DNA of 63,136 nucleotides, filler included, from Dimargaris cristalligena (GCA_003614675.1; 27 parts of 27 records of this genome joined end to end with filler, not necessarily neighbours in it); one strand, 5' to 3'. Positions 1-63,136 are shown, numbered from the whole stretch's first letter. Program-made: numbers and translations. Notes: generated from the sequence alone by a model not told the origin.

Positions 1-2284
1 GTAGGAACGTTGATTGTACCAGTGGTCGCCGCCGTGCTCCCTCGAGGTACGTTCCTCCTGGGAACCAACTGGGCTGACCTTGCGCAGCCCGTAATCGACA
101 TCAAGAACCGGACCATCAGTCTCGGATTACAGGAGACGCCCTTACGGGTCCTCCAACCCACCGTCATCCCACCACAAACTATGGTACCCATCGACGTACG
201 AGCCGATGGCCCGGTCCCCCTGACTGCCTATATCCACGCCCTGGCCAATAGTCCCGTTCGCGCTGTCCCCGGGATAGTGCAATTCAATCAAGGAGACACG
301 TGGGTCCTGGTGGGGAACCCCACCACCGAGCCCATTATGCTCATGCCGGAGACCCGCGTGGGCCTGGTAACCACTGATCCTGACGCCGATGACATAGCAG
401 ACACCCCGCTAGGACAAGCCTTAACAGCCACCGAGCAGCTTGCCCTCCACGCGGTCATTCGCAACCATGGACTATTCGCTACCAACCCGAAGTGCCCCGC
501 GATCACACCCAGCACCACACATCGCATCGAGCTATTAGATGACACCCCCATACGGAGCCGGGCCTACCGCACCCTGTGGGCAAAGAAAGCTGAACTCCAG
601 AAGGAGGTCGCCGAAATATTACAGAACGGCATCATCCAACCCTCCGAGAGCACTTAGGCCAGCCCCATCACACCCGTCCTGAAAAAAGACGGCACTACCC
701 GGTTCTGCATCGACTTCCGGAAACTGAATAAGGTAGCCCGTAAGGACGCCTACCCCCTGCCCAGCATCGAAGAAGCCCTTGACTGCCTAGGGTCCGCAAC
801 CTACTTCTCGACCCTGGACCTGGCCTCCGGGTATTGGCAGATCCCCATGGACCCCGCGGACATGGAGAAGACGGCATTCACGACTGGCGACGCCTTATAC
901 GAGTTCACGGTAATGCCGTTTGGCCTGTGCAATGTGCCTGCCACCTTCCAATGACTCATGAACGAGGTACTGCGGAAGCACCTAAACGTTCGATGCCTTG
1001 TCTACCTCGACGATGTGATTATCTTCTCGAAAACCCTCGAAGACCATTGTGTGGACCTACGGCTTGTACTCGACACATTACGGGAGCACGGGCTACAGCT
1101 CAAATGCAGCAAGTGTCTATTCGGGGCCCGACAAGTCCCGTACCTTGGCCATGTCATTGCCCGGGATGGTGTGTGCCCCAGTCCTGACAAAGTCACTGCT
1201 ATAGAAAATATGCCGGCCCCCACAACCGTCAAGGATGTCCAGAGCTTCTTAGGCCTGGCCTCGTACTACCGCCGGTTCATTAAGAACTTCACGGCCCATT
1301 CTACGGCCCTCCGAGGGCTCATCAAGAAGGACACCCCTTTCGTTTGGACCGAAAAGGAGCAGACCGAGTTCGACGACTTACAAAAATGTCTGTCGGGAGA
1401 CCCCATTCTCCGCTACCCCGCGTTTGACCGGCCATTCATAGTCCAAACGGACGCCTCAAATACCGGCGTGGGCGCAGTACTTATGCAAGAGGAGGAGGGG
1501 CAAGAACATGTGGTTGCGTACGCCAGCGCAAGGCTGGACCCTGCACAACAAAACTATTCAGTCACAGAACGAGAGTGTTTGGCAATCCTATTTGCCCTAA
1601 AGAAATTCAGGCCCTATCTCTATGGGCAACATTTCACGATCGAAACAGATCACGCACCTCTGCAATGGCTCCGCTTGACCACCCCCCGGTCAGGACGGCT
1701 TGAACGCTGGTACTTGACCATGCAGGAATACAATTTTACCGTCTGGCATCAGCCGGGACGGGTCCATAACAATGCAGATGGGCTGTCTCGTCTGGCCACC
1801 CCCCAGGTCGTGGACCTGGTAGACGAACCACTAGTTGGCTGGACCCACACCGAAAAAAAAAACACCACCGTCGCCGTCCGACGCTGCCACCCCCAAGCAG
1901 TATTACCCACACGAGCGACTCAGGGTGCAGCCGGATACGACCTTGCATGCGCAATCGAGTTCGACCTAGCCCCCCATGAATGTGCGAAAGTGGCCACCGG
2001 ATGGGCCCTCCAGATGGAGCCCCCCATGGTAGCCCTCATCCGGGAACGAAGCTCCCTAGGGCTACGTCACATCGCCGTGAGAGGAGGCATCATTGATGCG
2101 GACTTCCGAGGGGAGGTACAGGTACTTATGCACAACCTCACCCCCGAGCCCCTCCACTTCGAAGCGGGCGACCGAATTGCCCAACTTCTCTTTCAGGAAT
2201 ACGCCTCACCCGAACTATGCGAAGCAACCACCCTGGACCCCACACCGCGTGGATCTGCCGGGTTCGGTTCCACCAATGCCCCAC
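1..2284 (+). mobile_element. Ty3/Gypsy pol fragment (protease C-term - RT - RNase H - dUTPase), two in-frame nonsense codons
   Basis: One frame runs 10-2284 with stops at 655-657 (TAG for W in 'S-T-W-ASP') and 952-954 (TGA for R in 'FQ-R-LMN'). RT motifs RFCIDFRKLN, MPFGL, YLDD. RNase H motifs TDAS, ERECLA, TDH, NADGLSR. Confidence 0.95.
1864..2284 (+). CDS. dUTPase domain fused in-frame after RNase H in Gypsy pol
   Basis: All five trimeric dUTPase motifs in order: AGYDL, RSSL, GIIDADFRGEV, GDRIAQL, RGSAGFGST. Confidence 0.93.
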
Positions 2285-2384
2285 NNNNNNNNNNNNNNNN
2301 NNNNNNNNNNNNNNNNNNNNNNNNNNNNTTAATTAATTAANNNNNNNNNNNNNNNNNNNNNNNNNNNNNNNNNNNNNNNNNNNN
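2285..2384. other. Artificial contig linker (N44-TTAATTAATTAA-N44), first of 26
   Basis: The identical 100-bp spacer with six-frame stops recurs about every 2.3 kb (4664, 7038, 9405, 11772, 14139 ... 60820). Flanking sequences are unrelated. Confidence 0.99.
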
Positions 2385-3990
2385 GCTGCAACGGCAGCAT
2401 ATCACACCGACGACAATGATGGCGGCTCCACCTGTTTTCCGGGCACAAAACAGGGGAGACGGACCGGCCGGCCGGCTGGCACCATGGCGGAACGGTCACA
2501 TACGGCGGAGGCTTGGCAGGGACGACACGGACGGATGTCGCGACAACCGGGCGGCAAAGGTAAGCGGAGTTTGAATGAGCAAAGCGGAGATGAAGGTTGC
2601 GGGCAAAGGACGAGCGTGACTGACTGACTATAGGGAAGGGAAGGAGGCGCGCGTGTGTGTGTGCGTGTGTTATTGTAGGAGGGAACAAGCGCTAAATGGA
2701 CGGGTTTGGGCCGGACAATAAAGAGAGGGCGGACAAGACGGAAGGCGTGGTGTAGAAGGCAAGGGCGGAAGCGCCGAGCGGTAAGTTGACAATGGGACAG
2801 GGCGGAAGAGAGAGCGCGAGTAGAAGGAAGCTTTGTGACGATTTGGATGTAGAATAGCGGCCATGGCGGCGAATGGCCGCCGCTTTATAGCTGTAGATTG
2901 CGATTGTCGCCGCGACTGCCCTCGAGCATTCGACTATCGGGTCGATGTTTTGCCCGGGGAGAAGAGCGCAGGCGCGCACAACTGATCAGGCCAGACATGC
3001 ATGGCCGGTGCCAATAATAAAGAGCAGCTGTCATGGTGTGACATCTTTGTCCGCGCGCAATGTAGCCAATCCGCCATTGAACACGTAGCTGCAATTGTCA
3101 CGGCCATTGCCGATTTAGGCGAAGCAGATGATCATTGCTGCACACTTGGCGACACAACATTGACGGCAAAAGCCTTTTTTATTATGCATGTCGTTGTTGC
3201 TCGTAGCACGCGCGCCAGTCAGATGATCAGCGCCGACAACGGGCTTAGCGGATGTGGCAACTGCTTGCCCGAACAATTGCACCATTAAGCGAACATTACC
3301 ATCGAGTGTGACGGCGATGTGCGCCAGGAAATGGGCGGCAAATAGGCAGTCCATGCAATTAGCTAATCAATGGGCTGGCCATCCACCAACACAAGCGTGT
3401 CCTATGTCGCTCGATGTGCCTGTGCGTGGAAATGGACGTCGTATGTAGGGAGGAAGACAGGGCATAGGGCACACAACATTGCTGCTCGCCTGCATCCGGC
3501 TATGGATGTCCGTGTCGTTCAAAGCAATGCCCAATGCATGGACAAGAAGGCCACAGCTGGTGCAGGCGAGCATGCATCGCACTCGACACGATTGTCCTGT
3601 CATCATTGCATCATAACGAACTGATTGGCCACATACGATGAGCAATGCTCGCCGCAAGATGCAGTCAATGAACAAAGAAAGCAAACTGGATTGCATGCTA
3701 TCGTTGTACAACGAAGCAATGATTGTCGTCATCGCTTCTAGCCATGAGCGATGGATATGAATGTGGCAGAACAAGCAGCGGCACCAGTGTACATTCTATT
3801 GAGCATTACACGGCCAGTAGTTGCTAGTAATAAATAGTAGTGGTAGTTTATTATGTTATTTTAGCATAGCCGCCTAGAATGGAGCTGGCATTGGACAGAA
3901 GAGAGCTGTGCTGGCTCGCTCCAATGCCTCTATAAACATACATGCGGAGGCGCTATCTTTTTGCTTGCTCGTCGTCATCATCATCATAGC

Positions 3991-4662
3991 CTACAAGGCC
4001 ATCAGGTCTGTTCGGCGTCGACGTGTTGCCGGCAGCAGCGACAGGCTGACAATGGCCGCTGCAAACAGGCCCACCGTAATGCCGAGCGACGTCATGATCA
4101 TGTTGATCGCGAAGAGCAGGCCGTCGTTCTGGCTTTGCTGCAGGAATGCCAGTGTGCCGCGTACGCCCAGACTGCCCGGCACGAGCAGAAGGATGGCCGG
4201 CAGCACGGGCACCACCGCCGGCTCGCCCGTGAGCGCCGCGTAGATGTTGCCCACCATGCCGATGACGAACGAGGAGATGGCCGGCGCCGCAATCACCGAG
4301 TGCACGTAGAGCGTGATGAAGTAGAATGTCGTGAAGCCGCACGCCAGCGTCAGCGTCATCACAGGCCATTGGCGCGGCGCGGCCTGCAGCTGGATGTTGA
4401 ACGAGACGGCAATGGCCGGCATGAGCAGGAAGTACCACCACGACGAGATCGACGCGCAGGACGCCTTCGACGACACCTGGAAGTCGTCGAATATGTGCCA
4501 CAGCTCGACGCCCAGCAGCAGGCCGTAGCCCATGAGAATCGCGATGGTCAGCGCGTAGAAGAGGCGGATGGCGCCCGAGCTGATGCAGCGCGACGCCAGC
4601 TCCATCACCGACGTCGTGAGCATGAGGCCCGGCAGCACCATGATGACCGCCGCCAGCGCCAT
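3991..4662 (-). CDS. ThrE/Prm10-like threonine/serine exporter family membrane protein, C-terminal part (5' truncated)
   Basis: Multi-TM hydrophobic ORF with LPG..LT.SVMELASR..ISG.IRL.YA and PAILLLVPGSLG motifs. Strong GC3 bias. Confidence 0.85.
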   Translation of the reverse strand: MALAAVIMVLPGLMLTTSVMELASRCISSGAIRLFYALTIAILMGYGLLLGVELWHIFDDFQVSSKASCASISSWWYFLLMPAIAVSFNIQLQAAPRQWPVMTLTLACGFTTFYFITLYVHSVIAAPAISSFVIGMVGNIYAALTGEPAVVPVLPAILLLVPGSLGVRGTLAFLQQSQNDGLLFAINMIMTSLGITVGLFAAAIVSLSLLPATRRRRTDLMAL

Positions 4663-4763
4663 TNNNNNNNNNNNNNNNNNNNNNNNNNNNNNNNNNNNNN
4701 NNNNNNNTTAATTAATTAANNNNNNNNNNNNNNNNNNNNNNNNNNNNNNNNNNNNNNNNNNNN

Positions 4764-4837
4764 AGGGGTGTACTTCTGATAAGTGCAAAAAATAGATAAA
4801 AAATAAAAGTAGGTAAAAATGTGGTAAGTTTACCACA
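4764..4837. repeat. LTR-like repeat family C, terminus
   Basis: Matches 9115-9190 (reverse complement), 14305-14378 and 21563-21637. Ends ...TTACCACA. Confidence 0.8.
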
Positions 4838-4996
4838 GTGGGTATGATTTTAACCCACTGTGGCATGGTTTCTAGTTGCCCCAGCAACACTGACCCTGGG
4901 TATATTTCACAGGAGTGGACACCAAAGCCAGCACCCAGGCCCAGTGATATGATGGCTTCAGCTCAAAGTGAAGACACCCAAGTCCATTGAGTCACC

Positions 4997-6418
4997 ATGT
5001 CTGGCAAATGGGAAAACATGGATGACAATTCCCAGCCCAAGGAGAAGACTGGGATGATGTATGGGTCTTTGCCACTGGAGGTTCAACAACAAATGGATGA
5101 TAACCCTTATACTCAAGATTCAAGCCAACCTGCTGAAGCATCAGAAGGCAATCAGAAATTAGTATACTTCAATGGCAATGACCAAGAATTTGCCAATGTA
5201 AGTAAACAAGCCAGTATAATAATTATCTTTGGCAAAAGTCATTTCAGTTTCCACTTACTAAACTTTATCAGCAATACCAATGACAGTATTCCTCAATATG
5301 CCATCCTGCACCATTTATTTCATTGACATTTTAATATGATTTACTCACACCATTACTATACATTATCCCCAATTTGGTTATATGTTGTTCACCACCTAAT
5401 CCGCTTACCTAATTATATGATGACTCCCATACTATGGGAACTAAGTTTACTGCAAATAAAAGGGATGCCATTATCAGGACAGTTGCATGTGTTGAAATTA
5501 CAAAGGCCGTGATGAGTGATGTTTACTATCACACCAATTTTAATTACATCACACTAACAGGCAAAAAAGTTTTTCATGGAGGCTCCTCTTCAACTAGTAC
5601 TGGAGATGACTACAATGATGATGATGTTAGTGATGCAGATATCCTTTTGCAAGTTGATGGCTTTACATCCTTGCTTAATGATGTTTATTCCAACTGGTGG
5701 TACATGTGCCTTGGCAAACTGGATCAGGATCAGCTTGTAGTGGCATACCCATTAGCAGAGATAGCTCTCCAAACTGATATCCATCAACTCAAGCAGATCA
5801 CTAATGACACAGCAAGTCTAGATGGTATATGACAGTATACTGAGCATATTTCCACAGCATAATGGATTTCTGGAGATTTATATGAAGGGTGATATTCAAC
5901 AAACCATTTTCACCAATTGGTTTGACAAGGAGTTTAGATACTACGTAATTTACATGCTCATCGGAGTCTTTGTCACAAAAAATAATTTGGCATTACTTGG
6001 TGAATATTTCACTATACTCAGGACTGGTCACCTTTTTCTTTATGATTTTGGTGCTTACGCTGATCTATTAGCTTTGGAATTGGGGTTTGGAGACCAAGCT
6101 GATATTCTCAAAAACTTGAAACAACATGCCTGGTCCGCTAGCGAATGTGCCTTCCAATTGGGTTTCACAATAGCCACCGAGATTCTGGTCACGGAAACCC
6201 GAAAGTATTGGAGTAAAGGCCTTCAACCTTCAGCCTCCTGCGGCCGTGCGTCGATTTTAAATCGAAACCTCTACATCAAGCGCACCACTCTTGCGGAAGG
6301 GTCAACAGACACCTCAGTTTCCCTCTTCACTAACAGTCTGATATTGCCCCAAGATTTAAACCTTCCCGAGTCAGCCTTTCAAGACTCCACCTTGACAAAC
6401 CATCTAGTGGACGAATAG
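4997..6418 (+). pseudogene. Disrupted or intron-split ORF of unknown product (segments 4997-5326, 5434-5832, 5822-6418)
   Basis: Consecutive same-strand ORFs with protein-like composition. No recognised motif. Confidence 0.4.
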
Positions 6419-7137
6419 CTCAGGGGCTCTGGGTATAGTAAAGAGGACGTGGAAGCCATGCGGACTAAATTTCTAACCCGGAATGGGTCCCAGTAATTGT
6501 ATTACGTGCCTTCTTCTGATCCTCCTTGAACGGTCCCCGTGCACCCCAAATCAGATCATGGACCCGCGGCCCTCCATATTGCCATTGTTAATCGGCCACC
6601 GTCAAGTGGGTCTATTTGGCCCTTCCAGATTGTTATGGCCCTTAATCGCTTTACCTCTATCGCTTATCTTAGCCCTGGAATTATATTCGCTAGTACACTG
6701 GTCCCCCGGTCTTTTAGCTGGCCTGTTTTTAACAAATATTAGATGCATCGTTTTGTGATTTGGTTTAGTATGCTGTCTAATTTTATGTTTTATTTATGGG
6801 AAATGAATAAACTTCCCAACTTAACCGTCTTTTTATTTTTTTTCATATACTATGAAAATGGATGTGCCAATTGAAAAGGGAGGTAGAACCCTTATTTTGC
6901 ATCCCTAGGCTTAATAAAGTAAATAGGGTTTCCAACCCTACTTTCCACGATTCAATATGGGTAAAGTTCAACCCGACTATATAGGGTAAAATCCATATAA
7001 GGGGGCCATCATATTTAGGTCACGTGACCTTTAGAGGNNNNNNNNNNNNNNNNNNNNNNNNNNNNNNNNNNNNNNNNNNNNTTAATTAATTAANNNNNNN
7101 NNNNNNNNNNNNNNNNNNNNNNNNNNNNNNNNNNNNN

Positions 7138-7189
7138 TCACATGCGCCTCACACGCGCAAGGTCTCCGGTTCGATCCCGGATCTTGACA
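7138..7189 (+). tRNA. tRNA-Val(CAC), 5' part cut off by contig start
   Basis: Anticodon arm TGCGC-CT-CAC-AC-GCGCA, T-arm TCCGG-TTCGATC-CCGGA, acceptor 3' strand TCTTGAC+A, followed by T-runs typical of a Pol III terminator. Confidence 0.92.
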
Positions 7190-7455
7190 TTTCTGTTTTT
7201 ATTTAACAGTTTAGGACCTACTCTAGCCAAATCTGGTATAATATATCCTTTATTTTACTTACATTATACGCGTTATCATCCCTCAACTTTACGATTGCTA
7301 AATCAAGGATGTCCTATGTTCAAATCAGTTGCCCTTTTTACATATTAGAAGTATATCACCATTCAAGACCAGTTCACTTTACCAATTTATTTCTAAATAT
7401 TGGTAAACCTTAATGCCCAATTTTCAACCCACTAAAGATGCTTTAACTTATAATT

Positions 7456-8006
7456 TGTTGCCCGGGTTATCCACTCTTAGTCTGTCAAGAGTCCCAGGGA
7501 TAGGCTGCTAATGGTAGGTGGGGCTTAGGCTTAGCCAAGTGGGCTACTAGCATTAGGGAGGGATTGGTACTAACTAATAAAGGAGGAGTGTAGGCTAATG
7601 CAAGGGACATGCAGTGGGCACACTTACTGGCTAATACAATGGTTGAGTGTATAATGAGTTTATTGGGGTAAACTATAGGGGTAAGAAATAAGCTAAGGAA
7701 CTGAACCAGTCCCAGAGGGGCCCAGTTATTTATATGCAGGGACCACTCATAATGAGGGGTCCTTAAGAGCAATGGGATGACTAAAGAAGAGGTGAGGGGC
7801 AGAGTCTTGACTGGGTAGGCTTACTTTCAGAAGACTCCACTAAGAAAGGAGGAATGTTAGATCAGCCGGTGGAATGTTGTGTAAGAAGCATTGGGGCCTG
7901 GTCATAGTGGGTTATATAGCAAGGGAAGAGTAATATGGTGCAATAAGGTAAGATCGGATGGGATAATCAGTATTCCTGTATTTAGGGAGGATTAGGCAGG
8001 CTGGCA
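7456..8006 (-). mobile_element. Solo LTR, family A
   Basis: TG...CA ends, near-TSD TAATT/TGATT, homologous to 57092-57652. Confidence 0.85.
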
Positions 8007-8609
8007 TGATTAATTCTTAAATTGATTTATATGTCTATGCTTATTATTGCACTATAGTATTCTGAATATACACTAAAGTTTAAGTTTAGTTATTATGGTT
8101 TAATAGGCCAGGGTCACCTGGAAATATGATAATGGTTACTCTGACCACCAACTGGTAGTCACAAGTCATCAATTTAATTATCAGTAACTGAGGATAGCAT
8201 AGACTATTACTAATTATATAATTATAATATAATATGATAAAAAACATATCAGTCAGGTCTTATATAGTTAGAAGTTCATTTCCCTAGGTGTTTGAGATAA
8301 GTTTCCTCATTCAAAGTGGTACAAAGATACCTGATAATTGAGGTTAGTTAGAAAGGCAGCTTATGCCTCTATCAAATTATATTCTTAGAGACTCTCCCAT
8401 CATAGAGAGAATTATATCCCAACTCTCAATACAGTCAATAGTCATATAATAAAACACATAGTGGAGTGTATTCCACACAACCCTTGCAGCTTTCTTTACT
8501 TTCATTTACTTTGATACACTAAGGCTTTGTATTGTAGTATATTCATTCATTCTAATAATAATTAGGATAATAATCCAATTGGATGTAAATCTATAATTAT
8601 TGTATAACA

Positions 8610-9110
8610 ATAATTCCCCTCAGTGAGTGCCTTAGAAATTCAAGCTTATTGCCTTTTTAAAAGCCCTGATACAAAGTGCTTTTGTCAAAAAGTCAGTTTG
8701 TTATTCTTCACTTTTTACTTGTTTTAATATTACTTCAACTTTACAAATATTATCACTTATCATATGATATCTTAGGGAGATGTGCTTGGTAGCATCATGA
8801 TGCCCTGGATTAGTGGCATTTTGGATATAGGTACTATTATCACATTCTAGAGTAGTACTTTTGTTAAATGTTTCACCCAAGAATTTGTGAGTCACCCTTA
8901 GCCATAAGATTTCTTTTATTACCACTGCTGCCGCAATGTACTCAGCCTCTGCTGTTGATGTTGCAACACACTTTTGACACTTTGATACACAACTGATAGG
9001 ACCACTGGATAATCAAAAGATAAAGCCACTTATTGATCACCTATCATATTTGTTGGTTCCCCAATCACTATCACATACTCTGATGATACCATTTTCTTGA
9101 GATATTTCAC
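8610..9110 (-). mobile_element. Degenerate Ty1/Copia RNase H end plus polypurine tract
   Basis: Translates to ...STAEAEYIAA...CDN...TKHISLRYH...DFLTKAL, then GAGGGGAATTA-TTGTT (PPT/LTR junction) at about 8610-8621. Confidence 0.85.
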
Positions 9111-9114
9111 CAGT

Positions 9115-9404
9115 TGTGGGGAACTAACCACATTTTTTACTTACTTTTATTTTTAATACATTTTTTGCACTTATCGGAAGTACGCCCCTGACAAGTGAAT
9201 GAGCCCCTGCCCCTGATGAGTATGGCCATTTTTCCTCCATTTTCATTATTATATTGTTTTTCCTATTATTTTATTTTATACCCTTAACTATGATACACCC
9301 CTGCCCCTGACTGGACGATACCCCTGTATTCACACTACCCCTGGCCCAGCTGTGCCCCTATTCAAAGAATAGCTAACAATAGCTTTCTCCCTTTCTTTTT
9401 ATCC
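9115..9404. repeat. LTR-like repeat family C abutting the Copia fragment
   Basis: Starts TGTGG, has internal GCCCCTG sub-repeats, homologous to 21318-21637. Confidence 0.8.
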
Positions 9405-10789
9405 NNNNNNNNNNNNNNNNNNNNNNNNNNNNNNNNNNNNNNNNNNNNTTAATTAATTAANNNNNNNNNNNNNNNNNNNNNNNNNNNNNNNNNNNNNNNN
9501 NNNNGATTGGAAGCAATTCATTATAAACGCTACATAATGGAACACAGTCTTGATAATGGCATTGAAGCAAGGAGCCACTGATGCATTACTGCACCCATTG
9601 TCTAGACTGATAGTGGAATAGGGGAAATCGGTGTATTTTATATCGCTTCCAATAATTATATATCAATGAAGGAATATAAATACAATAACCGGCCCACCTA
9701 AACTTCACAATATAAATAAAAAAATAACAAAAATAAAAAACTTGCCTTATCAAAAGCCCACTTAATGGGCTTTATAATTGGTGATCGGGGGTCAGCGGTG
9801 GGATAATCCCTTCCAGGCTGATTATTTTTCTTGGGTATAAAGTTGATTGTAAAAGCCATGATGTTAGAAAGTCTGACTATAATGATTTTTATGAACGATT
9901 TGGGGAGAGAAAATACCATAGTTTATATACCTGGTGGAAGCACACCACCCAGCCTAGGGATATGGGTGCTTAAGGTTAACAGCATAACAAAAACCTGTGA
10001 AAAATTCACACTGCAGAAACTACAATGGACAATTCATATGGGAAGGTCAACTCATGGCTATTGCCACCAACCTAGGCCATATGGAAGGCGGATATTATGC
10101 TCCCAAATGGTCATTATTGTCCATAGTTCTGCTTCTGACATTGAATCTCCCTTACCAACAAAGGGAATACAGCTGTAATATCAAAAGATGTAGTTTATTT
10201 TTGCACACTAAATAACAATAGTCTAGTCTATTCATGATTAGACCTGACAATGGGATCACCCTTCTAACTAGGCCCAAATATGAAGGCTACATGGTTAGTG
10301 CCTTTACTGGTGCTGATGTCCGGGGCCTGTCTATTCCAAAGAGATGAGTATTTCATAGATGAGGGCACCCTCACCCCGTTTGTAGATACGTCCCATTATC
10401 CTGATAGTCACCACACTCGTGACCAGGGCGGTCAAGAGTACCACTGATATTGTCCTAATAACTTCAATTAGTATAAAACAAAGTGCAGCATAATAACACC
10501 CCTCCCCCTTCATCAAGATAAAATGACCATATATAAAGTTATTGTTGTTGTTCTTTCGAGTTATAGCATCAAAAAGCCCTATTCAGCAGGATTTAATGTC
10601 ATTACCGGAGTCTGGACTGTTTCGGAATTTCAAAAGCTGCCTTCTGCCATTAAAGATTCATGTTTCTATGCATTGTGAATTCTACTGTATATTACCATTT
10701 GCCCATTTATAGACAGACATTCCGTATTAGAGGAAATCCACCTGACTCGACGGTTCTTGGCACAGGACATTATGTACTGATATCTTAAA

Positions 10790-11133
10790 CATAATAATTG
10801 TATATCTATAGAGCTGGGCCGCAGACTACTATTTCAGGAATCATATCATTCAAGCCTGTACCATAGTTGAATTTTTAATTAACTATTTGAGTATATAGCC
10901 GGTCCACCAGTGAAGTCCATTTGACCATTACATGAATATACCTGTGTATGGGAATTTAGTAAAATTCACTGTGACTGGATTATGGGGTCACTAATAATAT
11001 TACTACTCCCTGTTTAGGTTATCAACAGCCTAGGACTATCAGTTACATCATTAAGCCAATTGTCACTAATTTGTATTGTTACTTCAGTTATTGCTTCAAG
11101 GCCTGCCAGGCTTTGCAGTAGCCTGTAGACTAC
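10790..11133. repeat. Unclassified dispersed repeat (family B)
   Basis: Reverse-complement match to about 41308-41640. Confidence 0.75.
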
Positions 11134-11402
11134 ATTACTCTAATAATCTTGCATTTGTAATGCTGGGACCAAGGAGGACAAGGGGAATTGACGTGACCTT
11201 ATTGGGTGGGGGGTAGACCTCAATAGTAGGTAAGCCCAAAAGATTGTTGGACTTTTGGATTTGGAGGCCAGTGAGAAGATGTTTCCAACATTAACATATC
11301 TGCCAGAGTGATAGCCCAGTAACAGGATTGTCTAAATAGTGGATTTGCTGGGTACTATTTGTTAGTATAAATAAGAAATTTAAATGAACCTTGTAAAGTC
11401 AA

Positions 11403-11771
11403 TGTTACCCAGGTTAACCACTCTTAGTCCATTAAGAGCCCTGAGGATAGGCTTTTAATGGCAGATGGGGCTTGGACTTGGCCAAGCAGGTCTTAGTACT
11501 AGGTGGGGGACATGGTACTAACTAATAAAGGCTATAAGATATAGGTATAAGCCAGGGATGTGTAGTAAGCACACTTACTAGTTGATACAAGGGTGGTGAG
11601 TATATATAGAGTTTATAGGGGTAAACAGGGGGTAATAATAAGCTAAGGGCTCAAATCAGTCAAAATGTGGCCCAGTTATATATACACAGGGAAAACTCCA
11701 GAGGGAGGTCGCCAGAAAAGGGTACTACTAAGACTAGGGTAAGATAAATAGGCTAACCAGATGGCCATAAG
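11403..11771 (-). mobile_element. LTR family A, truncated by contig end
   Basis: TGTTACCCAGGTTAACCACTCTTAGTC... matches the family A terminus. Confidence 0.85.
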
Positions 11772-11880
11772 NNNNNNNNNNNNNNNNNNNNNNNNNNNNN
11801 NNNNNNNNNNNNNNNTTAATTAATTAANNNNNNNNNNNNNNNNNNNNNNNNNNNNNNNNNNNNNNNNNNNNTAAGATAAC

Positions 11881-12223
11881 TGTAGGCAAAACTGCCGGTA
11901 CAATTCAGAAGAATGAAAAAAAAGATGTTTTATTAAGAGTTGTGATTCTTGAAGGTATTTATACTGAAGAGGTGGTTGAAGTCCAACCTATATGGTATTA
12001 CTGCTTGAATTGATAAATAATGAGGAATTTATGAATATATCTGGCTACTGATGATATCAAATATAAATGTAAGTGGTATTTGATGTATCTCTTGCTTGCT
12101 ATGATATTGTAAGGCTATAAAATAATAAATCATGACTTTGCTGATAAAAGGATATAAAAATAGAATGTGATTGAAAAAGGGAATACTATGATTGACTAAG
12201 TAGTCTCAGGTCCTACCACAACA
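11881..12223 (-). mobile_element. LTR family D, full length
   Basis: Reverse complement of the 3' LTR at 60436-60779, TG...CA ends. Confidence 0.85.
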
Positions 12224-12227
12224 TTTG

Positions 12228-12735
12228 TGTCATAAAACAGTGGGAAAATATTGAAAATGAAAGTTTAAATAGTAATAAACATATGGTAAAAATTGGCAAA
12301 AGAATTGGTTATCTCAAAGGCAAGAAACAGGGTATTAAAGTCTGCTTTATTAATGATGGGTGATTACCCCTTATTTATATGTCGGGAAATAAATCAAGGG
12401 GTTAGGGTATTCAGGGGTGATGGAAAGTAGTAGCTGGTCTTAATATCATTGTTGGAATAACCACTGGTGGTCCTGGGTCACTTGATGTTATTGGCTGGGA
12501 ATATTGGGGATGGCAGTGGTGTTGCTGGTTTTAATTGAGTTCCGAATGAGTTTATTCTAATAAACTCAGTGGCTTAGTTACTCAGGATGTCATAGGAATA
12601 TTTGGTACTTGGGGGTTGGGGATTCCTGAAGGATGACTGGGGGAATCACTAGACTGGTCCTGAGGATATCCTGGTGACCTGGGCCTGGGAATATATGCCA
12701 CTAAAGTTTATGGTTCTTGGGGAGGTGGCACAACA
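12228..12735. mobile_element. Putative solo LTR, family G
   Basis: TGTCA...CAACA ends, near-TSD ATTTG/ATATG. A second partial copy lies at about 13580-13743. Confidence 0.55.
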
Positions 12736-12822
12736 ATATGTAGTAATAGGTAGTAAATACCCTTAAGCTTCAGTGATATCACTGATGATGTACCCAATGA
12801 CCATTAATCAAATCATCACCAT

Positions 12823-26026: not shown

Positions 26027-28277
26027 TAGGGTACCTTTAAGGTAGCGTATAATTCTTTTAGCAGCAAGCCAGTGGGTAGTTGTAGGTTTGGAATTAAAGG
26101 AACTTAATTTGTGAACAGCGTAGGTAATATCAGGTCTGGTGCAATTTGATAAATACAGCAGGGACCCAATTAAATTGGCGTAAGGTTCATTGGTGAGCTC
26201 ACAAGTGGTGGTAGCAGGTAAGGGTTTGAAACCAGGCTCCATGGGAGTACTTGTAGGGTTGCACTGTTCCATGCCGTAGTCCTCCAGTAAGTCAGAAATG
26301 TATTTCTGTTGGTGGATAAAAAGGGATGATAGTCGGCCATCAGTTGACTTAATTTGGGAGACTTGAATTCCAAGCAGGAAATTCAATTCCCCTTGATCAG
26401 TTATTGAAAATCTGGTATTGAGTTATTGTTTGACCCAATTCATGCCAGAAAGCTCAGATGAGACAATCAGAATGTCATCAACATACACAGCAAGGTATGT
26501 ACATAGGCTTCCTTGAATCTTGGCATAAATACTATGATCAAGTTCACACTTTAAAAAGTCACAGGATAGCAAAAACTCATCAAGAGTTTGATTCCAGAGA
26601 CTTAAAAATTACTTAAGTCCATACAGGCTATGGTTAAGCTTACAGACAGAGTGTTTGGGGATCTGGAATCCCTCAGGAGGTTCAATAAAAACTTCCTTAT
26701 CAATTTTACCATTTAAAAACACAGTTTCTATGTCCATTTGATGAATAAAAAGGTAATACTTAGCAGCAAGTGCCAAGACAATCCTGATACTAGAGTAGCA
26801 AACTACAGGTGCAAAGGTTTCATTATAGTCAATTCCTTCATGCTGATGGAATCCCTTCACAACTAATTGAGCCTTGTGACACTCAATAGTACCATCAGGG
26901 TGCAACTTGGTAACAAAAACCCAGTAACAGGGTAAAACTTTGGAGGTTTTGGGTAAGGTACTAAGTCCCAGACTTCATTTTCAGCCATAGACTTGAGTTC
27001 AAGGTCAATAGCTAACTGCCATTCCTTATTGAACTGATCCTTCATAGCCAGGGAGTAAGATTCTGGACCATCCATGGCTAGAAAAGCTAAATTGGAAGGA
27101 GGGTTAGAGTTGGGAGAGGGAAGAATACCACAGATATGTTTAGACAGTCAAGGAGTTACCAATTGGAGTTGTTTTGCCCTTGTGGAATGATTCCTTTTTA
27201 AGGGAATAACCTGGGGGCCAGGGATGGGTGTTCTTTAGTTGAATTAGATAGGTGCAGGGACCTGGTAGTAGATATTGGATTCCCTTATTTCAGCTTTGAG
27301 TTCCCAATCATTCGGATCAAGATTTGGGTATACAGGGATGCCACTTAAAGTGTGTGGGCTTAATTCCATACTAAGATTACTTGTATTAATGACCTGGGGT
27401 ATGGTGGATACTACTGGAAAAATTTCAGAACCATATGTGGATTAGTTAGAAATATCCATTATTACAGGTACAGTTGCCACTGCAGGAGGTACATGAGATG
27501 CATGGTCCATATAAATAGGCAAATTTAAGCCTGGATCCTCATTAGGAAGGTAAAAGTAGTGACTGGAGGTATTCTGGGCTTAATTCTAGATGGTTTTTGA
27601 TGGGGATGGCTGTTCTGAAGTCCAGGAAGCCAGGGAATCAGGCAAAATGTGTGTGTCACAACTGACAATGACCTTGTTTGACTGGGGGTCAAAAAACTTA
27701 TAGTTTTTCAGGTTAACAGTCAGCCCCACATAGAGGAGCTTCCTTGAAGTTGGTTGTAACTTTTGGGAGTAAGGATTATTAGTTTTGATAATTGCCTTGG
27801 ACCCAAACTGGTGAAATTGTGTAAGATCTGGCTGTTGGCCATACCAGCATAAATAGGGAATGTCATTACCAATTTTAGGACTAGGGATTCTATTCCAAAT
27901 TATGGTAGTGGCCAGAAGGGCTTCCCCCCAAAGGGATTTAGGTAAACCCTTTTCATTAAGTATGTATTTCACAGTAGAGTGAACAGTTTGATTGAACCTT
28001 TCAGTAATACCATTTTGTTGGGGGGAGTAAGGTGCAATAGTGGAATGAGTAATTCCATGCTCCTTGAGGATAGCAGTGAATTGATGGGAGATATACTCAC
28101 CACCATTATCAGAATGGATTTCTTTTGGGAATTTACCAAACTGATTATTCACATACTTTAGATACCAGTCCAGTGCCTGGGGTACGTCAGATTTGTGTTT
28201 AATCAAACTGACATAAGCCATTCTTGAAAACTGGTCAATAAAAGAGACAAAGTAGTATTGTCCTTTCATTGTTCTGA
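26027..28277 (-). mobile_element. Degenerate Ty1/Copia pol (integrase then RT)
   Basis: Integrase FIDQFSR, SDNGGEY, PYSPQQNG.TER lies upstream of RT QHEGIDYNETFAPV, QMDIETVFLNG, SLYGLK, YVDD, TRPDITYAV. Several stops and frameshifts. Confidence 0.95.
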
Positions 28278-29097
28278 NNNNNNNNNNNNNNNNNNNNNNN
28301 NNNNNNNNNNNNNNNNNNNNNTTAATTAATTAANNNNNNNNNNNNNNNNNNNNNNNNNNNNNNNNNNNNNNNNNNNNAAAAAAGCCGCTTCATACCTTGT
28401 ATATAAATATAATAGTCAAATAGTAATAATTTGTAGCTGTGGCAATCAAGGGGACACTCCACCTTGCCACACCGCCTCCAATAGTGACTCCACCTCTGCT
28501 GCGTCCAATAAGTTGCGCTTCTCTGACTTACGAAATAGTCCTTGGTATTTTGGCTCTGCCTCTGGAATGAGCTGGATATGATGTTGGAAGTGTGTTGTTT
28601 GCCATGGCTGTTTTGGAATAACCACAAACACTGCTTCGAATTCCTCCAACAGGTTCTCTAGGTCAGCCTCCGGTTTCGCCCAGTTCACGTTAACCTGTGC
28701 CCTACCAGCCCACCAGTGGCTGGTGACTTCGGCCCTGATACCCTGCGGGTCCTGGAAAACCCATTGCCCAGACCGTGGCTCATGGCTAGCTGCAAAAGCC
28801 CTAATCCAGTTAATACCTAGAATTAGGTCAAAGAGGCTCATCTGGACCACTCGTGCTGCTGTCGGAATACTGGCCTGCCCCATAGCTATGTTAAAACTCA
28901 CTGCTCCCAAAAGGCTACTGCCTTCCCGGGTATCACTAGTGATTAAATTTAACGGTGGCACCTTGACTGCCTGATAGTTGATTTTCTTAATGGCCGATGC
29001 TGTGACTGTATTTAATGACGAACCTGAATCCAGCAAGGCCACCAGTGTGCCATCTGCCCATGGGATTGTAATAACATACAGGTCCGTCTCTGATACT

Positions 29098-29159
29098 CCC
29101 GAAACTTGACTTACTAAGTCCAACTGGTTCGGGCTCAGTTGGACAGGGACTCGTTTCCC
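29098..29159 (-). promoter_or_regulatory. Programmed -1 ribosomal frameshift signal (slippery G GGA AAC plus stem/pseudoknot)
   Basis: Heptamer at 29159-29153 in the gag frame, 8-nt spacer, perfect 9-bp stem GTCCAACTG/CAGTTGGAC. Loop CCCGAA is complementary to downstream TTCGGG. Confidence 0.8.
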
Positions 29160-30280
29160 GATAGCTCTGACTCAAAATCGGATTGTACAATCTGTGCATT
29201 CTGGTAAACTGGGGTTGCCTTTTTCTTCCAATTTGCTGGTTTCGCCTGGGCTGGAGCCTCGCACTCCCGAGCTCGGTGCCCTTCTTTGCCACAGTTCCAA
29301 CACACGAATTTCTGTTCGCCCTTTGAACCTGGCACATTCTTTCGCCTCGGTGGTCCGGACTTTCTCTTCCAGCCAACTTGGGCATTTGAATTTGCAAATT
29401 CTAATACCCCTAGGAAAGAATTCGAACGGTCGTAAATATTGCACATTTCCTCAAAATTATTCTGCTGAAATGCAAAAACTTGTTATGCCAGTTGTCTATT
29501 TGGAGCCCGTTGACAAAAGGCCATACACCGGAACCCGTAGTCCAAGATGTTTTCTAAATGTGCCATTACGATGTACTGTTCCAGCCGGGCACCCCAGGAT
29601 GACATCGATTCACCTTGCATCGGCTCTAGTGTGTACATCTGTTGCATTGCATATGCCTGTACATTCACGAAACCCAAAGCTATGATAAAGGCCTCGAAAA
29701 GTGATTCTGCCCTCATCATCTCAATCTTTGGCTTGATTTTACTCCGGTACCAGCCTGAAAACTGTACCCCGACCCTTAATCCAAATAGTTCTATCCGTTG
29801 CCGGCGGGAGTATACCCCCGCCTGTCCGCAGTCCCTATTGAACTGCTGGAACCATTCATAAGGGCCGTCCACTCCTTTGCGAAAGGATGGTGTTGTAACT
29901 CGGTGTGCCTTCCCGAATACTGTTCGTTGACCTGAAGGCGTCAACATCTGTTCATCCTCATCCCACGGTTGGATGTTGGGTAGGCAAAACATGCGCTCTC
30001 TTCCTGGGTTTGGGTCCATCTGTGCTATCGATGGCCCACTTGTTATAATTGGCGTCACCAGTTGGTGCTGTACCTCGTTTGGGTTCGACATGACTTGAAC
30101 TGCGTCTTGGAACACTTCTGCCGAGATCGGGCTTAAGCTTGGCGAGGTGGTTACTGATGAGCTGGAAGAGGGAGGAACCCCAAAAAACATAAACGAAATA
30201 AGCTATACTCTATAGTTTCTGCACTAGGGCAAAACAGGAAAGAGGGGGGAAAATAACCGGCTCGAAGATCGAAAAGCCTG

Positions 30281-30291
30281 GTCCTCCACCA
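30281..30291 (-). promoter_or_regulatory. Primer binding site, probably tRNA-Ala
   Basis: TGGTGGAGGAC lies 2 nt after the LTR end. Its complement GTCCTCC-A-CCA fits an Ala acceptor stem (U70, A73). Confidence 0.7.
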
Positions 30292-30727
30292 GATGTTACG
30301 TGCTAACGGGGGGAAATGGTAGAGTAGTGTTAAACTTATTTATTGTTATGGAAATACTAGAGAAAGGAACCTCCCTGTTCCATGGGGGGAGCGGGAGCTG
30401 TTGGTTTTGATCATCGCAGATGGGCGCAGATCCTCCCGTTCTGCTGGATGTTACACTAACTATTCTATTGGCTGTTTAGCCCGCTATGGGCCAATTGGCC
30501 CGTTACAATCCTATAACTGGAACTTCGTCCTAATCGTTATTACTGCTATTATCCAATTCAATAAAACCAACCGCGGGCATCTAGCTTTGCCCCTTGCGGT
30601 TCTTTCTCTCTTCTTTAAATCCTTTTTNNNNNNNNNNNNNNNNNNNNNNNNNNNNNNNNNNNNNNNNNNNNTTAATTAATTAANNNNNNNNNNNNNNNNN
30701 NNNNNNNNNNNNNNNNNNNNNNNNNNN

Positions 30728-32730
30728 GCCACATCATCAGCATAAAGAAGAGAATTAATGGCTCCAGAGGGAGAATCAGAGTCAGGAAGAAGGGGAACAA
30801 TAGGGGTAGTGGGGGTGGCAACAGCCCTTAGAGCAGCTGGGAGGGAGTTAATATAAATGGAATATAGGTGGGGACTAAGAACAGAACCCTGAAGTACACC
30901 TGTAGAGGGGGAGAAGGGGGTAGAGGAGAAGTTGGACAAGACCACTGAGACTTTGATATCATCAAAGAGGTGGGCAAGGAGAGAAACAAGAGCAGGTGGA
31001 GCAGTAGAAGAGAGGGCTTGCCAAATAATCCTGCGATCAACAGTATCATAGGCAGCCTTGATGTCCAGAAAAACAGTTACAGGGTAGTGGTGATGGTGAA
31101 AGTAGTACTCCTTAATCAGGTCATGTAAACACAGGGCCTGGTCAAGAGCACTCCTCTGTGGCCTAAAGCCACCCTGGGCAGGATCAAGAGGGGGAGAGTA
31201 CATATGTAAAAGTGGAGCTAAACAATACTCAAAAAGCTTCCTAAATACAGAAGTAAGGGAAATGGGCCTGTAGTTGGCTGGGTCAGCTTTGTCCCCCTTC
31301 TTATAGATGGGGAACACCTGGGCCATCCTCCACAGAGGTGAAGTTAGGGACCAGGACCAACACAGGGTAAAAAGAGGGGCTAGAATATGGGAAAGGGTAG
31401 AAGAAATAGGTCTAAGCATCTCAGCCCTGATATGATCAGCCCCAGGAGCCTTGGCTCTAGGGAGGCAAGTGATGGCATCAGCTATCATAGAGGGGGTAAA
31501 AAGAAAGGAAGGTGGGGAAAAGGGGGTGTTAGCTGGACTGAGTGTAGGGGGTCTACTGCTAGGGAGCCACTTACCATTAAAGGTAGATGAGAGCTGGGCT
31601 GCCATGGTATCTACAGCTGCTTGGGGACCATCAGGGTGGGAGTAGGTAGCCTGTCTCTGACGTCATCTGTTAATTCTGCTGACCTTACACAGGGCTATAG
31701 AAAAATCCTGCTCCAGATCAGAGCAGAACTTGTGCCAGGTAGCCCTCTTGTGTTGGCGGACTAGGTGGCGAAAGGAGGATTGGGATTCTTGGTAGGCAAC
31801 CCAGGTGTGGGCCTTGTCAATGCCAGAGGCCTGGCGCCAGAGTCGGTATTGGGAGTTTCGATGTCTAGCAGCTTGGGCAAGGGAGGGGGACCAACAGGGT
31901 GTATGATTAGGAGGGTGGGAGCCCTGGGGGCCAACTGAGGCATCCAGGGTTGAGTAGATGGCCTCATTAAGGGAGGCAGTCAAAGCAGGGATATCAGGGG
32001 CAGTAGTAGGAGGGTCTGAAACCAGGCAGGTAAGGGTATGTAGGAGGGGGGTAGAGGTAGAGTTAAAGGTAGTAATATGTTTCTGCCTGGTATCAGTATT
32101 AATCAGCCTCTTAAGGCACCATAGGCATCTAATAGGGGGAGGAGAAGGAGGAAGGGACTGGGGGGTAGTGTAAATGATAGGGTAAATAGAAGGTGGTCTG
32201 AGCCCATGGCTAAGTCCTGGTGAATAGTAAGGGTAGGGGAAAGTAAGGAGGAATTATTCAGGAAAAGATCAATAATAGAGGAGACTGGTCTTCCCCTCCT
32301 CATAGAAACAAGGGTGGGGATACCATGGGCCAAAGAAGAGTTAAGGATAGTAAACTGATGGTGAGTGGTCTACTCAAAAAAGGCATGGCCATGGGTATTA
32401 TGAACATAGTCTCCAGTATGGGGGCCAAGTCTGGCATTGAAGTCCCCACAAAGGATGGTAGCAGGGGTAAGAGGGAGAGAGGAGAGAAAGGAAATCACAG
32501 ATTCATCAGGAAGGCAGGGGGGAAAGTAGACACAAACCAGTTGGTAAGGGCCTACTTGTAGCCCCAGGCAATACTGAGAGGGGAGGAACAGGGGAGAAAT
32601 GGGAAGGTTCAGGGAGGGGGATATGAAAGCAGTAATACCCTGGGAGCCACGAAAGCCACCAGCTACAGGCACCCCATAGCAGTGGTACTGGGCCCAGGGA
32701 GTGGGAAACATGTGAGGAGTATTGTGATAT
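30728..32730 (-). mobile_element. Non-LTR retrotransposon (LINE) ORF2: APE endonuclease plus RT, disrupted
   Basis: EN motifs GDFNA, SIID, SDH. RT motifs KAPGAD, YRPISLTS, QGGFR, FLDIKAAYD, GVLQGSVLSP, YADD. Frameshifts and stops; CpG nearly absent. Confidence 0.95.
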
Positions 32731-32732
32731 AG

Positions 32733-32971
32733 CCAAATGGCTATAGTAGTATTTGGCATTGTCCTATTTATTTTTACTCTTTTAATTGAAACCACTGTCC
32801 ATATTTAGGTGATTAGTCAAAGAATTGGCACTACTAGCCTAAGTTTTCCTCTTTTATAAGTTGTTATGGTTATACAACAATTATGCATTTATTTCTAATT
32901 GGACTATTTTTCCGAGTACTACAGTTATACCCTTGCTGTACCCTATCAATGAGTATCAGCTATTCCTTTAA
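32733..32971. repeat. Repeat family F copy abutting the LINE 5' break
   Basis: Reverse complement of 17369-17606. Confidence 0.75.
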
Positions 32972-35413
32972 NNNNNNNNNNNNNNNNNNNNNNNNNNNNN
33001 NNNNNNNNNNNNNNNTTAATTAATTAANNNNNNNNNNNNNNNNNNNNNNNNNNNNNNNNNNNNNNNNNNNNTTAAAGGTTTGACCTTACGGTCTCTTTAA
33101 GTTCGATTATAAGGCGTTCACACCTATTATTTCTATTATAGTCGCTCTGCCACACCATAATAATTTTGATTTTATTAGCATACACTATTTTATATATATA
33201 GTTTTAGGTCGTGTGAATGAATGAGCTAGTAGTCAGCCCCTGGCATTGTGCAGCCATTAGCCGAGCTATTAGGAATTGGTCATAATGATCGAATTTTAAG
33301 CCAGTATATTTTTATAATTTTCAGGCCATGCCTGCCTAGGTTAACGGGAATAATTAATAGCCAAATGGGAGCGAGTGTATTTTTTATTCCGATTTTTTTT
33401 TTCGGTTACAAACCATGCACAATTGTCGGGAATCAAACCTGCATGGTATTTCGCAAAATTCTACGGTGCGCATTACTCGAATATGTATGTGCGACCCTGG
33501 ATCCAGTGACAAATCTGTCAGAAAATACCCTTAATTAGTGGACGGGTGTACCATATCATATACCGATGGTATGTTAGTTTAAAAGGCCGCCTAGCATGGC
33601 CAAAATGTAAATGTTGATTCCAGCATGCTTCTCAGGTACCACCATCCAAAATCATTTATGCCGCACCCTGCTTCAGGGTTAGTGATATCACCCATGTGGC
33701 ATTGTCGAGTGATTAGCTGTAATAATTTAGCACACTGGTTGTATACTAATAATGGCACACGTCCATCAAAGCAGCCTATTGTAGATGCATTAGAACCCAA
33801 GCGGACAATAGCCTTGGTCCATGCAACCAGTAGCCTTTTTACACTTATTAACCGGGCCTTGGTGCAACAAGATACCATAAAATGATTGGGATTTATTACA
33901 GGTTTGAATAGACGATTTGTAATTTCCTTTTTTCCCCCAAGTTAGTGGTTGGATGATAAAGGATCAGCGCTATATAGGTCGACTATTGGACTATTTATAT
34001 TTCATCATATGGGATAGGTTAGGGTTATTAATATGTTGGGCTGGTGTATATACCCTGTGGAGTGTATGGTTCCCACTGTTATCTGGGGACTTGCAGTCTT
34101 CCACATATAAATACGACTGAAAGGTATGTCGCCCCATATGGGGACAGGGTATGAGGTCAACTCACAGGCACACTGGCCTACACAGACCAACGTACACTAG
34201 GTTTACCCTCAATAGGATTAAGCTTGCGTAAAAAACACTTACTTGACTACACGAATGTCCCAAACAGCAGCAACAAAGCAATGGGCCTTAGGGTATGTTA
34301 TGCATGGGGCCATTCCGGGAGGCGGAATGGGTTGCAAAGTAAAAGTGAGGGTGGGCCAGCTTTCCCTAAATGCTTCTAAAGCCCTGATAAATAGCCCTGC
34401 AACGAGGAGTCCCTGGCCCCTTGAAATTCTTTTCCCTTCTCCGGGCAGGAGGCCTCCTCTCCCCGCGTCCCCCTAGCGTTCGCAAAGTGGGTACAACCCC
34501 ACATGTCTCACCACGGGGTTCACGGAGGGGGGGGCGTATTAGAGAAGGGGGTGGTGAGAGCAGAACACTGCACACGGGGAGTGAAAGACAATGTCTCGAC
34601 ACTGAGTAATACAGCGGTTAATATGGAGTAAATGAAACCCCGCAATGTCATTTGTAAAGAACCATTGCCCCAGCCGTCAATCTGCAGTCCTGTTTTGGTA
34701 TAAGGAAGAGATTATTGACAAACCATCCAGGTTCCTCTGAATGACTAAACAAATCGCGAGCGGGTCCCAAACACATCGACACACTAGTGAGCCTCAAGAA
34801 GCGTACACTATCTTTATCAAGTCCAAACGGCCCTTCACCTTCTCCTCCTTTTGTTTCACTTTAGGGCGGCCAGACTAACTTAGCTTGGTATTCCCCTTCT
34901 ATTGTCTGTGCTTTCTTTCTGTTATCTTTTTGACCTATTAATTATATATTCGTGCTGAGATTCTTCGTCCCATTCCCTCGTTTTAGAGGATTTGCAGTTG
35001 CTGGTGTGTTCTCCCTTCCTTTCTAGTACGCTGTCCACCTGAGGGTTCTCGTGCCTCCTCATTCGGCCCTGGCTTATTCGAGGAGAGTCCATTGGGCTGT
35101 ATCAGCGCTTCCGCGAAGGCCTCTATTTCCGGAGCGAACCCAGCCTCGCACGCCACCTGTTGCCTCAATATTTACGTTTCCGTTCTATATAAACTCAAGC
35201 TTTTTTGCTTGGCCAAGTTCGGAATTGCCCCTGACGAGCGAATCCCGGGCCTAACGACCCTCTGCCTCTTGCCTCCGTCTATTCCCCACCTCCCCAATAC
35301 TTGCTATTCGGGGNNNNNNNNNNNNNNNNNNNNNNNNNNNNNNNNNNNNNNNNNNNNTTAATTAATTAANNNNNNNNNNNNNNNNNNNNNNNNNNNNNNN
35401 NNNNNNNNNNNNN

Positions 35414-36065
35414 GGGGCATAGGAGACTGCTGCTGTTGTTGCTGCTGTCCACGAGGGGAAGTGGAGGTGGAGGCTGGGACGGGCGCGGGTTTGGCTTGAT
35501 AGGAAGCACCGCTCATTGTCCAGGGCTTATCCTTGAGATTGGCCTTGACGGCTAGCTCGGCGGCCATGGTATGATCAACCATGGAATCCGACATGCCATC
35601 ATTGTCCATGCTATCAGTGTCCCGCAAATTAGACATGGGTTCCTCATCGGCAGCGTTGAGTTCCGGTATATCGAATACTTCGTCGTTATCGTTCAGTTCG
35701 CTCGGGGTCGAATTACCGTCGTCATTATCCATGAAGGCGGTGGGGGCCTTGGCTAGGTATTGGGAAGCGCCAGCGGGCTGCTTAACGGGCTTGAGCTCGG
35801 CAGGTACATTGGGGATAACTTCTAGTTCAGAATTGGGCGATCCGGGGGTAAGCTTACCAGGCACGATAGGGTCGGTATCATCAGAGGATTCTGATCTGCC
35901 ACCACAGGGAGAACCTTGACCAGCGGGGCCGCTGTTGGCCAGGTTAACATTGAGGCAGAGAAGATTGTCCAGGAGTTTGTTGAGGGGGGCACCGACAGTG
36001 GGGGTGGCCAAGAACACGACGGCGGTGGCGGAAGCGGCGAGGAAGAGAGCAGCGTTGACTTTCAT
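35414..36065 (-). CDS. Putative secreted low-complexity protein (3' truncated)
   Basis: MKVNAALFLAASATAVVFLATPTVGAP signal peptide, acidic S/D/P-rich body, poly-Q at the contig break. Confidence 0.75.
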
Positions 36066-37799
36066 GATTAAGGGTGGAATTAAATGGGGGAGGGGTGGTA
36101 AAGTAATTGGAAGTGGTTGGAAAGAAGGATGAAATGAGTGATTAAAAAAGTTCAATATGAATTTGGAGCGTAAGATTGTGGTTGTGCGTGGGTAATGGCA
36201 TGAGATCGTGAATGAGTGGAGAAAATGAGGCGTGATGGGCGTGAAATTGCAAATGCAATTGCGGATGATGAGATGGATGGGCTGCTTGGTCTGAGTTTTT
36301 TGGGAAATAGGCCGACGTGGCTTCTTTAAATACCAAAAGGAAGCCCCCTTCGTGTATGGTAATCTACTCCAAGGACTTGCCGTTGGGTATCGCCACCGCT
36401 CCTACCTCCTCTTTCACGTACACGTTGAGCAGGCCTAATCAAACCATTTTTGGTGTCCCTGGCTCAAATCTTGGGTCCACACTTCTAACTCACTATTATT
36501 TTTTCACGTCCTGAATCAATCAAACCACCCGGGGGTTGCAAGAACTTCGCCACTGCCAGCCAACTAACTGCGTGAGGTTGGTCCGATCAGTCCCAGCAGT
36601 GAGGGACTCCTGCGATGGCGGGGCCCCGGACTGAAAAGGAGGGGGAAGAGTGATTATCCTCTCTGTATACACACCCCAAGGGGCCGACTGAGTTGTTACT
36701 AATACGGTGCTCCACCATCGTGTCTCCACTGATATGGACTTTTTTTATCAATGTTGACTTCAGGGGAGAAGGTGGGATTTGGCACAGAATCGATAGGATA
36801 CATGTTTTTTTTAACCAAAATGTGCCTTTACAAGGTGGTCAACTGCAACCCCTTTATCCCAGTGAACGATATAGTATGGGGTGTGCCATGTAATACTAAC
36901 GGGTATCATTGGTCCCAGGGACGGGGTCAGGGCACCAATGAATAAACAATTTGGGAGTTTTAATGAGTCGGTGGGGTTCAGCCTTTATTAAGCATGGATG
37001 GTTATGGGACTAGTCCAGATTTGGCAAGTTGTACTAGCCGCCAGAAAAAAACCCCATTCGTTTCCTCACTAACGATCTTTACGGTCTGTTGGATTCCGCA
37101 GGCGGTGGGACAGGGAGGCAGGGGGAGGTGTTGACTATCACGATGACCCTGGATTTCGTATACACACTGTTAGTAAATTATTCCAACGAATTGGAGTAGA
37201 AGGAGGTCCAATGTAATTGCATGGTGAAATATCCGTTTGAGGTGTGTCAAGTTTTTTACCGGTTGGAAACAGCCCCCCCCCTTGATATTTAGATATTAAC
37301 ACGATAACCAAAATCCTACACCGTTGGACTGGAGTGTCTACCCACATCAAGCAGGCCTGACTGAGGACTAGTCATTGTTGAATTATCGAGGGGCTGGGCT
37401 AAGTCTGGGACGAAGGATGGTGTGCCACTTTCCCCCTTACTCCTCCAAACTTGACAAGGCCCGTTTCACTAACTCCCAAATCAGCGCATTTCTCGTATTT
37501 TACTGGACATGCAATACATGAAGTCCGCGTCCCTAATTCAATTAATTGTAGGTATCCAAATATATTGATGGTTTTATTTATAATATTCTAATAACTTCGA
37601 ATGTGCATTTTATAAAGTTCGCTATTAGCGAACTCAGCGGTAAAACGAGCCCGCNNNNNNNNNNNNNNNNNNNNNNNNNNNNNNNNNNNNNNNNNNNNTT
37701 AATTAATTAANNNNNNNNNNNNNNNNNNNNNNNNNNNNNNNNNNNNNNNNNNNNAGGTAGTCATGGAGGACCTCGAACGCGAAACCACGTGTCTGCTGG

Positions 37800-38351
37800 T
37801 CATTCATTGGGTGGCTCCCAGGAGACGATGGTGATGTCCGATGACGTGTTCGTCTGCCGGCGGCGCGCAGCAGCACGCGGCGCCTCCACAGGCCGTACTG
37901 AGGCTACTGGGTTGGCAATTGCGCGGCTCGGCGTAGAGCTGGCCGTCGCCAACGCCTGACAGACCTTTTGCGCGTAGGCGAGACGCTTTGCCGGGCTCTT
38001 GGCGTTGTAGGCCCCGACGGCATCCCACGTGAGGCCGAGCTGCTGGATATTGCGAGACAGAATCCAACTTCCTACGTAGGCGTTGACACAAGCATCAAAC
38101 AGATGCGCTCGGGTGATGCCATAGCGCGCCAGGCTGGGTAGCCAGCTTGAGTTGATCTGCATGAGACCGATGTCGGTACTGCCATCGCTGTTGGCGCCAA
38201 CGGCGTCCGCGTGCATCCGCGACTCCACCTGGGCGATGGCGCGCACCAAGCGCGCATCGACCTGGTGGAACCTGGCGGCTTCGTCAATACAGTCGGCAAA
38301 GGCCAGCGCCGGCAATAGCGCCATGACGAGCAGGAATGCAGAGCCCTTCAT
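37800..38351 (-). CDS. Bacterial lytic transglycosylase (SLT domain, VirB1/IagB-like)
   Basis: Signal peptide plus AIAQVES, DIGLMQINS and AVGAYNA motifs. ATGA overlaps with neighbours. Confidence 0.93.
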   Translation of the reverse strand: MKGSAFLLVMALLPALAFADCIDEAARFHQVDARLVRAIAQVESRMHADAVGANSDGSTDIGLMQINSSWLPSLARYGITRAHLFDACVNAYVGSWILSRNIQQLGLTWDAVGAYNAKSPAKRLAYAQKVCQALATASSTPSRAIANPVASVRPVEAPRAAARRRQTNTSSDITIVSWEPPNE

Positions 38352-38725
38352 GACGCATCCCGATCGAAAAGGTCACGGGTCCGCTCACAGCGATGCGCGG
38401 GAATGGCTTCGCCGACGCGGACAAATGCCGTGCAGCAGGGCTGCCCGTCCTGGGCGTACTGCCATTCCTTGGGGTACTGCGCGTCCTCGATGGTGTATGC
38501 AAAGGTGGCCCCGACGATGAGGCAGGCGCTCGCATCAAATTCGAGAGGTTCCATCCCGGCGTGCGTAGCTCGCACGCAGTTGCGGCACCAGGCGTCGATG
38601 AAAAGCTCTCCTTCGACGCCGTTGTGCGGCCGGTATTTCTCTCCGGCGCGGGCCGCACAGAACTGGGCGAGACTGTCAGGAAAGATGGCGCGCGAGTTCA
38701 TCGACGGGCTCCGGGGATGAATCAC
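38348..38725 (-). CDS. Bacterial/phage-type Cys-rich hypothetical protein
   Basis: Translationally coupled (ATGA overlaps) between ssb and the transglycosylase. WCRNC...C...CC pattern. Confidence 0.75.
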
Positions 38726-39114
38726 AGTGGAATCTCGTCGTCGCTCTCGAAATCGTTAGCGCCTGCCGTGCCACGATCGCCGGGCGCCTTGCCAAGCATC
38801 TGCATTTGGTCGGCGACGATTTCGGTGCTGTATTGCTTCTGGCCGTCCTTCTCCCACTGGCGAGTCTTGAGGCGGCCTTCGATGTAGACCTGCGAGCCCT
38901 TCTTCAGGTATTCGCCGGCGATCTCGGCCAGTCGACCGAAGAAGGCGATGCGGTGCCACTCGGTGGTTTCCTTCATCTCGCCGCTGGCCTTGTCCTTGTA
39001 GCGGTCGGTGGTCGCCACGCGGATGTTGGTAACGGCATCACCGCTGGGCATGTAGCGCGTTTCGGGATCGGCGCCGAGATTGCCGACGATGATGACTTTG
39101 TTGACGGATGCCAT
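38722..39114 (-). CDS. ssb: Single-stranded DNA-binding protein (short, plasmid/ICE-type)
   Basis: [21 protein letters not shown]...[31 protein letters not shown], acidic tail DDEIPL, AGGAGG RBS upstream. Confidence 0.97.
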
Positions 39115-39150
39115 GCTGTAGGTCCTCCTGGTGCTAGTGCGGGTTGGGAA

Positions 39151-39363
39151 TCAATCGCCTTTGGGCTGGTGCGCGCGTACATACGCCAGGCACGGTTCGT
39201 TGCGAACAGGCTGGTCGAAGAACACGCGCGTCGCCAAGGTGCTCAGCGTATGAAATGCCGCGGCATTGACGATCTGCAGGCGCTGCAGCGTTGCTTCGAT
39301 TTCGTCGAAGCCCTCAGCTGCGGCATCTGCGAGCGCCTGCCGTTCAAGAACAGTCAGGTGCAT
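39151..39363 (-). CDS. Small bacterial hypothetical protein (70 aa)
   Basis: ATG at 39363 preceded by GGAGAAG. Same strand as the operon, GC3-biased codons. Confidence 0.55.
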   Translation of the reverse strand: MHLTVLERQALADAAAEGFDEIEATLQRLQIVNAAAFHTLSTLATRVFFDQPVRNEPCLAYVRAHQPKGD

Positions 39364-39783
39364 GCCAACTTCTCCCGGAAAATCACGGACAGTCAGAAAC
39401 GGCAAATCCGCTGGGTAAGCTGGCTCGCAGGCAGAGAGGGCAGACAGAAAATCGCCCGAGACACGACACCGCGCGAGGCTGGAATGGCAACGCCACTGCT
39501 CGTGAGCGCGCGCACGTTGGCGTGAGGCTGTGACAGCCGCAGCGCGCAACGTTGCACGCGCATACGGAGATGATGGAAGGCGGCGCGAATATTCGCGCCC
39601 GCTTTGGCTGAAAAGGCGAGTGCCATGGTTCATTCCTCTGTTGGGAAACTGGGGCTTTTGCGGTAACGCGCGCTTCGGTGGTGCAAACACCTTGGCGAGC
39701 GATTCGTTCAGATGACTATGGGCCGTTTTTCATGGGCGTGATCTGTTGAGCAGAAGGGTTCTTTTCAGGAAGACGTTTGCGCT

Positions 39784-39994
39784 TTAACCCACGACATTGC
39801 CGGTCGTGAACGTAAAGTTACGCGAGAACGCCGTGCCGTTGACGGTGCCGGTCAGAGTGACCGAATACTGCGTATTCGGCAGCAGCGGCGACGTCGGGTA
39901 GGCGACGGCCTGATATGCACCAAGAGCTTTGTTCGGGTCAGTTGTCGAATTCAGGATCTGAAGTGCAACGCTGCCTGACGGGCCAGTAATAGAG
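39784..39994 (-). CDS. C-terminus of a bacterial Ig-like domain protein (5' truncated)
   Basis: Hand translation gives ...PLLPNTQYSVTLTGTVNGTAFSRNFTFTTGNVVG*, resembling Big_5-type C-termini. Confidence 0.6.
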
Positions 39995-40720
39995 NNNNNN
40001 NNNNNNNNNNNNNNNNNNNNNNNNNNNNNNNNNNNNNNTTAATTAATTAANNNNNNNNNNNNNNNNNNNNNNNNNNNNNNNNNNNNNNNNNNNNGTACCT
40101 ACCGTTCTCTAGCTGCTTTCTTCCCTTACTTCCAGTTTTATTTCCTTTAAGTCCTTAGTATTCTAACAGAAATATCACCTATTCGGTAGCCGGGGAAACA
40201 GTGAGGAAAGGGAAAATTAATAAAGGAGGGTGGGATAAAGCACATCTCGAGCCTGAACCCTTGCACTGTGATTCTAATTCGACTAATTTGAATTTGCTAA
40301 TGAAGGAAAACACAGCAGCAAAAATTGTAGATATCGCCTGTAGCAATGGCCAGCCACTTTGTTATTGAACTCCTATGGGCTCAATGGGGGAATTAGGAGT
40401 GCGTAGTGGCAGCTATGGGTATGGGGGTAGTTAGGGAAAGTAACTTCCCGGAAATAGGAGGTGTCAAGGGCAGTTAATTTTGATGACCGCTGGCGAGTGT
40501 AAACCCATTTTTGTCCAGCTGGCTGTTACACCAGTTGCTGTATTGGCTGAGGGGTCCATTCCACTGCCTTGATTATCTGAAAAATTTGGCCAGGACCCCT
40601 TTGCTATTGATGACCTGAAAATAATCCCTGTGAATAGGCAATGCACCAAACTATACACTGTAGCTCGGTAAGGGTGTATAACAGCTGCATCTTGTAGGGC
40701 AATTGCATTGAGAAGGGCCC

Positions 40721-41307
40721 TGTCACCTGGGTTATCTACTCTTAGTCTGTCAAGAGTCCCAGGGGTAGGCTTCTAATGGTAGGTGGGGCTTAGGCTTGGC
40801 CAAGTAGGCTACTAGTGTTAGGTATAGGCACAGTACTAACCAATAAAGGCTAAAGTGATTAGATTGATGCAAGGGATGTGCAGTGGGCACACTTACTGGT
40901 CAGTATAAGGGGATGAGCATATATAATGTTTATTGGGGTAAACTATGGGGGTATGAATAAGCTGAGGAATCTAACTGGTCCCAAGGGGGGGTAGTTATAT
41001 ATATGCAGGGGGGGTGACTATCAAAAGGAAATCCCTGGAGGAAGATACTATGAAGACCATGGATAAGGAGAGGTAGCTGACCAGACAGGTGTCAGGACAT
41101 GGAAGACTCTGCTGGGAACCAGAAGAGTCATTAGATCAGCCCGGGGGTGATTAGTGTAAATCCAGAGTCCAGAAAGAGAATGGTTATATAATATAGGATA
41201 ATCCCATAGTACTGGAGGTGACTATAGGAAGGTTAATATGGTGCTATAAGGCCTAATAAGGGGGGACGATCATTATGTCAAGATTAAGTCAGATTAGAAG
41301 GCTGACA
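40721..41307 (-). mobile_element. LTR family A, full length
   Basis: TGTCA...TGACA termini, no TSD. Confidence 0.88.
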
Positions 41308-41640
41308 GTAGTCTACAGGCTACTGTAAGCCTGGCAGGCCTTGAAGCAATAACCAAAGTAATAATACAAATTAGTGATAATTGGCTTAATAATGTAATTG
41401 ATAGTCCTAGGCTAATAATAACCTAAACAGGGAATAGTAATAATATTAGTGACCCCATAAACCAGTCCCAGTGAATTTTACAATATCTCCAAATAGAAAT
41501 AGATTTGTGTCGTGGTTAAATTGACTTCACTGGTAGACTGGCTATATACTCAAATAATTAATTAAGGATTCAACTATGGTACAGGCTTGAATAATGTGAT
41601 TTCTAAGATAATAGTCTGTGGCCCAGTTCTATAGATATAA
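41308..41640. repeat. Repeat family B copy
   Basis: Reverse complement of about 10790-11133. Confidence 0.75.
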
Positions 41641-42428
41641 TATGTTGTGGTTATACTTAATACCACCAGATAATATAGCCTGATAACCTTATCAGGGCCA
41701 GCTAGAGCAGTGACAGTCCAGGGGTAAAACTAGCTAACTATATGAAACACACACTCGGTGGGGACGATTCTGATCTGATCTTCAGACAAGGACAACTAAG
41801 CAACCGGGTATCACTCAGGGATCCTTCTAGTACGCAGCAGAAAGGCACAATGAATGGGCTTGGGCCAAATAATGACGTGGATAGAACAAGACTGGGGATC
41901 AAAATAAAACTTGATGATAAACTATTCTGGTGCAAAAACTACTTGTCCTTATTTAAGAGAATACCCAACGGGTATTTATATAAAATGGAACATAGCGACT
42001 TACTGGTGCTATGATGGTACTAGATAATATAATAAAGAAGGCCGCCAATGTTGGTGGCTTTGGAGGTGCAAAGGCTGGGGATATGCCCCAGACTTCTATA
42101 ACTAAAACATCCTTGAACTACGAATAATACTATGAATATTGAATATTGAATAATGGAAAGGTGGCCTAAGCCACCGAATGGCCTATAAATGGATAAGAAA
42201 AGATGAAGACTGACCTTCAGCGATGTTCTTCATATTTTCTAAACTAAAAATAGTTTGGCCGGGATATACTACCAAAGATTAAGTAGGCCCAGCCACGACA
42301 ACCAACTATTATGTTTAAAACGTAGTTANNNNNNNNNNNNNNNNNNNNNNNNNNNNNNNNNNNNNNNNNNNNTTAATTAATTAANNNNNNNNNNNNNNNN
42401 NNNNNNNNNNNNNNNNNNNNNNNNNNNN

Positions 42429-44660
42429 CAGTTCCTTAGCTTATTTCTTACCCCCATAGTTTCCCTCAATAAACTTCTTATATGCTCACCCATTGTATTA
42501 GCCAGTAAGTGTGCCCACTGCATGTCCCTTACATTAGCCTGCACTCATCCTTTATTAGTTAGTACTAATCCCTCCCTAATGCTAGTAGCCTGCTTGGCCA
42601 AGTCTAAGCCCCACCTACCATTAGAAGCCTATACTCAGAACTCTTGATGGACTAAGAGTAGTTAACCCAGGCAACACTGGTGGAGGACCACATTGAACGG
42701 TCTCTCAAAGGAAAGCCTCTGTACCCCTATCATCTGTAGACCCACCTGCACCTTACAAAGGACTGTAAGGCACCATGGAAGGAACAGACCCCCACCTGTA
42801 AAGGACCACAGATGACCAAGCCATCACACCACAAAGGACCATGGAGACACAACCTGAAGATGCTCAACTATAAAGGACCATAGAAGCACAACCCCCAACA
42901 ACACCAGTCCCATTAGTGGATGAGTTAAGAACCACCAGAGCACAATAATACATCAATCAACCTGTGCCAACCTATGGAGTATGCCTTTTACAAAGCTATA
43001 TATGAAACCTCCCAGCATTGAGCTCGAGAGAAGAATAAGCCCAAGCAGAAAGAGTTCTAATCAGTAAATTCCGACTGCACTCAGACCCTAGAGATATCAC
43101 CCCCCCCCCAACAACCCTCCCCGGAAGGCACCCCTCTAAGTCAAACAGTGAGATCCACCAGCTCTCTGTATGAAAGAGTGATGGAACACCTCCAACTTCA
43201 TAATAAACAACAGAACCAGAGTTCAGCCCTAAACACTTGCACACTGGGGCCCAATTATTGACTACCCCAGACAATCACAGATGGAGATACCCTGATTACT
43301 AGTCACACCCAATAAGGTGCCTAAGTAACTACTACTGCCAATAATGACCCTACCCCCACTAGCTCGGAGGCCTGAGCCAGTCAAAGTAGGGAGGAGACTG
43401 CCCCAGTAGAACAACTGATATGCTGTACCAGAGTACACCCTAAAGTTAGTGAATCAACACCCATCTCCGTCAACCTGGACAATATACCCAACCTCCCCCA
43501 CTATGAAGAGTGGTACCAAGTGGCCCTGCCATGCATTGAAATTAGTGACTCCCTGGCCACAACCATGTCATAAACTCTGAACCCAGGTCCAGTGAGCAGG
43601 ACACCCTAAGCCACCCCTACAAGCAACCCCAATTGATACCAAGAAATCTTGACATTACTATGGGAACAGTGCACCCACTAGTCCCAGACTCAGGAATGAC
43701 TCACTAACAGCCTCCTTGCAATCACTGACTGGGTACAAGGGATGGAAGAACAGTAAGCCACCTTACAGTGACAAGAAAACTCCACCCAAGAAACCCTGAG
43801 CTGTATTGAGGCAACCTTGGCTGGTCATTTGAATGGGACCCTGGACACAACACAGATCCTTCCTGATACTCCTGTACTGACATGGATCACCTTTGGAGGT
43901 TTATTGTAGAGCAGTTACCAAAACACCCAGTTTCAGGTCCTGTCCTTCAACAAGATGCAGTACTTTGACATGCTAGGAACACCCCATCTGAATAACATTT
44001 TGTCCAGAGCCAACCTTGCCCCTCCCCATCCCATAGGAACCAGCCTGATAAGCAGCCAGAATGAATGGCCCACTAACAGTACCTCCATGCACCCCAGATA
44101 CATAGCCTGTTCCTTAAGTTGCCTCTGAGAAAAGGACACCACCAGCATCATGGCATAGCTTACCCAGGTTGACTATGTCACACTAGCTGGAGGATGGATG
44201 GACACTGATACCATGGCCCATGCCATTGCCTCCACCTCACTAGAACTCCAGGAATGTCATCACTTATATAAGGACCAATGCACCACTTAGCCCAACTTCA
44301 AAAGAGAACTCATTCATGACCTGATGGGAGGCAACCAGTATGCTGACTGCAAATAGAAGTTGGAGAAACTGACTTGGGACCTAAAAACTGAGTACCTACA
44401 CCATTACATCCAGGTACTCATGCTTGGCCAGCATGGTGGGATCAACCAGACTGAGATCCACCACCATCTCCTCTGCATCCTCAAAGAGTCCTGGTATAAG
44501 GATCTCTTCTACATGGAATACAAGGAGTGGTGAGACCTGTATAGTGTGATCCTGTAAAGAACTGAACTCAAATCCTTGAAAACTGAACTTTATTCAAAAA
44601 GATAGGTGATAAAAAGGGAAAGGTGATGATAGACTTGCTGTTCCAAGAGGTGGCAGCAAG
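42429..44660 (+). mobile_element. 5' end of the family A LTR retrotransposon: LTR (42429-42676), PBS (42678-42688), degenerate gag-like region
   Basis: LTR ends GGCAACA, then C-TGGTGGAGGAC. Downstream sequence is C/A-rich, stop-riddled and CpG-depleted. Confidence 0.8.
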
Positions 44661-45294
44661 NNNNNNNNNNNNNNNNNNNNNNNNNNNNNNNNNNNNNNNN
44701 NNNNTTAATTAATTAANNNNNNNNNNNNNNNNNNNNNNNNNNNNNNNNNNNNNNNNNNNNAGATCTGAGTTGGGCCATTTATCGATCCGATCGTCTATGG
44801 AGGTCCAAAAATGGCCTAAAATAAGACCCATTTCATGTTCAATTAGCCCAATTGAAATAAGGACCCCTGGGCCATTTCTGGAGCATAGTTGAGGTCGAGG
44901 TGCGTTAGTCGAGGGTGAGGGAGTGAAGGTGGGTGTTAGCGGAGGGGTTTAAAGGAGGTGGCGCTGAGGCCGTCACCCCGTAGATCGAGGGTAGTCGATC
45001 GGAGGGGTGTAAGGTTCGCAGGTTCAAGGCCAGGAACGTCCCCCGCAGCGTGCGACCGGAACGACCTTGTGCATGTGACCTGTCCTGGGACTACGGATTC
45101 GAGGGAGGGTGTTAGCGCAGTCGATCTCCTCAAGGGGACCCTTCAGGGGATGGGAGATCGATGGAGCGTGGCCGACCGACCTTGTGCAGGAGTTGCAGAT
45201 TGGTGTTGAACTGTTGCATGTTAACTTGAGTCAGCTGGATCGGTGGGTAGTGAGGGTGTCCTTCATGGGGATCGTCGTGGGCTTCCTGGTGGCG

Positions 45295-46967
45295 GAGCCG
45301 CCTGTGGCCGTCTCAGGTTGAACCTATAAATCAGTGCTGCACGGTTGATGACGCACAAGTCGCTCCGCTTACCTATTGGTTATGCATGGAGCCAGCTGTG
45401 GCTGTCTCGGGTAGTGTATCAATACTGGTTTACTATTGAGACGGCCACAGGCGGCTCCTTTTATGATGATCCTGTTAATCACTGGTGAGGGTGTAGTTCA
45501 TTTAAATCGGGGTTGCACGGTTGATTATGAATCGAGGTCGCTTCGCTTAACATGATGACAACGATGGAGCCAGCTGTGGCTGTCTCAGGTAGCAACTTGT
45601 TAACAATTCATGCTGCACTGTTGATCGCGATGGTGACTGATCTTGATGAAGTCGTTAAATTGAGCCGCCTGTGGCCGTCTCACTGAATTATTAATTAGGG
45701 TTGCACCGTTGAATGGAGATTCGTGATCGTTGTACTGGATGAGACAGCCACAGCTGGCTCTTTGTAGGAGACCACTTAGTAACCCTTGCTGCACGTTGAG
45801 ACAGCCACAGCTGGCTCCTTTTAGATGAGTCATTTAGAGCGGTGCTGCATCGTTAAGCATGAACGAGGTCGCTTCGCTTACTGTTGATCCTACGTTGAGC
45901 CACCTCGTGGGTGTCTCGGGTGGGTTACTAATTGATGCTGCAGGTTGATGATGAACGATGTCGCTTATCAACCGATGCAGGGAGCCGCTGCATGTTGAAC
46001 TTACAGATCATGGCTGCACCGGACTCCCTTTCGTCGAGACAGCCACGGCTGGCTCCTTTGGTTGTATACTCACTTATGACAGGTCTTGGCTGCACGGTGG
46101 CCTCTCATTTAGAGGGTCCTCATCGGGAAGTCTTCCATCTAAAAGTGATCATCATCAGGTGAGGTCTTCCATTTAGAGGGTGGCACTCCTTTGGAGTGGA
46201 GCCGCCTGTGGCCGTCTCGGATCATTGGTTTTAGGTGACTTTCCTGTGGAACTCCTGATTAGGGTGATTCTCCTGCGGAATGACTTATTAGATGATTCAT
46301 AATTCATGCTGCACGGTTGCTTACCGGATGACTCCTTCGGAGTGGTTGATTAACAGTGGGTTATCCTGTGGAACCCTTTATCGGGTGGTTCTCCTGCGGA
46401 AGTGGAGCCACCTTGTGGGTGTCTCACCTTGATCCGGTTAATCCTTATCGTTGAGACAGCCACAGCTGGCTCCTTTTGCTAACAGGTCGCTTACTTAACA
46501 CCACTGGATAGCACCACCTCGTGGGTGTATCAGGTGGCGCTTAAGATTAAGGCTGCAGGTTGAGCATGAATCGGGTAGAGCCGCCTGTGGCCGTCTCGGA
46601 TAGTAACTTTGATCCATTCGGATTCACTCGGTTTAATCCTGTACTGATTAATGCTAGTATGGCTCACTTTACGTCACGGTTGCATCTACTACTAAGCTCT
46701 TCGAGGTCGCTTACCATCGTTATCACAAGGAGCCAGCTGTGGCTGTCTCGGGTGGTTATAATTCATGTTGCACCGCTTGAGACAGCCACAGCTGGCTCCC
46801 TTGCTGTTTAATCCTGCTGATTATGGAGTTCATCTTTATGATTGAGCCGGCTGTGGCCGGCTCAGGTCACCTACCAATTAGTGCTGCACCGGTCTTCAAC
46901 ACAGCTTATGATGCACGAGTCGCTTCGCTTACCATCATCACTGAATGGAGCCAGCTGTGGCTGTCTC
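45295..46967. repeat. Mosaic array of about 18 short imperfect palindromes (GAGCCAGCTGTGGCTGTCTC and variants) in both orientations, with two accessory motifs
   Basis: Forward copies at 45295, 45389, 45567, 45662, 45897, 46199, 46405, about 46510, 46578, 46730, 46844, 46948. Reverse copies at 45438, 45741, 45798, 46036, 46453, 46779. Confidence 0.95.
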
Positions 46968-48889
46968 GGCTAACTTCTAGACTACGGTTNNNNNNNNNNN
47001 NNNNNNNNNNNNNNNNNNNNNNNNNNNNNNNNNTTAATTAATTAANNNNNNNNNNNNNNNNNNNNNNNNNNNNNNNNNNNNNNNNNNNNATAGTATCTCC
47101 AACAGTATCGATAAACAAGGTTACTATTCTTTCTAAGGCCGGTACTTCTTTTGGGGGTTGCTGCCTACCTTAGTCTCACCTGCTCTTACTAAAAATGGGA
47201 GGGTTGTTTTTGGTCTCTTACAAGGCAGCACAATTCCTATTATAGCTCCCGCAGCTTCACTTTCTTTCTCGAATATAGCCACCCAATTGGTGGTATTATA
47301 ATTATAACAACACTATAGGTGGTGTGTAACCTAATGACCAGTCATTGATGGCCAAAACGTAAACGGCCTTTAAGCCCGATTTAATTAAAACAGCCAAATG
47401 AGTGGGGTAATCCATGTAGCGTTCACTAGCGCCCGGATATTCAACCGAAACGCCGTATTACTCTGATGGGGAGAGGAGTTGGTTGCCCAGTGCCACTCGT
47501 GATACATTGGTTTTATAGATTCGCCACCTACTTCACCCAAAACCCGCCCTAACTAGATGCCGGATACACAATTTGAAGGTGACGGGGCCCAAATGCCAGA
47601 ATATAGGGAGTGCGTCAAAGGGGACGGACAAGGGCGAGCTAATGGAAATAGGAATCGGGGTTGGATAGAGAATGAATCCCCCCTTCCTCTCTCTTCCTCT
47701 CTCTCTTTTTTTTTACCCCCGAGCCATTTCCCTACCATATACGTCTTCATTTGGGCCTTTGAGAATTCTGAGGTCCCTGACTCTGGCACCAAAGGAGCAT
47801 GGGACCCCGATAGGAGAAATGTAGTTCGCTCACTGTAGGGAAAATATATGAGGACATAGAAAAGTTGGTGTATTAAGCTCTACACTTTAAATGTAGGTAG
47901 GGGTGGGTTGGCCGGGGTCCCCATCCATCATTTACCACTACTTCCAAAAGGTAGGACATGGTAGACAATGCTATTTTAACTAGGGAATAGGCATGGCTTT
48001 TGACCAAACCTTGTCGTATCACCATTAGAGGTTCCGCATGAACCTACTGCTTAAAACAAAGAACGGCATTTCTCCGTTGGTGGTGTAGGGTATAAAAGAA
48101 TATCTATTCAAATTGGATACTGCTACAAACATCGGGGTGAATTGCATAAAGTTGGTTGGCCGCGTACTTTAACCGAATGAGAAGCAGCAAAATATATAAG
48201 CGCCCTTTACCTGAAGATTTTACTTTTCTTTCTAACCAAATATCCACGCCGCTCATAAGCGCATTTTTTTAGCGAATAGTGAAGTCAGCAGGGGACACTC
48301 TGAGTGGTTAATATGGGAGGACAAGACTAACTAAATGAATTAATATGGTTGGTCAGAAACAGGAGAGCAAAATAGCCTGACTAGGATAATGCTCCCGTTC
48401 GACCTGATGCTAGTGTGTCTAAGGGGGTAGAGTTTTAGAGAGTGAAGTTACACAGGCTGCAACTGCCGGACTAGTATGATCAGACAGAAGCAAAGGGAAT
48501 GGCTGTTGCAGATATACTAAATGAATCCCGATCCAAAATAAAAGCCGCAGTGGTTAGGTGAGTAGTAGTGATAAACAACAGGTGGAGCCCCAAGTGAGGT
48601 GGTCCATGAATTTGGGGGCTTATTTTGGCACACTACTCTGTATGGTCCAGCCCAACTGTGCAGGCCAGTGTAGCATTGGTGGCCCAATTTTTATCAGAGA
48701 GTCTAGAAATGATTAGAAAAAGGGACAGTGTAGGTGACCAGAGAATATGGCTTCAATTTATAAGTATATCAGGGACAATTTACCAATAACGAGCTCCAAT
48801 TCCCTAACCTATTTACTTATTTTTACACTCTACAATACTTTGCCCTTTTAACTAACGGGCCCTAGTCATCTTATCCCCTATGTACCAAG

Positions 48890-49144
48890 ATGAACCTACT
48901 CGTTTTCTCTATCCTGGGACTTACGGCGACTCTAATGTTGGCCACCCGAGCCACTAATAGCCTCAATAGGTCCGAGCCGATTGGAAATGCTGATATGGAA
49001 GGCGGCCACTTGCCATCCGAACTTCGCTCCCAGACATCCTCGTATATTAGCTATGAGAGTGACCAGAACCTGCTGGCCTCAGCCAAGGAAGGAAATGACA
49101 CAGGCAACTATGCTCAGGATACTGCAGCAGTTGAGGTAGGCTAA
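48890..49144 (+). CDS. First exon of a putative secreted protein
   Basis: MNLLVFSILGLTATLMLA signal-like N-terminus, upstream TATAA, possible GTAGGC donor near 49136. Confidence 0.55.
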   Translation: MNLLVFSILGLTATLMLATRATNSLNRSEPIGNADMEGGHLPSELRSQTSSYISYESDQNLLASAKEGNDTGNYAQDTAAVEVG

Positions 49145-49474
49145 ATGAGTTATTGGTAGAGTGGATTTATAGGCATTGGCTAAACTGAGGCAACTAAATA
49201 ATTACTTACCTTAACCACCATGGTAAAAAAAATAGTGCTCCACAAACCTAGTTGTTAGAGACATCACACTATCAACCATTAAATGGTGTCTATACTGATT
49301 ATTTGGTAGCATTCCTGANNNNNNNNNNNNNNNNNNNNNNNNNNNNNNNNNNNNNNNNNNNNTTAATTAATTAANNNNNNNNNNNNNNNNNNNNNNNNNN
49401 NNNNNNNNNNNNNNNNNNATCCCCTCCCATTGTTCCATTCACATTTTCCTCAACCATGTCCGAGGCACGTAACA

Positions 49475-49933
49475 CTAACCCTCTAACCCTAACTAACCCT
49501 CACTAACCCTCTAACCCTATCTAACTAACCCTAACCCTAACTAACCCTCTAACCCTCTAACCCTCTAACCCTCTAACCCTCTAACTAACTCTAACCCTAA
49601 CTAACCCTAACTAACCCTCTAACCCTCTAACTAACCCTAACTAAAACCCTCTAACCCTCACTAACCCTCTAACCCTCTAACCCTAACCCTAACTAACCCT
49701 CACTAACCCTCTAACCCTAACCCTCTAACCCTCTAACCCTAACTAACCCTAACTAACCCTCTAACTAACCCTCTAACCCTCACTAAACCCTCACTAACCC
49801 TCTAACCTAACCCTAACTAACCCTCTAACCCTCTAACCCTAACCCTAACTAACCCTAACCCTAACCCTAACCCTAACCCTCTAATCTAACCCTCTAAACC
49901 TAACTAACCCTCACTAACCCTCACTAACTCTAA
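49475..49933 (+). repeat. Irregular telomere-type repeat tract (C-rich strand)
   Basis: About 460 bp of mixed CTAACC, CTAACCCT, CTAA and CTCA units (G-strand TTAGGG, TTAGAGGG, TTAGTTAGGG, TTAGTGAGGG), followed by A10. Confidence 0.88.
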
Positions 49934-50077
49934 AAAAAAAAGTACAATGCCAGGACCTATCTAATAAACAACATTAATCCCTAGGCTAATGAAACTATAT
50001 CACGACCCCCAAACCCTTACCAAAGCTGCCTATTACCACACTAACTAATAACCTCAGTACTCTTAAGTTACTTTTAG

Positions 50078-50650
50078 GTGAGGGGCTCCCTGCTCCGGTC
50101 AGCCATGTCACATAGAGTACTTAATAGACTACCTGCTCTGCCAAATCCCCACTTGCAGATGCAGGAGTACCTCTATACCCAGATAGACTCAGGTATTCTT
50201 AGCCAGCGGATTCACAAGATGGCCCGTGTTCAAAGGAAATGGTCTTCTCCTAATATTCCCATGGACAAGTGCCTTACTCTTCCATCTAGTGAGCTCCGTA
50301 AGCAAGCTATTCAAGTGAGGTGTGGCTCTCTTTGGCTAAAGTATTACTGTACCAGGTGTGGTATGGGCTATCGGCACTCCCATATTACTAGGTGTAAGCT
50401 CTTTGACCCAGGGCCCTGGACTATCTATTTCCAAGAGGACAAGGCTACCTTTGCTAAGGATGATAGGTATTACTCTCCATTGGATGCAGCACTTAATCAT
50501 CAGCAATATGGCCACTTAAATACTCTTATTCAGCAAGTCTTTGGTAAAATTTCTACACTTCCACCATCTCTACTCTCCTTTCCCTTATATATATTCTTTA
50601 TACATAGGGTGTTACTTGCTTCCCTCTTATTACTTATATTCCCTCATTAA
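50078..50650 (+). mobile_element. Probable LINE ORF2 C-terminal fragment with zinc knuckle
   Basis: CTRC-x7-H-x3-C motif followed by 'SPLDAALNHQQY'. CpG-depleted. Confidence 0.55.
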
Positions 50651-51746
50651 CTCCAAATGGGCTGGATACCAAACAATACTTGGTCCTTTCTAGTATATAT
50701 ACTTCTTCTTACCTTCTCCAGTTTATATACCATCTTGTTTTACAACTTCTTATGGGGTAGTTATATTACTACCCTATTCTAAAGACATCTCTTACTTTCC
50801 CCTATCATATACTTATTACTAGTCTCCCCTAAATAGGATGGATATAACACTATATTCTCTCATCAAATGATAGGACATAGTACTATACTGCCCTTTCTAT
50901 ACTACTTACATCTCTACTTCTCCTACCTGGATACCACTAGCTACCCCTTATACTATTAGTTTGAGTATACCTAACTACCTATACCTTTCTCTAATACTTT
51001 CCTTTACTATTTACTACTACCTTTAAAGTGAGAACAACTAGGGTCACAGTACCCTCTAACCTTAAAATAGTAGTGCTTAAGGTACTTTCTTACTCCCTAT
51101 GGTCTCCTACTCTCCATATAGACTATACTTTAGGTATCCTAGTTCTTGACCTATGATACCCTATAGCTTTTATAGATAACATTTTCCCTCTATCTACCTT
51201 AGCTATAAGTAGAAAACTCTTAGTACTCTAGTACCCCTTTAGCTATATCCAGTCTTACATCTGGGCAGTTCTCTGTTGCCTTAGGGTCTTCTACTACTTG
51301 TAAGCTATGGAATATACTTCCTACTCTCTAGACCTACTGAGTTACTCTCTCCTACCCCCCCTTAGGGGTCTATTCTCACAAATCTATGAGTGTCTGAGTA
51401 ATAGCTAGTTCTGACCTTGGGTATTCAATTACTTAACTCTTGAACTAGTTCAACTCAGGACCACATAGTACTTACCACCCCCCCTCTTTTACATAGCCTA
51501 TCCTACATAACATAGGATACTCCATCTTCAAAAACCTCTCTAAATACCTCTTATAGTAGGTCTCTCCTGGAAAAGCCCTATACAAATAAGTTTCTCTCCT
51601 CCTTATACACTACCCCTATAGGTAGTTCCCTTACCTCTTGTTACCTNNNNNNNNNNNNNNNNNNNNNNNNNNNNNNNNNNNNNNNNNNNNTTAATTAATT
51701 AANNNNNNNNNNNNNNNNNNNNNNNNNNNNNNNNNNNNNNNNNNNN

Positions 51747-52098
51747 TTTATTGTAATTTAATTCAGTATAGGAATAGTCCTTTAATAAGTAGTAGAAAGT
51801 AGCTTTAAAGTATTGAAAAATAGTAAAAAATAGTTAAAGAAAGCTAATTTTTCACTAGTCCGGTTGCTAGACATCAATTTACATAGTACAGTTTATTTTT
51901 TGGCTTTCCCGAGTCATTATTCATAGATTCATTATAGGTCTTATGATTGATCACAGGGTCGGGGATCATATTTCCCTCATTTTTAAAAAAAGTCCCATCG
52001 ATCTACCTATTTCCCGTTTCGATAAAAAAATAGTCCCGTTACATCAATTGGAACTTTCATTCAAATCGTTATATAGCTTGATTGAACTTCTCCCATAT
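51747..52098. repeat. Unclassified element terminus (family H) interrupting the Gypsy pol tail
   Basis: 52044-52098 is the reverse complement (1 mismatch) of 63082-63136. Confidence 0.65.
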
Positions 52099-52099
52099 C

Positions 52100-53974
52100 A
52101 TGAATTGCTAAAGGTTCTTGGCAAATTCAGGCTTGGCCATCAAAGGTATCCTTGTTCCTAAATCTGGCTTCTTCTAATAAGGCAGCTACTAGATCAACAG
52201 TAGTTCCCATGGCTTCGATTTGGTGAGTTCTGGCTAAAAGGAGTTCATTTGTAGTCATATTTTCATAAAAATCATGAGACAACTAAGTTTCCAAGTTAAA
52301 TTTCACAGGTAATAGGCATTCATGGCTGTACAATAGATAATGGGGGCTAAATCCAGTGGTAGTTTTAGCAGTAATTCTATCCGCCCATAATGCTGAATGT
52401 AAAAAGTCAGGCCAATTCTGTGGATTCCTACTGGCTTTAACAATTGAATCTACCAGTGGGCCATGACCATGCTCTACCATCCCATTTGCCTGGTGATGAT
52501 ATGATGTCATTAGGTTCAGGCTTATTCTATGTTTTTCCAGGAGGTCTTTGATTAGACTTGAGTTCATTTTGCCCCTATCAGCAACAAATTTTCCAACTGG
52601 ACCAAACCTGGTGATAATGTCTTCCTTGAGAAAACTTGCCACTTGCTTAGCCCCATTCTTGGTTAGGGCTCTGGCTTCAACCCAGCCACTAAGGGCATCC
52701 CTAGCTACGACTAGGTAACAATACCCCTTTAAACTTTTAGACATGTGCACTAAATTGACACCTACTTTGTGCCAAAGTACTGGTGAATGTTTTGGGTGGA
52801 GAGGCTCCTTGAATCGATTCCTGGCCCATTTTTGACAAATCTCACAAGTCTGGATATAAGATTTTAAGTCCTGGTAGAAGCCCTTCCAAAAATACCATAA
52901 GTTTAGTTTTATAAAGGAGGTTTCAATCCCTTTATGTCCACCTCCCTCACCCTCGTGTATCTCTTTTAGGATTTCTAACTGCTTTTCTTTATCACAGACT
53001 ACCCTTTGAGGTATAGTTCCTGGACATCCATGGCAAAATAAATGGCCATTCCTGAGGGAGTATGAAGTGACCTTGGCCTTGAACCTGCGGAATTCTCTTG
53101 TCCCTAGGCCCAGTGGCCTTTGTAAAGTTGATAAATAGTGCCCAATTTGTGCCATTTCCTGATTATAGTCTTGTTTAGGGAAGTTGATAGTCTGATCCGA
53201 ATTTTCTGGCTGTAGATTGGTTGTTCTGGGTATGTCAGTGGATAGTACATGTACTCTAATGGTGGTCTTGTCCTTGCCTTGGATAGTAGAGATATGGTGA
53301 GCTTCCAAAAAAATGTCAAAATCAGATTCACCATCAGAATTTGGTATATTTGCTTTTGACAATCCATCAGCAACCACATTATCAGACCCGGGGATATGTT
53401 TTAAATCAAAATCAAACATCCTTAACCAAGTCAGCCAGCAGTTTACAGCTGCATCAGGAAGGTCCTGCTTATTCAGCATCCCAATTAAAGGTTTACAATT
53501 AGTTTCCAGGATAAAATGGATTCCATAGACAAAAAACTGAAGTTTTTTGACCATTTTGACCATTCCTACTAATTCCCTTTTTACCTGAGCATATCTGCAC
53601 TCAGTAGGAGTGAACAAAGTAGACTCAAATCTACAGGCATAGTGACTGCCTTGCTCATCTTCCTGTCCCAAAATGGCACCAGCCCCAATTGGGCTAGCAT
53701 CAACAGTTATATAAAGGATGTGATTTTTGTCACCATACACTGGATTCTGTAGGATAGGTGATGTATTGAGTTCCCCCTTAATTAGGTCCATTGCTGCTTG
53801 TTGTTCTTTACCCTAGTGGAATTCCTGATCTTTCTTTTGTAGGCAGTATATGGGTTCCATTTTAACTGAAAAATTCGAAATCTATAGCCTATAGAAGGCA
53901 CAAATAGCAGCAAAACTGTGACTTTGAGTAAGGTTTTCTGGGGGTGGCCAGGCCATGATCTTGTTGATTTTCTC
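52100..53974 (-). mobile_element. Ty3/Gypsy pol fragment (RNase H - integrase), degenerate
   Basis: TVDAS, KREL, NVVADGLS, then HHCC (H..GGH...CEIC), ARDALSGWVEA, ADRG, YHHQANGMVE. Confidence 0.93.
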
Positions 53975-54207
53975 NNNNNNNNNNNNNNNNNNNNNNNNNN
54001 NNNNNNNNNNNNNNNNNNTTAATTAATTAANNNNNNNNNNNNNNNNNNNNNNNNNNNNNNNNNNNNNNNNNNNNTACAAAATATATTAGTTACAGTTGAT
54101 CAGTTCACAGGAACAGTCATGTAAGTGATGCTGCCGGTCGGTCGAATAGATCTACAAATGTACTCAACGACAACGAGGTATTATATCATAGTATAGTTTT
54201 CACTTAC

Positions 54208-56183
54208 CGGAGACTCCAAATGGTCAGCAAGTTGCTCTACGGTGGCCCATCCAGTCTGAACTAACTTGTGGGCAGCTGACCGGAGAGCAGGTTTAGTGGT
54301 CCACAAGGCAAATAGACGAGGCCGCAAAACATGAAGAACTGTCTGGATCTGGACAATTTCCTCCTTAAAAATATTGCGCTTTTCCGCTTTGAATAGAATC
54401 TGGCTGCCGTTCTGAATGGTTTGGACCAGCCTCCGCAGCCGGTCGATGGTGGCCCCAATTCCCAGGTCAAACTGATGCTCGAGGACCGTCGTGGCCGTGC
54501 CATCATTCTGGGCCGTCCCCGTTAGCGCGTCGAGCAGGTAGTTTTCCATAGAAGGGTAGAGTAAGAATAGGTATAAGTTCAAGGTACCCGGTTGGGCGAT
54601 CCATTGGTCAAAATACCTCTCAGCAGCTAACAGTAGGCAGCGCTGGGAATTTACCGGTGGGACCGAACCTCCCAGACCAGAAGAATCAGTGATAGTTTTC
54701 GTTACTAATTCGGCCATCAATTCACGGGCATCCACATCATCATCCTGCAGCAACCGAACGAGAGCTAAGAACAGGCGGTGTTGGATTGTCATGGATGGTC
54801 CCGGTACCGCGTCCAATGGTGAAGTGGAAGCAGGCGAAGCTAGCGGCAAATAGGAGGCGAATAGATGGGGGAGGAACGGGGAGAGGGCCTGGATGGCCGC
54901 TTCACGCTGGGGAAGGGACTGTTGGGGATCGGACCAAGTAAGTACCACCACGGACCAATCTAACAGCCACTTCCACTGGATGGAGTTAACATTGGTGGGT
55001 TCGTCAGCAATAGTTGACCACCACTGAGCTGCTACCCAGCCGAAATAGGGAAGAACATTTAGCGCGACCTTGAAATATGTTGGTGAGCGAAGGTACTCCA
55101 GGGCAGCGGTCCAGAACTGATCAGCCGTAGGCGAGGCAAGCTGGGGATCTCGGGGAGACCCCGCACTAAGGTAGGTATCCGTGACGCGAATCTGGAACAA
55201 TTCAATGTGGTGCAGTAGATGTGCTACGAGCGAAAGTACCCGGCGTGGTGCTGACCGCTGGTATAGTAGCGCCTGCCAATATGGAATCCATTGGTCCCAA
55301 ATCAACTTCTGAGCTATACCTGAGCTTAAAGGCCGGGGGCCTGCCAGTGAGGCCAGGATAAAACGGAGGCTGGCCAGGGTTACCTCGTACTGAGGGCTAT
55401 TAAAACACCGCTCCATAAAATCCGTCGGGACCAAGGTGGACTCCCCTTCCGCCCCGAACAGCAGGTGTAGCCCCAGCTGGGCCACTTCCTGTGGACGATT
55501 ATAGGTGCCTAAATTAAGCAAAGGTACTTCAATATCCGATGGACCAGGTGATGCCGGGAAGGTGGTTGAGATTAGGGCCGTGATTAGGGTATGGGTCGCC
55601 TTAGCGTTATCCCGTTGACAAATGGCAAGGATACGAGCATCGTCGGCATATTCGGAATCAGTGATCGCGGCCACGGCTCCCAGCAACCGGAAACTGAGCA
55701 ATAACCGCCGCAAGACGCGTAGGGCCGTGCTTTCCCATACGCCCCGGGTAGAACTATTAGACATGGTAGGCCAAGCTAACGAGTGAATCATCAGGGTGTG
55801 CAATAGCGACATGAGCTGTGGGGCCACGTTAGCGGCGTATTCTAGGGCGGTCGGGGGGTGGGCCAATGCCGTTGTGAAGGCCGTAGACTCCAGTAAGCAG
55901 AGGATCTGGCACAATTGCCCGTGGATCAGGTTAGCTGGCGCAGGGTGGTCGGCGGGGGTAGTGGAAGTAGTAGCGGCCACCCCCCTTTCCCAATGGGCGA
56001 GATGGGCTCGCAGCATAGTGCACCGCCGGAAGAGGTAGGGCACTAGGTTTCTAAAGGGAACCAAGGCGGCTAGGGAGCGGGCGGCCATTTGGCGAATCTT
56101 ATAATCCGGGCAGGTGGCACTCCTTTCGACTAAGGGCAGGAATCGCTGAAGATCGTGGACCGTCGAACCAGGCGCCTCTTTGT
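54208..56183 (-). CDS. THADA/Trm732-family (tRNA 2'-O-methylation cofactor) C-terminal large exon
   Basis: Open frame of more than 635 codons, helical and Leu-rich, with KIRQMAARSL and LLQDDDVDARE motifs typical of THADA C-termini. GTAAGT donor at 54207. Confidence 0.75.
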
Positions 56184-56283
56184 NNNNNNNNNNNNNNNNN
56201 NNNNNNNNNNNNNNNNNNNNNNNNNNNTTAATTAATTAANNNNNNNNNNNNNNNNNNNNNNNNNNNNNNNNNNNNNNNNNNNN

Positions 56284-56641
56284 GTTCGGCCTGGTTAGGG
56301 CCGGGGGGTACAATATGGTGCTATACGGCCTGATATGATGGCGGTCATATCGGTTGGGTTAGGACGGATTAGGAGGGGCGACATCTATGATGTTAATGTT
56401 AATTTACCCATCTATTGGTATGGGTTTTTACTTGTATGGCTGGTTATTCTTATAGTTCAAATTAACCAGTCATGACACCACTACACATCCCTTGTATATA
56501 CCTACACTTGGCCTTTATTAGTTAGTATCCATGCCCTATACCTGATGCTAGAGCCTGCTTGGCTGAGCCTAAGCCTCACCTGCTATTAGAAGCCTATTCC
56601 CAAGACTCTTGATGGACTAAGAGTGGTTAACTTGGGTGACA
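56284..56641. mobile_element. Two LTR family A fragments (56284-56383 minus, about 56475-56641 plus)
   Basis: Ends GGGGCGACA and GGGTGACA match the two family A termini. Confidence 0.8.
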
Positions 56642-57091
56642 GACTCCTTACTAATTCTAAATGTAGAGCTGGCTGTGGCAGTAGAAGTAATAATGGTAAC
56701 TAGATGAGTCTAATAGATCAGCACTTGAGTGATTAGTATAAACAGATAGAGTCTGGGTGGTGGAGTAGTTGTATAATAAGTGATGATCCCATGGTACCAG
56801 GTGTAATTATGGGAAAGCTTGTATGTTACTATAAGACCTAATATAGTTGAATGCTAAGCCACCCAGATTATGGTAAATCAAATGGTCCAACATAACATTA
56901 GCCCCATTCTAAATAATATAGTATCTACAGCATTGTCCAACTGGCCATTTTGCATAGCAGCTCCCCAATATGTATATGTTATTGGAGCTTACATGGACAA
57001 CCTGTGCCTTTATCAGCCAATACCATCTGATACCTCTCTGCTTTTGATAGTTGATGGTTATCTAATTGCAATTACCATCATCCATCATCCA

Positions 57092-57652
57092 TGTCACCCC
57101 TCCTAATCTATCCTAACCCAACCACTATGATTACCATCATAGCAGGCCGTATAGTGCCATATTGTACCCCCGGCCCTAACAAGGCTGGACATCACTGATA
57201 TCTCCTTACCGGCCGGACCTCCCCGGGTTTGCACTAATCACTCCTAGGTGATCCTAGTGCCTTCCAATTCCCATGGAAGCCCCGCTCATCCGAGGACCAG
57301 CCGGTCCTCCTTATTGTTATCCTCTTAACTAGTTCCCCCCCGGGACCTCCCCTCGGGTAGTCCCTGGCGTATATATAACCGGGCCCCTCTTGAGACCAGT
57401 TAGCAGCTCGGCTTATTCTTACCCCCCATAGTTTACCCAATAAACTCTATATACACTCACCCCCCAGTACTGACCAGTAAGTGTGCATTGGTGCATGTCC
57501 CCTGCCTATGTAGTATGCTTACTTTATTTAGTTAGTATCAGCCATTGTACCTAACGCTAGTAGCCTGCTTGGCCATGTCCAATGCCCCACTTACCGTTAG
57601 AAGCCTACCCTCAAGACTCTTGATGGACTAAGAGTGGTTAACTTGAGTGACA
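57092..57652 (+). mobile_element. Intact solo LTR, family A (561 bp) with perfect 5-bp TSD
   Basis: ATCCA-[TGTCA...TGACA]-ATCCA, internal TATATAA and AATAAA, CpGs retained. Confidence 0.95.
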
Positions 57653-57801
57653 ATCCATTATCCCCTATTTATTTCTATACTTCCATATACCTGGAAGCTT
57701 ATGCATTACTGAAAAGAGCCAGTATGGGAACTCAGCTTAGCCAGTTTAAGTAAAAACCAAAAATTATTAATAATGCAACCAATGGATATAGACATAGTCT
57801 C

Positions 57802-58385
57802 TGTCACCCAAGTTTACCACTCTTAATCTATCAAGAGTTCTGAGGATAGGCTTCTAATGGTAGGTGGGGCATAGACTTAGCCAAGCAGGCTACTAGTGTT
57901 AGGATGGAGGCATAATACTAACCAATAAAGGACAAGTGCAGGTAAATGCAAGGGACATGCAGCAGGCACACTTACTAGTTAGTACAAGGGGTGTAAGCAT
58001 ATATAGAGTTTATTGAGGTAAACTAGGGGGTAAATAATAAGCTGCTGAATCAAACTGGTCCCAGTGGGGCCTGGTTATATATATGTGGGGACAGCTCTAT
58101 AGAGAGGTCCCAAGGGAAATACTACTAAGACTAAGGTATAGGTAGATAAGGAATTGGACCAGATGGTTTTGTATCTGGAAGACTTATGGTTTCCATAAGA
58201 GTCTTGGATCAGTAGGTTGAATGTTTTAGTGCAAAGTATTGGGGTTGGGAAGGAGAAGAGTTATATAATAAATGATGATCCCATAGTACCAGGGGGGACT
58301 ATGGGAGGGTTAATATGGCACTATAAGGTCTAATAAGGATGGATAATCATTCAGTTTGGATTAAGTTGGATTAGGGGGGCTGATA
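57802..58385 (-). mobile_element. Solo LTR, family A
   Basis: TGTCA...TGATA with near-TSD GTCTC/GTCTA. Confidence 0.88.
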
Positions 58386-58602
58386 GTCTACACCTAGATT
58401 AAAAGCAGTGGTATTAATTCAAGAATATTGGAATATCTAAGTGCTGAGGTATCTGCATATGATAAAGAAAAACCTTACTGATCCATTGAATTATCCAAAA
58501 CCNNNNNNNNNNNNNNNNNNNNNNNNNNNNNNNNNNNNNNNNNNNNTTAATTAATTAANNNNNNNNNNNNNNNNNNNNNNNNNNNNNNNNNNNNNNNNNN
58601 NN

Positions 58603-60779
58603 TTACCAGTGCACTTCGTAACAAACCAAAAGAACTCATTTGGACACCTGAGTGTCAATCAGCTTTTGAATCATTACATCATCAATTAAGTAGTACCCCT
58701 CTCTTAGCTTATCCTGATTATACCCTACCCTTTCAAGTATATACGGATGCCTCTAAGGTTGCATTAGGTGCTGTTTTAATGCAAGATCAAGGCCAAGGAT
58801 TACAACCTATTGCTTATGAATCCAAAAAATTGTCTGATCCCGAATCCCGTTATGCTCCTCATGAATTAGAATTATATACAGTTATTCATGCTTTAAAAAT
58901 TTGGTGTCACTACCTATACAACCATCCTTTTACTGTTCACACTGATCATAGAGGTCTCTAGTTTCTTTCTACCACACCTAAAATTCCCATCCACCTACAT
59001 CATTGGCTTAAACTTCTTCTAGATTTTGACCCTGATATTAAGTATTTACCAGGAGCTAAACAAGTTGTTGCAGATGCACTCTCCCAATGTCATGAAACCC
59101 CAATTACTAGTCAACTTACCTCTATAACTACTACCCTAGATCAATTACCCACTGATTGGCCACAATACATGACACAACTCCTACGACGGGAACCATTACC
59201 ACCGGATACTTCTATTACCACTCGGGAACATTTGGATCGGGAAATATCCCACTTCACATTAGATCCAGTATCAGGCTCCCTATGTCGATTCATCGATGGA
59301 AAACCAGTACCCTATATTGACCCTACTGCTCGCAATCACTGGATTTGACAATTTCATGATAATTATGGACATGAAGGGTATCAAAGCACCCATTACCAAT
59401 TACAAACACGAGTATGGTGGCCACAGCTTCTTAGTTCAGTTCACCAATTTGTTCGTGCTTGTCCCCATTGTCAAATCCATCATCGAGCATATCCTTTTAC
59501 CACTGTCGAACCGACACCCCCTGATCCAGTGGCCCAACCTTTAGATCAATGGGCCCTTGATTTTGTAGGACCCCTTATTACCTCTACAATGGGTAACAAA
59601 TATATTATAACAGCTATTGACCAAGCTACCGGATTTCCCATTTGTAAAGCTGTTCCTGGAGCTACTGCCGAAATTGCTAAATCCTTTTTAAGTAATAATA
59701 TTATATCTATTTTTGGTTTACCTCGAGAAATACTTACTGATCGAGGTACCCAGTTTATGAGTCATAGTTTTGAATCCTTTTTACAAAATCATAATATCCA
59801 TCATTTAACTACTTCTGCTTACCATCCACAAACAAATGGTCGAGTGGAACGATTCCATGCGGAACTCAAAGGAGCTATTACACGTCAAAACACTGGAGCA
59901 CGTCGAAACTGGGATACCTTTTTGCACACAGTACTATTAGCCATCCGGACTCGCTATTCTCGGGTAACACAAAGTACACCATATTATTTGGTGTTTGGCC
60001 GTCACCCTCGGATACCTGGTGACCAAATTTTACTATTATTACCAGAGTCAGATATCAACATATTACAACACCATGCTCGACAACATATAACTAGTGTTCA
60101 AGAACATCGCAAACATGTGTTTTCAATTTGCCAACTCACACAGGCTTGTACCTGACAACGATTTTGGAATAATCAACCCTGACCTCACCAGTTCAAAGTC
60201 AACAATGCATTTTATTACGAGATCCCACAGCTCGATCCTTACAATCCCACTGGTTTGGACCATTTTGAATCCACCAGGTTCTACAATATAACATGTATCT
60301 GTTAATGTCACCTAACATGACCATCAGTCCCATTCCTATCCACACCTCCCACTTGAAACCAGCTGTAGTATCAGATGCTAACTATCGCGCCTAGCATTTA
60401 CCCCCGCAGTATATACGCACCCTTGGGGAGAATGGTGTTGTGGTAGGATCTGAGACTACTTAGTTAGCTGCAGTATTTTTTTATTAATCAGTTCTCTTTA
60501 CTATATCCTTTTATCAATGAAGTCTCGATTTATTATTTTACAGCCTTGCAATATCATAGCAAGTAAGAGATACATCAAATATCACTTGCATTTATATTTG
60601 ATATCATCATTAGCCAGATATATTCGTAAAACTCATCATTATTTATCAACCCCAACAGTAATACTATGTAGGTTGAACTTCAACCACTTTCTAAGTATAA
60701 ATACCTTCAAGAATCACAACTCTTAATAAAACATCTCTTTTTTTCATTCTTCTGAACTGTACCAGTAGTTTTACCTACA
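58603..60779 (+). mobile_element. 3' half of a Ty3/Gypsy element: RNase H, integrase, PPT, 3' LTR (family D, 60436-60779)
   Basis: TDAS, ELEL, TDH; integrase LDFVGPL, TDRGTQF, YHPQTNGRVER; PPT GGGGAGAATGG directly before TGTTG...CTACA. Confidence 0.95.
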
Positions 60780-60919
60780 GATATCTTGGATTAATTTTAC
60801 TATACTTTTTAATTATTCANNNNNNNNNNNNNNNNNNNNNNNNNNNNNNNNNNNNNNNNNNNNTTAATTAATTAANNNNNNNNNNNNNNNNNNNNNNNNN
60901 NNNNNNNNNNNNNNNNNNN

Positions 60920-61311
60920 ATAAAACTCTTGTGTCACTCATTATATCCTCCCCCCATCCTCCGTCCAATCCACTTTGGAAAGGGCAGGATATGCTTGAAT
61001 TTTCCTATGAAGGGTATCATTAGTTAGCTTCAGTTGCTGTCAAGCCCATTGTTTCATATATGTACTACCTGGGATGTCCGGCCTATTGTTAGCAGCCTTC
61101 AGGATTTGCGAGGAGGCAGTGGCCTCCTTATCAACATGGCCTGAAGTCGCAGTGGCTAGCTCCCTAGTGGCAGAAGATGGGAGGTTCACAGAGTGGGATG
61201 AGACTAGGGCAGAATTGGACATTGATATGGTGGGTTTTCGGAGGGGGTGGGTAGTCAGTGGATTGGACGGAGGATGGGGGGAGGATATAATGAGTGACAC
61301 AAGAGTTTTAT
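60920..61311. repeat. Perfect 55-bp inverted duplication (60920-60974 / 61257-61311) at contig start
   Basis: Exact reverse complement, checked by hand. Confidence 0.9.
61040..61222 (-). CDS. Possible small protein (60 aa, MSNSALVSS...KQWA)
   Basis: ATCAATG context, C/A-rich leader, TATATAA about 240 bp upstream. No motif. Confidence 0.4.
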   Translation of the reverse strand: MSNSALVSSHSVNLPSSATRELATATSGHVDKEATASSQILKAANNRPDIPGSTYMKQWA

Positions 61312-63081
61312 TGAAAATAAATATAACAAACAGTGGTGTTAAACAATAAGAAATAATTAATAAAAAAATCAGGACTGAGTTCAAGGAATCATGGAATTTG
61401 AGTTTGAAATAAAATGAGTGATGATTGATTCCTCTAATAAGTGGGAATTTGCTGGTTACTTATATAGCTATCCCAAGGGCCTTAGGGGCTGCTAGGTGCA
61501 AGAAAAAGGACGTAGAGAAAGGTCAAGAAATGGAATAAGATGGAATAACTGAGAATCTGCCAAAAAATAGGTCGGACTTTTAAAAGCAAGGAAAAAATGG
61601 CAGGCTTTTTAATGCAAACTACGAGTATAAAGGAATGAATAATATTTTTGTTAGCTTTTGTGTATGCCACAGTGTAGGTGGTATATATATATATATATAT
61701 ATTCATGGGTAAATGGCGGGAGTGATACTGCCATTGCATGTCATGGCATATTCTGCCCTCTGACAATGAGGACTGGCTGCCCATAGTCCGGGGATAAATG
61801 CCGACCTCCGGATGGCACTACACATACATAGTATAAAACTTGTAGCCGTGTCCACAGATTGAATGAACCCAGCATCTTAGGCCACTGCTATGATCTGCCA
61901 AATGGGGAACTGCCCCATATACCCTTTTTTACGATGGTTGGTCCGAGGTGCTTTTCCCTTCGGATGACTTTCATTGGCCAGAAATCGATCTACTCGGGAA
62001 ATTTGCTGCTGCGCTTGTGACGACCCGCGAATACAAGCGAAGCGTTGCTATATACCGAAGTGACAAGTCTAACTACAAGCTTGGGGATATATCATATATT
62101 GGCACTCAATTAGATACAATTCGCCCTATCATTCAGCCTCTGTGTTATTTTTGGAAGCTTCGATACCTCTTTTGGTACGAGGGTATTTCGTGTATGGTCC
62201 GATGAACCCTAGTCTAGAATCATCTCAAATGTCCACGGCGTATAGGTCACCCCAAGTATCGCAAGTACACTATTGGTCATATAATGGAAAAACGTCGCGA
62301 TTGGAGCGGTGTATATCGGGTTAAGGTTGTACAGGTAATTTTTACTTGACATGTCCACGTACTTGTAGAGGTATTTACCATGTTAAATATATAACAATGG
62401 GGGATGCGGGCGCCGAGGTCGTATACTTTAGTACAACTTCTCAATAAGAATACGCGTACAGGTGGGACACAGATTTCCAGCTGTGAAGGGTCGCCACAAC
62501 CAACGAACACAAAAACACAATTGCTTCCTCCGGATGAGTTCCCCCCTCATAATATTTAAGCACAGTTTTGGGGTTGCGAGTAGTGGGGGATTTTATCAGT
62601 CAAGCCAATCTAAAATGGGAACCTGGAGCATCCCACCCGTGTAATTATGACCAATTACCGGCATCACTGCACCTGTCCATTTTGGCCTTACAGCGGTTAA
62701 CATTGTCAGTTAACGAAGCCAGATGCTATCATAACCGGCGTAGCCTTTATATACGATGGCTATAACGCATTTTAATTGATTCAGTATGGTGGTCCAAAAG
62801 GTTGTTTTATTTTTAAAATATTGTACGGGATTTTTTGAGCCGTAGGCTAACAGAAGACTAAAAATATGCGGGGTTATCAAAATAGGATGATTTAATACAG
62901 GACTACATGTGTGATTGCTGCAAAAGGGAATTCCAAAACAACTGGTCCTGTCATCACCGGCATTGTTAAAGACATGGGACGTAGGCACATCTGGGTGCGT
63001 CCAGGTGGTTGACCGCATGGTAGATTCTCAATACGACTGGAGTGGACCTCGCCTACTATAATACCTATTATGTCTTGATAT

Positions 63082-63136
63082 ATATGGGAGAAGTTCAATC
63101 AAGCTATATAACGATTTGGATGAAAGTTCCAATTGA
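63082..63136. repeat. Terminus of repeat family H
   Basis: Matches 52044-52098 in reverse complement. Confidence 0.65.

Follow-up and report, generated by a model that had tools for sequence, protein, structure and literature searches.

What a dense array of short, imperfectly paired hairpins might be doing in non-coding DNA is the question raised by positions 45295..46967 of the window, the whole stretch of 63,136 nucleotides that we analyzed. The window consists of 27 short contigs, placed end to end with spacers, from the 30.65-Mb assembly of Dimargaris cristalligena (GCA_003614675.1; 2220 contigs); its genes and repeats are fungal, and one contig of bacterial type is present. The array fills most of the 2.2-kb contig C2087 (44761..46989; 2229 bp), a stand-alone sequence bounded on either side by assembly spacers, so that the DNA adjoining it in the window is unrelated and not its true neighbor. 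An earlier note on this locus had proposed a REP/BIME-like family of mobile hairpins or a protein-binding or recombination array, possibly in organellar, extrachromosomal or foreign DNA. The array is real and ordered, and it is without an established role; of the general classes proposed for it, an array bound by protein is the most likely.

Hairpin arrays on seven gene-free contigs

All 18 hairpins that had been reported between 45295 and 46967 are present, 12 on the plus strand and six on the minus strand, together with the named stem variants. Among the array-sense copies of the hairpin, termed H, are members of the G6 subfamily (45295..45314, 45662..45681, 46199..46218, 46578..46597), of the A6-G7 subfamily (45389..45408, 45567..45586, 46730..46749, 46948..46967), and of the A6-C7 subfamily, the latter either with a 5-nt loop (45897..45917, 46405..46425) or decayed (46511..46531); the perfect copy noted at 46844 (46844..46863) possesses a fully paired 8-bp stem and has lost the mismatch that is typical of the family. 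The inverted hairpins comprise one G6 copy (45438..45457) and A6-G7 copies at 45741..45760, 45798..45817, 46453..46472 and 46779..46798, as well as one with a single loop change (46036..46055). In 200 simulated sequences of matched dinucleotide make-up, no hairpin match arose by chance.

The hairpin-to-hairpin gaps of the C2087 array measure 27–186 nt, in agreement with the spacers of about 30–180 bp described before; the spacers are not largely unique, however, since they contain two more conserved boxes at set distances and a faint common consensus. That there is no credible open reading frame was borne out: none is longer than those of Markov controls under three sets of stop codons (standard, TGA-read-through, and TAA/TAG-read-through codes), and none of the nine array ORFs scanned reached the Pfam cut-off. 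A three-base periodicity is real and arises from GAT/GTT-type expansions in the long spacers; as the ORFs do not rise above controls, we rejected a coding reading. CpG dinucleotides are indeed intact, with an observed/expected ratio of 0.75 in C2087 versus 0.05–0.30 in 13 of the 27 window contigs. Since the gene-bearing contigs of the assembly also have ratios of 0.70–0.87, intact CpG is no sign of a non-nuclear origin.

A degenerate hairpin pattern found 146 matches in the assembly, and a reversed-pattern control found none anywhere in it. All 146 are confined to seven gene-free contigs (C1219, C1338, C1677, C1840, C1933, C1957 and C2087; 27,792 bp in total), a distribution that fails to support dispersed mobile hairpins; C1840 continues into C1933 through a 30-nt overlap. 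No gene was found in these 27.8 kb. For family-wide counts, we took as hairpins the 196 copies that differ by three mismatches or fewer from any of six reference variants; they are 20–21 nt long with an 8-bp stem. The family is not a classical homogenized satellite, as Tandem Repeats Finder returned 0 rows on C2087 and only 169 of 27,413 distinct 30-mers are repeated within the family. It is larger than its part in the assembly: of four family-type strings chosen from many in read contigs that match C1219, three are absent from all family loci compared (3/3), and the fourth maps to C1338.

Searches of viral, metagenome, prokaryote, plasmid and phage collections matched no known family, in line with the failure of the earlier note to assign one, a result that says little on other fungi. 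Neither of two hairpin patterns nor the core of the end module M (see below) had a match in viral_contigs, and the plasmid and phage collections gave none. A pattern joining box C (see below) to the hairpin start hit 25 loci in viral_contigs, with one match each. In metagenome contigs 21 loci, and in prokaryote genome contigs 10, likewise had one match each, and box C at up to one mismatch was present in 0 of these 31. The literature searches turned up no description of the array. Arrays with conserved boxes are already a known kind, but we could not find a counterpart to the combination of three boxes, a gap held to within one base, a covarying mismatched stem, an inverted subfamily, and inverted end modules.

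Ahead of the array, C2087 carries an outer module, Z, which together with the start of M spans 44771..44941 on the plus strand and is 78% like C1338:2588-2751, where it is inverted. An 11-mer in Z (44872-44882) occurs five times in family end regions on three contigs. The core of end module M follows (44920..45080, plus strand), one of six diverged copies that are about 70–80% identical; four precede the beginning of an array, and the other two lie in inverted orientation where an array finishes. M holds a G-N-A word with a free N (45044-45053, plus strand), the second such word after that of box C (see below), and it is found in six of six copies of M. C1219 is bounded at both ends by inverted copies of M, a new array begins after Z in C1338, and C1957 consists of two arms that face opposite ways. 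None of 100 shuffles folds as well as Z of C1338 (z -3.35); Z of C2087 folds modestly (z -1.70), being equaled by 15 of 200 shuffles. Outward from the ends of C1677, C1840, C1338 and C2087, searches reached no further contig, gene or known repeat.

Unit grammar and stem variation

The array is composed of degenerate units of about 93 bp on the plus strand, with inverted hairpins interspersed; the order within a unit is box C, 15–17 nt, hairpin H, about 20 nt, and box B. Box C is 13 bp long and reads GCGNAGC on the other strand; in C2087 it is found 17 nt before the hairpin (45359..45371, 45537..45549) or 16 nt before it (45868..45880, 46919..46931), always on the plus strand. Shortened boxes C that have lost one 5-bp repeat, likewise on the plus strand, lie at 45960..45967, ahead of the decayed hairpin at 46486..46493, and at 46706..46713, where the gap to the hairpin is still 16 nt. 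The 14 B boxes (TGCA core) between 45336 and 46889 all lie on the plus strand and start at 45336, 45512, 45612, 45700, 45788, 45844, 45937, 45987, 46013, 46089, 46308, 46552, 46767 and 46883.

This grammar holds across the family. Box C occurs in 119 copies at up to two mismatches, invariably on the array strand; the assembly contains 65 exact copies, 64 of them on the seven contigs. An array-sense hairpin lies 15–17 nt downstream of 71 of the 117 C boxes that are followed by a hairpin, an inverted one in two; conversely, 73 of 128 array-sense hairpins have a C box 15–19 nt upstream, compared to four of 68 inverted ones. Box B follows the hairpin by 18–22 nt in 45 of 63 adjacent cases, and complete units are 91–98 bp long in 7 of 12. 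Pairwise comparison of 45 units whose gap is 16 nt gives identities of 0.94 in box C, 0.86–0.87 in the hairpin arms, and 0.41–0.42 in the spacers. Because the spacers keep a few ancestral positions, they are drifted copies and not acquired DNA, and we infer that near-random spacers of almost constant length are hard to explain without selection on distance. Ten boxes C have lost one repeat, and hence also the mini-hairpin that GCGNAGC can form; in five of these, the gap of 16–17 nt is kept.

The hairpin stem is imperfect as a rule. The C.T mismatch at position 4, which had been described as kept in almost all copies, is found in 189 of the 196 family members, and a perfect stem in merely five. 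Pair 6 is of Watson-Crick type in all but three of the 196 copies (193), either A-T (120) or G-C (73); pair 7 is G-C in 90 and C-G in 37 of the 196 copies and is unpaired in most G6 copies (C.C 49, A.C 15). The compensatory nature of these changes was upheld: among 53 distinct variants, two-sided changes occur at three pairs, and the 35 cells observed were matched by none of 500 shuffles and compared with at most eight cells in slid controls. By the number of covarying pairs alone the stem does not stand out from shuffles (129/500), and the covariation, while it holds, rests on about three inherited events. Since repair from arm to arm could make stems covary but would erase the mismatch, its retention, seen also at sites that are read in folded form, favors recognition of an imperfect stem. 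The bottom strand folds the hairpin better in 10 of 10 common variants. No pairing was detected outside the hairpin on either strand, in 29 units or in a set of 46; an attC-like long stem was rejected, as the flanks do not pair.

The inverted hairpins stand apart from this scheme. They are uniform, with a single variant making up 47 of 68 versus 28 of the 128 array-sense copies, they lie outside the geometry of box C and hairpin, and they are often placed at, or just past, box B. They probably represent a younger subfamily that was inserted or converted into the lattice.

Base composition follows the polarity of the units. T exceeds A in eight of eight array stretches and G exceeds C in seven, and in C1957, with its opposed arms, both skews turn with the polarity of the units. 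Four-base runs of A or T are strongly avoided, with an observed/expected ratio of 0.08 in the 11.8 kb of array tested versus 0.45–1.99 in 35 other segments, the lowest of which (0.45) is C2087 itself. The deficit is mostly one of AAA and TTT triplets.

Explanations for the arrays

Our favored reading, which we hold tentatively and at somewhat less than even chances, is a non-coding, cis-acting protein-docking lattice in nuclear-type, unmethylated DNA that works like box-bearing centromeric or pairing-site repeats. An old tandem unit of about 93 bp has drifted to near-random identity while three boxes were spared, with their order, their strand and the distance from C to H retained, and multi-kb arrays of it, free of genes over 27.8 kb, are bounded by diverged inverted end modules. 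The selection would be imposed by a trans-encoded protein complex that binds box C and the hairpin jointly, a set distance apart, and that recognizes the latter, at least in part, as an extruded stem containing the single mismatch. Short copying or conversion events may later have spread the inverted hairpin, and the arrays would serve chromosome segregation or pairing. The contrast in identity between boxes and spacers, the gap kept by half of the shortened C boxes, and the pairing of position 6 beside the constant mismatch at position 4 argue for such a lattice, as does the finding that neither strand has RNA-like structure outside the hairpin. The GC content of the spacers (0.42–0.46 in the family arrays) is likewise near that of gene-bearing contigs (0.44–0.50) and far from that of mitochondrial and virus contigs.

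The closest parallel is the centromere of Meloidogyne, where CenH3 sits on divergent short repeats with a common 19-bp GC-rich dyad box (PMC8097292). The two systems have in common short divergent units in mosaic arrays, the retention of a GC-rich dyad box of about 20 bp, and under-representation in the assembly (PMC8097292); divergent short units with a common dyad box, the feature of centromeric box repeats, are present here as well. The arrays differ in having three boxes, a fixed gap, a kept mismatch, covarying stems, an inverted subfamily and end modules; moreover, each of their units differs from the next, whereas the Meloidogyne monomer families are homogeneous (PMC8097292). At most, the array may work like the Meloidogyne centromere. 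Several observations weigh against the docking lattice. No contig end reaches a gene or known repeat that would place it in a chromosome, the array is not a homogenized satellite, and the avoidance of A and T runs is at odds with it, typical centromeres being AT-rich. The covariation together with the mismatch, the GCGNAGC word, and the skew that follows polarity fit single-strand processes as well or better.

The main rival, which we regard as unlikely, builds on these processes: the arrays would be the lattice at which a selfish replicon without genes (a nuclear plasmid, minichromosome or defective element) starts replication or is nicked. The mismatched hairpin and the GCGNAGC mini-hairpin, which both favor the bottom strand, would be single-strand signals read by a trans-supplied primase, polymerase or HUH-type enzyme, and the inverted M and Z modules would serve as ends or iteron-bearing origins. 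The extra-stable DNA mini-hairpin d(GCGNAGC) is known from the origin of phage G4, from RSF1010 ssiA and from the N4 promoter (PMC13037366). The bottom strand of 106 of 119 C boxes contains this word, and its N (position 7 of box C) is the most variable core position, deviating in 19 of 119 copies versus 15 of 714 across the rest of the core. Better folding of the hairpin on the bottom strand, the free-N word of all M copies, the well-folding Z of C1338 with its repeated 11-mer, and the lack of this DNA in other runs of two samples or studies that contain it point the same way. Against the replicon, a reading of box C as a direct repeat (CGCT-N-CGCT) fits equally well and accounts for the free N with no need of folding, and the ten shortened boxes have lost one repeat and the mini-hairpin alike. 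Among the 29 distinct variants of box C, whose copies are not independent, position 12 is as variable as position 7; the mini-hairpin stem has 2 bp, as opposed to 5 bp in N4 promoters; and the array has no linked primase or polymerase. Z of C2087 folds only modestly, and no Y1 transposase was detected (see below). In IS200/IS605-type elements such as IS608, a guide tetranucleotide pairs with the cleavage site at a fixed distance; in 46 units, no excess complementarity of this type was found at the three position pairs predicted.

Likewise unlikely is a reading that cuts across the two, in which gene-free segments or minichromosomes of about 7 kb with inverted modules, or else the centromeres of an early-diverging fungus, would be specified by a lattice that acts in folded form. 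Some trans-acting protein would then recognize the mismatched stem together with a GCGNAGC mini-hairpin that lies 16 nt from it on the same strand, a pair repeated about 200 times, with the inverted hairpin spreading separately. Such a system, if real, would give eukaryotes a parallel to REP, attC and other sites that are recognized by their structure.

We consider it more doubtful still that the arrays are arms of large non-autonomous foldback-like DNA transposons, with the boxes as transposase sites and M and Z as terminal inverted repeats. Foldback-type transposons and the subterminal repeats of CACTA elements do have long inverted arms or ends full of short repeated boxes, and the inverted M copies at both ends of C1219, the opposed arms of C1957, and the similarity of the six M copies are what one would expect of them. 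The modules, however, were found without bordering host DNA, terminal motif, target duplication or transposase (the Y1 family was searched, and no flank is assembled), another array follows the module in C1338, and module searches led to no other contig. The LTR-type repeats of the window have lost their CpGs, unlike the arrays, which have kept them.

It is quite improbable that the arrays belong to a very long intergenic spacer of rDNA, left partly unassembled, with enhancer repeats and spacer promoters, from either of the two eukaryotes represented here (see below). The LSU end of contig C850 has a 20-nt word in common with C1219 (E 0.001), its spacer subrepeats hold five occurrences, in matching relative orientation, of a 14-nt word that is half a hairpin, and the spacer of C1293 has a GC content (0.42) close to that of the arrays. 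Yet no longer alignment of the family to C850 or C1293 was found, both rDNA units being open-ended; the 14-nt word represents one repeated event, the tetranucleotide z-profiles of the arrays correlate with that of C850 at 0.06 or less, and the modules face both ways, unlike a tandem spacer.

Very improbable, too, are hr-like non-coding origin or enhancer repeats of a large DNA virus with gene contigs in the assembly. Virus-like contigs (C680, C1902) are present, and baculovirus hrs are unit arrays with an imperfect palindrome each, at several loci and with no coding role (PMC4535591). The hrs, however, have three to eight well conserved 64-bp units, a few hundred bases long, between viral genes (PMC4535591), whereas here about 200 hairpins with drifted spacers have no viral gene in cis. 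Neither a sequence link nor a shared motif connects the family to the two virus-like contigs examined, whose GC content of 0.37 and A/T-run ratio of 1.75–1.80 contrast with 0.43 and 0.08 in the array, and viral_contigs and the phage collection contained no array.

To an organellar DNA invaded by double-hairpin or palindromic elements, and to a series of genes for small RNAs or guide RNAs whose transcripts would be cut at the hairpins, we accord only a slim chance each. The former could draw on several accessory small hairpins, on one double-hairpin-like motif in three copies, and on DHEs, GC-rich small hairpins of fungal DNA that are possibly mobile and are known from chytrid and fission-yeast mitochondria (PMC10085805). 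The arrays differ from DHEs in their single mismatched hairpin, dense ordered layout and background of 43% GC. The organellar location considered in the earlier note did not hold up: mitochondrial contigs have a GC content of 0.21–0.24, the drifted spacers are far from such a value of about 22%, no tRNA, rRNA or gene accompanies them, and the H, C and Z motifs are missing from all of C55 and C1020 and from the roughly 21 of 34.5 kb of C182 examined; the genome-wide hairpin pattern likewise had no match on mitochondrial contigs. For small RNAs speak the strict polarity, the hairpins at unit boundaries, and the scarcity of T runs (22 versus 113 expected under an order-1 model), a deficit that vanishes under an order-2 model. 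Rfam yielded nothing at gathering score (the best of eight sub-threshold matches is a miRNA model on an opposed hairpin pair), a tRNA search found none, and no consensus RNA structure extends past hairpin H on either strand; no RNA run with C1219 words was among the matches listed. The spacers, moreover, keep an ancestral consensus and have no match on mitochondrial contigs. Mitochondrial guide RNAs were rejected, with one 16-nt chance match by plain pairing without G.U and no tblastx match.

The REP/BIME identity proposed in the earlier note, which would bring in elements of a bacterial contaminant or endosymbiont, has next to no probability: the mismatched 20–21-bp palindromes in both orientations and the bacterial-type contig of the window speak for it, and the palindrome itself (20–50 nt, irregular stem) agrees, as do the conserved stem mismatch and the mosaic clusters of REP/BIME and TnpA-REP systems (PMC8266576), but three of four features taken from that work do not apply. 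The characteristic GTAG tag lies 5' of one of 196 hairpins on one strand and of none on the other (the commonest 4-mers reach 22/196 and 50/196, respectively), the hairpins form gene-free blocks in a eukaryotic assembly instead of being dispersed between genes, and they come with extra strand-locked boxes. Y1_Tnp (PF01797) had no match in this assembly, which may be incomplete, while 6 of 14 control genomes match, and 185,579 prokaryote genomes gave isolated single matches only, none near box C.

Ownership of the array DNA

A nuclear, native array would be a ready candidate for a sequence-defined centromere or pairing site, of which we found none for this fungal lineage in the literature searched, and the three boxes would be exact baits for the protein. 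If it belongs to a replicon, it would be an undescribed gene-free DNA element maintained by folded-DNA signals. Under either reading, the kept mismatch, the covarying stem and the one-base-tight spacing make the question of duplex versus hairpin testable with oligonucleotides.

Its ownership has to be checked before biology is assigned, since the short contigs of the assembly include DNA of more than one eukaryote. Two cox1 contigs (C55, C1020) and two nuclear LSU contigs (C850, C1293), the latter about 75–84% alike over long shared blocks, indicate at least two. For published single-cell genomes of such mycoparasites, the cells were grown in dual culture and their DNA was amplified genome-wide (PMC6784888). 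Of the words of C1219, 77–97% are present in six DNA runs under three organism labels from three studies, or two studies once the possible source run is set aside; four further runs from the same sample or study as two of these contain next to no C1219 words. Together with the two rDNAs and two cox1 genes, the three labels allow more than one candidate owner of the array DNA, a further point against the docking lattice; shared host DNA or library carry-over may be involved. Judged on C1219, the DNA is natural and stable: long pieces show zero to one difference in four of four runs compared, and an assembly or amplification artifact was rejected for this sister contig. Summed contig depths, which without a single-copy control are not copy numbers, were about 5–10 in two runs and about 500–2200 in two others. 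Joints between copies have sides of at most 28 nt and are explained by the shared hairpin, and the contigs drop rare variants. Of the two cox1 contigs, C55 ends in a 3.6-kb inverted repeat.

Duplications, expansions and accessory modules of the hairpin lattice

Within the lattice family of gene-free hairpin arrays, just one duplication is both long and recent: a 151-bp segment of contig C1338 occurs at L041:402-552 and again at L041:1965-2115 with 99.3% identity (L-numbers denote stretches of the assembly's contigs, each in its own coordinates). A shorter tandem duplication is found near L009:1356-1460. Triplet-like expansions of GAT, GTT and GAC occupy L042:2980-3330 and other long lattice spacers; these expansions give rise to the three-base periodicity of the spacers, and no reading frame is kept. 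Accessory modules, all in array sense and in three to five copies each, were found on L040, L041, L042 and L043. One is a hairpin of the CCCTGA type, another is a motif resembling a double hairpin, and the third consists of half-hairpins that are relics of inverted copies. The virus-like contig C1902 possesses an AT-rich tandem repeat of its own (L130:230-620; about 40-60 bp), which has no relation to the hairpin lattice.

Mitochondrial and ribosomal DNA contigs

The mitochondrial contig C55 (L053, L054 and L097-L100) comprises 54,572 bp and carries at its ends a terminal inverted repeat of 3.6 kb, the copies of which are 99.97% identical; because of this repeat, C55 looks like a linear chromosome. 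A tRNA-like cluster is situated inside the repeat, and the cob gene and the mitochondrial LSU are located not on C55 but on a separate contig, C182.

A second contig with cox1 and atp6, C1020 (L052), whose exon read contains no TGA, and a second nuclear rDNA of lower GC content, C1293 (L112), show that the assembly includes the DNA of another eukaryote. The rDNA unit on C850 (L110, L111) is divergent and GC-rich. Its LSU region measures 5.1 kb, and its spacer contains subrepeats, about 33 bp long, that are rich in the word GAGACGG, which also forms one half of the lattice hairpin. The 5' spacer of C850 and the very start of the lattice contig C1957 have a 13-nt word in common, a match that is within chance for sequences of these lengths.

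Other contigs of the window

Fragments of LTR retroelement pol genes with a dUTPase domain are present at window positions 1-2284 and at 32 other places in the assembly; many of these 33 dUTPase matches lie in long or stop-broken frames. The high-GC contig at 2385-4663 (CpG observed/expected 1.10, GpC 1.42) encodes a ThrE exporter and, in its composition, is unlike the other fungal contigs; it is possibly derived from the second eukaryote. A bacterial-type contig with 61% GC at 37755-39994, which carries a gene for an SLT lytic transglycosylase (PF01464, E 7e-19), is probably a contaminant or a fragment of a mobile element. The dinucleotide pattern of the contig at 49419-51646 (CpG observed/expected 0.11, CpA 0.53, TpA 1.53) constitutes a RIP-like signature.
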